64,000 nucleotides of DNA from the IMG/VR virus record IMGVR_UViG_3300042013_000067, positions 192,001-256,000 of that record; one strand, written 5' to 3'. Source of the stretch: a virus (lineage: Duplodnaviria; Caudoviricetes). Positions 1-64,000 of this stretch are shown here, piece by piece. Below the pieces are notes generated by a model. That model was not told where the DNA came from. It searched no databases and saw only the letters and a program-made list of their open reading frames with translations. The number at the start of each line of letters is the position of its first letter. Position 1 is the stretch's first letter. A program made the position numbers and the translations under genes.

Positions 1-46
1 CTCTCCGAAAGGGGAGGGCCTTATTCCGTCTACGGCTTTTAAAGCC

Positions 47-54
47 TATATTAC
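47..54 (+). promoter_or_regulatory. phiKZ-type early promoter motif TATATTAC
   Basis: Exact TATATTAC directly after a terminator-like hairpin and upstream of an RBS and ATG; matches the published phiKZ early (virion RNAP) consensus. Confidence 0.65.
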
Positions 55-118
55 CTAAGGGAACATCTACTGGTCACACTAAGTCTATATGGGGGTTTGT
101 TTGCATTGCGGAGGTTTT

Positions 119-535
119 ATGCTTACCACGAACATTATGAACATGCTGCGCTACGAACGTAAGCTCAAGACACCGCCTAGTCCAGCTGGGATGTTTTCTA
201 TAGGTGCGATCGATCTGGCTAAAGCGGTAGCGTCGGATAAGCCAGTTATCCTCTGGCACACGTCGACTGGTAGCGAGTACATCGGTTACGAGTTGCTGGC
301 CACAGACACCTTCGGCAGCAACATCGCCATGGGTGTGCCTGGGATGCACCATGACCCGGAACGCAAGATTCACAGCATCTCTGAATTCTTCTTTATCGAG
401 TACGATGGGTTTATTGTGTCTGCGCCTTCGGTGTGGCCAATGAATGGACTGTATTGGTTGGGTAACGATGTTATCGACCGTTACTTAGTGCATGTGCAAT
501 TGACCAAGAAGAAGGTACCTAAATGTGCGGAATAG
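119..535 (+). CDS. hypothetical protein
   Basis: ORF 89..535; GGAGG RBS points to ATG at 119; overlaps the next gene. Confidence 0.75.
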   Translation: MLTTNIMNMLRYERKLKTPPSPAGMFSIGAIDLAKAVASDKPVILWHTSTGSEYIGYELLATDTFGSNIAMGVPGMHHDPERKIHSISEFFFIEYDGFIVSAPSVWPMNGLYWLGNDVIDRYLVHVQLTKKKVPKCAE

Positions 536-1191
536 ACTTCTTTAATATTGAGGGGCCGTGGGCAGGCATTGGGAGCCGTGAGGCACCGATGTCTGTTCAG
601 CTCCTTATGGCCCGTTACGCCCGTACAGCGTATGACCTAAAACTGGGTCGGTTGCACAGCGGTGATGCCATCGCTTCAGACTTTGCATTCTGGGTAGGGG
701 CACGACTGTCCAAGAACTTCTTCGAACTAGGGGCAAAGATCTTCTTGTCGAAGAACGGTTACCAAGGGCGCTGGCATGATGATCAGCTTGGCTTTATCAA
801 TGCCAAGAGTCTCGACCCCATCAAGTATGAAATCGCGGGTAAGCTGGCTTATGAAGCACGTAAGGGCTTCTACGGACTCGGCACTGGCGGTAAAGAATTA
901 GTAACACGTAACGCATTCCAGTTGTTAGATGAAGACCTCGAACACGCAGTGTCCAAATGTTTATACTGGGGTATTCCTCAAGGTAAAACCGAGAAAGTTC
1001 GCGGTGGTACCAACGTAGGGTTACAACTAGCAATCCTTTTCGATATTCCTCGGATGAACCTTTTCCATGAAGAGAACCAAAGGCTCCTCGAAGAGTGGCT
1101 GGCGCAAAAAGAAACAACCGAAGCCTACCCTAAACACCTCGACCGAATTATCGATTCCCGTCGTCAAGATCACCCGTGGCCAGGCTTCTGA
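523..1191 (+). CDS. SLOG-superfamily (DprA-like) protein
   Basis: Motifs AGIGSRE, HSGDA..SD.AF, TRN..Q.L..DL, GGT...LA....IPRMNL typical of phage DprA/SLOG-like proteins. Confidence 0.7.
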   Translation: MCGIDFFNIEGPWAGIGSREAPMSVQLLMARYARTAYDLKLGRLHSGDAIASDFAFWVGARLSKNFFELGAKIFLSKNGYQGRWHDDQLGFINAKSLDPIKYEIAGKLAYEARKGFYGLGTGGKELVTRNAFQLLDEDLEHAVSKCLYWGIPQGKTEKVRGGTNVGLQLAILFDIPRMNLFHEENQRLLEEWLAQKETTEAYPKHLDRIIDSRRQDHPWPGF

Positions 1192-1207
1192 AGAAACCGC
1201 CCTGGAC

Positions 1208-1393
1208 ATGCTGTTTGTGCGGGACAACCTCGTGATGTCGATCGACACCGAGAAGACATACAGCGCCAATGAAGTCATCGACTACGTGGATCAAGGCATC
1301 GAAGGGGTTCTTCGAGTCGTAGAGAAAGGAGCGGAACCATGGAGCCTAACAATCGACATCTGTCAAGCCTACTTCGACAAAATAAACTCATAA
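1208..1393 (+). CDS. small hypothetical protein (start uncertain)
   Basis: 3' part of ORF 1067..1393 fills the gap between genes. Confidence 0.45.
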   Translation: MLFVRDNLVMSIDTEKTYSANEVIDYVDQGIEGVLRVVEKGAEPWSLTIDICQAYFDKINS

Positions 1394-1839
1394 CCGAGTC
1401 TGTCGTAACACCATTGTGGATTCGTCGAACCGTAGAGGAACGACTGAAGAAAGCATGGCCACAGATCCCGGTCTATGGACTGGAAGAGCTAGCCCACAAG
1501 GCAACCACGCCTCGCTTTGCGGAAGCCGTGCCTGTGGCAGATCGGGCTACGTTATTAGTGTTGATCTTGGGTGGTGAGGTCAACTTCCTAAATGCCTACC
1601 TAGAACGTCTCAGTACACTACACGGCATAAAAGAACTCCACCCTGATAATGGTGACCTGGTTGCCGCGGCCGACATCGCCGGTCGTCTTAGCGACTACAG
1701 TGGTTATAAGGTGCGCATCGTTGGGCTCACCAACTTCGTCCACCTCAATGAAATCGTCGATAGCCACATGCATGCCGGGCGTCTGGTGGGTATAACAGTC
1801 GACATACTTGAGTCTACAACTAACGGGGTATCAACATGA
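1339..1839 (+). CDS. hypothetical protein, paralogue of 1836..2336
   Basis: AGGAG RBS; shares LE.L..KAT..F and GY..RI..L...G R.VGI..D.LE with the next ORF. Confidence 0.7.
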   Translation: MEPNNRHLSSLLRQNKLITESVVTPLWIRRTVEERLKKAWPQIPVYGLEELAHKATTPRFAEAVPVADRATLLVLILGGEVNFLNAYLERLSTLHGIKELHPDNGDLVAAADIAGRLSDYSGYKVRIVGLTNFVHLNEIVDSHMHAGRLVGITVDILESTTNGVST

Positions 1840-2336
1840 ATGATGTTATCCAGCAGCGGATTAAGAAACGTCGGGAAGAACTGGTTAATGAAGTGGCGTC
1901 ATTTCGTGAAGGGTTGGTAATGCCACTGGAGGCTCTGGTGCGTAAAGCAACCAGTGGTTTCCATGTGTTCCAGTACCCGAACCGGACCCGCCCGGCCCTG
2001 ATCTATTTCACGGTAGGTGAAGGGGTACAGGACGCTCTTCGACGGGTATGCGCCGTTATGGTCTCAGCATACAAAATGCAAGGTTTTGTACTGGATACTG
2101 AGGAAGGGTTACGACACGCTACCGTAGCCCTTACGGAGATGGTAAAGCGTATCGGCTATGACCTGCGCATTATCCATCTGCTGGATGCACGTGAGCTGAT
2201 TCGTACCGCGATCGAGTTACATGAAGTCGATGGTGGTCGGGTGGTAGGCATTGCTATTGACGAACTAGAGGACAAACACCATGACGGTAGTAGCAATGCA
2301 GCACACACTGCTGGAAACGATAGCAACGCCAACTGA
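1836..2336 (+). CDS. hypothetical protein, paralogue of 1339..1839
   Basis: ATGA overlap with the upstream gene; shared motifs. Confidence 0.75.
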   Translation: MNDVIQQRIKKRREELVNEVASFREGLVMPLEALVRKATSGFHVFQYPNRTRPALIYFTVGEGVQDALRRVCAVMVSAYKMQGFVLDTEEGLRHATVALTEMVKRIGYDLRIIHLLDARELIRTAIELHEVDGGRVVGIAIDELEDKHHDGSSNAAHTAGNDSNAN

Positions 2337-2985
2337 CCTGATGAAAGCAATGCAGGCGGCGAAGCATCCGTACTATCAATCGAGCGATACCAGCGACAGC
2401 TTCAAGGACATCGGTGCGTTTCTCGAAAGCTGGAAAGACTATGATATTGACCTGAACCGGGTGATCCGTTGGGACATCCGTAATGTCGCCGACGATTTCC
2501 CCGATGCAGTAGACATGGAATCTTCGGACATCGACTACTACGGTCCGTGGGGTACACAGTACATCGATATTCATTACGTAGCTCCACGTAAAGGCCATAC
2601 GTTCAGCAATCGTATCCTCAACCTAAAACCAGGTGATATGCCGCGCCTCTACGCGTGGTTGAAGAAGCATTGGGAATACACACAGCTGATGTGGGATCCC
2701 ATCCCTACAACTGTCTACGTACCACCTGAGTCTCCCCGCAGTCGGTTCCTCGACAAGATTAAGTCGATTGTTGACTACCAGACTGTTGCACCAAGTGGTG
2801 ATGTCGGGCATGTCCATGATAAGCTCAGCGCCAAGATCCACACTGTGGCCCACAACATCCTTGAGGTACTCGACCAAGATTACATTTTGCTGGAGAAAGC
2901 GGATGATGATGGACAACCGTTGGATGTCTCTCTGAACATTGCCGGTGAACTGGCCAAGACTTACTTTGACGAGATCAACACATGA
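2281..2985 (+). CDS. hypothetical protein with C-terminal family-X domain
   Basis: 234 aa; C-terminus ILEVLDQDYILL..NIAGELAKTYFDEINT matches the 10998-12318 family. Confidence 0.8.
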   Translation: MTVVAMQHTLLETIATPTDLMKAMQAAKHPYYQSSDTSDSFKDIGAFLESWKDYDIDLNRVIRWDIRNVADDFPDAVDMESSDIDYYGPWGTQYIDIHYVAPRKGHTFSNRILNLKPGDMPRLYAWLKKHWEYTQLMWDPIPTTVYVPPESPRSRFLDKIKSIVDYQTVAPSGDVGHVHDKLSAKIHTVAHNILEVLDQDYILLEKADDDGQPLDVSLNIAGELAKTYFDEINT

Positions 2986-3722
2986 GCGAAGCAGGGAAAC
3001 CACGTCGCCGGCTACGACTGCCTAGCCGGCTTGACTATAGTAGACTGGGTGAGATGCTGAAGCGGGAGCATGTTAGCGATGACCTGAAGGGGTTGGCAGC
3101 AACAGCATCGCCCGAAGCTGTGATCATGGTCATCCAGGAACTACACCGTTATGCCACCTACGTGCTGGCCCCACTTCGTCAGCATGACGAGCGGGCGACG
3201 TTCGATGGTTTCGACATGGTAGTGATCTATGTCCGCGCTGTGATTCGGGAACAGTTCGGTGGGGTATTCACACCATCGTTGGAACATGCAAAGTTGCTGG
3301 ACGACATCCAAAGTGATCCGCTGCATTCAACTATCAGCGAGATCTATAGTCTGCGTAACGTCCCGCACCATGACACCACTCGGATCCTGATCATGGTGAC
3401 TCAGATCCTCAAGCATTTAATGGAAACGCGCTCGGCTCTCCATGGGTTGCAGCCCGACTTTCTTCGTTGGATGCAGCACGACGCCATGTTACACACGTAT
3501 GTCGCTGTATGGTTGAATCGAGGCTTTGCTCGACGTGGGCTGACTCAACCCCGCTCTTTGGGTGAGAATGACGAGTGGCTATGGGAGCGACTGCGTGACG
3601 CACAGCGTGACGCTGGTGCTAGCAAGCGTGACTTCTTTAACCATTGGACAGCACCAAGGGAAAACCATCCAATTCCCCACAGCGATCTGTGTCCTGAAAT
3701 CCCTTACAAGGAAAAGCCTTAA
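2982..3722 (+). CDS. hypothetical protein
   Basis: 246 aa ORF with ATGA overlap in the operon. Confidence 0.75.
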   Translation: MSEAGKPRRRLRLPSRLDYSRLGEMLKREHVSDDLKGLAATASPEAVIMVIQELHRYATYVLAPLRQHDERATFDGFDMVVIYVRAVIREQFGGVFTPSLEHAKLLDDIQSDPLHSTISEIYSLRNVPHHDTTRILIMVTQILKHLMETRSALHGLQPDFLRWMQHDAMLHTYVAVWLNRGFARRGLTQPRSLGENDEWLWERLRDAQRDAGASKRDFFNHWTAPRENHPIPHSDLCPEIPYKEKP

Positions 3723-4460
3723 ATGTCAATTATGAACGACGTGTGGATCATCAAACAATCCACACCACCGACCCACATCCGTTTCCACGACGGCCAGCAA
3801 TTAGAGCCATGTTGGGCTGGTTTGAGCCACACCACTGAACAACTGGACGACTGGTGTCGTCGCTTCCACGCCACGGCGGTTACTGACAAGGTCCTCACCG
3901 AGGAACTTGAATGGCGCCCGATGATCGAGCCGTTCGTGCGTGAGTGTGTACGTAAAGTCGAAGACACCAAGGTGATCTCCTACGGTGTATCGAGCTTCGG
4001 TTACGACGTGCGTTTGGCTGCCGAGTTCAAGATCTTCACCAACGCCAATGGTGGTGTGATCGATCCGAAACGTCTGGACGAATCAGCCGTACTGATCGAT
4101 GGTATCGTGCGTATAGACGAATGGGGTGACCGCTATGTGATCCTGCCACCGAACAGCTACCTGCTGGGTCGTACCATGGAATACTTCATTATTCCACGGG
4201 ACATCATGGTGGTGTGTCTGGGCAAGTCGACCTACGCCCGCTCTGGTGCCATCGTTAACGTGACGCCGATCGAAGCTGAGTTCGAAGGTAACGTTGTAAT
4301 TGAAGTGAGTAACAGCACGACTCTCCCCATGAAGGTTTATGTAGGTGAGGGTATTTCGCAATTCCTCTTCTTTAAAGGTAACGAACCCTGCATGGTCTCC
4401 TACAAAGACCGTGGTGGCAAGTACCAAGGGCAAACCGGTATCACTAACGCCAAGGTGTGA
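3723..4460 (+). CDS. dcd: dCTP deaminase (with ~50-aa N-terminal insertion)
   Basis: [51 protein letters not shown]; very like Pseudomonas Dcd. Confidence 0.95.
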
Positions 4461-4461
4461 T

Positions 4462-4800
4462 ATGCCAAAACCGCTTGTGATGCGAGATCTTAATGAGATT
4501 GCTGACTACCTACTTGCTAATCACCACAAGTGTGCTCGCAGTCTGTTCGCTGTAATACGGCAGCGTATTGGGCAGGTTGAAGCACAGGTGGGTATAGGCT
4601 CTAAGTTTCAGTTCTTGCTTTCGGATGTGCAGCCTGGTTGTTTAGATCTGGACATAACCGACGATGTTCTATTCTTCCAAGCGTTCACGCTAGACCCGAC
4701 CAACGATCAGGTTATCGTTAAGACCAACACCCTGTATACACTCCATCGTGTCACAGGGCAACTGGTTGATTACACTGACAAACTAATGACTCTACATTAA
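4462..4800 (+). CDS. hypothetical protein
   Basis: ATG immediately after the dcd stop, in the frame of ORF 4345..4800. Confidence 0.7.
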   Translation: MPKPLVMRDLNEIADYLLANHHKCARSLFAVIRQRIGQVEAQVGIGSKFQFLLSDVQPGCLDLDITDDVLFFQAFTLDPTNDQVIVKTNTLYTLHRVTGQLVDYTDKLMTLH

Positions 4801-4808
4801 GGACGCCC

Positions 4809-5795
4809 ATGTCTCGATTTACAGTGTTGTACCACCGCGGTTGCAACGATGGCTTAGCGGCCGCTTGGGCAGCACGCGAGGTTTTGAAGGACCAAGCTAT
4901 CTACCTGCCATATCAATACGGTGATGAGATTCCAGTCGTGTGCTTGGGTACGCATCTGATCCTAGTGGATCTGTCGTTGACCCAAGACCAGATCAGTGAG
5001 ATCTATGATCAGGTCGTGATGTCGATCATGGTTGTGGACCACCATGCCAGTGCTGAGCGGGAGTTGATGGGTCTGGTTACGATGCCGACGTTTGACGCTT
5101 ACCGTGCTGCGATCAACTCACCGACTGGCTACAAAGTCTTCAAACTGTTCGATCAAGAACACTCCGGCGCCGTACTGAGCTGGGCGTTCTTTAATAACGT
5201 CAATACGCTTCGGTCGTACAACGAAGAATGGGTACATCGCATACCCAAGGCTTTGCTGTATATCGAAGACTACGACTTGTGGCGTCATGTCTATCCAGAG
5301 AGCAAAGCAGTTAATGCTTGGCTGATCAACGGCGGCGCCTCAATGGATCGCGTTAGTGACATGATCGACTATAAAGGCGACATTCACGAGAAGGTGCTTG
5401 AACTCGGCAACGCCATGATCAAGTACGACGAGAAGATTGCTCGCAGTGTGATCCGTGACTATGCTGAGGAGTACACATACGGCGACGGCACCATGGTCGT
5501 GATCAATGCACCGCACCACCTGCGAAACATGATCGGTGATCTACTGTCCTCGAAGTATTTGTTCGTGGTCTGTTACACCCGTCGTAAAGACCGGACCATA
5601 TTCAGCCTGCGCTCTCAACACTTTGATGTGAGTCCGATCGCTGAGCAGCATGGTGGCGGTGGGCATCGCAATGCCGCTGCATTCTCGGTACCGAATGCGC
5701 CTAACTACAACCTGCTCGCTCTCATGAGTAAGCCGTCGTTCATGTCTCGCCTGCGCATGGCGTTAACGGTTCTTTTCCCACGGAGATCCAAATGA
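4809..5795 (+). CDS. DHH/DHHA1-family phosphoesterase
   Basis: YH..CNDG, LVDLS, VVDHH, DYDLW, FSLRS and GGGGHRNAAAF motifs. Confidence 0.9.
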   Translation: MSRFTVLYHRGCNDGLAAAWAAREVLKDQAIYLPYQYGDEIPVVCLGTHLILVDLSLTQDQISEIYDQVVMSIMVVDHHASAERELMGLVTMPTFDAYRAAINSPTGYKVFKLFDQEHSGAVLSWAFFNNVNTLRSYNEEWVHRIPKALLYIEDYDLWRHVYPESKAVNAWLINGGASMDRVSDMIDYKGDIHEKVLELGNAMIKYDEKIARSVIRDYAEEYTYGDGTMVVINAPHHLRNMIGDLLSSKYLFVVCYTRRKDRTIFSLRSQHFDVSPIAEQHGGGGHRNAAAFSVPNAPNYNLLALMSKPSFMSRLRMALTVLFPRRSK

Positions 5796-5992
5796 AACAA
5801 GCCCCAAATCAGTTTAATGCGACCCAGTTGTTCCGTGACGGTTGGCCCATCCACACTGAAGTGGTGGTGAACGATGTGAAAGTCATCGTACCCGCTCGGC
5901 CGCTCGGTCTAGATACCATCCCTAACCGCTTCAAGCAAGCGTGGGCTGTGTTTACCGGTAAAGCTGACGCTCTGTACTGGACCGGTCAGTAA
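5792..5992 (+). CDS. small hypothetical protein
   Basis: 66 aa, ATGA overlap, followed by a terminator. Confidence 0.75.
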   Translation: MKQAPNQFNATQLFRDGWPIHTEVVVNDVKVIVPARPLGLDTIPNRFKQAWAVFTGKADALYWTGQ

Positions 5993-6031
5993 ACGGCATA
6001 GAGGAGCCCACCGAGGCTCCTCGTGTTATTC
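5993..6031 (+). terminator. nested-palindrome terminator
   Basis: ACGGCATA-GAGGAGCC-caccga-GGCTCCTC-gtgTTATTCC right after a stop codon. Confidence 0.75.
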
Positions 6032-6048
6032 CCAGTTGTATAGAGGAC

Positions 6049-6056
6049 TATATCAC
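6049..6056 (+). promoter_or_regulatory. early promoter motif TATATCAC
   Basis: One-mismatch variant of TATATTAC placed just after a terminator. Confidence 0.55.
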
Positions 6057-6135
6057 CAGAGTGTATTAACTGAAACACCGAACCCCTGAAATGTGGCGTA
6101 GTCACAAACCTCATCAACTATTAAAGGATACACCG

Positions 6136-6531
6136 ATGGCCCGTTACGAAAACGACAGCGTTTACTTCAGTCTGCACACCGCCGACGACATTCGTCTGGA
6201 TCACGTCAAGCGCGATCAGCAAGTAGACATCGACATGATTATCACCGCGGTGGTGCTCACCAACACCGAGGACGACACCAGCGACATGGAGTACGGCTAC
6301 TTCCGTGCCAACCAACTCCAACCTGATGGTACTTGGAAAGAAATGCATGGTGACGACTTCACCTATGCTTTCCAACGGGCACTGCAGCCCCTGATCGAAG
6401 AATCCGGTCGCGCTACATCTGGCCCAATGCCCTGCATGATGCACAGTGAGTTCAAGTACACACACATCCCACTGCACCAAGCACGCAACTACCGCGCCAA
6501 GCTGGCCAGCGCAATCAAAAACAATATCTGA
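6136..6531 (+). CDS. hypothetical protein
   Basis: AAGGA RBS before ATG 6136; biased codon usage. Confidence 0.8.
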   Translation: MARYENDSVYFSLHTADDIRLDHVKRDQQVDIDMIITAVVLTNTEDDTSDMEYGYFRANQLQPDGTWKEMHGDDFTYAFQRALQPLIEESGRATSGPMPCMMHSEFKYTHIPLHQARNYRAKLASAIKNNI

Positions 6532-6537
6532 ATAAAG

Positions 6538-6560
6538 GGTGTGGGGTTCGTCCCCACACC
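6538..6560 (+). terminator. stem-loop with UUCG-type loop
   Basis: GGTGTGGGG-ttcgt-CCCCACACC. Confidence 0.6.
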
Positions 6561-6576
6561 TACCTAAGGAGTTGGT

Positions 6577-7353
6577 ATGTCATTGTTTAGCTGGTTGGGT
6601 CGTAGTGGATTACCTGTTATTTCTTTTCAAGACCAATGTCGCAATATCCTGAAGAAGGGTGGTCTGCCTTGTTTTTCTTTACGGTGGGTCAGTAATCAGG
6701 AAGACGATTACTTTATTGTTCAGTGTGTCAATGCCGATGGTTCTTATGGTGGTGTTTCCACGAAGGAACTCAGGTCGCCATCGGTAGGTCAACGTGTACT
6801 GCGTGATGAATTCGTAGAGCGCCTAACACTGGTAGACATCGATTCGGTCCTACCGAACAACGGTACTGACGTCCCACGCCTGTATGAACGTGTACACCAG
6901 TTATCCCAACATTTGCCGTACGACGTCAAGGCCTGTGTGCTTACGTTATCAGGTGGTGAGCCAGTATGGGTTAAGGGTGCGTTTAATTTCAATGAGGCCG
7001 GCTTTAGTGCTGAGCGTGCTTACCACGACCCTAACCGCGCTAACGCCATACAGGCTGTGTTCATTCCATGGAGTCTGGTTCCTTACTACAGTGGGACGTT
7101 CTGGTATGAATACGTGCAGGAAAAGGTTGAGGACTATGTCTACTATCCTTGGATGGGTGATCGCATCAGTGATGAGGCCAAGGAACAGCGGGTACAAGAA
7201 CTAACCGACACCATTCGTCGCAACTTGGGTGACGAAACACGTAAGCCTCCGCTGCAACAGCGTTTGGAAAGAAACCTCGAACAACGTAAGCTTCTTGATA
7301 AAGAACTTGCTGAAATTATCCAACTGATGAAGAAACCACATGTACACGAATAA
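6577..7353 (+). CDS. hypothetical protein
   Basis: 258 aa, AAGGAG RBS. Confidence 0.8.
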   Translation: MSLFSWLGRSGLPVISFQDQCRNILKKGGLPCFSLRWVSNQEDDYFIVQCVNADGSYGGVSTKELRSPSVGQRVLRDEFVERLTLVDIDSVLPNNGTDVPRLYERVHQLSQHLPYDVKACVLTLSGGEPVWVKGAFNFNEAGFSAERAYHDPNRANAIQAVFIPWSLVPYYSGTFWYEYVQEKVEDYVYYPWMGDRISDEAKEQRVQELTDTIRRNLGDETRKPPLQQRLERNLEQRKLLDKELAEIIQLMKKPHVHE

Positions 7354-7822
7354 CCTCGATGTCTGGATTGGTTTACTCTTAGTAGCCAATAGCCCTAACC
7401 GTGTTGTGAAGAAGACCGTGTTAGCATTGATGAAGAACGCACATCCGTACACCGTGCGTGGTATCCTCACTCGTATCTTGAACGCCCGGATGATGGGTAA
7501 AGAAATCGTTAAGGCGGCTCAGGGTCTGGAAGAAACCGATGAAGAGATTCGTAGCTTTGTCCATGACGGCTACGATGGCTTCGTTCAGATCGTCTATGGG
7601 GGTAAGCCTGAGTTCTTCCCATTCCGTATTACCGTTAGTAGTGCTGATGATGAGAAATGGGCGCTGGCTAACGAGAACACGATCCGTCTTACCATCGCTG
7701 ACATTGTGATGCGTAAGATCGGGGTTAAACAACTGACGGCACGGGTATTCCTGTTCAGTGAAGGCGGGTGGTCTGGGCTGCATGAAGATGTTACCGTAAT
7801 CGACGAACATAAGCCGAAGTAG
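7340..7822 (+). CDS. hypothetical protein
   Basis: 160 aa, overlaps the upstream gene. Confidence 0.75.
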   Translation: MYTNNLDVWIGLLLVANSPNRVVKKTVLALMKNAHPYTVRGILTRILNARMMGKEIVKAAQGLEETDEEIRSFVHDGYDGFVQIVYGGKPEFFPFRITVSSADDEKWALANENTIRLTIADIVMRKIGVKQLTARVFLFSEGGWSGLHEDVTVIDEHKPK

Positions 7823-7877
7823 AGATTTACGGGGTTTGGGTATTATTTGTTGTAATCCCAACCAAAAGGACGACCCC

Positions 7878-8603
7878 ATGTCTCACCGTGAACACATCTT
7901 GGCTTTTATCGGCTCTGAACTTGCTGTAATCCGCACTAATGGCGAAAACACCCCGGAAGCCTTCCGGCACAATGCTTTCACCCCACGCACGGATTACATC
8001 GATAACGTACTGTTCAACAACATGCAGTACGCGACTGAGATTACTTGGCGTGATACCGCTGAGCTCTGGCCGGAAGATGCTGACCCGCTGTTGGTAGCAC
8101 CATGCCGTCACCGTCAAATCCTGCCATATGCACCACTGACCCAGATCGCCGAAGGCATCAAGCGTTATGCGGTCTACCAGCGTGTGAAAGGCATCGGCGA
8201 ATCGCGTCTGTTGCGCGGTCACTCGATCGGTTTCGGTGGCCATCTGACTGGCAAATATGTCCAGTACGACGACCATGGTGGTATCATGGTCAAGCCGTCT
8301 ATCCATGCTGGCCTCAAGGCTGAAATGGGTGAAGAGTGTCACGTCGATATCGATGCACCAGGTGTGCAGGTGATCCCGTGGGGCTACATCAATTCGGTTA
8401 TGTCGCCGGTTGATGCGCTGCACTTCTCCTACGTGGTTGAAGTTCAAGTGCCTGCTGACTACCCCGTACTGGTCAACGAGCAGGGCCTGAGCTTCAAGGG
8501 CTTCTTCACCAAAGAAGAAATCATTCAGATGCACGAAGAGCTGCCGAAAGAAGTTGGTTTCGAAAGCTGGTCGCGTATGCTGATCGAACACGGTCTGCAA
8601 TAA
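7878..8603 (+). CDS. NUDIX (MutT-like, COG4112-type) hydrolase
   Basis: RQILPY..Y.VYQR.KG.GE.RL...SIGFGGH, E.GEE Nudix box remnant, GYIN...VDALHF; AAGGA RBS. Confidence 0.75.
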   Translation: MSHREHILAFIGSELAVIRTNGENTPEAFRHNAFTPRTDYIDNVLFNNMQYATEITWRDTAELWPEDADPLLVAPCRHRQILPYAPLTQIAEGIKRYAVYQRVKGIGESRLLRGHSIGFGGHLTGKYVQYDDHGGIMVKPSIHAGLKAEMGEECHVDIDAPGVQVIPWGYINSVMSPVDALHFSYVVEVQVPADYPVLVNEQGLSFKGFFTKEEIIQMHEELPKEVGFESWSRMLIEHGLQ

Positions 8604-8613
8604 TACTACTGAC

Positions 8614-8644
8614 TAGAGCTGGGGCAACCCGGCTCTATTCCGTT
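8614..8644 (+). terminator. nested-palindrome terminator
   Basis: TAGAGCTGGG-gcaa-CCCGGCTCTA-TTCCGTT. Confidence 0.7.
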
Positions 8645-8665
8645 ATTTAGAATGGTGAATTACCC

Positions 8666-9055
8666 ATGGATTATAAGAAGGTCCGTTTCAACAGTGCTAA
8701 GCTGGAGTTCAGGGAAGAGCAACGTGGCTCTCTTACGATCCTCACCGCACGGAATCCAGAACTTAAAGCCGTCGTCAGGACACCGACGTTTGAAAGCCGC
8801 GGCTTTCTCTGTGAGTTCGTCGGTACCAAACACACATATGTCTACCAGGTAGAACCAGTGGGTGATACCGGGATCAATGCGCTGATTGCATTGGCTCAAT
8901 GTTTCTTTGTATCCAAACACTTCGACCATGTCGGTGATTTGGTGCAGCTCTGTTATACCCACTTGGGTGAGATCTATCGACACACGTTCGAGCGTGACCC
9001 TAAGTACGATCAACCTATCCTCATCTACCTCGATCAACTAAATGCTAAGGAATGA
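8666..9055 (+). CDS. hypothetical protein
   Basis: 129 aa ORF coupled to the sspB-like gene. Confidence 0.75.
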   Translation: MDYKKVRFNSAKLEFREEQRGSLTILTARNPELKAVVRTPTFESRGFLCEFVGTKHTYVYQVEPVGDTGINALIALAQCFFVSKHFDHVGDLVQLCYTHLGEIYRHTFERDPKYDQPILIYLDQLNAKE

Positions 9056-9507
9056 ACATCATGGATCAAAAGGCCTATAACCGCAAGGTTGTTGAACATC
9101 TCTTCGACCTGCTGGAGACCGCATGCGCCGATCGGTGGCACATGGTGTTCGACATGGTGTTCATCGAGGAGAAGCAACAGCTGGAACAGTTCGCTCAGGA
9201 TAATGTCCTGATCTTGAACTTCCACCCCTTGGCGTGTCGTAACATGCACATCGGTGATGAGTACATCACGGTCAATATGAAGTTGCAGGGCATGCCTATG
9301 CATCTGGTATTGCCATTCACCGCTATCCGCGGGATCCATTTGGAACTGGCCGAAGGTAACATCACTTTCGTGCCAGCTCAAGTGATGGTGATGATCGCCA
9401 TCGATGCACCGACACCCACAGGGGCGCACGATGAACCTAAACCACTGCCAGAGAACGTCATTCAGATGTTCGGCAAGAATCCTAAACCCACCACTAAAGA
9501 GAGCTAA
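9052..9507 (+). CDS. sspB: SspB-like (ClpXP adaptor homologue)
   Basis: FAQDNVLILNFHPLACRNMHIGDEYITVNMKLQGMPMHLVLPFTAIRGI aligns by eye with the SspB core YARDGQIVLNIAPRAVGNLELANDEVRFNARFGGIP. Confidence 0.75.
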   Translation: MNIMDQKAYNRKVVEHLFDLLETACADRWHMVFDMVFIEEKQQLEQFAQDNVLILNFHPLACRNMHIGDEYITVNMKLQGMPMHLVLPFTAIRGIHLELAEGNITFVPAQVMVMIAIDAPTPTGAHDEPKPLPENVIQMFGKNPKPTTKES

Positions 9508-9509
9508 GA

Positions 9510-10934
9510 ATGCGTCAGCTACTTGACCTCATGCAAGATATCCTCGACAACGGGGAACACAAAGACGACCGTACTCAGACTGGCACACTGTCGGTCTTTG
9601 GCCGAATGATGCGTTTCGATATTTCCGGCTTCAAGATACCTTGGGTTACTACCAAGTACGGTCATCCGGAAAGCATCATCCGTGAGCTGAAACTGTTCGT
9701 GAGTGGCACCGGTGAGATTGACTATCTCGCTCAGCACAACATCACCATCTGGGACGAGTGGGTTAAACAAAAATCTCGCGTCTACGCCACATTGACGGTG
9801 GCTGAGCGCTTGGCCAAGGTCAAGAAGAAAGATCGTGAAGCCGTTAACGCCGCTTTCGATCTGTTCCGTGAATCCCTCTACTCGGAAGACGAGGTTGCTG
9901 GTTGGGAACTCATGCCGTTGACTGGCAAGTACCGTGCGCCTGACATCAACGAGCATCTGCACAAGTGGATCGACGAGAACACCGAAGTGTCCCGTCAGAA
10001 GCTGGTCAAGGGTACGCTCGGTGGTGTGTATGGTGTGCAGTGGCGTAACTGGCCGGTCTCGAAAGAAACCCGTTCGTTGTCGCGCCGTAGTGCAGGTCGT
10101 GCGGTGGAAGCGATTGGTCAGTTCGACGAGATCAAGTCGCGCTTTGCTGATCCAACCGACTTCGATCTGTGGCTGCTCAAGGCCACTGGTTCTGAAGTCA
10201 TTACCCCAGAGACTGACGTCGATGACGGCGTGATCGCGGGTTGGTTGGTTGAACACGGTTATGCCCTGACTGAAGACATCACGGTCAGTTCCATCGATCA
10301 GATCGCCAAGGCTATCTACAAGCTGAAGAACGATCCGAACAGCCGTAGCATTATCGTTTCGGCTTGGAACCCGGCTGAACTGGCAGACATGGCTCTGGAG
10401 CCATGCCATACGTTGTTCCAGTTCTACAGTAACAATCTGAACAAGCGTCAGTTGGTGGATGTGATCTGGCGTTCGCCGCTGTTGCGTGTGGCGCTGATGC
10501 AGCTGTTGCCTCCAAACGAAACCGAGCGTGACTATGCGAAAGACGATCTGATCGCTCTGGACATGTCCGTACTGCGTGATTGGGCTGCTGATAAAGGCCT
10601 GCCTACCCGTGGTCTGAGCTGCTCGCTCTATCAAAGATCGGCGGATGTGTTCCTCGGCGTTCCGTTTAACATCTCCAGCTATTCGCTGCTGACCAAGATG
10701 TTTGCTCAGGTCGTGAACATGGAGCCGCTGGAGTTCATCTGGACCGGTGGTGACGTCCACATCTACAACAACCACATGGACCAGGTCAAGCTGCAACTGT
10801 CGCGTGAACCGAAGGAAGGTCCTTCGATTCTGCTAAACGCAGAAGTGACTGAGATCGATCAGTTCGAGTACAAAGACTTCGAGTTGGTCAACTACACCTA
10901 TCACCCGTCTATTCCCGCTCCAAAGGCGGTATAA
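9510..10934 (+). CDS. thyA: thymidylate synthase (ThyA type, enlarged by three insertions)
   Basis: DDRTQTGT, IWDEW, VYGVQWR, IDQI, SAWNP, PCH..FQF, YQRSAD.FLGVPFN, GDVHIY. Confidence 0.96.
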   Translation: MRQLLDLMQDILDNGEHKDDRTQTGTLSVFGRMMRFDISGFKIPWVTTKYGHPESIIRELKLFVSGTGEIDYLAQHNITIWDEWVKQKSRVYATLTVAERLAKVKKKDREAVNAAFDLFRESLYSEDEVAGWELMPLTGKYRAPDINEHLHKWIDENTEVSRQKLVKGTLGGVYGVQWRNWPVSKETRSLSRRSAGRAVEAIGQFDEIKSRFADPTDFDLWLLKATGSEVITPETDVDDGVIAGWLVEHGYALTEDITVSSIDQIAKAIYKLKNDPNSRSIIVSAWNPAELADMALEPCHTLFQFYSNNLNKRQLVDVIWRSPLLRVALMQLLPPNETERDYAKDDLIALDMSVLRDWAADKGLPTRGLSCSLYQRSADVFLGVPFNISSYSLLTKMFAQVVNMEPLEFIWTGGDVHIYNNHMDQVKLQLSREPKEGPSILLNAEVTEIDQFEYKDFELVNYTYHPSIPAPKAV

Positions 10935-10943
10935 CCGGTAAGG

Positions 10944-10975
10944 CGTCAGGGGTTCGCCCCTGACGTTTTTCTTTT
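10944..10975 (+). terminator. rho-independent terminator
   Basis: CGTCAGGGG-ttcg-CCCCTGACG followed by a U-tract. Confidence 0.85.
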
Positions 10976-10997
10976 ATTTCGTCTATGAGGTTACAAC

Positions 10998-11318
10998 ATG
11001 GAAATTTCCATTAAGTTACCCGACCCACTCCAGATCGTCAGAGAAGGACTGCTCGAAGAATTAATCAATACAGCTCGTTTCAGTTCCGACTGGGTAATGA
11101 GCAATAAGGAACTCCCCGATGACGTCCGTGAGTTGGTACACTACACGGCTGTTACTGCGGTCAGTAACGTGCTAGACGTTCTAGATGGCAACACGGATCA
11201 GGGACGGTATATACTACTGCCCATGAGTGTGGTCACGGATTTTACCAATGATGTCCCGACTATGACCGGTAACTTGTCGGAAGCCTTCTATGATCTCTAC
11301 GAGCGTATCAACAACTGA
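10998..11318 (+). CDS. family-X paralogue 1 (unknown function)
   Basis: PDPL..R N-terminus, VLDVLDG, YILLP, GNL....YERINN. Confidence 0.85.
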   Translation: MEISIKLPDPLQIVREGLLEELINTARFSSDWVMSNKELPDDVRELVHYTAVTAVSNVLDVLDGNTDQGRYILLPMSVVTDFTNDVPTMTGNLSEAFYDLYERINN

Positions 11319-11326
11319 GGTGTGTC

Positions 11327-11668
11327 ATGCAGGTATACATCGATATCCCTGATCCACTGGACCGATACCGCAAGAAGTTGGTATCACAGATCGCCGATGC
11401 CACTGAAACAGTGGTTGAACGATTGGCACCACTGCCTGAGTCACACGAGCGTGAACTGGTACGTAATGCGGTAACCCACGCTACCAACGCAGTACTGCAA
11501 GTGTTGGACGGTGGGCAAGAGCTCCTTAGTCCGAGTTATGCACCGGGCTATGTGGTACTACCTGTGTCCATGGTTAAGTGTGAAGGTGAACGTCCTAACC
11601 TCGCCGGTGGATTATCCGAGGTATACATGGACCTCTTCGAATACGTCAACGATGGTGATGACGAATGA
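11327..11668 (+). CDS. family-X paralogue 2
   Basis: PDPL..R, VLQVLDG, YVVLP, NLAGGL...FEYVND. Confidence 0.85.
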   Translation: MQVYIDIPDPLDRYRKKLVSQIADATETVVERLAPLPESHERELVRNAVTHATNAVLQVLDGGQELLSPSYAPGYVVLPVSMVKCEGERPNLAGGLSEVYMDLFEYVNDGDDE

Positions 11669-11985
11669 ACCTACGGATTAACTTCCCTGATCCGCTACAC
11701 CAAGCACGGATGCATTTCATCGACGAGGTCTTGGACATTCGTGATGGTGCCATCCAACTGGCCGCAGCGGGTGGTATGGATGGTGAGTACCTAGGCCATG
11801 CTACTTTACTGCTCAACCACACCATCGAAAACATCCTGACTGTAATCGACGGCAACCCAAAGCAGGGTAGCGGTTACTTGATGGTTCCTAACTTCATGAT
11901 CGAGGAGGGTCAGACTTTCCACAACATGGCTGGCGACTTGGCGCAGTGTTTTAATTCACTGTTCGATGTGATCAATTTGAGGTGA
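11665..11985 (+). CDS. family-X paralogue 3
   Basis: PDPL..R, ILTVIDG, YLMVP, NMAGDL...FDVIN. Confidence 0.85.
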   Translation: MNLRINFPDPLHQARMHFIDEVLDIRDGAIQLAAAGGMDGEYLGHATLLLNHTIENILTVIDGNPKQGSGYLMVPNFMIEEGQTFHNMAGDLAQCFNSLFDVINLR

Positions 11986-11988
11986 TGT

Positions 11989-12318
11989 ATGGAAAAAGAA
12001 TCCCCACTGGGTATGGCTATTAACAAGGCGGCTGAACGAGCCACCGGTGAGCCAGACCAGATGCATGATCGGCGGGTGGATTTGATTGCCGCTGCTCTCG
12101 ATGTACGGGATGATGTCTACGAAGACGTCATGTTGCAATTCCCACCCGAGCTGCACGAGCCTGTTTGGAAAGCAATCACCGCGGGTGTCGGTGGCACCTT
12201 AGGTATTCTCGACAAGGACTATCTGGTCCTACCGAAGGAGTACCGCGAAGGTGATGTGAATATGGCGGGTGATCTCAAGCAGATCTTCTCCACGATTTAT
12301 GACGACATCAATACCTGA
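11989..12318 (+). CDS. family-X paralogue 4
   Basis: PDQM..R, LGILD, YLVLP, NMAGDL...YDDINT. Confidence 0.85.
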   Translation: MEKESPLGMAINKAAERATGEPDQMHDRRVDLIAAALDVRDDVYEDVMLQFPPELHEPVWKAITAGVGGTLGILDKDYLVLPKEYREGDVNMAGDLKQIFSTIYDDINT

Positions 12319-12365
12319 CGGCATAAGCCTGCCCTATGGGGCAGGCGTTATGTTCTTTTCTTTTA
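12318..12365 (+). terminator. nested-palindrome terminator
   Basis: ACGGCATAA-GCCTGCCC-tatg-GGGCAGGC-gTTATG plus U-tract. Confidence 0.8.
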
Positions 12366-12420
12366 TGCAGTTTGTTTAACATTTATATCATCCCCGTGTA
12401 TCTAACCAAGGAGTTACTCC

Positions 12421-13023
12421 ATGACTATTGCAGAGTTGCGTGATCGTCTCATCAGCAAGATGGGTGCGGTATACCGCTGTAATGATGGTGCACATCAGAT
12501 TCAGCATTTTAATGCAGTTGAGGTGTGTGGTAATGAAATCAACAATCGCTTGAAGTTGGGGTTTGATCCGAAGCTGATAATGTTGGTTGCGTATCTGCAT
12601 GACATGTTTGCGTGGTCGCGGGTCAATCACCACTTGCTGAGCTCGGAGTTTGTACGCACTACGGATTTTGAGCTGTTGGCAGATCTGACTGATGTACAGC
12701 GTTCGATGGTAGCGGCGGGTTGTAAAGAACATCGTGCTTCTTTTACGGGTGAGTTCAGCTGGGCATTCAGTGAGCTGATGAATGCGGCTGATCGTGAACT
12801 GCCTGGGAATGTATCTGCCATGTTGGAGCGTGCGATTCAGTATCGCGTCGATAACCTAGGTTGGACTGATTCGGAAGAATCACGTGCTGCGGTATATGAC
12901 GATGCAGTAGCCCATATCAAAGAGAAGTTTGGTGACGGTGGGTATGCTCGCTATCCAAAAATGTATCTGGAATGCTTTGCTCCTGAATTGGAACAACAGC
13001 GCATCGATATCGCTAACTTGTAA
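12421..13023 (+). CDS. HD-domain metal-dependent phosphohydrolase
   Basis: H...H, AYLHD, HH, EHRAS, AADR motifs; AAGGAG RBS. Confidence 0.85.
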   Translation: MTIAELRDRLISKMGAVYRCNDGAHQIQHFNAVEVCGNEINNRLKLGFDPKLIMLVAYLHDMFAWSRVNHHLLSSEFVRTTDFELLADLTDVQRSMVAAGCKEHRASFTGEFSWAFSELMNAADRELPGNVSAMLERAIQYRVDNLGWTDSEESRAAVYDDAVAHIKEKFGDGGYARYPKMYLECFAPELEQQRIDIANL

Positions 13024-13039
13024 GGAGGTATATGTAACC

Positions 13040-13387
13040 ATGCGCCCAGTATCTTACGAAGTAAACCAGAAACATGTTGACGAACCTATACCGGGTGATT
13101 ACTGGGACGAGATGTTGGTGCTCTACCACGTGGTGCTTAAGGTACTGCCTAACGGCAATCGGGTTATCGCCGAGCGGGATCGTACTGTGACTGACGGTCA
13201 GCGTCCTGATCTATCCCAAGCTTTCGAGATCACTAAAGCAGACCATCGTAAGAAGGTTACTTACAGCGTCGATAAGCTCGGTTTCGTGGCTTGTGTCACC
13301 ACAGGCAACAAAATAGCGCTAGGTTGGATTACCGAATGGGCTACTGAGTTCGGTGGCCGTTATAAAGAGCTGGCTACTTCAGAATAA
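13040..13387 (+). CDS. hypothetical protein (homologous to the N-terminal domain of 31992..32864)
   Basis: AAGGAGG RBS region; NQ.H...P.PGD.W.E....VV..VL.NGN motif. Confidence 0.8.
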   Translation: MRPVSYEVNQKHVDEPIPGDYWDEMLVLYHVVLKVLPNGNRVIAERDRTVTDGQRPDLSQAFEITKADHRKKVTYSVDKLGFVACVTTGNKIALGWITEWATEFGGRYKELATSE

Positions 13388-13467
13388 CCCTACTTGAGTG
13401 TCACATCTGTGTGGCTACCTATTTGGGGTAGCCGCTTTGTACCACCACTAGCTGAGGCTAATTGTAA

Positions 13468-14292
13468 ATGCAATCCATGGTCGAGAATCCGGTCTACATC
13501 CGCATGAAAGCGGCAATCGTACAACTCACCGAATACAAGCAGGCCACCGGTTATCTACTGGTGCCTATGATGGAACTCCCAATTCAGCTGGAACACCCAG
13601 ACCCTATCCGTGGTTGGCGTAACCGTGAAGCGGGTATGGTCAGTATCCGTAACTCCCACAGCTGGTTTGGTGAGGTCTCAGTTATCCAGCACGACAACGT
13701 GCCCCGGATAATGATCGAGGATTGGACTAAACTACCACGCCCTGGGGTAGATGCCACCTTTGAAGAGCGCGACTTCCGAGTTAAGTTCCTCAAGCCATAC
13801 CGGACACATGGCACCACTGGTTCTGAAGTGGCCATGCGCATAATGCGGCATATCGGTAAGGGGTTGGAAGCAGATGGTTATCTACTGCACCACCGCTATA
13901 TCGACAACGGTCCTGCACGCTCACCCGATCGCCGGATCACACTGGCATTAATCAACATGGAAACCAACCATTTGGTCTACGTCACGGCGAACATCATCGA
14001 CCCGGACTGGCAGGATCCAAACCTAGCCCCCTTCCGTGTTAAGGGCATGCGTTACAAGTCCATCGAAAATCAACAGTTCCCACCGGTGACTGCAGATCAA
14101 CTGGATCTGTTCTTGAACGAGCAACTGGGTGCTGCAGCGTATCGTTCGGACGATGCCTTCCGTAGTAAGTTGTCGGAGCTCCAAGCCGAAGGTTGGACTA
14201 TCCATGCCTTAGGTCGTGATGACCGACACCACAAAATGGTTTTAGTTGACCCCGATAGGCAAAAAGCGAAGATTCTGTTCCACCGCATATAA
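13468..14292 (+). CDS. hypothetical protein
   Basis: 274 aa ORF ending at a terminator. Confidence 0.8.
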   Translation: MQSMVENPVYIRMKAAIVQLTEYKQATGYLLVPMMELPIQLEHPDPIRGWRNREAGMVSIRNSHSWFGEVSVIQHDNVPRIMIEDWTKLPRPGVDATFEERDFRVKFLKPYRTHGTTGSEVAMRIMRHIGKGLEADGYLLHHRYIDNGPARSPDRRITLALINMETNHLVYVTANIIDPDWQDPNLAPFRVKGMRYKSIENQQFPPVTADQLDLFLNEQLGAAAYRSDDAFRSKLSELQAEGWTIHALGRDDRHHKMVLVDPDRQKAKILFHRI

Positions 14293-14338
14293 CGGCATAG
14301 ACAGGGAGCTACGGCTCCCTGCTCTTATTTCTTTTTTG
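14292..14338 (+). terminator. nested-palindrome terminator
   Basis: ACGGCATAG-a-CAGGGAGC-tacg-GCTCCCTG-ctcTTAT plus U-tract. Confidence 0.8.
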
Positions 14339-14354
14339 TTAGTTGAGTTTGTTT

Positions 14355-14885
14355 ATGAATTTCGATGACGCCTGCAAGAAATGTCCACCGGGTTACTCTA
14401 TCAAATCCCGTAACTGTGGCTGGAACGAGCATTACTGTCAATACGGTCGTGACCAGAAAGGTAACCTGTATTGGACAGCGGGTGGTACGGTCGGTGGCCA
14501 CCTTACTCCAAAAGATACCGTATCGGCACGGAATGGCGGTACTGATTACGAGATTTATAACTGGGGTCAGCGCGAACCTGCAACCAACTTACCTACTTTT
14601 GAGGAAGCATCTGAGCAGATTCGACTCAACTCAGTGGAGACCCATCGTAATACGCTGATTAATAAGATCCATGAAACAGTCACTACTAGGATGCAAGACA
14701 GTATTACCGCTGGTGTAGATCCGACAGTAGCCCAAAGTTTAGTCTACGGCACTACACGGGACATCCTTGGTCTGCTCGACACTAAAGTCCGGTTCGAACC
14801 AGTCTATACGGTATCCAGAAACAAGTATGCTGCGCCAAATTTGGCGGGTGGTTTGCTGGACCTGTTTGACAAGATCAATGGTTGA
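14355..14885 (+). CDS. hypothetical protein with C-terminal family-X domain
   Basis: C-terminus ILGLLD...NLAGGLLDLFDKING. Confidence 0.75.
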   Translation: MNFDDACKKCPPGYSIKSRNCGWNEHYCQYGRDQKGNLYWTAGGTVGGHLTPKDTVSARNGGTDYEIYNWGQREPATNLPTFEEASEQIRLNSVETHRNTLINKIHETVTTRMQDSITAGVDPTVAQSLVYGTTRDILGLLDTKVRFEPVYTVSRNKYAAPNLAGGLLDLFDKING

Positions 14886-14978
14886 TTCCAGTGTTCCGAA
14901 AACCTATATAACGGGCATGATGTACCCCTGCGGTCAGAGGCCTTTAAGGCATCCATAAACAGAAGAAAAGGAATAGTC

Positions 14979-16187
14979 ATGTCCGAAAACATCATTCGCT
15001 CCGAGATGATCGGCGGTTACCAGATGACTCCGAAAGCGGCACCCACTGGTGGTGGTCGAATCAACCCAATGCGCAGCTATGGCGAATCTGAGACACGTGG
15101 GTCCCTCTTTAGCCCCATGGGTAAACTCAACTCAGAGATGGGTATCAATAGCGAAGACACCCTCAATCCGACCGGTATGCAACCACAAGGCTACCACTCT
15201 GTCTTTAACGCCGATCAGTTCATTGAACGGCATGGCTTGGACGCCTCTAAGTGGGCTGCTCCCAATGGTCATGAAGTGGGTGTAAATTCGTTCGGTGAAA
15301 TAGAAGCTCGTGTCAATGCGAATGGGTATTATGCTTTCGATCCCGAGACGGTGTCGGCTGCACGTGCGGTCATTGAACAGAGAGGTAGTCTGCATGAGGC
15401 TGAATACTTCAACCGAAAGCTGGCGCTATCCGGATATAACGCCGATTTTGACGGTAACGCACTAAGCGGTCCAGTAGAAGAACCAGAGCGTCGTATTCCA
15501 CGTTTCATCTTTGAACCGGATACGATACTCTACCAAGAGATCGATAAGGTTACAGTCAAGCTACGGTTGCCTTATCCACAGTGTGTCTTCATTCAACAAC
15601 CTGCGTTAGTCGGTTATGACGTAGCAGCCATGAATGACATCACGGACGAGATCAAGGCTATTGAACTGTCAGCTACCAAGATCCTGTTCAGCTGTATCTA
15701 CAAGGGTCGTGACTTTCTGGTTCAGGTCAATCAGTTCCGTAATAAGGACGATGACGACAAAGTCTTCTACAAAACGTTCTTGGCTCAGGGACCTGATAAG
15801 CTGTTGGATCGTGATGCATCTGAGTGGCAGTACAAGGACCAGATCTTTGCATTCATTGCTCCGATCTACGCATTCCTCGAAGGCTTAGCGGTTGGCGTGT
15901 ATTCCCTCAAGCGTGAGGGTGCACGGGATATCTCGGATAAGACCCCACCGAAGGCTAAAGAGGGGATTACGTTTAAAGTACTGCGGATGATCCCAGACCA
16001 ACCATCGCAAGAGTATATCCCTAAAGGTGGCACACATGCTTCTCCACGGGAGCATGAGCGTCGGGCTTATACCCGAATCGGATCTAACGGTAAAGTCCAA
16101 CACATTCCAGCCACTACGGTGAACAAAGGTAAAACACCCGGTGGTTTGGTTATCAAAGATTACAACATCAAGGATCCAAAGAAATGA
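14979..16187 (+). CDS. hypothetical protein with C-terminal HASPREH.RR motif
   Basis: 402 aa, AAGGA RBS; C-terminal GGTHASPREHERRAY..G..KDY motif recalled from phage hypothetical proteins. Confidence 0.85.
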   Translation: MSENIIRSEMIGGYQMTPKAAPTGGGRINPMRSYGESETRGSLFSPMGKLNSEMGINSEDTLNPTGMQPQGYHSVFNADQFIERHGLDASKWAAPNGHEVGVNSFGEIEARVNANGYYAFDPETVSAARAVIEQRGSLHEAEYFNRKLALSGYNADFDGNALSGPVEEPERRIPRFIFEPDTILYQEIDKVTVKLRLPYPQCVFIQQPALVGYDVAAMNDITDEIKAIELSATKILFSCIYKGRDFLVQVNQFRNKDDDDKVFYKTFLAQGPDKLLDRDASEWQYKDQIFAFIAPIYAFLEGLAVGVYSLKREGARDISDKTPPKAKEGITFKVLRMIPDQPSQEYIPKGGTHASPREHERRAYTRIGSNGKVQHIPATTVNKGKTPGGLVIKDYNIKDPKK

Positions 16188-16972
16188 GTGTTCATGTAGC
16201 CCCCAAACCCGGTACTCGGGCGTTCATCGATTTTGAATTCAACGGTCGCAATGGCGCGATTATCTCCGCTGCTATCGTTACCGATACTGGGCAGGAATGG
16301 TACGAGGTAATGGAATACGACACTGCTACCCTCGTGCCATGGGTTGCTGAGCACGTCATCCCTGTGTTGAACAAGGAACCAATTGCACCACTGGCTTTCT
16401 ATGCCTCGTTTGCCGAGTTCTTGCGGTCGTACGGCTACGTGGAGTTCTACTTCAACGCGCACGCTGATCAACGCTATCTGAGTGAGCTGCTGGCTACGGT
16501 TGAAGATGCCCCACTACACCGTTGCATCCGTGATGGCCACATGTTTGCGGGTCATTCGTTAACCCCGCACAACGCACTGGCCGATGCTCGGGCTATCGTG
16601 GAATACATCTGCGGTAGCGCTGAGCCAAACGTAGCTATCCCAGAAGGCCCTACTTCACGGGATCTGTTCGTGGCGTTGTGGAAACAAGGTCATCGTTTCG
16701 ATGCTCGGGACGTGGTGGTGTCGCTGGAGTCTGTTACTTCTTACGAAGATCAGCCATACAGCCATATGCAACTGGCTAAACTCGAAGCATACAGAGCAGG
16801 TATGAGCATCATGGAGTTCATGCACGGTAAGGGCGCCAAGAGTGGTGACCGTGTATTTTGCGAAGGGCGGATTCGTGTACTACCTCGTCGCACGAAGAGC
16901 AACGCCCAGATCGTACCCCTCCAGGGTCAGTTATTGGTCCCGTTCTACTTCTATCGTCAAAAAGGAATCTAA
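16184..16972 (+). CDS. DEDDh 3'-5' exo(ribo)nuclease-like protein with a C-terminal extra domain
   Basis: FIDFEF, WVAEHVIP.L, AD.RYL, HNALADAR. Confidence 0.75.
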   Translation: MSVHVAPKPGTRAFIDFEFNGRNGAIISAAIVTDTGQEWYEVMEYDTATLVPWVAEHVIPVLNKEPIAPLAFYASFAEFLRSYGYVEFYFNAHADQRYLSELLATVEDAPLHRCIRDGHMFAGHSLTPHNALADARAIVEYICGSAEPNVAIPEGPTSRDLFVALWKQGHRFDARDVVVSLESVTSYEDQPYSHMQLAKLEAYRAGMSIMEFMHGKGAKSGDRVFCEGRIRVLPRRTKSNAQIVPLQGQLLVPFYFYRQKGI

Positions 16973-16975
16973 GGA

Positions 16976-17629
16976 ATGATCTTCTCTCGTGCTGTCCCAG
17001 TTGGTCGTGTTGAGTTCCCTGAGTTCACCGGTATGCAGCTCCATATGCGTAGCATCAACACCTCATGGTCACGCGATCGTGGTCACTATGTCGAAGGCGT
17101 ACCTGAACAGTATCACGACATGGTCGCACTGATGCTCACCCAAGCAACGGCGGACTATAGGCTCACCAACAATAAAGTGCCTTATGGTGAACTGTATCTG
17201 ACCATCGATGAGCGCGATATCCCGGCTGGTGAAACGCATCGTCGTGGTGGCGTACACTACGACGGGGCATATTTTGTTATCCAGCATAAGGACTCCCGGT
17301 GGAACACCATTAACCGCAGTGAAGTAACGCAGGGCGCGGGTATGATCATTGCCGCTAGCCATCAGGCCAGTCATGGCTGGCGCGGTGAGTTGCCGGGTGT
17401 GGCCGGTCCAGGTGGCGATTGCGATCATCTGCGTGCTCAACTATCGGACTTGGAACGTTTCTATCTAGAAGCGAATACTGTCTATCACGGTAATGCTACG
17501 TTCCTCCATGAATCACTGCCCGTGGCTGAACCTACCCGTCGTCAACTGGTGCGTATTACATATTCGAATCCTTTCCTAGGGTTAAACCCACGCGTCGCCG
17601 ATTGGTGTGCATCGGCGCCATTGAAGTAA
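16976..17629 (+). CDS. 2OG-Fe(II) dioxygenase-like protein
   Basis: RRGGVHYDG (HxD), FLHES (distal His), RRQLVR (2OG-binding Arg). Confidence 0.65.
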   Translation: MIFSRAVPVGRVEFPEFTGMQLHMRSINTSWSRDRGHYVEGVPEQYHDMVALMLTQATADYRLTNNKVPYGELYLTIDERDIPAGETHRRGGVHYDGAYFVIQHKDSRWNTINRSEVTQGAGMIIAASHQASHGWRGELPGVAGPGGDCDHLRAQLSDLERFYLEANTVYHGNATFLHESLPVAEPTRRQLVRITYSNPFLGLNPRVADWCASAPLK

Positions 17630-17637
17630 ACGCAACT

Positions 17638-17670
17638 AGGGCTTCTACGGAAGCCCTTTTCTATTCGGTC
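17638..17670 (+). terminator. stem-loop terminator
   Basis: AGGGCTTC-tacg-GAAGCCCT-TTTCTATTCGG. Confidence 0.75.
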
Positions 17671-17686
17671 TTGAGGAACAAATAAA

Positions 17687-18109
17687 ATGACTCTGGACGA
17701 GCTGATCCAGCGCGGCGTGCATACTCGCAATGACGGTAATTTCCTACGTAGTGGTGGAATGACTGTGGGGGAAGATACCTTCGACATCCTCCGCGCATTC
17801 GTCGAAGCATCAGCTGCGCACCGTGTGGTGTGGTTTGCTGGGGCTCGGGTACGACAACGTTTTCTGAATCGTGAATACCTTGGGAGTCCTCGCGAATTCA
17901 AGCGGGCTGCTGGGGATGGCGATGACACCATCATTGGTCAATTGCGTTATGGCGATGTCTATGGTTTTACGGATGAGATCAAGTGGCATCCTGAGACGCT
18001 GATCGCTGTGGCCCTCGACCGTAACAACAATGTTCGGGCTTATACTGGAGTCCGGATCAACATAGACTTGGAAGAACATCCATGCACCCACATGAAGTCG
18101 GTGAAGTAA
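17687..18109 (+). CDS. hypothetical protein
   Basis: GAGGA RBS, 140 aa. Confidence 0.75.
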   Translation: MTLDELIQRGVHTRNDGNFLRSGGMTVGEDTFDILRAFVEASAAHRVVWFAGARVRQRFLNREYLGSPREFKRAAGDGDDTIIGQLRYGDVYGFTDEIKWHPETLIAVALDRNNNVRAYTGVRINIDLEEHPCTHMKSVK

Positions 18110-18477
18110 ATCGCGCGGTAATAACCCATTACGTAGACGGTGTGGATATCCCCTCTCGTTTCGACATCCTCGAACGTTTTGCTGTGATCATGTCCACTGA
18201 CGTTCGAGAGATCGATGCCAGTCGTGCGGATGGTTACTTTACTTTGATGGAGAACAACCTGCAGGTCGGTGTGTGGTTTTTCACTATTATTGACGGTCTG
18301 TTGGGTTCGCAGCGATCCCATCTGGCTAACTGGGAAGCGATGTTTCGTGACCTACATGCACAACTGCAACCTTACATGCATACCGATGTCCAGTTAGGTC
18401 GGTGTGTGATTCGTACGGGTTGTGCACCGCATCTGGTCAAGCCTGAAGACAAGATGGGCGCCATTACTTTATTCTGA
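18082..18477 (+). CDS. hypothetical protein
   Basis: 131 aa, in operon. Confidence 0.7.
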   Translation: MHPHEVGEVNRAVITHYVDGVDIPSRFDILERFAVIMSTDVREIDASRADGYFTLMENNLQVGVWFFTIIDGLLGSQRSHLANWEAMFRDLHAQLQPYMHTDVQLGRCVIRTGCAPHLVKPEDKMGAITLF

Positions 18478-18485
18478 GGTGTTGC

Positions 18486-18833
18486 ATGAGTTCACGTCTA
18501 CTTGATTATTTCGGCACCATCGGTCACTCGCGTTACACTGGCGATGAGCTTCCTGATGCCGAACGTCGGGATATGATTCGTAAAGCTGAAGCTGCTCCAG
18601 TGAAGCATCACACTGTAGGTGTCTATAAGAACCAGTCGTATAAGCAGAACTGTGTACCGGACTTCGAGCTGGAGCAACACGTCAAGTACAACACCGAGTA
18701 TCGTTGGGGACGTGGTTTGTTCGTAGACGGTAAGTGCGTACATCAAGGCTACCTCTCTGATGCCGAGGTGGCCACTTGGGAGGCCAAGCTTAAAGATTGG
18801 CCAATGCCGAAGATCACATACCCACGCCATTAA
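18486..18833 (+). CDS. hypothetical protein
   Basis: GAGG RBS, 115 aa. Confidence 0.75.
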   Translation: MSSRLLDYFGTIGHSRYTGDELPDAERRDMIRKAEAAPVKHHTVGVYKNQSYKQNCVPDFELEQHVKYNTEYRWGRGLFVDGKCVHQGYLSDAEVATWEAKLKDWPMPKITYPRH

Positions 18834-18846
18834 GGGAAACATCGAT

Positions 18847-19359
18847 ATGTGTTTTTCAATGTACTACAACGTGGACCACGTCGAACAACCTGACATCATA
18901 CAGAGCTTCGATGTATTCAGGGTTCCGCAAGTAACAGTGTCCGAGTCCGAAGCACGGAATTCTATCGATGTCGCCATCCGGCTCTTCATGGAAAACGAGA
19001 TCGTTAAGGCCGTCGAGGCAGAAGCGGCTAAGTTCGATAAGAACGAAACCTTGGTCTATGGGAATCCGCTTTCGGAGATCCCAGATCGGTCAGTGGTGTT
19101 TACCACACCACTTGGTAAATTTTATCTCGATGAGGAAGTAGCGCATCCCGAGCTAACATTTGTCACGCACCACACGCGCCTGAACAACAAGATCATCGTC
19201 TTGCAGTTAAAGGACTTTGGTTTCGTCGCTATGTACAGCGTTAATTACACCAACACTGCTGCAGCATACGTACATGCCGATGTTCGAATCAAGTTCGGCA
19301 TTGCCGCTGAAAGCGCCACGGTTTATAACTGTGAAGCCAAGGCGTTGACTGACGCCTAA
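18847..19359 (+). CDS. hypothetical protein
   Basis: ATG 18847 after the upstream stop, in the frame of ORF 18760..19359. Confidence 0.75.
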   Translation: MCFSMYYNVDHVEQPDIIQSFDVFRVPQVTVSESEARNSIDVAIRLFMENEIVKAVEAEAAKFDKNETLVYGNPLSEIPDRSVVFTTPLGKFYLDEEVAHPELTFVTHHTRLNNKIIVLQLKDFGFVAMYSVNYTNTAAAYVHADVRIKFGIAAESATVYNCEAKALTDA

Positions 19360-19383
19360 AGCACACCACTGGAGTCTACTAAC

Positions 19384-20073
19384 ATGTCCAGCGAACTAAA
19401 AGCAACTCCAGCGCAACTAGCTGAAGTAAAGCTTCTGATGCCTCAGATCGATAAGCGCATCAATGAATTTCAACTTGATGTCATCGCCAGCAGTCTCGAT
19501 CATGTCCTGTTCAGGAACGTAACCGTTCGTGAATACCTGCCGTTCATGACTAAAGTAGCCCGAGCCACTACAGACGACCTCGTAAACCTAGTGCGTACAA
19601 TCAACTTCGCAAAACTAGGTCCAGCAATCCAACAGCAGATCGATACCGCAATCGATTTAGTGGGTTACGCGGTGCAGCCGGTATTCGCCTCTAAAGAAGG
19701 TGATCCGTCTTATGCTTACACCATCGGTCTGAACCTACGTGTTGGGTTTGAGTTGATTATAGTGGCGGGGTTCGATGTTGAGCTGTTGCAGACTGTTATC
19801 AACAAGTACGCAGCCTTAGCGCTTAACCACGAGCACATCGAGCTTGAGCGTAACGACTTGTTGCATATGCGCCGCAACGAGAAGTACGGGGTTCGCACCA
19901 AGTGTATTCCAGTAGAGCCCATGGTGGTTAAGCAGAGCCACATGCGCGCTATCCGCGGTGAGGTGAAACGGGTCTACCAGATCCTGATCGCCGATAAGAA
20001 CAACATCTTCCCCAACGAATCTGGCTACGATCAAGAATGGCGGCAGCCGTATTTCCCACGTCCACTTTACTGA
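19384..20073 (+). CDS. DUF4262-like protein
   Basis: SYAYTIGL....FELII.G, QILIAD.NNIFPNE.GY....QP pattern. Confidence 0.7.
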   Translation: MSSELKATPAQLAEVKLLMPQIDKRINEFQLDVIASSLDHVLFRNVTVREYLPFMTKVARATTDDLVNLVRTINFAKLGPAIQQQIDTAIDLVGYAVQPVFASKEGDPSYAYTIGLNLRVGFELIIVAGFDVELLQTVINKYAALALNHEHIELERNDLLHMRRNEKYGVRTKCIPVEPMVVKQSHMRAIRGEVKRVYQILIADKNNIFPNESGYDQEWRQPYFPRPLY

Positions 20074-20081
20074 GGTGACCA

Positions 20082-20597
20082 ATGTCTTTTATTCAAATGG
20101 TGCGTGACAACATGCATGGCGGTACACTGGATACCATGCATGCCTTGTATTTTCGTGGTCCATTAGAATCGGGTGACTTACCCAGTAAAGGTGGTTTTGC
20201 CGATCTAGTCCTGAAGGGTTGGGCTGAGACCATCTGGGACGAGGCTAAACCACATCGGTTGAATGCACTCGGGCGGGCTACGGCTAAAACGTATTACGAG
20301 TCTATGGCGGCCAGCGCCGCAGCACTGACTAACCGATCGGAATTCACAGTAGCCGAACTTAAGGCCAAGTTGGCCGAGGGTGCAGTACGCTGGATGGCCA
20401 GCGATGGACCTAGCGTTCGCGATACTTTTCCAGATGACGCTGTGTTTACATTAGACGGTGTCCTCGAACTTAATCCAGCGGGTGAACGACGGTCATACCT
20501 GATCACCCACCCCGTGAGTGGTTTGCGCGGGTATCTTATCTTTACCATCGGTGATCGCGGTACTGACTGCGATTCCAAGCTTTTAAATGAGGAGTGA
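20082..20597 (+). CDS. hypothetical protein
   Basis: GAGGT RBS, 171 aa. Confidence 0.75.
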   Translation: MSFIQMVRDNMHGGTLDTMHALYFRGPLESGDLPSKGGFADLVLKGWAETIWDEAKPHRLNALGRATAKTYYESMAASAAALTNRSEFTVAELKAKLAEGAVRWMASDGPSVRDTFPDDAVFTLDGVLELNPAGERRSYLITHPVSGLRGYLIFTIGDRGTDCDSKLLNEE

Positions 20598-21025
20598 ACA
20601 TCATGGCTGTTGAAGACGAAGTAAAAGAACCAGTTACTGTCGCTCAAGAGAAAGTACTGATCTGGCATGATGCTAGTCGCATGATCAACGCGTGGCAGAT
20701 CTGCAAGCTTGATGCCAATAACAACCCGATCGATGAAACCAATCGTGAAGTAGTCGAAGCCGATATCGTGAAGTACCTCGGCTTCCGGCCGGACGGTGGT
20801 GAGAAGCAGTACGAGCGTATCCCAGCGCAAGTGCGTGTTTCTATCCCAGGTCGCAGTGCAGGTAATCCGAATCACCCGTTTTTGATCATCGATACCCACG
20901 TGCAAGTCAATATGTCTGCTACCAGCATCAGCGCAATGGCTGAGCTGTCGGGTGACTTCCCTTACGGTATCGTAAAGGTCGAGGGGTTCATCGTCAATGA
21001 GCCGGTAGTAGTGTCTGTCGAATGA
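20594..21025 (+). CDS. hypothetical protein
   Basis: GTGA overlap; alternative ATG 9 nt downstream. Confidence 0.8.
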   Translation: MNIMAVEDEVKEPVTVAQEKVLIWHDASRMINAWQICKLDANNNPIDETNREVVEADIVKYLGFRPDGGEKQYERIPAQVRVSIPGRSAGNPNHPFLIIDTHVQVNMSATSISAMAELSGDFPYGIVKVEGFIVNEPVVVSVE

Positions 21026-21228
21026 TCTACGAGGTCGAAGTCAACAAAGAGTATTTGTCACCCTCCGGCCTACGCTTCAAAGTCCTGTATTGTGCCAAGC
21101 ACGCGCAGGACTGTTCTTTCCCTATGGTTGTATTCACCAACCTTGAACCCACGCATGATCGCCCGGCTAATGAAATCTGGGTGTTATGCGAAAGCCTCTT
21201 TCTGAGACAGTTCCGAGACGCGCCGTAA
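21022..21228 (+). CDS. DUF1653-like small protein
   Basis: Y...G..F.VL..A.H......VVF......WV.....F pattern. Confidence 0.5.
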   Translation: MIYEVEVNKEYLSPSGLRFKVLYCAKHAQDCSFPMVVFTNLEPTHDRPANEIWVLCESLFLRQFRDAP

Positions 21229-21519
21229 ATGAAATCGCTTTTTGTATTTATTACTGTTGCTGTAATGTCAGTTGCTGTGCAGGCTGCTGATGAATTGGTA
21301 GGTGCCATCGAGGCTGACGTAATCACCGCCAAGTGTGTCAAGAAGAAGACCATGGGATTCATGGCTGTGGTCAGCGGTAAAGCCGAGTACGATTGCAAAC
21401 TGTGGGTAGAAAGTGAATACGGTCAACAACACATTTCTATCGTCACGGACCATGAAGTCAAGCGCGGTGAGAAATACATGCTCGTGCAGTCCGATGACGG
21501 TAAACATTCCTTGATGTGA
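21229..21519 (+). CDS. putative exported protein
   Basis: N-terminal signal peptide (MKSLFVFITVAVMSVAVQA). Confidence 0.75.
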   Translation: MKSLFVFITVAVMSVAVQAADELVGAIEADVITAKCVKKKTMGFMAVVSGKAEYDCKLWVESEYGQQHISIVTDHEVKRGEKYMLVQSDDGKHSLM

Positions 21520-21529
21520 GGCTACATCC

Positions 21530-21997
21530 ATGGCTATACATCTTACTATCGTAGGCTTCGGTAAGGAACCCGACCTTAGCCTTGAAAGTTTACTGCAGTA
21601 TTGCGGTACCGATCCTGAAGTAGCGGGTAAGACCGTAAATGGTAGTACGTATTACTACAAGGTTAAGACCAAACACGCCGGGGTAGAGATCTTTCACGTA
21701 GCCATTCGTGATACGGTGATTGATTCACCTAACCTCTCGTTGATATTCACCGATGCGTTCCCAACAGGTACCGATGAGACCGATCCACTCGTGCGTACCC
21801 GTGCTGAACTGATTGGTAATGTCTTGGGCGAAACCGCGATACGCTGCGGTGGTGCTTTGGTCATGCGTGAAGTCGAGGGTATGTTCGAAGACGGTAAAGG
21901 TAACATGAGTTACTTGTTTAAGAATGTACACTCAGTTATCGAAGCCGACCTCGCTCAAGGTGAACGCGCCGAGATCTATCAACGAAACAAAAACTAA
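21530..21997 (+). CDS. hypothetical protein
   Basis: GAGG RBS, 155 aa. Confidence 0.75.
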   Translation: MAIHLTIVGFGKEPDLSLESLLQYCGTDPEVAGKTVNGSTYYYKVKTKHAGVEIFHVAIRDTVIDSPNLSLIFTDAFPTGTDETDPLVRTRAELIGNVLGETAIRCGGALVMREVEGMFEDGKGNMSYLFKNVHSVIEADLAQGERAEIYQRNKN

Positions 21998-22002
21998 CTG
22001 GT

Positions 22003-22027
22003 GAGGGCTTCGGCCCTCCCTATGCCC
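22003..22027 (+). terminator. stem-loop (UUCG) terminator-like
   Basis: GAGGGC-ttcg-GCCCTC-ccTATGCC. Confidence 0.6.
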
Positions 22028-22038
22028 TTGGAGGCAGT

Positions 22039-22266
22039 ATGAAGTTTATTCTACTGGTGTCAACCATACTCACAGGCAGTAACGGTAACACGGCAGCTGA
22101 AACCAGCGCTGTGTTCGACAGTAAAGACACCTGTGTTCAGGCCGTTGAAATTCGCACTGGTCAAAGCATGACTCCGGTTAAGGGTGGTATGAAACTGACC
22201 GTGAACCTAGATCCTGGGCGTACTGTGTTTGTTTGTAGCCCCTACGGGAGCGCTTCTAATGAGTGA
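22039..22266 (+). CDS. small putative exported protein
   Basis: GGAGG RBS; hydrophobic N-terminus, two Cys. Confidence 0.7.
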   Translation: MKFILLVSTILTGSNGNTAAETSAVFDSKDTCVQAVEIRTGQSMTPVKGGMKLTVNLDPGRTVFVCSPYGSASNE

Positions 22267-22534
22267 CTGCCCGGAGTCGTTTGGTCCACTGTCACCCACT
22301 GAAGGCGAAGAGCTAAACGCCAATGTCTTCAAGGATGATTCCATCTACGAGCTGGAGAAGTCGCAACAGTGGTATCAGCGCGTAACCAAAGCGTTGGTGG
22401 AAGGCGATCCTACTAAACCCCGCCTCACAGCCGAGTTGAAACAGATAACTCGCTGTCTCGATCTTAAGCGCCGTAAAGACGAGTGGGGTATTGCCAGTGT
22501 GGTTACCCTTACTGAAACGTTCCCCAAGGAGTAA
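22259..22534 (+). CDS. hypothetical protein
   Basis: GGGAG RBS; ATG 22259. Confidence 0.7.
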   Translation: MSDCPESFGPLSPTEGEELNANVFKDDSIYELEKSQQWYQRVTKALVEGDPTKPRLTAELKQITRCLDLKRRKDEWGIASVVTLTETFPKE

Positions 22535-22537
22535 GAC

Positions 22538-23227
22538 ATGCTTGAACAACTGCGTATTGAGATTGACACGTACAACGAATCCCAGAACATCAACACTCTG
22601 GCGTCATACCACAACAACGAACACATGTCTGTGGCCTACGACATTGCTAAACAGCTTTGGGCGATCGAGAAACGCGATCCTAACTTTGTTATGTCGGCTC
22701 CTGAGGCTGTAATGGACGTCATCCTGATGCTCGGGGTGCTGTTCCATGACGTTAACCACAGCGGTGGTCGCCTAACCGATCGGGAGAACATCCTGTGGGC
22801 TATCCGCGAACTCAAGCAGTTCGTGCTGATCCACTCGAAAGTAATGAACGGGGTATTTAAGAAGCAGTACCCTGACTGGGTGGCTCCAGCCTTGTGGGCA
22901 GCGGTAGGTATTATCGACTGCACTGAGTTCCCGTTTGTGAAACTCCCACACACCAAACTCGAATGCATCATGCGTGATGCTGACGTGTTGTACACCGCGT
23001 ACGTAGGTAACCCTAAGTTGGTGATGGAAGACCTGCGTACAGAGATCGGTACGGCTCGTAACAAGGAAGTCACGTATCATGAGATGATCGCTGGACAAAC
23101 AGCCTTTGTGTCCAACATCGTCATGTACACCAAAGCCGGCCAAGCCATGTGGGATAAACTTGCCGATCCCTATATGGCTAAGCTTACTGAATACGCCTCA
23201 GCACACGCTGAACCTATCCTCGCCTAA
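22538..23227 (+). CDS. HD-superfamily phosphodiesterase-like protein
   Basis: YHNNEH, LFHDVNHSG, IDCT, MRDAD; order and spacing resemble the class I PDEase/HD catalytic motifs. Confidence 0.8.
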   Translation: MLEQLRIEIDTYNESQNINTLASYHNNEHMSVAYDIAKQLWAIEKRDPNFVMSAPEAVMDVILMLGVLFHDVNHSGGRLTDRENILWAIRELKQFVLIHSKVMNGVFKKQYPDWVAPALWAAVGIIDCTEFPFVKLPHTKLECIMRDADVLYTAYVGNPKLVMEDLRTEIGTARNKEVTYHEMIAGQTAFVSNIVMYTKAGQAMWDKLADPYMAKLTEYASAHAEPILA

Positions 23228-23237
23228 CGGAGTTACC

Positions 23238-23909
23238 ATGTCCAACGTCATTTCACTGGATAAGTTCCTGGCTGACCGGAGCGATAAGAACTGCGGTGAG
23301 TTCCGGGCATGGCTTCAGAAGTTCGCGGTTAGTATGGCCAATGCTGCACGTGAGCCTTACTGTCGTTATCCGTTGGCGTTCCAAGCGATCTGTGCCGGTT
23401 GGCACATGTTCAGCAACATGGATGACCTGACGGATTGGTGGTTGCCGGCTTGTGTCCCGACGTTCGCTACAGAACCTGAACTCTGTATCACGTTCTTGAA
23501 CGGACGTTCGCCTATGGTCGGTAAGGAGTATGCCACACTGGGCACGATCACCTTCGGCCCACGTCAAGGCCTGGTTAGTGATGTCAACTATCGGGTGGTG
23601 TTTGAAGATGCCATCCGGGAACACAAGCCCGGTACTATGAACCTGTACTTGCCCTTTGCATTCATCATCGCTTTTGCTCATCGAGACATGGGTTTTCAAT
23701 ACACGTCACATGAGGTCGTGGATGACGTAGCCACGCTGGTAATCCAGAACCTCACTGAACGCATGACCATTACTTTCCACATCGAACAAACACGTCTGGC
23801 ACTGGCTGAACTCAAAGCCGTGGTGGAACGTGCTGAACGGGTCAAGGGTGTCCCCTCTGAACACGACTGGACCGTATTCGAAGATCAACGACTTCCTCCT
23901 AAGGAGTGA
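23238..23909 (+). CDS. hypothetical protein
   Basis: GGAG RBS before ATG 23238. Confidence 0.75.
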   Translation: MSNVISLDKFLADRSDKNCGEFRAWLQKFAVSMANAAREPYCRYPLAFQAICAGWHMFSNMDDLTDWWLPACVPTFATEPELCITFLNGRSPMVGKEYATLGTITFGPRQGLVSDVNYRVVFEDAIREHKPGTMNLYLPFAFIIAFAHRDMGFQYTSHEVVDDVATLVIQNLTERMTITFHIEQTRLALAELKAVVERAERVKGVPSEHDWTVFEDQRLPPKE

Positions 23910-23976
23910 GGTCTAACGCCGAAAGGCACAGCGTCACCAACCATCGGCGGTGACATTAAAGTAAGGAGCCCACACT

Positions 23977-24606
23977 GTGGCTGATCAATACCTGCACCAC
24001 GCACCACAAATTCTGGCCATCCTGACACGTCAGGCTTGTGCCAAACAACCAATCACCTATGGCGACATTGCTGAGGAGATTGGTATTGCCCGTAAGGGTA
24101 ACCACATGGTCAACGTAATGAACTCGGCGTTGTCGCGTTTGTTCTTCTGGTGTGCGCACAATAACCTGCCACACCTGACCTCACTGGCGGTCCGTACGAC
24201 TGAACGTGTTCCCGGTGTAGGGTTCTGGGACTTACTCGGACAACGTGGTTTGTCGTTGACTGACCAACGGGCATTCCTGCAGGTGATCCATCAGGAGGTC
24301 TATCGCTATTATGAGCCAGTGTCGCAGATCGGGCCAGCGGCTATTCTGCCGTTTGTCGACTCGGTTAACTACGAGTTCGGTAAGGCCCATGGTGTTAACT
24401 TCTGCGAATGTCGTGTGGCATTCCCAGGTGGTAGCGCTGCACGGCGTCTGGTCTACGTTACGGGAGATCGTAATAAGGCTATGGTCGATGCCTTGGAAGA
24501 AACCATGGAGTTTGTGGTTAAGTCGATTAGCCACAGTACAGCTACTACGCTGGAAGCAGCTAGTTTCAACACACTACGTACTCTGGTAATGGGAGAGGCG
24601 GCATGA
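23977..24606 (+). CDS. putative winged-helix DNA-binding protein
   Basis: ITYGDIAEEIG...L..L..WC..NNLP.LTSL.V......PG.GF pattern; AAGGAG RBS. Confidence 0.6.
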   Translation: MADQYLHHAPQILAILTRQACAKQPITYGDIAEEIGIARKGNHMVNVMNSALSRLFFWCAHNNLPHLTSLAVRTTERVPGVGFWDLLGQRGLSLTDQRAFLQVIHQEVYRYYEPVSQIGPAAILPFVDSVNYEFGKAHGVNFCECRVAFPGGSAARRLVYVTGDRNKAMVDALEETMEFVVKSISHSTATTLEAASFNTLRTLVMGEAA

Positions 24607-25253
24607 ACGATCAATACTACGTTTACCAGCTTGTCTGTACCAGTAAGTCCTACATAGACTCCATTACGCCCCGGTCTGTTTTGGTGAGTGGGTTCGCTGG
24701 TTTTGATAATACCGATGTTCATTTCATGGCTAGTGGCTTCTACAGCCTGTCTAAAGATCCAGTTCATGTTCTGGAAGATGCGATCCAGCATCTCATCGAA
24801 CGGCGGCGTGAGTTCCAACTCGATATGCTTGAGCTCGATGATCTCGGTATGGGTGCTGGTGAAGGCATGGAGAGTGTGGAGTACGTCATGCCGGATGGCG
24901 TGGTGCAGGAAGAAGCAGCCAACCTCACTCAGGTTAGCATGCTACTGCAAGACGCTGCACACAATCACCTCGAAATGGTACAGGGTATTCATCTAACCGT
25001 CACTGAAGCCGTGAGCTTTAAAGACAGTCTAAGCATCGACAAAGCGAAGCGCTTCCTCAATGCCCCTGATGAGTTCATTGGTATTTTTAGCATTCCTGAC
25101 ACTCATGCACTCGCCATGCAAACCCGGCAGCAACTGCGCGATCTGAAGGAATTCGTCAAGTATCGTCTACTTGGCCGTGTGGAATTTCAGGAACAGCTGG
25201 ATAAGCTGGTGTACGATCTCGAACAACGTTTCCCTGCTGAAACTTATATTTAA
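24603..25253 (+). CDS. hypothetical protein
   Basis: ATGA overlap, 216 aa. Confidence 0.75.
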   Translation: MNDQYYVYQLVCTSKSYIDSITPRSVLVSGFAGFDNTDVHFMASGFYSLSKDPVHVLEDAIQHLIERRREFQLDMLELDDLGMGAGEGMESVEYVMPDGVVQEEAANLTQVSMLLQDAAHNHLEMVQGIHLTVTEAVSFKDSLSIDKAKRFLNAPDEFIGIFSIPDTHALAMQTRQQLRDLKEFVKYRLLGRVEFQEQLDKLVYDLEQRFPAETYI

Positions 25254-25291
25254 CGGCATATGGTCCACGGGGTTTCCCGTGGACCTTTATG
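25253..25291 (+). terminator. nested-palindrome terminator
   Basis: ACGGCATA-t-GGTCCACGGG-gttt-CCCGTGGACC-tTTATG. Confidence 0.75.
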
Positions 25292-25302
25292 GAGATATTG
25301 AC

Positions 25303-25845
25303 ATGTCCGCATCACGTGAGTTTCAACACGATCTGGGTATGTGGGATCGCTGGCTTGGGTGGTTGAGAAAGCACCCGTTGTATGACCCTGACCTGACGGC
25401 TAAGGCCATAGCGCTTTATGCCTACTACTACTGTGACCATGCCGGGCATACGACGTTATCGGCGGATGACTATGCCGCAGCCATCGAAGCGATCATACCC
25501 AATTCCTCGGTGAACTTTAATGCATTACTCAACCAAGGTGAATGGGAACGTTGGGTAGCGACATGGGCTGGTCTGCACATCAAGCACGCCATCGATAGAC
25601 CGCGTGGATGCAATCGGCTACTGGCACTGATTGAGCATCGGTACATCGAACCGATCACTCCTAAGGAACTGGTTAAGGCCCTGATGGGTGGTTGTGCTGT
25701 TTATGATGAGTTGGTTGATACCAGCTCGACTATCGAATTGTCCCAGGACATGAGCGACGCGACTATGCGTGGCATTATAGTTGACCATCCACAAGCAGAT
25801 ATGTCATGGGAGGAATTGTACGATGCGGCAAAGACTGGAAATTGA
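25303..25845 (+). CDS. hypothetical protein
   Basis: GGAG RBS; ATG 25303. Confidence 0.75.
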   Translation: MSASREFQHDLGMWDRWLGWLRKHPLYDPDLTAKAIALYAYYYCDHAGHTTLSADDYAAAIEAIIPNSSVNFNALLNQGEWERWVATWAGLHIKHAIDRPRGCNRLLALIEHRYIEPITPKELVKALMGGCAVYDELVDTSSTIELSQDMSDATMRGIIVDHPQADMSWEELYDAAKTGN

Positions 25846-26470
25846 TCTATTGTTAGGGTTGGATACGCTGAAGCAAAATCCGGGTATTTCGGTATTCTTC
25901 CAAGTGGCACAAGAGTTTGGCCGCAAAGTCGAGCTTTTGGAAGGTTATCTTCAGGAGTTTATATACCGGGCTCCTGATGCACTGATTAGCCCTGGTAACA
26001 ATTATGGCCATATGTCCGGTGGTCTGGACTTGGCTGTGCAGGACATGTCCGGCGGTTGGGCTGAAGCTGCGATCCAACGCGAGATCGGTCGTAAGTACCT
26101 GAATGAACTCAGCGTTGGTCAAGCCCTGCTCGTTAGCAACCCGGTCGGTCGGGTTAAACATGTGATCTATGCTCCGACCATGCGCGCACCAAAGAAACTT
26201 GAATGGGGAAACGATGTCCCGTACCGAGCGACACTGGCCGCATTGCAACAAATTCACCAGTACAACACAGCTAACCCGGCGTCACCGATCATCCGAGTGG
26301 TGACGCCGATGATGGGTGTGGGTACGGGTGAGATCCCAGCTGTCACTGCATTAACGCAACAAGCGCTGGCTCTGCATCGCTACAGCTATGAAGAGCCAGT
26401 GGATCATCTGTTTCGTGATGGCGCCGCTAATGACGAACTCATTAGCAACACGTGGCCGAAACGGTTCTAA
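25823..26470 (+). CDS. macrodomain (ADP-ribose-binding/hydrolase) protein; start uncertain
   Basis: DALISPGNNYGHMSGGLDLA, VGQA.L, YAPTMR.P, TPMMGVGTG. Confidence 0.85.
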   Translation: MRQRLEIDLLLGLDTLKQNPGISVFFQVAQEFGRKVELLEGYLQEFIYRAPDALISPGNNYGHMSGGLDLAVQDMSGGWAEAAIQREIGRKYLNELSVGQALLVSNPVGRVKHVIYAPTMRAPKKLEWGNDVPYRATLAALQQIHQYNTANPASPIIRVVTPMMGVGTGEIPAVTALTQQALALHRYSYEEPVDHLFRDGAANDELISNTWPKRF

Positions 26471-26505
26471 CCGACATAAGGCAGGGGCTAACCCCTGCCT
26501 GTACT
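26471..26505 (+). terminator. nested-palindrome terminator
   Basis: CCGACATA-AGGCAGGGG-ctaa-CCCCTGCCT. Confidence 0.7.
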
Positions 26506-26526
26506 TAATCGAAGTAACTAGAGGTC

Positions 26527-26534
26527 TATATTAC
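26527..26534 (+). promoter_or_regulatory. early promoter motif TATATTAC
   Basis: Exact motif between a terminator and an RBS. Confidence 0.65.
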
Positions 26535-26575
26535 CCACCTGATGTAAACCGCTGTAACCTAACCAGGAGTTAATC

Positions 26576-27259
26576 ATGAACCGCATAAAAGCTTTGCTAT
26601 GCATCGCGGGTACGTTGTTTGGTGTTTCGGCTTTTGCTGATGTTGCCTTCTACGAGCGACCGCCTTTCATGGCGGAGTCTATGCCGCGTAAGATCGATTG
26701 TGTATTGCAGTCTAGCCACTATGGCCAGTGTCTGGGTGGTTATACTGCGCCGTCCAGCATGCATGTAAAAATAGCTAACCCTGATGGTAGCGACGTTCAC
26801 GTCACGACGATCAACCCGTTAGTTACAGTGGATTGCCAGCAAGGGATCTGCAGCGAAACCACCAGCCATCGGCCTGTGGGTGATTTGAAGATGGTGCATC
26901 TGCCACCTGAATACATCATCCGTTGGACTATGGTCGATGGTTACTACTTGTATCACGACGACAGTGGTGTCGCGGCTTATAAGCGCGGCTTTGGCCCATT
27001 GGCTGATAAATACCCACCGTATCAAATCATCACTGAGCCTGTACAGCGGATGCAAACGCTGACCGATACAACAGGCACTTATGATGTTGTATGCTTACCT
27101 GCTTCTGATACCTGTACGTATAAAGGTAAGGTTGTAGATCGGGCTGCACTAAGCCAGTTAATTCCCAAGAAGCGGAGTGACTGGTGTGACCAAGAGTTCT
27201 GCTACGCCAATAAATTCGGGGAAGGCGTAGTGGGTCTAAACCCAGACGGGTTATTGTAA
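26576..27259 (+). CDS. exported cysteine-pair-rich protein
   Basis: Signal peptide ending AFA-D; eight Cys in the mature part, in pairs; AGGAG RBS. Confidence 0.8.
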   Translation: MNRIKALLCIAGTLFGVSAFADVAFYERPPFMAESMPRKIDCVLQSSHYGQCLGGYTAPSSMHVKIANPDGSDVHVTTINPLVTVDCQQGICSETTSHRPVGDLKMVHLPPEYIIRWTMVDGYYLYHDDSGVAAYKRGFGPLADKYPPYQIITEPVQRMQTLTDTTGTYDVVCLPASDTCTYKGKVVDRAALSQLIPKKRSDWCDQEFCYANKFGEGVVGLNPDGLL

Positions 27260-27297
27260 TCGACTTGAGGGCGATCCCTCTACCTTTTGAGGTACAA

Positions 27298-27594
27298 ATG
27301 GAAGCACTCGGCATTTTACTCTGCATCTACTTTTACTACCGTTGCTATAAGGTAGCTTCTCATCTACTTGGGCCATTAGGCGATTCTAATATTCAAATGT
27401 TGCACAATCGCTTTTTTACAGCAAAGAATGCCGCGACCACGATTGTGGTGGACGGTTTGTTGCGTGGACTAGCGATTAGTGCATCCCCAATCTTCGGGGT
27501 TCCTGAACTTACTGTGGTCTTGATCTTTCATACGTGCATCACCGCAGCCGGTATAACCACGGCTGTACAGCGTAGTATCCAAGGGCGTCTGTAA
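27298..27594 (+). CDS. small membrane protein
   Basis: GAGGT RBS; hydrophobic segments. Confidence 0.6.
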   Translation: MEALGILLCIYFYYRCYKVASHLLGPLGDSNIQMLHNRFFTAKNAATTIVVDGLLRGLAISASPIFGVPELTVVLIFHTCITAAGITTAVQRSIQGRL

Positions 27595-27959
27595 AGAATT
27601 ACAGCTCCTGTAGATGGTTTGCGTTGATGGCATGTCGCTCTCACCGTAGACAAGGATGCTACCGATGCTTAGCTCGATGCTTTTGCTTCTTGCTTTGTCG
27701 GTGCAGCACTCCAATGAACAACCCCGGTACTATAGCAAGACACACCTGCATACGGACGATTCGCACTGGGTGGTACCCCGTGCCTATCCATCTACGCCGC
27801 CGCGCTCCTATCGCCCGCCTCATCAACGGGCGCGACCTTGGCCGCGTTTGTCCGTGATTGCCTGTACTTGCACCGGCTTCCTTCGCCCATCTGGGTTACT
27901 GGCACACGGCAAGGGTCCGTGTAAGCTAGAACTCCCTGATCGGCATACGAGGAGGCACT

Positions 27960-28163
27960 ATGTACTCCATTGGGTATCTGTTGCATTGGGCGCTGTCCGA
28001 TAGCTGCTTTACTGCTCTCCGGCTAGCTATGCGGTTGAGCCGTAGTTTAATCTTGACGAGACCGCTGTTCCATCGCGCTGCAAACCCCGTCGCAGGGAAA
28101 GATAATCTTAATGTATCCCAGGTAACCCATAAACCTCTATCCGTGCACTTGGCTAAGGTCTAG
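27960..28163 (+). CDS. possible small protein
   Basis: Strong GAGGAGG RBS but atypical composition. Confidence 0.4.
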   Translation: MYSIGYLLHWALSDSCFTALRLAMRLSRSLILTRPLFHRAANPVAGKDNLNVSQVTHKPLSVHLAKV

Positions 28164-28213
28164 GTCAGCACCCATAGAGACGACTGGGAAAGTTAAGCTT
28201 TCCATTGCGACTG

Positions 28214-28258
28214 TAAAGAGCCCCGCGCTGGGGCTCTTTATGCCCCTTTTATGCCGTC
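28214..28258 (+). terminator. nested-palindrome terminator with duplicated TTATGCC arm
   Basis: TAAAGAGCCCC-gcgct-GGGGCTCTTTA-TGCC..TTTTATGCCGTC. Confidence 0.75.
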
Positions 28259-28281
28259 TCGCTTATTAGGAGTGAGCTTTT

Positions 28282-29148
28282 ATGCCACCTCGTCTTAAAG
28301 AAATGTACACTCGCTTTACGAGCTTCTTTGAACAGGAGCTGCTTAATCGCGTACGCAATAATCCACTTCAAACACCGTCCACCGATCTGGGTAATGATAC
28401 CGTGCAGCCTGCCGACCTTTTGCTCAGCCACACCCAAGCTCATTTCCCGGCATACGAACCTACGCCGGAAGATGAACACATCCTCAGCCAACTGGCTGAT
28501 AACCAATCGAATGACCCTATCCATGTGTTAGCGCGCAAGATTGACTCGTTCGACAAGTACTACACCTACTCCGATACCGCCAGTACACTCGCAGACGGCG
28601 ATCGGTTGTCCAAGGAACTCACCGAGGGCATCGCCGCAGTTGAAGATGCACGCGTGCGTGGGATTCTGGGTCGGTCGATGTGGGCCGATGTGCGCAGTGA
28701 GTTGTTAGTCGAGTTCCCATGGTTGGAAACACGCTTTCGCAGTACCGCGTACACCCGACTGATTGCTGAAGGCGTTCCTCCAGAGAATGCCAAAGTATGG
28801 GTCGGTACAATCAATGGACTACGCGACCTGATGGCCCGCGTCTATATCGCCGCTAACGCTACTGGTCAGCTGTTGGTGTGGGCCAATGATTACGAACGGG
28901 CACGCTACTATGACCGTTTCCGTAAGAACGATCTGTTCTGCGGTGTAGCTCTACCGCCAGCGCTGTATGTGGAGGTCGACGCATTGGCTGATATGATCGA
29001 CAGCCGTGGCTTCCGCCAAGCACTGGCTTTGGGTAAATCTGAATACAGTGTCGTTCGCCAAGTTTTGGAGAATGGCGACTGGATGTACACCGTACATCGA
29101 TTCGATAACCCGATGCTGAGTTTCTTCTTCGCAGCTAAGCCGGCTTAA
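28282..29148 (+). CDS. hypothetical protein
   Basis: AGGAG RBS, 288 aa. Confidence 0.8.
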   Translation: MPPRLKEMYTRFTSFFEQELLNRVRNNPLQTPSTDLGNDTVQPADLLLSHTQAHFPAYEPTPEDEHILSQLADNQSNDPIHVLARKIDSFDKYYTYSDTASTLADGDRLSKELTEGIAAVEDARVRGILGRSMWADVRSELLVEFPWLETRFRSTAYTRLIAEGVPPENAKVWVGTINGLRDLMARVYIAANATGQLLVWANDYERARYYDRFRKNDLFCGVALPPALYVEVDALADMIDSRGFRQALALGKSEYSVVRQVLENGDWMYTVHRFDNPMLSFFFAAKPA

Positions 29149-29199
29149 ACCCGGCCTTACCTATCCTCAACGCACTACCCAACCAAAGGAAACTTCACT

Positions 29200-29766
29200 A
29201 TGTCAGATTCTAACGAAACCTTCGGCGCCAATGCTACAGCAGTACCATGCAATCCACTCGGCGCGTACAAGCTGGGTGACCATGAAGGCGATAGGGCGCA
29301 AAAGGACATCGTACCGTTCCAACTGACTATCATCGACCTGCATGAGTTGGTCACCGGTAGTATCGCTGATAAACGTCGCTTGGCTATCGCACCAGAACGC
29401 ATGGGTCGTGCTCTGATGGCATATAACCGTGCGATCGGTGAAGCGATTCTGGAAACCAAGACTTACACCGTGCTGATGATGACGGTTACGTTGGATCAGG
29501 CCAAAGAGGTCGAAAATCTGGTCTTCCAACAACCGACACTGGGTATGTCTATGGGTATGCCCCCAGGGCGTGCCGGTGGTTACATTGGTGCACAGCAATT
29601 GCAGTTCGCCGTGTTCTCTGACCTGACCCAACCTGGTGTTCATATCAGCCTGCATCCGTACGTGTGTCAAGGTTTGGGTGGTGTGGGTGAAGGCGCAATG
29701 ATTAACATCGCCCTAGGTCTGCTGTTAGGTGAAGACCAGAACATCGGTCTTGGCTTCGGTAAGTAA
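29200..29766 (+). CDS. hypothetical protein
   Basis: AAGGA RBS, 188 aa, followed by a terminator. Confidence 0.8.
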   Translation: MSDSNETFGANATAVPCNPLGAYKLGDHEGDRAQKDIVPFQLTIIDLHELVTGSIADKRRLAIAPERMGRALMAYNRAIGEAILETKTYTVLMMTVTLDQAKEVENLVFQQPTLGMSMGMPPGRAGGYIGAQQLQFAVFSDLTQPGVHISLHPYVCQGLGGVGEGAMINIALGLLLGEDQNIGLGFGK

Positions 29767-29776
29767 TCATTAAGGT

Positions 29777-29814
29777 GCGGGGTAGCTTCGGCTGCCCTGC
29801 ATCTTTTCTTTTTT
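29777..29814 (+). terminator. rho-independent terminator
   Basis: GCGGGGTAGC-ttcg-GCTGCCCTGC plus a long U-tract. Confidence 0.8.
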
Positions 29815-30002
29815 GCCGTCTGCAAGGTTCTACTGGGGTGCCCCTTATACAGACAGAAAGCAGTAGCTTCGCATACACCCAAGTACCTTACCGGTACCTG
29901 TCTATGCCCTCTCAGTTACTGCCTATGGACTCTTACACCTCGGGTACGCCCAATGTACCCTTTAGCTACTAATGGCGCCCTAGCGCCTTATAGGAGGCTT
30001 CA

Positions 30003-30302
30003 ATGAACAGTAAACTACCATTGACTTCTGTTGAAGAACTAGAAGAAGTAATGGAGCTGATTGGAGACACGTTCTATACCTGCCTTTCCTTTAATCGGGA
30101 TAAGGCTGTCAGTACTGCCACTCAAGAAGGGATGTCTGAAGAACGAGCTCGGTTGATCAAGGATTCAGTTAACGCGGGTGTGCGTGCCACACTGTCTACC
30201 ATTGAAGAACTCAATGGAGAGATTCGGTTTAAGACCCGTGGTGTCACCGCTATCTTAGCGGGTGATCTTGTCCGTGGTATGTTCGATGAAATCAATAATT
30301 GA
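30003..30302 (+). CDS. family-X-related protein
   Basis: AGGAGG RBS; C-terminus LAGDLVRGMFDEINN. Confidence 0.8.
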   Translation: MNSKLPLTSVEELEEVMELIGDTFYTCLSFNRDKAVSTATQEGMSEERARLIKDSVNAGVRATLSTIEELNGEIRFKTRGVTAILAGDLVRGMFDEINN

Positions 30303-30379
30303 AAATAAATACATTCTCGTTTTATAAAGAGGGGGAACCTAGCCTTTAGGCGACGGAGGGGGTGTTATATGACGTGTGA

Positions 30380-30590
30380 AGGATTTGCTAAAATCCTGAA
30401 CATGCTTTGCCTTTATGCTTTAAGGTGAGGAGGGGTTGGGGACCCTCCTCACACACCGTGCAAATAGAAAAGGCTGAAAGCCTTTTTGTTAAACAAAGGG
30501 ATTGGGTAGGGCACCCAATCCCATCCTTTCTGCTTTTATAGCAATGGCTAAAAACCATGGACGGCAGAAGAGAGACCCCTAAGGTCTCTC
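30380..30590. other. cluster of five tandem hairpins in a 367-bp intergenic region
   Basis: Inverted repeats at 30380-30397, 30425-30452, 30468-30486, 30498-30522 and 30570-30590. Confidence 0.75.
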
Positions 30591-30669
30591 CGTATATGCT
30601 GCTTTTTAGTCGTCTCCAGTAGATTACAGAACTACATCATGCGATTGATCTAACCCAACCTTTAAGGAT

Positions 30670-31554
30670 ATGAAAATGCAAAAAGTACTGGTCACTTCTG
30701 AAGATCTTCGTTTTGCACTCCAACAAGTCCGGGATCGCGATGTCACATTCGCTGCGGTACTGGCTGGCATGCTGAATAACTGGTTGCAACATAGTCCAAT
30801 ACAGCTGGAACATCGTAGTCGTCATAACGACCTAGGGTATACCTACAACATCGCGCGATTTGATATCGCCGAAGAAAAACTGGATGAGTTCACACGTCGA
30901 GCAGCACATATCCAGTTGGTTCCTGTGATCGATGAACCCACGCTGCATTTCGAAACCCATCCGGTCGGGCCGCGCTATGTCACTGGCCAATACGGCATAG
31001 CCATGACCCTTACCAACTTGGGTTATAAAGCACCCCCTCCTGCTGAACCGAAAGCAGGCGAAGGGCAGACTCGACCGGCAGGTGGGTTGGGTTACGGCGC
31101 GTGGGAAGATATCCGCTTCGGTGATGCTGACTTCGCTGTGCTGGTGCAGCATCAGATTACCCTGATGGAAGCTTGGGGTGCTGTTTTCAAAGGGGCCATC
31201 AAAACGACCAAGCACATCAGCCCCGGTCAGTTGGTGGTATGGGGCGAAGAAACACAATCGCAGCGCTTTCCCAATATCCCAATGTTCCAAGTGGTGGCTC
31301 AAGTACAGCCCTTTATCCACAACGATAGTCTGGTGGATACGATCATTCAACCACAGGGTACTGGTCGGGGGTTTGGTCCATCCAAGGAAGTCTATGCGCA
31401 TAGTACTGACTTGCTGTCCTTGGAAGAATACCAGGTACTACTACTGCGCGGGCCTAATCGACACAGTAGTTTCGGTGGGGATGGTATTAAACCTTCGGAC
31501 TTCATCGTCGAGGCACTGAATGGTATCCCTGAGGCACTGCTCAAACGTTGCTAA
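30670..31554 (+). CDS. hypothetical protein
   Basis: AAGGA RBS, 294 aa. Confidence 0.8.
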   Translation: MKMQKVLVTSEDLRFALQQVRDRDVTFAAVLAGMLNNWLQHSPIQLEHRSRHNDLGYTYNIARFDIAEEKLDEFTRRAAHIQLVPVIDEPTLHFETHPVGPRYVTGQYGIAMTLTNLGYKAPPPAEPKAGEGQTRPAGGLGYGAWEDIRFGDADFAVLVQHQITLMEAWGAVFKGAIKTTKHISPGQLVVWGEETQSQRFPNIPMFQVVAQVQPFIHNDSLVDTIIQPQGTGRGFGPSKEVYAHSTDLLSLEEYQVLLLRGPNRHSSFGGDGIKPSDFIVEALNGIPEALLKRC

Positions 31555-31564
31555 GGAGTGTGTT

Positions 31565-31885
31565 ATGCCAGTTATGACTAAAGCCGACTATGATGTTGCA
31601 AAGGTAGTCGACGTAGATCGGTTGGAGTATGTTTGGCTTTTAGTCAATCATCACCTCCAGAAGGCCATCCAAAGACTCACCAAACCCGCAGTACCTGGGT
31701 GTTTTGCGATCTTCGTTAAGGGCGAGTTCAGTCGTGAAGAAAGGGAGCTGATCTGCGAACAGCTTAAAGAAGCGGGTTGGTCTAATCCCCAAGCGGAGCA
31801 GCTCAACCCGTATGAGCTGCGGATCGACTTCGAGGTCGAGAAGAACATAATGACCTTCTTTGACAAACAAAAACCAGGGAGTTGA
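31565..31885 (+). CDS. hypothetical protein
   Basis: AAGGAG RBS before ATG 31565. Confidence 0.75.
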   Translation: MPVMTKADYDVAKVVDVDRLEYVWLLVNHHLQKAIQRLTKPAVPGCFAIFVKGEFSREERELICEQLKEAGWSNPQAEQLNPYELRIDFEVEKNIMTFFDKQKPGS

Positions 31886-31991
31886 CAACACACCTGTACC
31901 GTGTACACGACTGGCACCCGTGAGTGCCCCAAACTACAAACTGATGCCACGCATCTAAGGCTAACCTCCGCTATCACACAGAGAGCGTCCC

Positions 31992-32864
31992 ATGCCACAT
32001 ACTTCTCGTTTTGCTAGCGCTACGCTAAACCAAACCCATTTCGATAACCCTCAACCCGGCGATGGCTGGCAGGAGCATTTCTGCTATCAGTTCGTTGTGG
32101 TTGAAGTCTTGGAGAATGGGAACTTGGTTGTCGTTCCGGTTCATCGGGTGGAACAAGGTCAGATGGCTCAGTATGCGAAAGCGTATGAGCTTACTCGATC
32201 GCAATTCCACGACGAAGTACATTATCGTCACGGTTCTATGCGTAACAATTTCTTGTTGGATGTCGTACCGGGTCATCATGAAATCGTGACAATCTGGAAA
32301 GATGGATACCAAGGACTGTATTTGACACAAGCTAAATCCACACCAGAACCCATTGTTATCTGTGGGTTTCGTGGTGTGGGTAAATCACAGGTTACCAGCT
32401 TGTGTCAAGGCGAGAAAAAGGCATTGGATGTCTCACCCGGTGGGGATGTTGACTACTACGTGGAATTGGTGACTAAACCACCCGCGGGCTTGGACATCCT
32501 GTTGTTACCCGCCGATCCGATTGTATTGGCTGCATTGAGTTTATCGGAAAAGCGGTACCACATGGTCTATCCACATGTCAGCTTGTGCAGTGCATATTTG
32601 CACCGTATACACCGGCGTGGGGCTAGCGTGGCGGATGTCCACTGTTTTAAAGCGGGTTGGGTTGACGCGATACACGACTGTCACTTTCAACCGGGCTGTG
32701 TGCATTGGCAGCTGCAAGACAAACAGTATCTGGTCGACGTACTGCCACGGATAATCCACATGGAACATCTAGATGACCAAGTGTGGGCAGCGCTAGAGCG
32801 TAAGGTGTTGCGTATGGTCCATCCAACTAAATTGGAAAAACCGACGTTAAGCGTTACGGTATGA
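31992..32864 (+). CDS. two-domain protein: 13040-like domain fused to a P-loop nucleotide-kinase-like domain
   Basis: ICGFRGVGKS Walker A, VYP, RG, W, YL.DVL pattern. Confidence 0.7.
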   Translation: MPHTSRFASATLNQTHFDNPQPGDGWQEHFCYQFVVVEVLENGNLVVVPVHRVEQGQMAQYAKAYELTRSQFHDEVHYRHGSMRNNFLLDVVPGHHEIVTIWKDGYQGLYLTQAKSTPEPIVICGFRGVGKSQVTSLCQGEKKALDVSPGGDVDYYVELVTKPPAGLDILLLPADPIVLAALSLSEKRYHMVYPHVSLCSAYLHRIHRRGASVADVHCFKAGWVDAIHDCHFQPGCVHWQLQDKQYLVDVLPRIIHMEHLDDQVWAALERKVLRMVHPTKLEKPTLSVTV

Positions 32865-32895
32865 AGACAAACCCTCTTTCAAGGATTAAGGAAAC

Positions 32896-33213
32896 ATGAC
32901 AACGGCAAAAATGTCGCTCACTGACTTTCAACAGCAAAACCGCAGTCACCGTACCGGCGCTCTGGCTAATGTTAAGGTGCTCGATGTGACTGCTTTCCGA
33001 TCGACTCCTGAAGCTCCTGCAATCGAGCATAAGGAAATCGAACTTAACGTTCGTTATACTTCGCACCGACTGGGCAAGAAAGTTCATGCTTGGCCTGTTG
33101 AGGTCAAAAAGAAGAGTAACAAGGTGGTCCTCAAGCGCGACCCGCAAGCTAAGGACAGCTACACCGAAAGCCGGGCACACTTCGATAAGTACTTCGTTAT
33201 CGATAAGGAGTGA
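32896..33213 (+). CDS. hypothetical basic protein
   Basis: AAGGA RBS, 105 aa. Confidence 0.8.
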   Translation: MTTAKMSLTDFQQQNRSHRTGALANVKVLDVTAFRSTPEAPAIEHKEIELNVRYTSHRLGKKVHAWPVEVKKKSNKVVLKRDPQAKDSYTESRAHFDKYFVIDKE

Positions 33214-33216
33214 TGG

Positions 33217-33459
33217 GTGGTTGTGATAGAGCGATGCCGCCGTCTTAAGAAACGGCTGTTGAACCGATGGCAGCATTGGCGCCTGCTTGGCGAGATTCAA
33301 AAAGCAGGCTTCAGTGTTGCTAGGAACAACGCCGTTTCCTGCACACTGTGTGAGCCAGAAGAAGCCTGCTGCCCCGGCCACCATTGCGTGCATTCAACTG
33401 TCATGTATCAGTATGCGTGGCGGTTGCGATTGTTAGAAAACGAATACCGGCGGATTTAA
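33217..33459 (+). CDS. possible small Cys-rich protein
   Basis: AGGAG RBS; CxxC and CC motifs. Confidence 0.55.
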   Translation: MVVIERCRRLKKRLLNRWQHWRLLGEIQKAGFSVARNNAVSCTLCEPEEACCPGHHCVHSTVMYQYAWRLRLLENEYRRI

Positions 33460-33478
33460 TATTTGTGGAGCAAACCCC

Positions 33479-33886
33479 ATGAGCTTTGACGAAACTGAAG
33501 ACAGTGTTGAGATCGATCCTGAACTCCGTATGGAGGATGCAGAAGACCTCGATGACGATGAGGAAGATACCTCAGCGGCTGCGGTGAAGATTGAAGAACA
33601 ACAGCGCGAGTTCGTGTTGGGTGTTCAAACCCTCATCGAACCATTGATCATCGAGAACCCTGAGCATCGTACGTCGATCGAGACGACGGCTGAAGGCATC
33701 CTCGGCCTGATCGAAGGCAACGGTCGTGACGAGGGTTACATCCTCGTTAAACGTACACATGCAGAACTGGCGATGGTGCCCTGCACCCGTCAGGTGTACG
33801 AAGAGCACCTGCGTGACTTCGTCGATGATGACGGCCTGGATATCTCGGTCGGCCTGTCATCGATGTTTAACGACGTCAATAACTGA
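33479..33886 (+). CDS. family-X protein with acidic N-terminal tail
   Basis: ILGLIEG..GYILV..DISVGLSSMFNDVNN; D/E-rich first ~32 aa. Confidence 0.8.
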   Translation: MSFDETEDSVEIDPELRMEDAEDLDDDEEDTSAAAVKIEEQQREFVLGVQTLIEPLIIENPEHRTSIETTAEGILGLIEGNGRDEGYILVKRTHAELAMVPCTRQVYEEHLRDFVDDDGLDISVGLSSMFNDVNN

Positions 33887-33927
33887 CAGCATATAGCCCG
33901 CTCCTTTCGGGGAGCGGGCCTATGTCC
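33887..33927 (+). terminator. nested-palindrome terminator
   Basis: CAGCATATA-GCCCGCTCC-tttcgg-GGAGCGGGC-CTATGTC. Confidence 0.75.
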
Positions 33928-33944
33928 CCTTTAAGGAGAAAGAG

Positions 33945-34505
33945 ATGAAAGAACCAATACTGATTGTGCTCTGTGCCCGTTTCACGGTAGAGGACATCGC
34001 GGCCAGCATCGACCACGCTTGTAGCCATTACGGCATGATCGTGGAACACCACCATATCCCGCAAGCGCACAATGCGGGCGAACCGAAACATCCGCTGTAC
34101 TACGACTCACTCAAATTCCAGATCATCGAACACAACCTCTTCAGCACTGGCCATAAGGTGGGTAGTTTGGTAGTCCGTCCGGCGATCAATGATTGCCTAG
34201 GCTTTCGCGATATCGATATTCACGTAATTGGTAGCGATGTCTTGGCACGTCAGGCCATTGTTCAGCGGCTACACCGCGAGTTCAGAGCACTGCATAGCAA
34301 AGCCGACATCGTCATGGTGCCGTTTGGGACGAGCATCAATAGTTTTTACTTTATGCCCTATTCCCAGGAATGTACCATCTTGGCTGAGCTGAAAGGCACC
34401 ACAGTGAACATCGCCTTTAAGTCGGTTCGAGAAACAGCATTGTTGGACGATGTGTTGCGTGCCACCGGTGTACCGTCTATCTGCATGGAGAAGGAACGTG
34501 TTTAA
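33945..34505 (+). CDS. hypothetical protein
   Basis: AAGGAG RBS, 186 aa. Confidence 0.75.
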   Translation: MKEPILIVLCARFTVEDIAASIDHACSHYGMIVEHHHIPQAHNAGEPKHPLYYDSLKFQIIEHNLFSTGHKVGSLVVRPAINDCLGFRDIDIHVIGSDVLARQAIVQRLHREFRALHSKADIVMVPFGTSINSFYFMPYSQECTILAELKGTTVNIAFKSVRETALLDDVLRATGVPSICMEKERV

Positions 34506-35265
34506 ACGCCTAGTGATCGAACGACGTAACAATCGTTTTGGCAATGAAGAGAAGTTGTTAGCCCTCCATGCCTTGAACAACGATATCCCTGTAGTGCCAG
34601 CTTACGAGAAGACCGTAGCCCGTGGCCACTTCAAGTTTCGCCCCGATGACTTAGTAGCGGGTAGCGTGGGTTTCATGCACCACGCCATGCGTCAGTTCGG
34701 TATAGCGGTGATCCACGAACAACCGTACCCGGCAATCCTCGGTGACCTGATGCACCGCAAAGTACTGCCGATTCGCAGCATGTACGAACTACGCCGGTAT
34801 TTTATCCAAGGTGGACGTCCGGTATTCGCCAAGCCGCTGCAGACCAAGAAGTTCACTGGGTTTGTGGCGGACCATATCGGAGATCCACGCTTCAATGGTG
34901 CAGGCAATCAGACCGAGCTGATCGTAACTGAGGTTGTGGAGTTCGCTGACGAGTGGCGCGTATATGTGGCTAACGGCAAGATCATGAAGATTTCCGCTAC
35001 GCCTGGACCACGTAAGACCGGCATGTGGCCCCTCTGGGATTTTCTGAATGGCATCGTGAAGCGCTTGAACGAAGCCGCAACCGAACATGCCCCGGCAGCA
35101 TATTCGCTGGACATCGGTGTATTGTCCACTGGACATATGGCATTGGTAGAAATTAACGACGGCTATTCCTTGGGTGCTTACGACGATATATCCGCCCGAG
35201 ATTACTGGGACGTCATTGCTACTCGCTGGGCACAACTTACTGGAGCTAGTAATAATGTCAACTAG
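34498..35265 (+). CDS. ATP-grasp protein (R2K/DUF4343-like)
   Basis: GSVGF, YP..L, FAKP..K.FTGFV, EWRVYV..GKI, LDIG, LVEIND..SLG.Y. Confidence 0.75.
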   Translation: MFKRLVIERRNNRFGNEEKLLALHALNNDIPVVPAYEKTVARGHFKFRPDDLVAGSVGFMHHAMRQFGIAVIHEQPYPAILGDLMHRKVLPIRSMYELRRYFIQGGRPVFAKPLQTKKFTGFVADHIGDPRFNGAGNQTELIVTEVVEFADEWRVYVANGKIMKISATPGPRKTGMWPLWDFLNGIVKRLNEAATEHAPAAYSLDIGVLSTGHMALVEINDGYSLGAYDDISARDYWDVIATRWAQLTGASNNVN

Positions 35266-35965
35266 CGTTTACCCTGTGGTGGGACGTGTTCGTCCCGACT
35301 TCGTACCAGAACTCGAACTTACCACGATCGTGGATGGTGAACACATCAAGACGCCGATGCCACCGCCGGGTGAGCCAACCCCACCGGATGTACAGCAGGT
35401 CATCGCCGAACCTTGGTCGTCCCTAAGGCTCAGGCAGCCAGAGCCGAGCGACTTCGAGTTCTCGTACCCGGACAATGGGTACGAACCGGACCACCCGCAG
35501 AACGTGTTGACCCACATGTACGACAACTACCCGTTGTTCTCATGGTTGTGTGATATGCGCGGGGATTGCCGACCACGTGCAGACTACATGCTCCGTCGTG
35601 CACACACGGATATTTTCATCGACTGGATTGGCAACAAGCCAGGTGTGACGTACACCGACTTCGGGGAGCATCGGCAGAAGCATTACAAGGATACTCTGCG
35701 TGAGCATTACTTCGATGGCTACGGTAGCCCTATCATGTTTGGCATCGACGAACTGCTGGAGTTCAACTACGATGCGATCGCCTGGGTTCAGGACAAGTAC
35801 GACAACAACGGTAGTCGCCAGTACCGACCACATCCAGACCTCAAGACATGGCGCGAGCTCTTTCACGGTGAACCCAACCGTGTAGCGCCATCCAATGGCT
35901 ACTTTGAATTCCTCGCCGAGGCTAAAGCCAAAGGCTGGGATTTCGTCATCTTCTGTTTCGATTGA
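35255..35965 (+). CDS. hypothetical protein
   Basis: GGAG RBS; ATG 35255 overlapping the ATP-grasp gene end. Confidence 0.75.
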   Translation: MSTSVYPVVGRVRPDFVPELELTTIVDGEHIKTPMPPPGEPTPPDVQQVIAEPWSSLRLRQPEPSDFEFSYPDNGYEPDHPQNVLTHMYDNYPLFSWLCDMRGDCRPRADYMLRRAHTDIFIDWIGNKPGVTYTDFGEHRQKHYKDTLREHYFDGYGSPIMFGIDELLEFNYDAIAWVQDKYDNNGSRQYRPHPDLKTWRELFHGEPNRVAPSNGYFEFLAEAKAKGWDFVIFCFD

Positions 35966-35974
35966 GGAACCACC

Positions 35975-36547
35975 ATGAATCTCGATACCATCTACGTTGT
36001 TATCACCACACACCTGTCTATTCATCGCCGCTTGGACCAGATGTTTACCGAAGCATTGGTCACGCCACACAAGTTGGTCCTAGAATCTGGTGCGCTGCCG
36101 GGATTGGCGAGATGCACTGATGATTCGTACAATCGCGATAAGATGCGCTTTATCTTCAGCGAACACATGTCTCGGTTCCCGCTCATGATGGAGCCGAACC
36201 ATCCGGAACCGGCTGCGCGTATACAGCCTGCGATTTGCGATACTCCGAACCCCTTTGAAGTTCATGTTGCGGTGATCGGTCGAATCCACAGTGGTAAAAC
36301 AGCGATCATCCGCGAGCTAGAAAACACCCTGATCGCCGATGGTATCCCACGTGAGCACATTACCCGTCAGAGTCTGGATTATACATCGACCGATCCAGAA
36401 TGGTCCGCCAAACAACAGGCTGAATGTCTGGCGAATATGGCCACCCGTAAGGTAGTCATCCTATTCCAACACCCACGTCGCTTTACCGACCCGAACGAAC
36501 TCTTCACGCGCTGCGCCTACCCGAAACGCTTATCGCAACGTTCGTGA
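35975..36547 (+). CDS. hypothetical protein with P-loop-like motif
   Basis: VAVIGRIHSGKT in the C-terminal half. Confidence 0.65.
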   Translation: MNLDTIYVVITTHLSIHRRLDQMFTEALVTPHKLVLESGALPGLARCTDDSYNRDKMRFIFSEHMSRFPLMMEPNHPEPAARIQPAICDTPNPFEVHVAVIGRIHSGKTAIIRELENTLIADGIPREHITRQSLDYTSTDPEWSAKQQAECLANMATRKVVILFQHPRRFTDPNELFTRCAYPKRLSQRS

Positions 36548-36551
36548 GGTC

Positions 36552-36559
36552 TATATCAC
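36552..36559 (+). promoter_or_regulatory. early promoter motif TATATCAC
   Basis: Intergenic; context GGTCTATAT identical to 26523-26531. Confidence 0.55.
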
Positions 36560-36588
36560 CCCATTGAATTCCAACGAGTAAAACCACA

Positions 36589-36879
36589 ATGGCACGTCAA
36601 ACTAACAACGAACTTGCTAAGCTCCCAGGCTTCTTCTATTATCCCGGTAACAAAGAAGGGCTGGAACTCCTGACCACGGCTCAACGCGTCGAGATTATGG
36701 CCAACCAAGGCAACTACATCATGATCGGGATGCAAATTCCCCATGAGTCCACTGGACAGTTCGGCGACCTTCAATGTCTTCTGGACAACGGCCGTATTCC
36801 AACCCATAAGCGTCCCAATGCTGTTACCCCGAGCTATGGTGACGTACCCTTTGATCTGCGTGAGGTAGTTGCCCTGTGA
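36589..36879 (+). CDS. hypothetical protein
   Basis: 96 aa downstream of a promoter motif. Confidence 0.7.
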   Translation: MARQTNNELAKLPGFFYYPGNKEGLELLTTAQRVEIMANQGNYIMIGMQIPHESTGQFGDLQCLLDNGRIPTHKRPNAVTPSYGDVPFDLREVVAL

Positions 36880-37283
36880 AAAAGCAACGATTCTATTTCG
36901 GTAAGCGCAAGATCAACCACCGCAATGGCATGATCGGCAGCACTTGGGTTGTGCCGAAGATGCTGCGTGATTATTTCGCGTTACGCATCTGTCTGTCTCA
37001 GGTGTTCTTCAGTCTGAAGATCAGTATGAACGCAAAGGTCGGTCTGAGCTGCAACAATGCACCGATTGGCATGATGGGCGCTGGTGCTCGTAAGATCCTG
37101 ACTCCTGAGGAAGCCGCTGAGCTACCAAAGGAATCCGTGGATCATTACACCACGGCTATGCTGCATCGTCGTAAGATCTCCAAAGCGTTGGATAAGCGTA
37201 CCCACAGCTCGATCCAGAAGTTGCAGGCGATCCACGATGAAGCGGAAGCATTCTTCAACCCACCTGAAGCGAAGGCGGTATGA
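36876..37283 (+). CDS. hypothetical basic protein
   Basis: GTGA overlap, GAGGT RBS. Confidence 0.75.
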   Translation: MKKQRFYFGKRKINHRNGMIGSTWVVPKMLRDYFALRICLSQVFFSLKISMNAKVGLSCNNAPIGMMGAGARKILTPEEAAELPKESVDHYTTAMLHRRKISKALDKRTHSSIQKLQAIHDEAEAFFNPPEAKAV

Positions 37284-37885
37284 CTACTATCGCGTGGGAT
37301 GGGACCACGCTTGCCGCCGATAGTCAGGAAACACACCGTGCTCCATTGCGTGGTAAGTGCACCAACTGCGATCATGAAGTCGGTAATCTCAAAACGACGA
37401 TCACCAAGATCCAACTACCCAAGACACCCGTGTTGTTTAATGGGTCGCCAATGTTAGCTTGGGCTGGTGCTGGTAATGGTTCATTGATTGACCTGTACGG
37501 CGTGGGTATTAACGAGGGTATTGCTATTGATGTCCTTGGTCGTATGGCCTGCAAGGTTTTTCTTGAGCGCACCACCAAACCATCCATGACACTGGTCGTC
37601 GTTACTGACGATACCGTGTGGCAAGTCATGTGGGATCAACGTGTTGGCTCGATGATGAAAGAAATCACCGAGATTCCCTATTCAGTAGGGTCTGGTTCAA
37701 AAGCAGCAATGTTGGCAATGAAGCGCCTAGGGCTTAGTGCCATGGCCGCTACTGCCTGTGGCATCGACGTGGATCCGCATTCAAGCGGTGAAGTGTGTTA
37801 TGTCCATTGCCGCGGCGAGGAGCGGGATGACGCTTTGTTGCGTTATACCTACACCGAAGCCGATATGCTAGAACTGTTTCAATAA
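37280..37885 (+). CDS. Ntn-hydrolase (HslV/proteasome beta-like) peptidase
   Basis: N-terminal MTTIAWDG..LAADS, TKI, AGAG, SVGSGS, A...D..S.G. Confidence 0.75.
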   Translation: MTTIAWDGTTLAADSQETHRAPLRGKCTNCDHEVGNLKTTITKIQLPKTPVLFNGSPMLAWAGAGNGSLIDLYGVGINEGIAIDVLGRMACKVFLERTTKPSMTLVVVTDDTVWQVMWDQRVGSMMKEITEIPYSVGSGSKAAMLAMKRLGLSAMAATACGIDVDPHSSGEVCYVHCRGEERDDALLRYTYTEADMLELFQ

Positions 37886-37889
37886 CCCT

Positions 37890-37922
37890 GCCCTCCCCTT
37901 ATCGGGAGGGCTTTATACCGTC
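37890..37922 (+). terminator. nested-palindrome terminator
   Basis: GCCCTCCC-cttatc-GGGAGGGC-TTTATACCGTC. Confidence 0.7.
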
Positions 37923-37943
37923 TCCTTCTAAGGAAAAACCATT

Positions 37944-38660
37944 ATGAACACCCAAGCTGCCGAGTTCCTCCAGAACTACGCATCGTACTACTGGGCCATT
38001 TGTGCTGAAGAACATAAAGCACTGGGTACCGATGTACAAGACATCTTCGACGACATCGTGGTCTGCAAGCGTCTGACCGCTGATGAGCTGGAAACTGCTG
38101 TCAACCGTTTGCGTGAACGCGTACCGAGTCTGGGCTTCAGTCAAGCCCAAGGCCACATCTTCCGTGTCCTAGGCTACCGTAGCAAGGGCGTAGCGTTCGT
38201 AGTGCGCCGTACCTACACCCGACTACATCAAACCCCAGTACTCACCCACCCTAACATGTGGCATGAGTTCTTGAACGTGTACCACAACGACTCGGTGTTT
38301 GGTTCGCCAGACTACAGTAAAGATGAAATCGCCTTGCACTATATCGAGTTCGTGTTCGAACCTCGGTTGCGTGGCTTGTTGTCGGCAGATGACATCCCTG
38401 AGGAGTTGATGGACGCTTACTTCACCATGTTGAATATCTCTCAACAGAAAACCATGTCCGAACCGATGGCGCGGACACTGGCTGAACAACTGGAACACGA
38501 ACTCGACCATCGCGTGCGTCACCACACCGCCATGAACATGGTAGCCATTGCGTTAGGCTACAAGACTTGGCCATTGATGCTCGCGGCGGTAGAACACGAT
38601 AGCGTGAAGAACCTGCGGATTCCTAACCGCTTTGGTACTGCCGCGTCTACCATACACTGA
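37944..38660 (+). CDS. hypothetical protein with a C-terminal small helical domain
   Basis: AAGGA RBS; H..A...VA..LGY..W pattern. Confidence 0.75.
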   Translation: MNTQAAEFLQNYASYYWAICAEEHKALGTDVQDIFDDIVVCKRLTADELETAVNRLRERVPSLGFSQAQGHIFRVLGYRSKGVAFVVRRTYTRLHQTPVLTHPNMWHEFLNVYHNDSVFGSPDYSKDEIALHYIEFVFEPRLRGLLSADDIPEELMDAYFTMLNISQQKTMSEPMARTLAEQLEHELDHRVRHHTAMNMVAIALGYKTWPLMLAAVEHDSVKNLRIPNRFGTAASTIH

Positions 38661-38742
38661 GAAAAAGTACCTCGCAAGGTATAGTGTGTAGAAGTACCGT
38701 TTCTAAATAAAAACCCAACCAAAAGATCAAAAGGAACATCGC

Positions 38743-39012
38743 ATGTCTCTGACTAACATCGCTTCCAACATCCGTAACTCTGTAACTGCTGAGCTGGCCA
38801 AAGTACAACTGCCAGAAGGCGTTGAAGTTTCCGCTGAAGTCCAGCAGTCGCTGGCTGACGCTGGTGTTCGTGGCACGCTGGTCGGCCTGGGCGAACTGCA
38901 AGGCGCCGGCTTCGTACACATCACCGGTTCCGTAGAAGAAGGCAACGACGACGTCGCCAACGCCACCCCAGCCGAAATCCTGGGCGAGCTGTTCGGTTCC
39001 GTGAACTCGTAA
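38743..39012 (+). CDS. small acidic protein, likely highly expressed
   Basis: Strong CTG/GAA/GCT/TTC codon bias; AAGGA RBS; flanked by an A-rich leader and a terminator. Confidence 0.85.
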   Translation: MSLTNIASNIRNSVTAELAKVQLPEGVEVSAEVQQSLADAGVRGTLVGLGELQGAGFVHITGSVEEGNDDVANATPAEILGELFGSVNS

Positions 39013-39030
39013 TACCGCGCGACCGCGTCA

Positions 39031-39064
39031 ACGTAGAGGAGCCTTCGGGCTCCTTTATGTCGTC
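39031..39064 (+). terminator. nested-palindrome terminator
   Basis: ACGTAGAGGAGCC-ttcg-GGCTCCTTTATGT-CGTC. Confidence 0.8.
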
Positions 39065-39097
39065 CACGGGTTTTTATTTTTTACCTAGGGTTTACCC

Positions 39098-39877
39098 ATG
39101 AATAGCTATAGCCCTGTAAGGACTACTCGACAAATGAATAAACCAATCACCGATGTAACAGAACCAACACCCGGCCAGGAAAACAACAACTGGAACTTGC
39201 GAGACAAACTGATCGGCATTGCGGTTGAAGACTACAGCACCGCCTTACGCCATGGCTTCCAAGGTTCTGAAACCGATTGGGAGCTCTACTACAACGAGCT
39301 GGTTCACGGCACACCAGTTGAAGATCTGAGTACGGTGCTTGACCCACCTATCCCGGATACATGGCCAGAACCCGAACCGGGTCCATTAGTAGTGCCTGAT
39401 ATCACAGTCAAGCGTGCGTGCAACAAAGCAGCCCGTGCAGCACGTCAGTATCGTACTGGACCTTTTATCCGTATGGTGCTGTGGTTGACTGCAACCTTTA
39501 TGTTCCTTGTGATCGCCATGGGTGGCGCTCTGGCGTGGGTGGTCACCAACAACACTGTTAGCCAGCGGGTCGAGAACACACGACCTTGTACGCTCAATCA
39601 GGAGGGTATTGAGTTAACGGGTACGCGCACCTACAGCTACATCGACAATACCCTCTTTGGCTTTCATTGGTCGCGTAACGATACCTTGATAACGCGCACG
39701 GTAGTCAACGTCACCATGAAAGGTTTGACGGTTGTAGCCATTACCAAAGGCGAATCGAAGACTGTTCGGCGTGGCGAGGCCGAAGGCGGGGTGATGATCC
39801 TACCTGACGCTGACTACTATGCGTTCTTCTCCAATGGACGTGCCACAGGCGTCGCCTACGACGTTCTCTGCAAATAA
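39098..39877 (+). CDS. single-pass membrane protein
   Basis: Central TM helix (MVLWLTATFMFLVIAMGGALAWVV). Confidence 0.75.
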   Translation: MNSYSPVRTTRQMNKPITDVTEPTPGQENNNWNLRDKLIGIAVEDYSTALRHGFQGSETDWELYYNELVHGTPVEDLSTVLDPPIPDTWPEPEPGPLVVPDITVKRACNKAARAARQYRTGPFIRMVLWLTATFMFLVIAMGGALAWVVTNNTVSQRVENTRPCTLNQEGIELTGTRTYSYIDNTLFGFHWSRNDTLITRTVVNVTMKGLTVVAITKGESKTVRRGEAEGGVMILPDADYYAFFSNGRATGVAYDVLCK

Positions 39878-39886
39878 GGGTATCAC

Positions 39887-40369
39887 ATGCAACCTTCTCA
39901 GCGACGACAGCTGAACGAGCTCTTGCAAGCTCTGATCACGTTGATCATCGAATCCACGGTGGACGATACAGTCATGGGTAAAGCCCGCGCTATCGTGGAC
40001 TACTACCTAACCAACCCTTTCACCAAACGCAAGGATGACTTCTTTAACCAATTAACCGTGGCTTATCGTCCATCGCATGAACACGCGGCTGACCCTAGGT
40101 ACGTTCCGTTCTTGTCCCTGCTGTTGTATTCCAACCACCAGATGTTGATCATGCGGTTGGAAGCTTTAGATGCGATCGCGGGGTTGCCCTTCAAACCGGA
40201 AACCATACAGACCAAGGAAGAACTGCAAAACCGTTTCGTTGAGGCGTTAGCTAAATACACCGAGATTGATCACACGGACTTTGAAGCGATGTCCACCCTT
40301 CTAACCATGCAGGCGTTTGGGTGCAATAGTCCCCTTGCGTTTGGCGAACTAAAAGACCTTCCGACATGA
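39887..40369 (+). CDS. hypothetical protein
   Basis: 160 aa, in operon. Confidence 0.75.
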   Translation: MQPSQRRQLNELLQALITLIIESTVDDTVMGKARAIVDYYLTNPFTKRKDDFFNQLTVAYRPSHEHAADPRYVPFLSLLLYSNHQMLIMRLEALDAIAGLPFKPETIQTKEELQNRFVEALAKYTEIDHTDFEAMSTLLTMQAFGCNSPLAFGELKDLPT

Positions 40370-40797
40370 AAAATGATCCGAGCTGGAACACCATCGGCCA
40401 ATATGGCAAACCTAAAAAGAAAGATCCTGATGTTCAGTGGGTCTTAGGTATGTTGGCTATCGCCCTGTGTATGGTCTTTACTGTGCTCAGTCTGGCCTTC
40501 ACTACCACGGATGAAGCTCAAGCAGAACAGGACACTAACAACGAGCAGTATTACTCTCGTGCCTGCTCTAACCTGCATCATCTGAGTAAAGAGCTGCGCG
40601 ACGCCGAGGACTTCTACGACCTGACCACAAGTACGCACGTCGATCCGGTGGGTGATGAAATTCACCAGTCCATCGCCTGGGACCATTTCCAGTTAGCCCG
40701 TGAGGCGTTGGAAGAGGCAAAGCTGCAACACATTAACAACGTTGCATGGCAAGCCAGTATGGGTAATCCTCCTCCTAAGGAGTACGCCTGTCTGTAA
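40366..40797 (+). CDS. membrane-anchored protein
   Basis: ATGA overlap; N-terminal TM helix. Confidence 0.75.
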   Translation: MKNDPSWNTIGQYGKPKKKDPDVQWVLGMLAIALCMVFTVLSLAFTTTDEAQAEQDTNNEQYYSRACSNLHHLSKELRDAEDFYDLTTSTHVDPVGDEIHQSIAWDHFQLAREALEEAKLQHINNVAWQASMGNPPPKEYACL

Positions 40798-40799
40798 CC

Positions 40800-40836
40800 A
40801 CGACATAGTCAGCGGGGTTTTACCCGCTGACATGCC
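40800..40836 (+). terminator. nested-palindrome terminator
   Basis: ACGACATA-GTCAGCGGG-gtttta-CCCGCTGAC-ATGCCG. Confidence 0.75.
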
Positions 40837-40870
40837 GCATTTTATGAAGTAATTTAAGGAGTGAGTTTTC

Positions 40871-41131
40871 ATGAGTGCGATCCGTCTTTACCACAATGAC
40901 CTTGGTAAGTGGGTATTCAATCACCAAGGTAACGAACACGTCGCGCTGCTATCTTCAGTTGACGCGGCTGAGACCTTCCGTAGTTTCGGTTTGCATCCGC
41001 AAGGTGTTGTATGTATCAGTGTATGTCAGTCCGGCCAGATCGACGGCATTACGTTACTCGATCAAACCCCAGTTCGTGAATTGTTTGTTCCGACGGGTCA
41101 CAGTCTGTATCGCGACCTCACCCCTGTTTGA
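40871..41131 (+). CDS. hypothetical protein
   Basis: AAGGAG RBS, 86 aa. Confidence 0.7.
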   Translation: MSAIRLYHNDLGKWVFNHQGNEHVALLSSVDAAETFRSFGLHPQGVVCISVCQSGQIDGITLLDQTPVRELFVPTGHSLYRDLTPV

Positions 41132-41192
41132 CTATTTATACTGGGGTGGCTTGCAATATGTAACCATCATCCCAGCATAAGCGAACATCGTA

Positions 41193-41534
41193 ATGTTTGA
41201 TACCGCCCAAAGAGCGAATTGCACCTGGTCCCACACCAGTTGGGGCCGAGGCAAACGTACCGTAGAGACCGACCTAGGTTTCTACGTCATCGAACACATA
41301 GCCACGGGTAAATTCATCGTCTGTTATTCGCGTCGGGTTACTCACGACATCGATCAACAGATCGTGGCATTGACCAACGGTACCCATCCTAACCGGCTAT
41401 TGCAAAAGCTGGTAAACATGGACATGGATCTCAAACTCCATGAGTATCCTGCGGTGTCTGTGCCTGCGGCTAAAGATGCCTGCCGTAAGATCAAACTAAC
41501 CGCGGCACCTGCCTATCTACTTTTAAACCCCTAG
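41193..41534 (+). CDS. degenerate GIY-YIG-like protein
   Basis: GFYVIEH..TGKFIV.YS...H.N..LQ pattern; catalytic Arg not evident. Confidence 0.55.
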   Translation: MFDTAQRANCTWSHTSWGRGKRTVETDLGFYVIEHIATGKFIVCYSRRVTHDIDQQIVALTNGTHPNRLLQKLVNMDMDLKLHEYPAVSVPAAKDACRKIKLTAAPAYLLLNP

Positions 41535-41542
41535 GGGGCTCC

Positions 41543-41749
41543 ATGATTAAACCCGGTGAAACAGTCCGCGCTCGTTCTACCATTAACATCTCGGTAGCCG
41601 AAGACGAGACACCTATTCTGGTGATTAAGGAAGGCGACCGTTTGGTAGCGACCTCAGAAGTCGATGCTAACGGCAACCAAACCTTCGTCCACCTACCCAC
41701 CCAATTCGAAAATGTCACGCTCAGTCGACATGACGTACAACTCGCGTAG
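41543..41749 (+). CDS. small hypothetical protein
   Basis: 68 aa, GGGG RBS. Confidence 0.65.
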   Translation: MIKPGETVRARSTINISVAEDETPILVIKEGDRLVATSEVDANGNQTFVHLPTQFENVTLSRHDVQLA

Positions 41750-41756
41750 GTAAACG

Positions 41757-42284
41757 ATGAATCCAGCACTGCTCTACCACGGATCGCTATACAAACAGAA
41801 CGAACTGATGCCTGGGTTCAAACGCTCGGGCAAGCTGGTCCAGTGGGACGGCATCGAGAACAACACTTACCTCTACACGAGTTCCGTGAAAGAGGAGGCT
41901 GTCAGCCTTGGGGTTGGCAGTGCGTTGGAGAAAGTGCTGGACAGTCGTCGTTATGCCACGTTCGATAACAACGTGGTGGTTTACTTCTTCAAAGAGCTGC
42001 CCAGCGCGGAAGAACTACTGAAGTTGGAAATTTATGTATACACCATTCGCTTTAAAGAAGCCGATGGTTGGGTCAAGAATGATAACCCCTTCAACAACAT
42101 TGACACCGAATGGGTTACCCAGTCTACCATCCGTGGACTGGCGGCGTGTGAGCAGGTCGACGTGCGTGAGTGGTTGCAGGATAAGAACTTGTTGTTCACG
42201 ACTCGATCGGTGGATACCTGCCCCAAGTCTCTGGTAGATGCCGGCGGACAATGGGGTGGTAAAACCATCAAAGTGGAGCTGTAA
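41757..42284 (+). CDS. putative ADP-ribosyltransferase-fold protein
   Basis: LYHGS...L.PG, YLYTS, YVY, TEW: H-Y-E-like order. The ORF itself is solid; the fold is inferred. Confidence 0.5.
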   Translation: MNPALLYHGSLYKQNELMPGFKRSGKLVQWDGIENNTYLYTSSVKEEAVSLGVGSALEKVLDSRRYATFDNNVVVYFFKELPSAEELLKLEIYVYTIRFKEADGWVKNDNPFNNIDTEWVTQSTIRGLAACEQVDVREWLQDKNLLFTTRSVDTCPKSLVDAGGQWGGKTIKVEL

Positions 42285-42289
42285 ACAAT

Positions 42290-42322
42290 GCCGAGGGGAT
42301 AACCCTCGGCTCTTATTCCGTT
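42290..42322 (+). terminator. nested-palindrome terminator
   Basis: GCCGAGGG-gataa-CCCTCGGC-tcTTATTCCGTT. Confidence 0.7.
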
Positions 42323-42345
42323 TATGAAGACATGGAGTATTGCAG

Positions 42346-43695
42346 ATGCTGGAACAGCTCATGCAGTTGATGGCGCAATTCAATGAACTCAACCGAGCCA
42401 ACCCTGTACTCGCTACAATGTTGGGTGCTGGCGGGGCCACGGCGTTAGTGATGTCGCTACGCCAGATACCCCAAAAGATCTGCTCTTTTATTTTTGGCCA
42501 AATGACCACCCACCTAACCATGAACAATGCCGGTTGGGACGGTGGGGATGATCAGTTCCGTAGTTTCATGCTGTGGTACATCAAACACAGTTGGTCCAAG
42601 TGGTCACGGTCATTATCGCTGGAATCCAAGTACCAGAACCGGGGTGATCCTCTAGTGGCGATTGGTGCTGGTTTCGGCCGTCACTTCTTCACGTATAAAG
42701 GACGCTTGTTCTGGTTCAACAAGTCTCGTCTGGACAGCTCCGGCAGTTCAATGGAGAAGATGGAGATTACGATTAAGGGCTTGACCCGTAACCGTGGCCT
42801 CTTCGATGCCATGGTTCAAGAGTTCCGTTACCGGATGAAGACCAACACCATCACGGTAACATCGTGGGACTTCGATAAGTGGAACGAACCAGTAGCGATC
42901 ACCAAACGTGCTTTAAACACGGTGATCATGGAGCGTGGACTTAAGGGCGAATTGATTCGTGACATCGATCAGTTCTACGCCAGTCGTGAGTGGTACGAAG
43001 AACGTGGCCTGCCGTATAAGCGCTGCGTGTTGTTCTACGGCCAACCGGGCACGGGTAAGACCAGCATAATCAAAGCCTTGGCTTCACACTACGGCCGTAA
43101 CGTGTTTACCCTGAACCTGTCTACAGTGTCAGATAACATGTTACAGAAGGCCATGTCTTCAATCCCAGAAGGTTCTATCTTACTGATCGAAGACTTCGAC
43201 ACCAACAAGACGGTGCTTAGCCGTGCACCTACACCCCCACCACCCGCACCTAGTGATGGTGACGCACCGGTGGCTCTAGCTGGGCCCAGTAATCCTCCAG
43301 AGGGCTTTGTCGCTCTCTCGCTCTCCGGTTTGCTCAACGCCCTAGATGGCATTGTGCCACTGGATGGAAGCCTTATCTTTCTAACGACCAACCACATCGA
43401 GAAGATCGATGCTGCGTTGCTGCGTAACGGACGTGTAGATAAGCGGATCAATATCCCTTACCTGACCGATTCTGAAGTACGCGACTATATCGAACTCATG
43501 TTCCCCGGTACTAAGGTATCCGTGGATATTTGCTTCCAGCCGATCGCTGGTTGCGATCTGATGTCACACTTCTCAGATAACCGCGATAACGCTGAACAGT
43601 TCATTGCGGCTATCCCACAGCAAACACTCAGTGGTTTGTTGGGTAAAGCTTTGGAAATCACCCGCCGGACCACACCGCGGCGAGAAGCGTCATAA
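42346..43695 (+). CDS. BCS1-like AAA+ ATPase
   Basis: WY..RG.PYKR..LFYGQPGTGKTS, LLIEDFD, LSLSGLLNALDG, TTNHIEKID.ALLR.GR.D; N-terminal hydrophobic segment. Confidence 0.88.
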   Translation: MLEQLMQLMAQFNELNRANPVLATMLGAGGATALVMSLRQIPQKICSFIFGQMTTHLTMNNAGWDGGDDQFRSFMLWYIKHSWSKWSRSLSLESKYQNRGDPLVAIGAGFGRHFFTYKGRLFWFNKSRLDSSGSSMEKMEITIKGLTRNRGLFDAMVQEFRYRMKTNTITVTSWDFDKWNEPVAITKRALNTVIMERGLKGELIRDIDQFYASREWYEERGLPYKRCVLFYGQPGTGKTSIIKALASHYGRNVFTLNLSTVSDNMLQKAMSSIPEGSILLIEDFDTNKTVLSRAPTPPPPAPSDGDAPVALAGPSNPPEGFVALSLSGLLNALDGIVPLDGSLIFLTTNHIEKIDAALLRNGRVDKRINIPYLTDSEVRDYIELMFPGTKVSVDICFQPIAGCDLMSHFSDNRDNAEQFIAAIPQQTLSGLLGKALEITRRTTPRREAS

Positions 43696-43728
43696 AAGTG
43701 CCGGGGGCAACCCCGGCTTTATGCCGTC
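43689..43728 (+). terminator. nested-palindrome terminator
   Basis: GTCATAAAAGT-GCCGGGG-gcaa-CCCCGGC-TTTATGCCGTC. Confidence 0.75.
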
Positions 43729-43748
43729 TCATGCGGCAAGGAGGTTTA

Positions 43749-43877
43749 ATGGTAAAAAGTACTCAAGTACCTCATGATGTGTTGAAGCTAGGCTATGGGT
43801 TGCCAATAGCTTTTTATAACGTTGTACCTGGCCATTATTACGCCATTTTCGTAATAGGCCCATCTACGCCCGGATAG
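43749..43877 (+). CDS. possible 42-aa protein
   Basis: AAGGAGG RBS then ATG; not in the ORF track (<60 aa). Confidence 0.45.
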   Translation: MVKSTQVPHDVLKLGYGLPIAFYNVVPGHYYAIFVIGPSTPG

Positions 43878-43962
43878 GGCAACTTGACTCGATCCAGCCT
43901 TCAGTGGACTAAGGAACCACATTTTCAGAAAGCGCCTGATTGAGTTCCAGGGGTTACATGAG

Positions 43963-44265
43963 ATGTCACTGAAACAAAGCTACAATATCGCTCATGGTGG
44001 GCGATACGAACTAGGCCAGCACATTGACCACATTGACCGGATCCGACTGGTGTCCGTCACCGTTAATGGAAAGCTGATTCGTTATACACCATTGACTCAT
44101 CGCGAGTCAGAGAACCAGTCACGCTATTACATCGAGATCGGGGAGACCTTTGACCCGTTAGTCGGTGGGATGCTGATGGTTAATAAAGAAGAACGGTGCA
44201 TTGAGACCTTTATCTCGTCAGACCGGTTCTTCGACAGCGTCGTTGTTACGCTGGAAATTAACTAG
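43963..44265 (+). CDS. hypothetical protein
   Basis: 100 aa ORF before a terminator. Confidence 0.7.
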   Translation: MSLKQSYNIAHGGRYELGQHIDHIDRIRLVSVTVNGKLIRYTPLTHRESENQSRYYIEIGETFDPLVGGMLMVNKEERCIETFISSDRFFDSVVVTLEIN

Positions 44266-44270
44266 GTGGG

Positions 44271-44304
44271 GGGAGTCTACGGACTCCCTTGCTTTATGTT
44301 CGTC
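44271..44304 (+). terminator. nested-palindrome terminator
   Basis: GGGAGTC-tacg-GACTCCC-ttgcTTTATGTTCGTC. Confidence 0.7.
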
Positions 44305-44320
44305 TACTGGTTTTAAAGCC

Positions 44321-44328
44321 TATATCAC
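44321..44328 (+). promoter_or_regulatory. early promoter motif TATATCAC upstream of ligA
   Basis: Shares CGTCTAC..TTTTAAAGCCTATAT context with positions 27-51. Confidence 0.6.
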
Positions 44329-44358
44329 GTGTTAGATAACCCTGTTTGGAGAGTGGTG

Positions 44359-46509
44359 ATGAACAAAGCCGAGGCCGATCTTAAAATCGGCATCCTACGT
44401 GACGAGATCACACGACATGATCATCGTTACTACGTGTTGGATGATCCGGCTATTGCTGATGCTGATTACGACAACTTGATGCTGCAGTTGCGTGAGCTGG
44501 AAAAGCAATACCCCGATCTTGTAATACCCACCTCTCCTACACAACGAGTAGGCGGCTGGCGCAGTAATCAATTCGAATCAGTGGCACACGACTTCCCAAT
44601 GCTTAGTCTGGGCAACGTGTTCACTATTGAAGAGTTTATAGAGTGGACGCGTACGCTGCCACTGGGTACTCGGATCCTAGGTGAGTGGAAGCTCGATGGG
44701 TTAAGCCTGAGCCTGACCTATGAAGGCGGTTGGTTGGTGCGGGCAGTAACTCGTGGTGATGGTACGGTTGGTGAAGACGTGACGGTTAATGCCGTGCATG
44801 TAGCGGGTATCCCAAAACGACTACCGCATGCAGACCCAGCCTCGGTCGTGACTGTTCGTGGTGAAGTTGTAACCACCAAGGAGAACTTCGCGAAGATCCA
44901 AGCGGAACTCGAAGCCAAGGGTGAGAAGCTCTTTGCTAACGAGCGTAACTTCGCTGCCGGTAGCCTGCGTCAGAAAGACCCACTGGTCACCAAGGCACGT
45001 AACCTTCAGTTCTATGCCTATAACGTAACCACCACTGACGGTAACTTCCGTGCACACAGCCTCGGTATGGAGTGGGTACTGAAGAACGGTTTCCATTTGG
45101 CTACCTGCTTCGGTCAGTTCGAAACACCAGTGGATCCAGATGAAATCCATCTGGCGATTGGTGTGGTCGGCGGTACGCGTGAGAAGCTGCCGGTAGTGAT
45201 CGATGGCCTAGTGTTTAAGGTTGATGAGTACGAGATCCAGAAAGGTTTGGGTTTCCGTTCTCGTGAACCACGTTGGGCTACGGCGTTTAAGTTCCCAGCT
45301 ACTCAAGTCACCGCAACCATTACAGGGGTTGATGATCAAGTCGGACGTACCGGTAACATTACCCCAGTGGCCCGGATTGACCCAGTGCGGATTCACGGTG
45401 TAGTGGTGTCGAACATCACGCTGCACAACTACGACGAGATCGCTCGTCTGGGTATCGGCATTGGTAGTAAGGTGATCATCGAACGTCGGGGTGACGTTAT
45501 CCCGAAAGTGATGGGTCTGGATCCGAATTACAATCCGCAGACCACACCAATCCCTGTACCGGTGCAGTGCCCAGTGTGTCATGCCACACTGGCACCGCGC
45601 ATGAAGAAGGTCAAGAACGAACTCGTAGTCAGTGCGGTACTCTACTGCACTAACCATCGGGCGTGTGTAGGCCAACTGAAAGCACGGATGTCGTGGTTTG
45701 TTGGCACTAACGGTCTGGACATCGAAGACTTCGGTGACGAAACCGTGTCGCAGTTGGTAGACGAAGGTAAGTTGGGTAAGTGGAGTGACGTCTACGCGTT
45801 GACCTACGATGACTTCGACGGTATGGAAGGCTGGGGTGAATCCAGTATTACCAAACTGCTTCGGAACATCAAGCTGTCCAAAGTCACCACGCAGATGAAG
45901 TTCCTTACAGCACTCGGCATAAATGGCGCCGGTACCGGCACCTGTCGTCGAATGGTGGAAGCCTTGGGTACCATCGATCGGATCATGGCTGCAGCGTCTC
46001 AAACGTTGGAGCAAATCCGTGACATCGGGCCTGATACCGCAATGGGGGTTGTGGAATGGCATCGGGAACATTACGGCGAACTCGAAGCGTTGTTAGCGCA
46101 GCACTTCACCTTCAGCGATGTCGGTCCGGTTCATCCGGATCTACTCGGGACCTTCACTGAGAAGGCCTTAATGAAGATCGCCAAGCGTGATAGTTTGAGC
46201 AATGACGGTATTGACCTGTTGCGTAAGCAGTGGGTTGACTGGGGCTTGCATGAATCCTGTGGTCGCGTAGAACGCGAGGCATTACCACTGGAAGGGCAAA
46301 CCTGGGTGTTGACCGGTTCGTTTACCCATTACTCCCGTGAAGAAGCCACAGAGCGTCTCAGGGCCTTGGGTGCTACTGTCACCGGTAGTGTGTCAAAGAA
46401 CACTAACTACGTCATTGCGGGCCCAGGGGCCGGTGCTAACGAGAAGAAAGCGTTAGCGCTAGGTGTTCCTGTACACGGAGAGGATTACCTCCGTAAGACA
46501 CTTGAATAA
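44359..46509 (+). CDS. ligA: NAD+-dependent DNA ligase
   Basis: YYVLDDP, MLSL.N, EWKLDG, TRGDG..GEDVT, VRGEV, DGLVFK, QVGRTG, Zn finger CPVC..C..C, HhH and BRCT. Confidence 0.97.
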   Translation: MNKAEADLKIGILRDEITRHDHRYYVLDDPAIADADYDNLMLQLRELEKQYPDLVIPTSPTQRVGGWRSNQFESVAHDFPMLSLGNVFTIEEFIEWTRTLPLGTRILGEWKLDGLSLSLTYEGGWLVRAVTRGDGTVGEDVTVNAVHVAGIPKRLPHADPASVVTVRGEVVTTKENFAKIQAELEAKGEKLFANERNFAAGSLRQKDPLVTKARNLQFYAYNVTTTDGNFRAHSLGMEWVLKNGFHLATCFGQFETPVDPDEIHLAIGVVGGTREKLPVVIDGLVFKVDEYEIQKGLGFRSREPRWATAFKFPATQVTATITGVDDQVGRTGNITPVARIDPVRIHGVVVSNITLHNYDEIARLGIGIGSKVIIERRGDVIPKVMGLDPNYNPQTTPIPVPVQCPVCHATLAPRMKKVKNELVVSAVLYCTNHRACVGQLKARMSWFVGTNGLDIEDFGDETVSQLVDEGKLGKWSDVYALTYDDFDGMEGWGESSITKLLRNIKLSKVTTQMKFLTALGINGAGTGTCRRMVEALGTIDRIMAAASQTLEQIRDIGPDTAMGVVEWHREHYGELEALLAQHFTFSDVGPVHPDLLGTFTEKALMKIAKRDSLSNDGIDLLRKQWVDWGLHESCGRVEREALPLEGQTWVLTGSFTHYSREEATERLRALGATVTGSVSKNTNYVIAGPGAGANEKKALALGVPVHGEDYLRKTLE

Positions 46510-46550
46510 CTAGAAAGTAGGACAAGGAAGTCCGCCGTTAGGAGTTAACG

Positions 46551-46880
46551 ATGTTTGACTTTGATGAGCGGTACGGCGCTATTAAGCGTAACATGGCTGA
46601 TTACAGTAATCAGACATCCGTACCTCAGGGGAGAAAGTTTATCTATGCTTACGTGGATCTCACCAACCGGGTGATTCATTTAGGCAAGACTGTTTCACCA
46701 GTAAACATTGCCTCGTACTACCATGCCTTTCGGCGTAAGCACTCTACGGCAAAGTTACCTGCAAAGCTAAAGGGTTGCGATAAGAACACCCGATTGCTTT
46801 TCTTTATCAAAGACGATCCTGATGGCGCGATCTATCGCCGTATCATACGGCCAGAACGATTATGGTGGCATCGACAATGA
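46551..46880 (+). CDS. degenerate GIY-YIG-like protein
   Basis: FIYAY......HLGKT pattern; AGGAG RBS. Confidence 0.55.
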   Translation: MFDFDERYGAIKRNMADYSNQTSVPQGRKFIYAYVDLTNRVIHLGKTVSPVNIASYYHAFRRKHSTAKLPAKLKGCDKNTRLLFFIKDDPDGAIYRRIIRPERLWWHRQ

Positions 46881-47077
46881 CCAATCCAAACAACTGCGAT
46901 ACTTGCGACTATAAAAAGATACGGGGTCCTTAAGACGACCCAAAGCAATACTGCTACATGTTTTATGATCCGCCCAACGAACAGTGCATGCAGCACACTG
47001 GGCACCGTGAGGTCGACCTAACTATCGGCGGCTTACTACGGTCCTTACTGAACCGACCCAAGAAGGACATTCCATGA
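46877..47077 (+). pseudogene. 66-codon Cys/His-rich gene interrupted by an in-frame TAA at 46931
   Basis: ATGA overlaps at both ends; reads MTNPNNCDTCDYKKIRGP*DDPKQYCYMFYDPPNEQCMQHT... Confidence 0.65.
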
Positions 47078-47691
47078 CCACAGTTGTACTGACCCCAGAT
47101 TATATCTTGGCTGACTGCCGACTGACCAGTACCATCCACGTAAAGGATGAAGCGGGCAACGCCGTCACGTTGCGTGGTACTACCGATGATTACTGCAAGA
47201 TCGGTGACCTGAACCTGCGCGAACCGAATGATGGGGGCGACATCGAACCTTACGTTACCTTCGGTGATGTTGAGTTAGCCCGGAGTATGGTGCAGTTGGT
47301 TAAAGCAACTACCTTTAACAACATCGATGCAGTCCTGTCCGCATTCAGTCGCTTTAAGATCGAGATGCCGTCGGTACCTACTGGGTTCGCATGGGTGTCT
47401 GAGGCGGGCATTGCAGGCTACTTGATCTTTGAGAACGGCGGCTATCGTTTGATGCGCGTACCGGAAGGTACCGCTGTGGTAACGCTCGGTAGCGGTCGTG
47501 AACTGTTCTACGAACACTTCAACACCCACCGCGACATCGAAACGGCCTTCTACCATGCCTTGGCCAATGACCCACATTCTTCGGATCGCGTGTATGATCA
47601 GTGGGATCGCGAGACGGGCGTCGTTAGCCGTACCCAATTACCCGATGGGATCGTCCAGACGTTGGAAGAGCTGGTTAGCTCTACTTCCTAA
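47074..47691 (+). CDS. second Ntn-hydrolase (HslV-like) peptidase paralogue
   Basis: MTTVV...ILAD, CKI, LGSG, A..NDPHSS; AAGGA RBS. Confidence 0.6.
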   Translation: MTTVVLTPDYILADCRLTSTIHVKDEAGNAVTLRGTTDDYCKIGDLNLREPNDGGDIEPYVTFGDVELARSMVQLVKATTFNNIDAVLSAFSRFKIEMPSVPTGFAWVSEAGIAGYLIFENGGYRLMRVPEGTAVVTLGSGRELFYEHFNTHRDIETAFYHALANDPHSSDRVYDQWDRETGVVSRTQLPDGIVQTLEELVSSTS

Positions 47692-48164
47692 TGGACTCCC
47701 AACTGATCGTAGTGGACTTTAGCAAGGTCAAACGGCAGATTGACTTCCGTGGACTTACGGGGTTTACCACCGACACCGTGAGCTACTATAGGGACGATCT
47801 GTTTGATGATTTCTCAGCGTATCTGTTTAACTACGAGCGTTGGGGCGAACGTCCACTGTTCCAACTGGTCTTCTTGTTCACAGGGCAGCCAGAACCTAAC
47901 GGAGTGCTGGTTAATTCCGTTGAGGTAAACGAAATCGTACTACGGTCCAGCCTGCGCTATGCGGCATGGGTTAAGGGTCAATTGGTTGCAGTGACCCATA
48001 ACGGCAATCGTACCATATGTGGCTTTGCCTCTACCGAAAAATACCCCGACCTAGGCAATACGTTGAACTGGTTAGTGGAACCAATCGTGGAGAAACAAGA
48101 TGCGGAACCTTGCAGTGGAGAAGATCCAGCAGAAACGCCAACAGCGCCAGTTTCTGGCGGCTAA
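47691..48164 (+). CDS. hypothetical protein
   Basis: TAATG overlap, 157 aa. Confidence 0.7.
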   Translation: MDSQLIVVDFSKVKRQIDFRGLTGFTTDTVSYYRDDLFDDFSAYLFNYERWGERPLFQLVFLFTGQPEPNGVLVNSVEVNEIVLRSSLRYAAWVKGQLVAVTHNGNRTICGFASTEKYPDLGNTLNWLVEPIVEKQDAEPCSGEDPAETPTAPVSGG

Positions 48165-48231
48165 TGTTGCTGTGATTGCTGGCGGTGTCAGCTACGCGTT
48201 GTTCGAATTGTTTAAGCCGTTCTTACACTGA
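48100..48231 (+). CDS. 43-aa membrane peptide
   Basis: GGAG RBS; MRNLAVEKIQQKRQQRQFLAANVAVIAGGVSYALFELFKPFLH (basic stretch plus TM helix). Confidence 0.55.
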   Translation: MRNLAVEKIQQKRQQRQFLAANVAVIAGGVSYALFELFKPFLH

Positions 48232-48463
48232 AGGAAAAGTTTACACATTCTGTAATGATATGTGGAAGCACCCTCAAATGCGAACACACGTTCTTTAAAA
48301 CCCAGGCAACACCCCTAAGGCGAGCTTCGCCCTCGTCAATTACCCTTATCGTACCAGCGTTTAAGGGCAGGTAAACTAGAAGAGCTGAGATCCCGCATAT
48401 GGCAGCTGGCCGTAGTGCGTCCGATCGAAGTCTGAAGGGGCACCTCTAGCGTACAAAGCGTAG

Positions 48464-48493
48464 CCCGCCCCACAGGGGCGGGTCTATGTCCGC
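48464..48493 (+). terminator. nested-palindrome terminator
   Basis: CCCGCCCC-aca-GGGGCGGG-tCTATGTCCGC. Confidence 0.7.
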
Positions 48494-48511
48494 TCAACTA
48501 TAATTCACGTC

Positions 48512-48519
48512 TATATTAC
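48512..48519 (+). promoter_or_regulatory. early promoter motif TATATTAC
   Basis: Exact motif just after a terminator. Confidence 0.65.
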
Positions 48520-48542
48520 AAACGTGAATCTCCACATCTACG

Positions 48543-48938
48543 GTGACCATTATGCGTGCCCGTTGCACTACGATGCAAGAAATGAAAGCGTACACCTGTG
48601 AAGAACCCGGTTGTAAGTTTGCCCCATCGTATCAGGTGATAGAAGGTACCGATTCTCGCTACTTCTGTAGCGATCATTATGCCGACTTCCAGCATACGCA
48701 GGTACAGGCGCATGCCAAGCAGTACTGTGAGCTCTGCGGGAACCAGTCTCCTGAGTTCTTTGATTCACCGAAGTTTGGTGATGCCGATCCCAGCAAACGT
48801 TATAAAGTTTGTGTGGGTTGTCGGGACGAGCAGGAAGAACTAGCGGCTGCTGAGTTTGCTATTGAAGAAGAACCACCAGTCAAAGATGACGAGGACGATC
48901 GTCCTAATCTCGATGACTCTAAATACGACGAGTTCTAA
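48543..48938 (+). CDS. Zn-finger-like protein with acidic C-terminus (start uncertain)
   Basis: Several CxxC/CxxH motifs; D/E-rich tail. Confidence 0.7.
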   Translation: MTIMRARCTTMQEMKAYTCEEPGCKFAPSYQVIEGTDSRYFCSDHYADFQHTQVQAHAKQYCELCGNQSPEFFDSPKFGDADPSKRYKVCVGCRDEQEELAAAEFAIEEEPPVKDDEDDRPNLDDSKYDEF

Positions 48939-48939
48939 C

Positions 48940-49305
48940 ATGCATGCGAACACTAAAGTCCCAGTACACGACGTCAACTTTCGCATTACGGTAGATGGAC
49001 GAGACCGGGTAGCGCCGGCGGAAATGGTGTCGACGTCTGATCCTCACGATGCATATGCCACCCTCTGTACACTGCTGGGTTACTGCACCGCTCAACTCAA
49101 TAGCGGTAACGGTGTAGAATATCGAGTGGAGATCCGACTCGAAGAGCTTAGCTCGGCACAGATTGCACGCCTGTATGGTCTGATGCCCCATACCGCTCAT
49201 GTGCTTCGAGCAGATCTTAGTGAGCACCGGGTGAAAGCTGCGGTATCTGACTACAGCATCACATTCAATCGCATCCGGAGTAAGGGTGATGAACAAAAAA
49301 CCTGA
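48940..49305 (+). CDS. hypothetical protein
   Basis: ATG right after the upstream stop. Confidence 0.7.
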   Translation: MHANTKVPVHDVNFRITVDGRDRVAPAEMVSTSDPHDAYATLCTLLGYCTAQLNSGNGVEYRVEIRLEELSSAQIARLYGLMPHTAHVLRADLSEHRVKAAVSDYSITFNRIRSKGDEQKT

Positions 49306-49759
49306 CTTACAATCTGACTTCGACCGTTATGTCGGCATGCCCGGTATCGCTAAGGGCATTGCCCTCTTAAAGGCTAACGGCACCCCAACCGAACAACTCG
49401 AAGACTTCGTTTCGATGTTCGCTATGGACGATGTCGCGTATCTGGAGGTGCGATGGTTACCCGAAGATCCACCACGATGGGTACTCGTAACCAAGCATTT
49501 CATTATCGGTTCATATCACCCCACACCGGAGCGGGATATCTCCTTTCGGGGACATATGGAAATCATGGAGGGTATCCGGACATTTCAGAGTGGCTACGGC
49601 GCGGATAACGTATTGGCCTTGTTCGCACAACACTGTATTTTCGAGGATACGGACTGCTTTACTATCCATGGGAACCCCGCGGGCCTAACGTATACATGGT
49701 CACTGCAAACATCACGCCATAATTTCGCATCCAAGCCACAGTGCTACGAGGCATCATGA
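49286..49759 (+). CDS. hypothetical protein
   Basis: GGAG RBS, 157 aa. Confidence 0.75.
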   Translation: MMNKKPDLQSDFDRYVGMPGIAKGIALLKANGTPTEQLEDFVSMFAMDDVAYLEVRWLPEDPPRWVLVTKHFIIGSYHPTPERDISFRGHMEIMEGIRTFQSGYGADNVLALFAQHCIFEDTDCFTIHGNPAGLTYTWSLQTSRHNFASKPQCYEAS

Positions 49760-50076
49760 CCACAGTCACATACTCACTGTCCGATGGAGATAATCAAGTC
49801 CCCATCGATGCGTACGGACCTTTGACTTCAGTACTGGGTGATGAGCCAGGTGCATTGCGTAGCATTGCCTACGCTGTAGGGTCTGCTGTTGCACATCTGC
49901 GTAACAACCCACAGCTGACCAGCTTGCGCCTGTCCATCCACGGGGCCGTAACCGGGGCTGAGCATCGCATGGTCAATGACTACATGGGTAAGTCACTGAT
50001 GCACCTGTACAACCGTACCCGCAACACCGACGTATTCAGTTTCGATCATGAAACACTTACCCTCACCATCTACTAA
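49756..50076 (+). CDS. hypothetical protein
   Basis: ATGA overlap, GAGG RBS. Confidence 0.75.
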   Translation: MTTVTYSLSDGDNQVPIDAYGPLTSVLGDEPGALRSIAYAVGSAVAHLRNNPQLTSLRLSIHGAVTGAEHRMVNDYMGKSLMHLYNRTRNTDVFSFDHETLTLTIY

Positions 50077-50088
50077 CTAGGGACAAGC

Positions 50089-50601
50089 ATGCTAAGCACA
50101 AACAACCGCCCGGCATTCGATACACTGTTTCACCGTCAGTTGAGTTTTATCGATTTCGACCGTAACGTCACCGTCTGCTCAGTCAACACCGAACTCACGC
50201 TGGCAGACGTTGGGGTAATTGTCAAGGCGCGTGCTAACCTCGGCAATTATGCATTCGTACCACATACCGCCAAACTGACGGAAAACAAGAAGGGTGTGAC
50301 TTGGATCATTATTCCATCGCATCAGGGTTGGGTCGCCGTCAGTGACGAAGCCAAGATGAGTTGGAGTGCTTCTTACCATACTCGTTTGATGGAGCTCGGG
50401 GATGTGGATTTCGACGACCTACAGACCCTAGTGGTGTGTGCGATCACCTGTGGTGTGCCGCTACAACGGCTGATGGAATACCTTGTTCGTAGCGACGTTG
50501 AACCCCGCCATGTCTACACTGAAATCATCGAAATTATGCGTGAAGCCATTAATCTCATTGGTGGTACGCGCTTAAAGCGTGAGCTTTACCGTACGCATTA
50601 A
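50089..50601 (+). CDS. hypothetical protein
   Basis: 170 aa; last gene of the + strand block. Confidence 0.75.
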   Translation: MLSTNNRPAFDTLFHRQLSFIDFDRNVTVCSVNTELTLADVGVIVKARANLGNYAFVPHTAKLTENKKGVTWIIIPSHQGWVAVSDEAKMSWSASYHTRLMELGDVDFDDLQTLVVCAITCGVPLQRLMEYLVRSDVEPRHVYTEIIEIMREAINLIGGTRLKRELYRTH

Positions 50602-50651
50602 CGACATAAAGCCCCTCCCACACAGGGAGGGGTTTATGCCGCTTTTCTTTT
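50601..50651. terminator. bidirectional nested-palindrome terminator between convergent blocks
   Basis: ACGACATAAAGCCCCTCCC-acaca-GGGAGGGGTTTATGCCG plus U-tract. Confidence 0.85.
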
Positions 50652-51536
50652 TTACTTCACCGACGCATCGATGTAAGCAATGGCTGTACGTAGCCAGTTG
50701 TAGAACACATCGAACCCGATGTCTTTGCGTTTGTAGTAGTCAGACTCGTAACGGCTGGTGAACTGATACACATCGTGAATCAGCTTGAAGCACAGTTGCT
50801 GACTCTCGACATCATCCCGGTCGAAGGATGCCGTAGACAATACCCGCGCGCCTTCCTGACTGTAGAGATACCAGCGCTTGTTCAGCGTAGTCGCGTAGTT
50901 CTCTTCCCATTTCTTGTGGAAACCCATGTTGGTGAAGAAGCTATCGCACATGTACACCAGCGTGGCGACAAGCTTAGTGCAGCTTTCTTTGGTCAGCGCT
51001 GGCAGGCTAGCGCCTTCCTGACTGATGTCGTAGCTGGTGTCGACCACAGCAAACTTCGGTGTGGTGTACGACAAGTCACGCGCTTCAACGAAGGCCTTTA
51101 GTTTGGCTTTGTCGTTGTAGTGGTAAGCATTGACGAACTCGAAGGTGGGTTGAACACGAGCGAAGAACGGCTCGGCCATTGCCTGGTTCTTCTTAAACGC
51201 GTCGACCCAAGCATCAGACAGCTTACGCATGGCTGTGTTGTAGTCACCGGTGAATGCTTTACCAAACTTACCCAGCTTGACTTCACCTTCTACGAAGCGG
51301 CGTTTACCGAGCCACTCCGGACTCAGATAGGTCTTTTCCAACAGACCTTTGTTCAGACGGGGTTCACCCTTGTCATCGGTCAGCTTCGGTGGACGACCGT
51401 GGCGCATGTTACGCCATACGTCACCAATCGACTGGAAGAAACCTTCTTCCGATACGACCAGGTAGTCTTCGATGGAGACACGTTCGTCGCCGACCACGCC
51501 GATATTGGCGTTTAAGAAATCAACAGGATTTTCCAT
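50652..51536 (-). CDS. virion (internal head) structural protein, phiKZ-like, with processed propeptide
   Basis: Acidic leader ending VVSEE|GFF (S-x-E site); paralogue of 51536..52555 (LEKTYL.P.WL, C-terminal IDASVK). Confidence 0.7.
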   Translation of the reverse strand: MENPVDFLNANIGVVGDERVSIEDYLVVSEEGFFQSIGDVWRNMRHGRPPKLTDDKGEPRLNKGLLEKTYLSPEWLGKRRFVEGEVKLGKFGKAFTGDYNTAMRKLSDAWVDAFKKNQAMAEPFFARVQPTFEFVNAYHYNDKAKLKAFVEARDLSYTTPKFAVVDTSYDISQEGASLPALTKESCTKLVATLVYMCDSFFTNMGFHKKWEENYATTLNKRWYLYSQEGARVLSTASFDRDDVESQQLCFKLIHDVYQFTSRYESDYYKRKDIGFDVFYNWLRTAIAYIDASVK

Positions 51537-52555
51537 TACTTCACCGATGCATCAATGAGTCGAGCGTAAGCTCGGATGATCGAATCAACATGACGCACGT
51601 GGAATGCGATCGTGCGATTCGGAATGTTGTAGACGGTCTTCATCAGATCGAACATCCGATCCTGTGCGTCGGTGTCGATGTCAGCGGACGGGTTGGCGAT
51701 GGTCTGATCTTGGGCATCGTTCTGGTATTCTTCCAGAGTATCCATGTAAGCGTCGACGGCTTTGAAACCTTTGAGGTTAGCAAAATCGTTACGCAATTCA
51801 GCCAGCACATCGAGGGCCTCAGACATTTTGATGATACCCTGAGCCGAGCTGGTGATCTCTGCCACGGTCAACGCAGGACGTTGGTACTGTTTGAGCTTGC
51901 TCGCTGCAAACGGTTTGTCGCTATCGACCGACATGGTCAGGATGCGCTGAATATGGGTGTTACCGAACTGGGTGCGGTAGTCCACGGTCAGGCGTACCTG
52001 CGATCGCTCCAGAGCCTCGGTCACTGCCTCAACTTCGAAAAGGTTCAGGTCCTCCACGTCGTTGATGTTAACCTTACGCATGATGCGTTGCAGTTCTAGG
52101 TCGACATGGCGCAAGTATTGCGAGTAGGCCTCAGACACCTTACGCAGTTTTGTGAGGAAGTCTTCGATGGGTGCAGACAGATCACCAGTTTCAATCACAC
52201 CGTCGATACCGATGTAGTCGTGGCTACCGTCTAGACGCAGCTGTGTGCCTTGACGCAGAACGCGCTTAGACAACCAATCGGGATTCAGATAGGTCTTTTG
52301 CAGTGCTGCCACAATCGTGCTACGACGACCAGTCCAGCCACCAGTCATGGCACCCACACCGGGCTTACCCGGTTCAGACAGCCACAGCCAGAAGCTCTTC
52401 AGCACATCGGTAAAGCCTTCTTGGGAAACGGTCGTGTCACCCTCTGTGCCAAACAACTGATCGATGTGTGCTTCAACCGGCACCACCGCATCGGTTGCGG
52501 CGATGGCGTTCTCATTAAGGTAGTTTTCAATATCCACTTTAGCCCCCTTGGGCAC
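51536..52555 (-). CDS. virion (internal head) structural protein, phiKZ-like
   Basis: Leader ending VSQE|GF; LQKTYLNPDWL; C-terminal LIDASVK. Confidence 0.7.
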   Translation of the reverse strand: MPKGAKVDIENYLNENAIAATDAVVPVEAHIDQLFGTEGDTTVSQEGFTDVLKSFWLWLSEPGKPGVGAMTGGWTGRRSTIVAALQKTYLNPDWLSKRVLRQGTQLRLDGSHDYIGIDGVIETGDLSAPIEDFLTKLRKVSEAYSQYLRHVDLELQRIMRKVNINDVEDLNLFEVEAVTEALERSQVRLTVDYRTQFGNTHIQRILTMSVDSDKPFAASKLKQYQRPALTVAEITSSAQGIIKMSEALDVLAELRNDFANLKGFKAVDAYMDTLEEYQNDAQDQTIANPSADIDTDAQDRMFDLMKTVYNIPNRTIAFHVRHVDSIIRAYARLIDASVK

Positions 52556-52607
52556 GTTAAAACAATTGCTACATACTTGTTAATGTGGCGCTAACCGTGA
52601 ATATCCA

Positions 52608-54434
52608 CTACACAGCAGGTGAAACATGACTCTCCCTCAGGTAAGCCCAGTCTGTGCCAATCACACCACCGGAACCTGTGGTTAATCGCTTATGCCCTAT
52701 GAGTAGCATCGAGTTGGCATCAATACCACCGTCCGTGCGTTCCACCAAGTCCCCTTGGATAAAGGAACCGGCGTTACCAGGCAACGCATCCGACACCAGC
52801 TTGATTCGACTACCGACAAAGCGAATGAAACTACCCATGCTGTTGATGGTGTTCATACCGCCAGCTGTGCGGGTTAACCACGGTATCCCATTAACTGCTA
52901 TACCGTTATCGAACATGAACGTACTACCTAGCGTGTGGATATCCACGTAGTGGGTATACGTCCCTGCTACGGTGCCACGGTAGAGTCGAATGATCCCATG
53001 GCGTGGGGATGTTGCAAAACCCACGTTGAGCACGTTCATCTTGTCCGCTACAGCAGTAAGACTGGCTTCGGCGTTAACTGGGTTGCGACCAAGCGCCCGA
53101 CCGGCGTCGTAGAGTACCTGTACGTTGTAGTAATAGGTACCGACGGCTGCTTTCCATTGATCCACCCCAGTCTTGCGAGTACCCACGGTTTCCACACGTG
53201 ATGACGCGATACCTTGGAACGCAGCATCAGCCATACGCACGCCGTAATCCAGCGATACGATGTTGGGGATGTCTACGACGCTTTTACGCGAGGTCAGGTA
53301 TGAATAGTTGTTGAAGCTAGGGATCGGTGTTACGCCGTCGGTTTGACAGATACGAATGCCAGCATGTTGATCTCGTTGGAAGTCACCCATCACGGTCCAT
53401 TCATGGGCAACGTTATCCACGGCCAAAGAAACAGAGTCACCTTGCTGTACATGGAAACCCGACCATTCCATCAGTCCTTCGACGTTCCTGAAACGGGTAT
53501 TCTGCAGCTTAACCGTATACCGCGACTCGTTTGAGGCCGAGGCAAACGTCCCTTGGGTGATGATTGGAATACGGGTATCTGGTAAGAACTGACTGTCCAC
53601 TGTTACGTTAGACGAATCGTAGATGTGCTGGGCGCGTTCGAAGTGACCGCCGATCAAGTTGATGTTGCCACACAGCTCGATCAAGTAATCCCCACCGATG
53701 CAGGCCTCTATGGTCCCACCTTGAATACCCCGAAGGCGCATGGCCTTCATGGACTCAGCTGTGGCCACTGTGTAAGGACAATGGATGTTCTTGGCCATGA
53801 AGCCGTCACCCAGACCCAGAATATCGAACTGATAGGCTAGGTTGTCTTGGGGATTCTCGGCAATGATGTCGCTTAAATGAAAGCTGTCGGTGTAGAAACC
53901 AGTCGGTCGCATGATGCTCTGGGTAAGACCATTGAATCGCATCTGCTCAAACTTACCTGAGCCAAAGCACTTGACGCCTTTTGCACCAGGGACTGCATTG
54001 GGGTTAGTAAAGTTGCAACGGCGAAAACCACCGGTGTTCATGTTCGGATAAGGTGTCGTCCAAGTAACACCATCAGCGGTGTTGATCATGAACAGGCACC
54101 CGTCCATGTATGCCCCACCTAGATGGTAGAAGGATACGTTCCGTGATTCACAATCGACCCAGAATCCCGCTGGTAAGAATGCCGTAGTCGTTAACCCATA
54201 GTCGCCATCGGGAACGAAGACCGTAAGTTTACCTGCAGCTACTACCCGAGCAAAAGCCGGTTGCCAGTTAATACCATCAGCAGGGCGCCAGAAGTCAACC
54301 AGACTGGGTGTTTCATCCAGTCGACCTGCAATGGTCCGTTCGTTATACCCAACCTCCTGTGCCCCGTTCGGACCTAGTAACGCTAACAGGTTGGGTACGA
54401 GTTTTGCCAATTTAGTCATAGCACCGATTGACAT
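52608..54434 (-). CDS. tailspike / polysaccharide depolymerase (beta-helix), class II N-terminus
   Basis: SLVDF..DG.NWQPAF..V.A...VFVPDGDY pectate-lyase-3-like entry; G/N-rich beta-helix; GAGGT RBS. Confidence 0.8.
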   Translation of the reverse strand: MSIGAMTKLAKLVPNLLALLGPNGAQEVGYNERTIAGRLDETPSLVDFWRPADGINWQPAFARVVAAGKLTVFVPDGDYGLTTTAFLPAGFWVDCESRNVSFYHLGGAYMDGCLFMINTADGVTWTTPYPNMNTGGFRRCNFTNPNAVPGAKGVKCFGSGKFEQMRFNGLTQSIMRPTGFYTDSFHLSDIIAENPQDNLAYQFDILGLGDGFMAKNIHCPYTVATAESMKAMRLRGIQGGTIEACIGGDYLIELCGNINLIGGHFERAQHIYDSSNVTVDSQFLPDTRIPIITQGTFASASNESRYTVKLQNTRFRNVEGLMEWSGFHVQQGDSVSLAVDNVAHEWTVMGDFQRDQHAGIRICQTDGVTPIPSFNNYSYLTSRKSVVDIPNIVSLDYGVRMADAAFQGIASSRVETVGTRKTGVDQWKAAVGTYYYNVQVLYDAGRALGRNPVNAEASLTAVADKMNVLNVGFATSPRHGIIRLYRGTVAGTYTHYVDIHTLGSTFMFDNGIAVNGIPWLTRTAGGMNTINSMGSFIRFVGSRIKLVSDALPGNAGSFIQGDLVERTDGGIDANSMLLIGHKRLTTGSGGVIGTDWAYLRESHVSPAV

Positions 54435-54462
54435 ACGTTCACCTCAAAAGTTTAGGGGGTTA

Positions 54463-54480
54463 GGGGAGGCTAGCCTCCCC
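54463..54480 (-). terminator. intergenic hairpin between tailspike genes
   Basis: GGGGAGGC-ta-GCCTCCCC. Confidence 0.5.
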
Positions 54481-54486
54481 CTCCAG

Positions 54487-56823
54487 TTACACAATGACCC
54501 GGACGGTGTATCGTTCAAGTGTCATTGTGTCAGTACCCACCGCTAACTGACCTGTAATAGTTACAGCACACGCCGCTGCTGTATCAATAACAGACGTGTA
54601 CGGGGCGTTAGCATTAGTACCACCTTGCACTTGGCTACTAGCAGCTTCACCTAGTTGACTGTCGGCAGCACCTCTATTCTGGAGCCTTTTGATAAATGCA
54701 GCCGATGACGTAGCCGTGGCAGTAGTCGAGAAGAAGGCACCACCACCAAAGCGATAACGCATTGTTTTGGTGTTGGCGTTGTTACTGTAGCTGAACACCG
54801 CATCAACTTCAACGATACCGTTAAGGCCCATCAGGCCCGGCGGGATGTTTACAGTGACAAACGTGTGTTCGGTGGTGATCGTGCCGGGGTGTGGTCGTGC
54901 CACCGCACTGGTTTCCAGTACGATAGTCTTAGGTTCAGAACCATAGCTACGAGCCAGTTCAACCCACGCAACACCATCAAACTGGAGCGTCAGTGTCCCC
55001 TTAGCGTTCTTCGGCGTAAAATCACGACCATCTTGCAAGTAAATGTTACCGTTACTGGCAATGGTGGTCAGGTTGTTGGAGAACGAAAGCCGCAACACCT
55101 GTTTGGTCTTACCACCCAGAATGTTGGTCACCGTCAGTGGTGTCGGGTTGTTGAAGTTCATGTTATCGATCGAGTCTGACGCCCATGCACCACCCATGGA
55201 AACGGTTGGTGTGGTTTGACCCGCGTTGCTGAGGTAGCCACCTGCCGCATAACGAGAGAACTGCTCGATAGCCGCATCGTTGAACTGCACCAGTGGGTTC
55301 TGGTTAAATACCGCGTCGGTACATTCGAACTTTTGGATAGCAGGCGCTGGGCCATACGAACAAAAACCGGTTCCATACAAGGCGCCGTATTCACGAACCG
55401 TACGGATCAACGGACGGATGATGTGCATGTTGGTTACCAGTTCTGCGTTATACGCAAGACCGTTACCCATGGTGTTGAAGGTCATCCCTTCGATGGTGAT
55501 ACAGTCGCCGTCCTGGATATGGATCGCGTAGCTGTCGTAGGACCCATCTTCGATCGTACCGCACCCGGTGATGTAGTTCTGCGAGAACTTGACGTTACGC
55601 ACCAAATCGTTCGCCAACATCCCCGGTTCGTATTCTCTACTGATCCTGATGGCGTTTTTACGGGAACCCTCAAACTGTTGCCCGATGGAGGTAAACGAAA
55701 TAACACCCCCATCCAACCACAAACCATGGTGGTCAGCCAACGAGGTTTGACCCCCAATAAAGACCAGAGGACCGAACGTACCTTGCACGGCACCGCGACG
55801 ACCAATGCGAATACCATAACCCATCTTGTAGCAATCGACGTTGGTGTAGCACTTCATGTTCGTCTGGCCGAACGTACCGTCAGTGGTGATGTCCAGACCG
55901 ACGCCGGTCCACGTACCGTCACCAGTGGCGCCACCGCGGATCAATCCGTTGATGTGAGTCGCTTCCCACGTGGTCGACTCGACGATGCCATTACCAGCAG
56001 GGTTCTGCACTTTAACCGTGTAGTTCTGTAGTAGGATGCTACCTTGCGAACCTTGTAAGCGCAAAACGTCAGAAGTCGACGTACCGCCTACGAGGTTGAA
56101 GTTCACCAGCGAGAAGTACCCACCCATCCCGGATGGGTTTTCCATGGAGAAAAGACCCTTGAGATCCACCAGTGGTGTATTCGACCCATCGATGTGCACA
56201 AAGGCAGTGCCGGGTTCTTCCAGTGCACCTGTCGCGTGCCCGTTACCATGGCCCATGATACTGACACGGCCAGCACGGTTTGGCCAATCTGGGTTGAGTA
56301 CTGCATCGTAATACAGACGCAGTGTGTCAGTTAGGTACTTACGACCAGCCATTGGTCGCAGGATCGAGCCCTTGCGGTTGCAGAAAGACAGGGCCGCTTG
56401 CAGTGCCAAAGTATTCAACGTACCCTGCTTGGTGTCCCAACTATAGTCACCCACAGCACCGAAGTACTCAGGGCGAACTTCATCCGTCAGAACCCGCTTC
56501 CAACGACCGGCACCTGCGTTACCCGGTGGATTGACCACCATGCATCCATCGTGGGCTTCGTTGCTGTTACCTGCCCAGTACCAATCGCCTTCGCCCCCGT
56601 CACCCACGGTGTAGAAACCACCGACGTAGATGACTAAGGTTCGCCCTGCCGCTACTACCGGAATCGGCAATACCAAGAGCGACGCCATATTCAGAAGGGA
56701 GATCTTGGCCGAAGCCAAGTTTAAGCCAGCTGGACTCCCGATTTCCGCGGCGCCATCATTAGTAGCCAGCTTCAGTAGGTTGGGTACTACCTTTGCTAAT
56801 TTCGTGAGCAGACCAACACCCAT
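54487..56823 (-). CDS. tailspike / depolymerase (beta-helix), class II N-terminus
   Basis: GGAGG RBS before ATG 56823; GFYTVGDGGEG.WYW..GRWKR domain; VRPEYFGAVGD...ALQAA. Confidence 0.85.
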   Translation of the reverse strand: MGVGLLTKLAKVVPNLLKLATNDGAAEIGSPAGLNLASAKISLLNMASLLVLPIPVVAAGRTLVIYVGGFYTVGDGGEGDWYWAGNSNEAHDGCMVVNPPGNAGAGRWKRVLTDEVRPEYFGAVGDYSWDTKQGTLNTLALQAALSFCNRKGSILRPMAGRKYLTDTLRLYYDAVLNPDWPNRAGRVSIMGHGNGHATGALEEPGTAFVHIDGSNTPLVDLKGLFSMENPSGMGGYFSLVNFNLVGGTSTSDVLRLQGSQGSILLQNYTVKVQNPAGNGIVESTTWEATHINGLIRGGATGDGTWTGVGLDITTDGTFGQTNMKCYTNVDCYKMGYGIRIGRRGAVQGTFGPLVFIGGQTSLADHHGLWLDGGVISFTSIGQQFEGSRKNAIRISREYEPGMLANDLVRNVKFSQNYITGCGTIEDGSYDSYAIHIQDGDCITIEGMTFNTMGNGLAYNAELVTNMHIIRPLIRTVREYGALYGTGFCSYGPAPAIQKFECTDAVFNQNPLVQFNDAAIEQFSRYAAGGYLSNAGQTTPTVSMGGAWASDSIDNMNFNNPTPLTVTNILGGKTKQVLRLSFSNNLTTIASNGNIYLQDGRDFTPKNAKGTLTLQFDGVAWVELARSYGSEPKTIVLETSAVARPHPGTITTEHTFVTVNIPPGLMGLNGIVEVDAVFSYSNNANTKTMRYRFGGGAFFSTTATATSSAAFIKRLQNRGAADSQLGEAASSQVQGGTNANAPYTSVIDTAAACAVTITGQLAVGTDTMTLERYTVRVIV

Positions 56824-56916
56824 ACACACCTCCAAAATGAAGGACCCTTATCCAGAGCCCCGAGTGAATCGTCAAGACCCTGAAACCAATATTTTTGGAA
56901 AGGGTCATACAACCTC

Positions 56917-59193
56917 CTATGTTTGACTACCGACAACGGTTCCGTCGGTATCACTGGTGGGAGCACCGCTCTTTATCCGCAGTCGCCCAGTCGCATCGAC
57001 CCAGATATAGTAGCCGCCCAACTTCAGCGGTTCAGCCCCGTTATATGACGAGGTAAAGGCCACAGCCCCTGTTAAGCAACGGATACCAACCCAGTCCGTC
57101 CCGGCAACGTGGTTGCTGCCTGTGGTCAAACGCCGCCAACCGAGCGTGGTGTAAGGGGTGCCGTTGTTGATCAGAGCAGGGGATTCGTTCAGCACTAGGT
57201 CACCCAGTGTGTAACTCCCAGTTGTAGGGAAGGTACTACCCCAACCAACGTGTCGAGTAGACAGCACGACCCTTAACCACTGGGCCTGTGGTGACAACCA
57301 GACTTGGTCGAATTGACCATCTGGGTTATCCATGTTAAGTTCTTTTCTGAGCAGTAGGTTCTTGCCGTAATAGCCTGGTTTGCTAGCGTATACGGACGAC
57401 CATGCCGCTTCCGTGACTTCGTGCGTTCCTGGATCAACAGCGGAGTACACATCCGCCACGTAAGGTTGGTCAATCTGGGTGGTATAAACGTTGTTGTTGG
57501 CAATGCGACCAGACGACCGATTGCCAGCGGTCCCGGTGACCTGAAAACCGATGCTGTTGTCGATGACGTAGACGCCAGCCTCCGACACGTTGTTTAACCC
57601 TAGGTCAAACCCCTTGACCTGATCGATAGCCACGTGGATCTGCGCATCTTTCATGTCGTTGTTTTTGATCTCCAATCCGGTGATCAAAGCAACGTTGATA
57701 TGCGTCGCCGCGACAAAGCTACCATCGGGTTGTTTACCGGCGCTCTCGAAGTGACAGTTCTGCACAGCTAGGTTGCGCATGTTACCAGACACACAGGACA
57801 GTGAACCTAGGGCATTGCTGCCAAAGCTCACGTGCTCGAATTGGACGTTGTCGCAGATGTTGCCATCGTGAATCAAGACCGCCCCTTTGCCCGCCATGCG
57901 TTGAATCAACCCATTGTGGATCTTGAGGTTGGAGCTGTTCCATTCGTCCCCGGCACCCGAATTCTTCGAACCGTACACCAAGCCATATTGGCCTTGTGGA
58001 AGTGAACCACCCCCAGAGATGTTAAACTTCTCTAGGTCAACGTTGAAGTAGTTCCGGATCTCGATTAGACGTGACGCCGCATTAGCGAACGAATCACACG
58101 AAATGCCGTACAGCTTCACCCGGTTGACGCGGTCCAGATAAATGCCGCCGATAGAGGTTGGGTTGTTTTGTGCTGTGATTCGGAAGTTGCTCAATTCAAA
58201 TTGGGTGATAGGGGTGTTGTCTTCCGTGCCCAAGCCGGTGATGTTTAAGAAATGACCAGGTCCCGTGTAGAGCAATCGATTTCGTCGCGTGGCGCAGCCT
58301 GCAATACTCACGCCACGTTGGTCGGTGATCATCGTGTGGTCAACATAGACCTGCCCAGCAAAAGGCACGTTGAACAGCTCCCAAGGTAGCTCAATCACAA
58401 AACCATTGTCGGCTGCCGACTCTAGCGCTTTTTGGAACTTATCGGTGTTGACAATACCGGTGTTACCCGATGAGACACCAAACCGTTTGACGGACACGCG
58501 TTCACTCAGTACGTCCGCGACGTCCCCACTTTCGAGGCCTTCCCCTGGATAACTGGGGAGGTAACCTAAACTCTCGGCGCCTTGTGGTGACATCAAAGTC
58601 TGGCGTAAACTAACGTCTTCCGCCTGTAACAACTTACTTTGGTCTGTTGCCCACGTACTGGTAGTAAAGGGCAGTGCGGCGCGCACGGGTCGGTAGTTGA
58701 CATCCAGATACCGCACCACCTGGGTTGTCCGCACCAGTTCGATACCGGCCGCATAGGGAACTTCAGCTTCCAGCCCCAAAGAGTCTAAGTAAGACAGGTA
58801 GTCTTGAGTGCGCTTTTCTTTCTCAGCCCCAAACAACGTATCGAGCTGTTCCCACATGTGATCATAACGGGCGTTGACGATGACACGCATCTGCTGCCCA
58901 TCGGCGTAGGTTTCTGGGGACACCAAGGTAAACTTGTGCATGGTGTCAACAGTGAACGCGTATTCAATTACGCCTTCAATCCACAGCGCCATTCCCGCGG
59001 TGGTGATAGTGGCATCACCAGAGATGACACCAACATCGTACTGGGTTTGACCTGCCACGTAAGTAAACGGGTATGCCGCGTTAACCTTGAGTTTGGCACC
59101 AGCAGCGACTATGGCGGCGGTTGCCTTTTGTTTTAACTCAGTGGTACTGGCTGCAAGATCAGCCACAGCCTGTGTCAATTGTTCGTAGGACAT
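56917..59193 (-). CDS. tailspike / depolymerase (beta-helix), class I N-terminus
   Basis: YAAG..LPFTT..D..LRQ particle-binding domain; VSVKRFG..NTDKFQKAL; C-terminal WVDATGRLRIKSGAPTSDTDG. Confidence 0.85.
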   Translation of the reverse strand: MSYEQLTQAVADLAASTTELKQKATAAIVAAGAKLKVNAAYPFTYVAGQTQYDVGVISGDATITTAGMALWIEGVIEYAFTVDTMHKFTLVSPETYADGQQMRVIVNARYDHMWEQLDTLFGAEKEKRTQDYLSYLDSLGLEAEVPYAAGIELVRTTQVVRYLDVNYRPVRAALPFTTSTWATDQSKLLQAEDVSLRQTLMSPQGAESLGYLPSYPGEGLESGDVADVLSERVSVKRFGVSSGNTGIVNTDKFQKALESAADNGFVIELPWELFNVPFAGQVYVDHTMITDQRGVSIAGCATRRNRLLYTGPGHFLNITGLGTEDNTPITQFELSNFRITAQNNPTSIGGIYLDRVNRVKLYGISCDSFANAASRLIEIRNYFNVDLEKFNISGGGSLPQGQYGLVYGSKNSGAGDEWNSSNLKIHNGLIQRMAGKGAVLIHDGNICDNVQFEHVSFGSNALGSLSCVSGNMRNLAVQNCHFESAGKQPDGSFVAATHINVALITGLEIKNNDMKDAQIHVAIDQVKGFDLGLNNVSEAGVYVIDNSIGFQVTGTAGNRSSGRIANNNVYTTQIDQPYVADVYSAVDPGTHEVTEAAWSSVYASKPGYYGKNLLLRKELNMDNPDGQFDQVWLSPQAQWLRVVLSTRHVGWGSTFPTTGSYTLGDLVLNESPALINNGTPYTTLGWRRLTTGSNHVAGTDWVGIRCLTGAVAFTSSYNGAEPLKLGGYYIWVDATGRLRIKSGAPTSDTDGTVVGSQT

Positions 59194-59217
59194 GATACCT
59201 CCATGTTAGCAGTGTAA

Positions 59218-59239
59218 AGCTCCCCCTTGCGGAGGAGCT
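59218..59239 (-). terminator. intergenic hairpin between tailspike genes
   Basis: AGCTCCCCC-ttgc-GGAGGAGCT. Confidence 0.45.
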
Positions 59240-59275
59240 CGGGTAACGATTAACCAACGTACTAACTGGTCCCCA

Positions 59276-61891
59276 TTAAGAAGCACGCCGCCAGAAGGAA
59301 CCATCCCAGATCAACGTCTTGGCTTCTCCGGGTGCGAGCACGACCGACGAACCAGTGATCACAAGACCGGATGAGTTGTTGATGATGGTGATATTCTGCG
59401 TAGACGAGCTATGGTTATTCACGACCAGCATTTGCCCGACAAAGGCACCCCGCGTGACGGAGTTAAGCTGTACTCCAGTCAGTGAGGTTTGCACCTTCAC
59501 GAAGATGACGGGATCACCTGCGTTCTGAAGGTTGATACTGTTGTTCCCCGTGACCGTAGGGTTGCCATCCACATACGACCGCAGTCGCAATGGGTATTGC
59601 GTGCTACCCACACGGATTTTGGCGAAAGGCTTGGGGTTGGTAGCGATCAGACCTAAGAACGGCGTGCCCGTCCATGTGTCCAGATGTACGTCCCATTCAG
59701 AATTGATGTCGTAAGTGGCCGACGAACTAGCCAGATACGACACGTGGGAAGCACCCGTGACGCGCAGCTTAGCCCGACACACCGTGAGGTCAGCGGTATG
59801 CTTGGCCAAGACGTGGCCAGACCCAGTGTTGATGTACACATCACCATCTAAGCAATCAAGCACCGCACCTTCACCCAGCTCGAAAAGCTGACCACCGTTC
59901 TGGTATGGCGAGAAGTTCAGGTTCAGGTACTTCACGATGACAGACGAATACGTGGTCAAGATCACGTTATCGTGCGTGGTGTCTACATCCAAGTTGTCGA
60001 TCACGACCTTGTTCTTGAACAAGGCATTCCCGGAGATACTGACCGGCAGGGCACCCTGTTCTGTCTTGATCCGCATCTGACCGATACTGAGGAAACTATC
60101 GGAGGTTTTGGACGCACACGAAATGGCCAGACCCACCTTGGAGTTGATCACTTCCAGACTGTCAATACGAGCCGAGTTACCCCGGATCTGAAGGCCAGCA
60201 CCACCAGTGGCATTACCCCGGTAGTCATTGAGTACGGTAATGGTCCCGAAATGTGGTTTGTAAGCCGGGCTGTGCGTGTCCACGCCGTTGGCGTTGCCCT
60301 GCATGACGACGTTGCGCACCTTCGGATACATGCTCCGACCACTTAGGTCCCAGCGGCCATCACCGGCTACCCGATTGGGTGTGGTGGTGGTGAAGCCGTG
60401 ACGAGCGTGGTGGCTCACGATGGTATCGACCTGCGTACCAAAACTGGCACTGTCATTGAAGACGTACCCGTATTGCGCCTGTGTAGGTTCGTTGTGTAGG
60501 GCATCACCTGCTACGATACCCACTTGGGCAAAGTAGCAACTGGTCAGGTTGAAGAACGTGGCGTTGAGGTCATTACCCTCATACGCACCTAACAACATGG
60601 GTTTGATGAACCCCCGTACGTTGAAGGCGGCTGCGTTATTGACGGTACTGTCATCAGTGTAGATATACGGACCGGTCTCGACGTGCATACGTGCTTTCGA
60701 GGGCTTGGCCAGCATGATGCCGGTGGTGTAGTTCTCGACCAACCCACCCGTGGCGTAGACGAAATCTCCGTCGACCTTACCCACTACAAACCACTCACCG
60801 ATCATCTGGCTGCTGCCATCGGTGTCAGGCACAATATCATCACTGAAGATCTTGGCGATGTCACCCACAACAAAATCGTGGCCAGGTGCTTCCATCATCG
60901 ACACGAAACTGTTCGTCGTACCATCACCCAAGTTCACCGAAACTTTGGTTAACGATGTCACTGCCACCAGAGCCGAAGACAGGGTGTTGTAGAAGGAGAA
61001 TGGTACGATGTTGCCGATCTGGTGGAACTTGGCACCATTGAAACTTACACGCAGACTATCGCCATCCCCTAGTGTGGTTACGATGGCAGCGTTAATGGCG
61101 TAAGTCTTGGAACTGTCGAATTGGACACAACGACCGGTCTCTACCCCATCAGCCAATGCGGCGATGATCGCCGGGGTATCCACCGCAGCGTCACCCCCAA
61201 CTGCGCCATGCATCTCTGGCGTGATCCAGTTAATAGCGTCCTGTACTTTACCCCCTTGCTTCAGACTTACGATCTCTGCACCATTACTGCCGAGGGCTTG
61301 ACGCAATGTAATATCTTCGGCTTGTATCAGTTTGGCCGAGTCTACAGCCCACGTGCTGGTGGTGAATGGCAGCGCTGAGCGCAACGGACGGTAGTTAACG
61401 TCTAGGTAACGCACTACCTGCGTAGGACGTACTAGTGAAATGCCTGCAACATACGGCACCTCAGCTTCTAGTCCTAGGGTATTCAGGTAATTCAAATAGT
61501 CTTGTAGGCGTTTATCCTTCTCGTCAGCGTACAGTGAGTCGAGTTGGTCGAACACATGGTCATAACGGGCATTGACGATAATCCGCATCTGCTGACCGTC
61601 AGCGTAAATCTCCGGCGTTAGCAGGGTGAATTTCTTCAGTGAGTCAACCGTAAAGGCGTATTCGATCCCTGCTTCAATCCACAGGACCATACCGGCAGTA
61701 GTGATCGTGGCATCGCCGGAGATCACCTCGACGTCATACTGGGATTGTCCAGCTACAAAGGTAAATGGATAGGAGGCGTTTACCTTAATCTTGGCAGTAG
61801 CCGCGACTAAGACCTCCTCCACCCTTTGTGCTAACTCGGCATTGCCGACGGCTAAGTCTGTTACCGACTGCGCCAATTGTTCATACGACAT
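59276..61891 (-). CDS. tailspike / depolymerase (beta-helix), class I N-terminus
   Basis: First ~200 aa near-colinear with 56917..59193; WITPEMHGAVGGD..DTPAI.AA. Confidence 0.85.
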   Translation of the reverse strand: MSYEQLAQSVTDLAVGNAELAQRVEEVLVAATAKIKVNASYPFTFVAGQSQYDVEVISGDATITTAGMVLWIEAGIEYAFTVDSLKKFTLLTPEIYADGQQMRIIVNARYDHVFDQLDSLYADEKDKRLQDYLNYLNTLGLEAEVPYVAGISLVRPTQVVRYLDVNYRPLRSALPFTTSTWAVDSAKLIQAEDITLRQALGSNGAEIVSLKQGGKVQDAINWITPEMHGAVGGDAAVDTPAIIAALADGVETGRCVQFDSSKTYAINAAIVTTLGDGDSLRVSFNGAKFHQIGNIVPFSFYNTLSSALVAVTSLTKVSVNLGDGTTNSFVSMMEAPGHDFVVGDIAKIFSDDIVPDTDGSSQMIGEWFVVGKVDGDFVYATGGLVENYTTGIMLAKPSKARMHVETGPYIYTDDSTVNNAAAFNVRGFIKPMLLGAYEGNDLNATFFNLTSCYFAQVGIVAGDALHNEPTQAQYGYVFNDSASFGTQVDTIVSHHARHGFTTTTPNRVAGDGRWDLSGRSMYPKVRNVVMQGNANGVDTHSPAYKPHFGTITVLNDYRGNATGGAGLQIRGNSARIDSLEVINSKVGLAISCASKTSDSFLSIGQMRIKTEQGALPVSISGNALFKNKVVIDNLDVDTTHDNVILTTYSSVIVKYLNLNFSPYQNGGQLFELGEGAVLDCLDGDVYINTGSGHVLAKHTADLTVCRAKLRVTGASHVSYLASSSATYDINSEWDVHLDTWTGTPFLGLIATNPKPFAKIRVGSTQYPLRLRSYVDGNPTVTGNNSINLQNAGDPVIFVKVQTSLTGVQLNSVTRGAFVGQMLVVNNHSSSTQNITIINNSSGLVITGSSVVLAPGEAKTLIWDGSFWRRAS

Positions 61892-61909
61892 AATACCTCC
61901 AATTAGCTA

Positions 61910-63865
61910 TTAGTAAGCCCAGTAGTAGACTGCCGTCATATCCAAGGCTAGATCGGGGGTGGTGTCATTGGCTGCGACCAGACGAATTTGGACGTCGGTG
62001 GCATTGATGTCCATTTGCTTGTCGATTGCGATCCAGTGCCACTGGTTGTCATTGGGGATGATCTCCACAAATGTATTGACGCCATCGAATAGCTGAACCC
62101 GCTGGTTACCCAGATAGGTCGATCCAGACCCTTTGAACCAACCACCACAATAAAGACGACGTCCCTTGTACTTATCCTTGTCCAAGATCACTTGGATACC
62201 GCTCACCCCAACGGCACCTGAAACGATGTGTGCCCCAGAAATGTATTTACCTGTAGTCATCCCAACCGGAGTGATCTGGGTAGGTACGGCATTACCGCGA
62301 ACCGAGAATCCATCTGGCACGCCAGTGGTCCATTTGGTAAACAGTGGGTTAACCGTCAGGTTTTCTATGTGCCTAGCGTGACCACGCGCTGGCGACAGAG
62401 CGTTGTTCATGGCGGACACGTTGATGTACGCACGGGCTCGGTCATTCATCCCGTCTAAGTAAGAGGAGGCGAAGCTCAGGTCACCGATGTTACCGATGCC
62501 TGTGGCGGTGTCTTCCATGGCGATGCCATATCGGAGCATACCCGCACTGCCGCGCAGACGTACTTGGTCGAAGGACAAACTACGGCATTCACCACGGATG
62601 ATGATGTCATCGGTTGGTACTAACGCAGTCAGGCAGTTGTTGATAGAAATCAACTTGTTGATCACTACGTCGTCACCACCGTTGACCAATAACCCGCCGT
62701 TCCCCGCACCGTCAACTTGCAGTCGGTCAATGGTAATGGACGTGCCTTGAATCTCAGCGTTAATATCCTGACAACCCCAGACATCGACGTCACGGAAACG
62801 ACAGGCCCCGCCGGTATAAAGGAAGCCACGTTCCCTAGCGAACCCGCAAAGAATCCGATTGGAGTCCCAATCGACGGCTTCAATCACCACGCCGTATTGG
62901 CCATCGCCGGCCAGCTGCGCAAGCTTCTCCTCTTCAGTACCGGTAGCTACACCGATGCCGTTACGAACAAAGACCTCATGGGAGGACCCTTCTTTGTGAC
63001 CGGGTTTGACCCATAGTCCCGCACCTAACCCTCGTTTATAAACGAAGACATTACGGATCTTAGTGCCTACCCGCTGCACGCCATCGGTGTCGCTACAGTG
63101 GATACCGTGGCCGGACACTTGCAATGCATTATCGATGATAAAACTATGCAGGCTGTTATTGAAGGCATTCGATCGAACCAGCACAGCATCGCCAGTGATT
63201 GCACCAAAACGTAGTGTGGCTAAACCACGTAAGTTACCCGTGACCACATGCTGTACCGACATGGCGTTACCCACATCCGTCTTCAGCTCGACACCAGACT
63301 TAATCTCTAGCGTCGTCAGACCCATTTCGTAGACTAGATTCGGAACTAAGGTAACATCACGACCACCACTGGCAGACGCAAAGTCGATGAATGCCTGCAA
63401 CATATCCCCAGTCAGGCATATGAACTTGTTACGGAGGAGGAACTCGCCAATGGTCATTGGCGGACCGACCGGCTGAACCAAACCGATAAGCGGCGCGCCA
63501 TCCGCGGCCAAGATCGCCATGTTGGTATTGGCAGTCTCTTCCGCAGCCAGTGCAGAATCGGCTGCTTCGAGTGCTGCCTGCCGAGCTTGCAGTGTTAAGC
63601 CTTGAGTTGACGACAAGGCAGTCAAGACATTCACGGCGAATGCCTCAGCCGAGTTACGCGATGCGACCGTCTGCTCGGTTGCTTCTTGGGTTGCTGCTAC
63701 AGCGATATCAACGGCAACTTTCGCTGTGGTGGCCTGATCGGCTGCTGTTTGTGCCGTGTTGGAAGAAAGCTCAGCGGCTTCTACAGCTGTTATAGCTCGC
63801 TGAGTGAGTTCAGCATTGCTGGTGCCCAGATCCGTTACGGCCTGAGTCAAAAGTTCATACGACAT
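61910..63865 (-). CDS. tailspike / depolymerase with N-terminal coiled coil and C-terminal CBM-like domain
   Basis: MSYELLTQAVTDL start; Ala/Thr-rich helix; beta-helix core; C-terminal GGWFK..WHWI jelly-roll-like segment. Confidence 0.8.
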   Translation of the reverse strand: MSYELLTQAVTDLGTSNAELTQRAITAVEAAELSSNTAQTAADQATTAKVAVDIAVAATQEATEQTVASRNSAEAFAVNVLTALSSTQGLTLQARQAALEAADSALAAEETANTNMAILAADGAPLIGLVQPVGPPMTIGEFLLRNKFICLTGDMLQAFIDFASASGGRDVTLVPNLVYEMGLTTLEIKSGVELKTDVGNAMSVQHVVTGNLRGLATLRFGAITGDAVLVRSNAFNNSLHSFIIDNALQVSGHGIHCSDTDGVQRVGTKIRNVFVYKRGLGAGLWVKPGHKEGSSHEVFVRNGIGVATGTEEEKLAQLAGDGQYGVVIEAVDWDSNRILCGFARERGFLYTGGACRFRDVDVWGCQDINAEIQGTSITIDRLQVDGAGNGGLLVNGGDDVVINKLISINNCLTALVPTDDIIIRGECRSLSFDQVRLRGSAGMLRYGIAMEDTATGIGNIGDLSFASSYLDGMNDRARAYINVSAMNNALSPARGHARHIENLTVNPLFTKWTTGVPDGFSVRGNAVPTQITPVGMTTGKYISGAHIVSGAVGVSGIQVILDKDKYKGRRLYCGGWFKGSGSTYLGNQRVQLFDGVNTFVEIIPNDNQWHWIAIDKQMDINATDVQIRLVAANDTTPDLALDMTAVYYWAY

Positions 63866-63937
63866 GAAACCTCCGATGTTTTCAGTTTGTTGGGTGGTCC
63901 ACGGTATTAACCGATCGAGACCACCCTACTGCGCGGA

Positions 63938-64000
63938 TTAAGTAGACCCGACGTTCGGCATGTCTCTGAAGATAGCCGTAGTACCAGCCAACCCAGCTTG
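63938..64000 (-). CDS. 3' end of an upstream gene truncated by the window edge
   Basis: Open frame QAGLAGTTAIFRDMPNVGST* ending at TAA 63938. Confidence 0.4.
   Translation of the reverse strand, partial: QAGLAGTTAIFRDMPNVGST

Follow-up and report, generated by a model that had tools for sequence, protein, structure and literature searches.

The region downstream of thyA in this phage genome raises the question of what the four small, similar genes that follow one another there are, and whether they have relatives elsewhere in the window, i.e. in the whole 64,000-nt stretch of DNA analysed. All four open reading frames of 106–113 aa that the initial annotation had described as adjacent genes 3′ of thyA are present on the + strand: copy A (10998..11318; 106 aa, a stand-alone domain with a pI of 4.1), copy B (11327..11668; 113 aa, also a stand-alone domain), copy C (11665..11985; 106 aa) and copy D (11989..12318; 109 aa). 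Copies A and B are separated by 8 nt, B and C overlap by 4 nt (ATGA, the stop of B and the start of C), and C and D are 3 nt apart. A terminator-type hairpin with a 13-bp stem and a T-run (10940..10969, + strand) directly 3′ of thyA forms the upstream boundary of the array; another with an 8-bp stem, 7 GC pairs and a T-rich tail (12327..12346, + strand) directly 3′ of D forms the downstream one. The array is a discrete, tightly packed unit bounded by these two hairpins, and it is separate from thyA because its own terminator-type hairpin lies between them. In an intergenic k-mer search, the enriched words TTATGCCG and CTATATCA were found elsewhere and none upstream of A, so no temporal class was assigned from sequence. 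The sequencing runs listed for this DNA are of rhizosphere metagenomes, with no RNA run among them.

Membership of the tandem products in one family was supported both by pairwise BLASTP, with E-values of 3e-5 to 2e-13 (A-B 2e-13, B-C 4e-12, A-C 4e-10, C-D 7e-7, B-D 3e-5), and by matches to the phrog_18616 model in the range of 1e-18 to 1e-27 (A 1.6e-27, B 2.6e-23, C 3.3e-22, D 2.6e-18). The matches cover positions 1–106 or 7–105 of the 106 in the model, making A–D full-length members of this PHROG, which holds NOXIFER_249–253. The Noxifer array likewise sits after thyA, and the order of its A-, C- and D-type copies is the same. Copy A is the orthologue of NOXIFER_249 and copy D that of NOXIFER_252; for copy B and NOXIFER_250 the tree does not settle orthology. 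Two features of the Noxifer locus are missing here: a fifth array gene, of the NOXIFER_253 type, and a gene for a dual-specificity phosphatase that separates the array from thyA. Copy B has an acidic GDDE tail past the VN of its C-terminal motif, and in copy D an N-terminal extension replaces the first strand.

Related copies had also been noted at four positions outside the array, and a profile built from A–D and their database matches, with these four left out, recovers all of them and no other among the 1,688 ORFs of the genome. Copy E (2281..2985, + strand; 234 aa; profile E 3.1e-7) carries the family domain at approximately residues 146–234 (2716–2985), behind an N-terminal domain of phrog_7880 that occurs alone in KVP40-like vibriophages. 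Copy F (14355..14885, + strand; 176 aa from ATG; profile E 1.2e-6), the orthologue of NOXIFER_261, has the domain at about 14613–14885 after a Cys-rich N-terminal part. Copy G (30003..30302, + strand; 99 aa) is a divergent stand-alone copy without the YxLLP strand, matched at 7.1e-4, or at 4.3e-5 with a profile omitting G only. Copy H (33479..33886, + strand; 135 aa; profile E 6.6e-3) is the weakest member; its domain (about 33581–33886) follows a very acidic N-terminal tail. It is matched at 8e-10 by a relative, P0020, which the A–D profile found at 2.5e-4 among 1.84 billion proteins. E–H were also the next-best matches when the same 1,688 ORFs were ranked with an HMM made from A–D only. The phrog_18616 model had no match to E–H, and this PHROG excludes the fused and divergent copies.

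One more ORF, at 1067..1393 (+ strand; 108 aa), keeps helix 2 and a YFDKINS end and is without the middle strand. Its HMM match is weak (E 0.1–0.7; hhalign probability 47%, E 2e-4), and it is 76% identical over the full length in Noxifer. By sequence, it is a possible degenerate ninth copy. The earlier count of at least eight copies across the window is supported for eight members, and we consider it practically certain that these, perhaps with the ninth, form a real gene family. No other paralogue set in the genome is as large.

Results of the profile comparisons suggested that the family is very probably homologous to phiKZ gp258 (PHIKZ258; phrog_11061, VOG9824), which has the paralogues gp211 and gp257 and homologues in PhiPA3 (gene 306, AVT69_gp304), 201phi2-1 (gp369) and Phabio (PHABIO_366). 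The family profile aligned to gp258 over 94 columns with an hhalign probability of 96.6% (E 6.9e-10), the A–D-only HMM matched it at 5.8e-6, and a six-frame scan of the phiKZ genome returned gp258 at 3.1e-8 and gp211 at 1.6e-3. The phrog_11061 model matched the window's proteins weakly (C 0.05, D 0.085; A and D approximately 0.04 in the genome scan) and the relative P0018 at 2.4e-5. Models of phrog_18616 and phrog_11061 barely cross-match (E 0.04–0.09); what appears new is that these two separate PHROGs are joined in one family reaching phiKZ. Models of phrog_27353 and phrog_29367 had no match in this genome. The homology to gp258 extends over the whole domain. Shared motifs are LDGN, a hydrophobic strand with P as its last residue, (D/N)LAGEL and, at most 2 residues from the C-terminus, F..VN; gp258 is acidic as well (pI 4.05). 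An LDGN..PGF.LIP core is carried by gp257, and gp211 ends in YFELVNGK. As in the array, the genes of gp257 and gp258 adjoin, and both phages belong to the same phiKZ-like lineage with PhuZ, whose tubulin homologue is encoded in the genome of this phage (E 1e-42). In the phiKZ copies, the insert that separates the strand from the last helix is longer than in those described here, and identity to this family is only about 20%. A literature search retrieved no text giving a function to phiKZ gp257, gp258 or gp211; papers mentioning "gp257" or "gp211" concern proteins of other phages (PhiPA3 ligase, PCH45 PicA).

The family domain has approximately 100 residues arranged as a strand, a long helical hairpin, a second strand (YxLLP) and a helix (NLAGxL...F..IN). 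AF2 modelling with 24 sequences gave a pLDDT of 78 and helices at residues 10–34, 41–62 and 93–105, with the C-terminal third weakest in the monomer; with 4 sequences the model was poor (pLDDT 63). Conserved columns of the 24-sequence alignment are L59, Y71, G91, L93 and N105. The conserved positions correspond to helix caps and ends, the strand and interface residues, with no conserved residues of catalytic type. A conserved scaffold with a variable remainder, which had been proposed for one domain family, was borne out. In this phage most copies consist of the domain alone. As the C-terminal end of longer proteins, it also follows at least five unrelated kinds of N-terminal part, in E, F, P0014/P0019, P0015 and a 421-aa protein of L005. 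A–D and G have a pI of 4.1–4.7 and a net charge of −6 to −11 per stand-alone copy. Acidity is common among small phage proteins.

In agreement with the initial annotation, no well-characterised housekeeping family was matched in Pfam, in Foldseek searches of the PDB and AFDB clusters or in PDB sequence-profile searches. In Pfam, none of the eight copies, nor their fused relatives or N-terminal parts, gave a match above cut-offs, the rows for NNH1, TrwC, AAA_31 and SduA_C all being far below gathering scores. Foldseek gave no match below E 0.2, and the best PDB sequence-profile match, Tctex (E 0.044), was judged to be noise. A BFVD fold search returned the Noxifer paralogues, a weak Phabio row and Acb2/Tad1 rows without a strong match, VIA-align against 48,161 chains reached a best Z of 6.7 with generic helical hairpins, and feature and structure look-ups in the ESM Atlas gave no usable lead. 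As modelled, the strand-hairpin-strand-helix fold is without an informative structural neighbour.

The four array products were then modelled together as a four-chain complex (A+B+C+D), with shallow family alignments and with D as the sole scored partner. D reached an ipSAE of 0.69 (runs 0.74, 0.69 and 0.68) vs. 0.10 for the best control; of 80 solved complexes, 58 attain the ipSAE mark, as do 2 of 110 mismatched pairs, and the test also lets through near relatives of a true partner. The runs had at least 94% of contacts in common, with a partner pLDDT of at least 76. D makes 256 contacts, and all the confident ones are with chain C; these include pairing between strands (C72-D81 and C74-D79) as well as contacts between helices. 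This very large modelled interface contains the conserved LDG, YxLLP and NLAGxL motifs. The model suggests that the domain is a tight, intertwined dimer module, which we regard as likely: a four-helix bundle would arise from two hairpins, with pairing of the YxLLP strands across the dimer and with the last helix packed on the partner. Since the chains are paralogues, the model does not separate a hetero- from a homodimer. The products of the tandem operon most likely pair among themselves, C with D as modelled; we infer the pairing of A with B, as only D was scored. Not all copies need the same pairing mode, because G and the 1067–1393 ORF are without the pairing strand. The subunits had been proposed to dock on one partner; the docking finds support in the C:D model, and the partner there is another family member. 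In E, F and several metagenomic relatives, where unrelated N-terminal domains precede the module, it would dimerise or tether those domains.

Three known systems resemble parts of this model and have no sequence relation to the family. The predicted bundle is like that of histidine-kinase DHp domains, in which a long antiparallel hairpin makes a four-helix bundle with a second chain, but the DHp scores against the family model (Z 6.0–6.6) are no higher than unrelated helical proteins reach, and, unlike DHp/Spo0B-type phosphotransfer hairpins, the family has no invariant or near-invariant His in helix 1 of the 24-sequence alignment. DNA-mimic decoys of the Ocr type are acidic dimers; the family has a low pI and a dimer supported by the model, and neither Ocr nor ArdA nor any other DNA mimic is among the listed fold-search rows. 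The family's extra strands and third helix are missing from DHp, from the Acb2/Tad1 hairpin and from Ocr-type folds.

The age of the family and its C-terminal end each bear on an alternative explanation. Copies arranged head-to-tail, in an array whose length varies among relatives (four here and in L007, five in Noxifer), could be redundant products of a recent "accordion" amplification in an arms race. We give this practically no credence. Identity between copies is only 22–33%, and the A-, D-, F- and H-type groups are common to this phage and Noxifer in the tree and predate their split, with a Noxifer orthologue for each of the A-, D- and F-types. Values of dN/dS are 0.04–0.22, similar to those of neighbouring genes, with dS saturated. 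The copies were found without any DNA-level repeat, and copy A alone matches Noxifer at the DNA level (65%). The identity, dN/dS and orthology results already contradict recent amplification, and the earlier reading of an old, retained expansion stands. The dN/dS values indicate that the family is under purifying selection, and nothing in this analysis argues for diversifying selection. Copy A is unusually diverged, being 57% identical to its counterpart in a close relative vs. 85–88% for neighbouring genes; word-based homologue searches found close relatives only. Copy numbers are 8–9 here and 9 in Noxifer vs. 1–3 in phiKZ-type phages, and in these comparisons the expansion is restricted to the Noxifer-like clade. 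As for the C-terminus, all the endings quoted in the initial annotation were correct, and nearly all members end 0–5 residues from the (D/E)x(I/V)N motif. Such a tip might be a free peptide tag, i.e. a degron or docking peptide recognised by a receptor for import or packaging or by a protease adaptor, for instance an SspB-like protein. A gene for such a protein (9052–9507; Pfam SspB, 1.1e-7) lies two genes upstream of the array and is kept in relatives, and the confident C:D contacts do not include the C-terminal residues of either chain. The tag nevertheless seems highly improbable, and the idea of an invariant docking tip was not supported as proposed: in the models the motif is the end of helix 3, an amphipathic helix (93–105) that packs on the partner, and 1–5 residues follow its N (+1, +2, +3 or +5; B 5, C 2, NOXIFER_253 3). 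In phiKZ gp257 the domain is internal and followed by a long C-terminal extension, and conservation spans the whole 100-aa domain, beyond the tip.

Two further alternatives start from the size of the proteins and from their neighbours. Small oligomers could act as immune-signal sponges that bind cyclic nucleotides or related signals at subunit interfaces, like Acb2, Tad1 and Tad2, with different paralogues covering different defence signals. The proteins are small and probably oligomeric, and their nearest named viral shapes are Acb2/Tad1 hairpin-domain proteins (BFVD rows 9 and 49, E 0.55 and 1.4; an ESM-Atlas match that aligns 59 residues at rmsd 2.2, with TM 0.48 by query and 0.65 by hit). 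Nucleus-forming phiKZ-like phages are described in a preprint as exposed to immunity based on signalling or RNA (bioRxiv 10.1101/782524). We still find sponges very unlikely: PF24729 matches no family member, its sole match in the genome being an unrelated ORF at 13.3 bits (cut-off 27), Pfam scans with E allowed up to 1 listed no such family, no solved Acb2/Tad1 chain is in the best 50 of 48,161, where the top Z is in the generic hairpin range, and the conserved residues at helix ends and in the strand are read as structural. Alternatively, the dimers could be scaffold or regulatory subunits of nucleotide metabolism that tether or regulate enzymes encoded nearby, such as ThyA, a dCMP/dCTP deaminase-like protein, HD and DHH proteins and dual-specificity phosphatases. 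This is unlikely, too, although the surroundings suit it: a DHH phosphoesterase gene (4809–5795), thyA (9510–10934), an RNase H-like gene and a gene for an H..HD-motif protein (12421–13023; phrog_3921) that is HD-like by eye with no Pfam HD match. Among relatives, a phosphatase gene lies between thyA and copy A, a deaminase-like gene adjoins E in one genome, and the linkage is kept in the distant relative L005; phiKZ gp211 is three genes upstream of a dCTP deaminase. Neighbourhood alone is, however, weak evidence in the early regions of jumbo phages. Copies G and H and phiKZ gp257/gp258 do not adjoin such genes, the array is parted from thyA by its own terminator, and no fusion to these enzymes was found among the fused relatives examined.

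On balance, we favour, with moderate confidence, a dimerising domain specific to phiKZ-like phages that would serve as a binder or adaptor early in infection; the binder or adaptor role taken by itself is tentative. A role through protein binding is suggested because the stand-alone copies are strongly acidic, have no conserved catalytic-type residues and would be early by analogy with phiKZ. In that phage, gp257/gp258 mRNA rises from about 26–59 units at 2 min to 250–590 at 10 min (PMC10914614 supplements), and by this analogy, at about 20% identity, the family may be expressed from the first minutes of infection. The inferred function is that of an acidic module without enzymatic activity that would act early in infection as a dimeriser or adaptor. 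Its copies would most likely bind other proteins and serve as decoys or as adaptors in host takeover or regulation, each conserved paralogue probably with its own fixed partner. It is rather doubtful, yet conceivable, that the 8–9 paralogues combine with themselves and with one another into a combinatorial network (a "dimer code"), or that the dimers represent a novel type of decoy or sponge directed at host defence. In such a network of homo- and heterodimers, bare acidic copies would pair with, regulate or re-target the effector-type fused copies; this adaptor system, active early in infection, would be confined to phiKZ-like phages that encode PhuZ and would have phiKZ gp211/gp257/gp258 as its minimal form. 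If the dimers are host-takeover adaptors or decoys, the expansion would mark a diversified early-infection toolkit; if the domain is only a generic dimeriser, it still provides a useful annotation for many hypothetical proteins. In phiKZ-like jumbo phages, which are a major model for therapy and for the cell biology of phages, most early proteins are without an assigned role, and the family now has a testable property: a predicted obligate intertwined dimer that doubles as the C-terminal module of proteins with unrelated domains. The family also reaches phiKZ, where genetics, localisation and proteomics exist: gp257 and gp258 were both detected there by SEC-MS (PMC10449902 source data), and gp258 is found in light Grad-seq fractions (PMC10914614 supplements).

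The virus record is a single contig of 283,622 bp with terminal repeats, of which the window covers bases 192,001–256,000, and among named records Pseudomonas phage Noxifer is the closest (protein identity 36–65%). A gene for a homologue of PhuZ, the phiKZ tubulin (E 1e-42), marks the virus as a phiKZ-like jumbo phage; the sequencing samples containing its DNA are rhizosphere metagenomes.

The four ORFs A (10998–11318), B (11327–11668), C (11665–11985) and D (11989–12318) follow thyA as the initial annotation described; A and B lie 8 nt apart, B and C overlap by 4 nt, and C and D lie 3 nt apart. They are connected by pairwise BLASTP (2e-13 to 3e-5), and all are full-length members of phrog_18616, a group of unknown function. 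The four further copies proposed at that stage, E (2281–2985), F (14355–14885), G (30003–30302) and H (33479–33886), were recovered by a profile of A–D and database hits made without them, at 3e-7, 1e-6, 7e-4 and 7e-3, respectively, with noise starting at about 0.1. With an HMM from A–D alone, E–H were the next-best matches among the 1,688 genome ORFs of at least 45 amino acids. Judged by sequence, H is tied to the family by an independent bridge, the metagenomic protein P0020, which was recovered by the A–D profile at 2.5e-4 (1.84 billion sequences) and matches H at 8e-10. The proposal of one domain family thus holds, and a real, old gene family is well supported. An ORF at 1067–1393, conserved in Noxifer, is called only a possible ninth copy because it retains just helix 2 and the YFDKINS end. 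BLAST clustering revealed no other paralogue set of more than five members in the genome.

The A–D profile retrieved only 18 clusters among 1.84 billion representatives, several of which contain longer proteins where the domain is C-terminal and preceded by unrelated sequence; modular use of the domain at C-termini is well supported. The N-terminal part of copy E (2281–2715) belongs to phrog_7880, whose members in KVP40-like Vibrio phages, one Aeromonas phage and one Arthrobacter phage are free-standing proteins of ~115 aa. That of copy F (14355–14612) carries four cysteines (CxxC...C...C), and its sole non-Noxifer relative in the phage collection, from Alcaligenes phage vB_Af_QDWS535 (E 6e-6), adjoins a family A DNA polymerase.

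Another metagenomic protein, P0018, gave a weak tblastn lead to phiKZ gp258, which is matched by a broader family profile (hhalign 96.6%, E 6.9e-10) and by the A–D-only HMM (5.8e-6). The broader profile matched also gp211 and gp257, and sequence homology with all three phiKZ proteins is well supported. By the same profile, phiKZ has two copies (three with gp257, counted from its direct HMM search score), Phabio two, and PhiPA3 and 201phi2-1 one each, indicating that phiKZ-like phages of Pseudomonas have the family in common and that only the Noxifer-like clade has expanded it. A literature search found no functional study of gp257, gp258 or gp211. Expression is documented for gp257 and gp258: the mRNAs, present at 2 min (59 and 26 units), climb steadily to 587 and 250 by 10 min of infection, and gp258 protein is found in light glycerol-gradient fractions, away from ribosomes (supplementary data of Gerovac et al. 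2024, PMC10914614). Both proteins were detected by SEC-MS (Fossati et al. 2023, PMC10449902). These data show the phiKZ homologues to be real, soluble proteins made early in infection.

A strong hairpin with a T-run (10940–10969) lies 3′ of thyA and a second hairpin (12327–12346) 3′ of D; flanked in this way, the four genes look like one transcription unit, and a discrete, tightly packed A–D operon is well supported. The Pfam match of the 474-aa thymidylate synthase (9510–10934) is split in two stretches, indicative of a large insertion within the conserved fold. The insertion is present also in L007, a 76-kb metagenomic relative (474 aa); Noxifer thyA encodes 522 aa. Directly 5′ of thyA, and kept in relatives, is a gene for an SspB-like protein of the ClpXP adaptor fold (9052–9507; Pfam SspB 1.1e-7), which may be a phage-encoded proteolysis adaptor. 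Other same-strand neighbours encode a DHH phosphoesterase, an RNase H-like protein and a 200-aa phrog_3921 protein, HD-like by eye from its H..HD motif and without a Pfam HD hit. CGGCATA(A/G) occurs at 12319–12327 and 14293–14301, directly 5′ of the terminator hairpins that follow D and a 274-aa gene. Its complement, TTATGCCG, is found genome-wide in 12 intergenic regions vs. 1.4 expected, and CTATATCA in 8 vs. 0.7; both may be promoter or terminator-associated signals.

An AF2 model from 24 family sequences (pLDDT 78, pTM 0.58) comprises a short N-terminal segment of alternating hydrophobic residues ending in PDPL, a hairpin of helices 10–34 and 41–62, an extended YxLLP segment and a last helix (93–105), the least confident part. 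No library searched gave an informative structural neighbour, the matches being generic helical hairpins; DHp domains reached Z 6.0–6.6, and the family alignment contains no conserved His. A joint model of all four tandem products, in which D was scored as the partner, was built from our own alignments in a setup that differs from the tool's calibration. The predicted complex gave an ipSAE of 0.69 (runs 0.74, 0.69, 0.68) vs. 0.10 for the best control; 58 of 80 solved complexes attain this mark, vs. 2 of 110 mismatched pairs. Contacts were at least 94% shared between runs, with partner pLDDT of at least 76. About 250 residue pairs connect D with C: the YxLLP strands pair antiparallel (C72–D81, C74–D79), helix 1 of each chain rests on helix 2 of the other, and each last helix packs against the other chain. 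The conserved LDG, YxLLP and NLAGxL motifs fall within the modelled interface, and the last five residues are outside the confident contacts. An intertwined dimer is thus predicted, in line with the earlier suggestion of docking subunits; homo- and heterodimer are indistinguishable in the model since a true partner's paralogues pass as well. The C-terminal motif had been regarded as an invariant docking tip. This part of the proposal is not supported as stated: the motif stands at differing distances from the C-terminus, and gp257 extends well past it, so that it is better read as the part that caps the last helix and anchors it hydrophobically.

We infer that neighbouring gene products would pair, C with D here and possibly gp257 with gp258, likewise adjacent in phiKZ. 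The bare copies are acidic (pI 4.1–4.7) and could be early protein-binding adaptors or decoys, while in fused copies the module would dimerise or tether the N-terminal domains. The anti-defence role suggested in the initial annotation is hypothetical. Three other functions can be drawn from shape or neighbourhood, with no positive evidence found beyond these. The Acb2/Tad1 hairpin resembles the AF2 model (TM 0.48 by query, 0.65 by hit), a shape that would suit a sponge for nucleotide signals, but no sequence link of the family to Acb2/Tad1 was found. The nucleotide enzymes encoded nearby would fit a scaffold for such enzymes, and the adjacent SspB-like protein a reader of a C-terminal degron. 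The family, though still uncharacterised, is now better defined, with a structural hypothesis concrete enough to test and phiKZ homologues that are tractable.

A recent accordion was considered as well, again with nothing positive beyond shape or neighbourhood in its favour, but the copies share only 22–33% identity. The ML tree recovers the groupings A–NOXIFER_249 (99/95), D–NOXIFER_252 (90/88) and F–NOXIFER_261 (100/100), and places H with P0020 and P0018; these groupings make the paralogues older than the split from Noxifer. The dN/dS against L007 is 0.04–0.22 for the copies and 0.09–0.19 for neighbouring genes, a crude estimate because dS is saturated. The divergence and the orthologue pairs uphold the old, retained expansion of the initial annotation, and the paralogues are a subfunctionalised set rather than an accordion.

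Noxifer has nine profile hits, namely five tandem copies and orthologues of E–H, and L007 has the same four tandem copies as the window. In both, thyA and copy A are separated by a dual-specificity phosphatase gene, whereas the window phage has only the terminator there (10935–10997). This HCxxGxxRS phosphatase adjoins the array in Noxifer (5538–5996 of its locus), L007 (9191–9649) and the more distant metagenomic relative L005. Copy A is 57% identical to its L007 counterpart vs. 85–88% for neighbouring genes, which, together with the absent phosphatase, points to a replacement or deletion at this place. In phiKZ, the dual-specificity phosphatase family protein gp40 (7969–8451 of the locus) adjoins PhuZ and may be the counterpart of the array-side phosphatase.

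Elsewhere in the window, ORF 29200–29766, unrelated to the family, gave a sub-threshold Acb2/Tad1 hairpin Pfam match at 29344–29436 (13.3 bits, cut-off 27), probably noise. A second small paralogue family comprises the BLAST-linked genes 12929–13387 and 31992–32864 as well as L005 3321–3830, with the common N-terminal motif (I/Q)PGD(Y/G)W(D/E/Q)E...VL.NGN.
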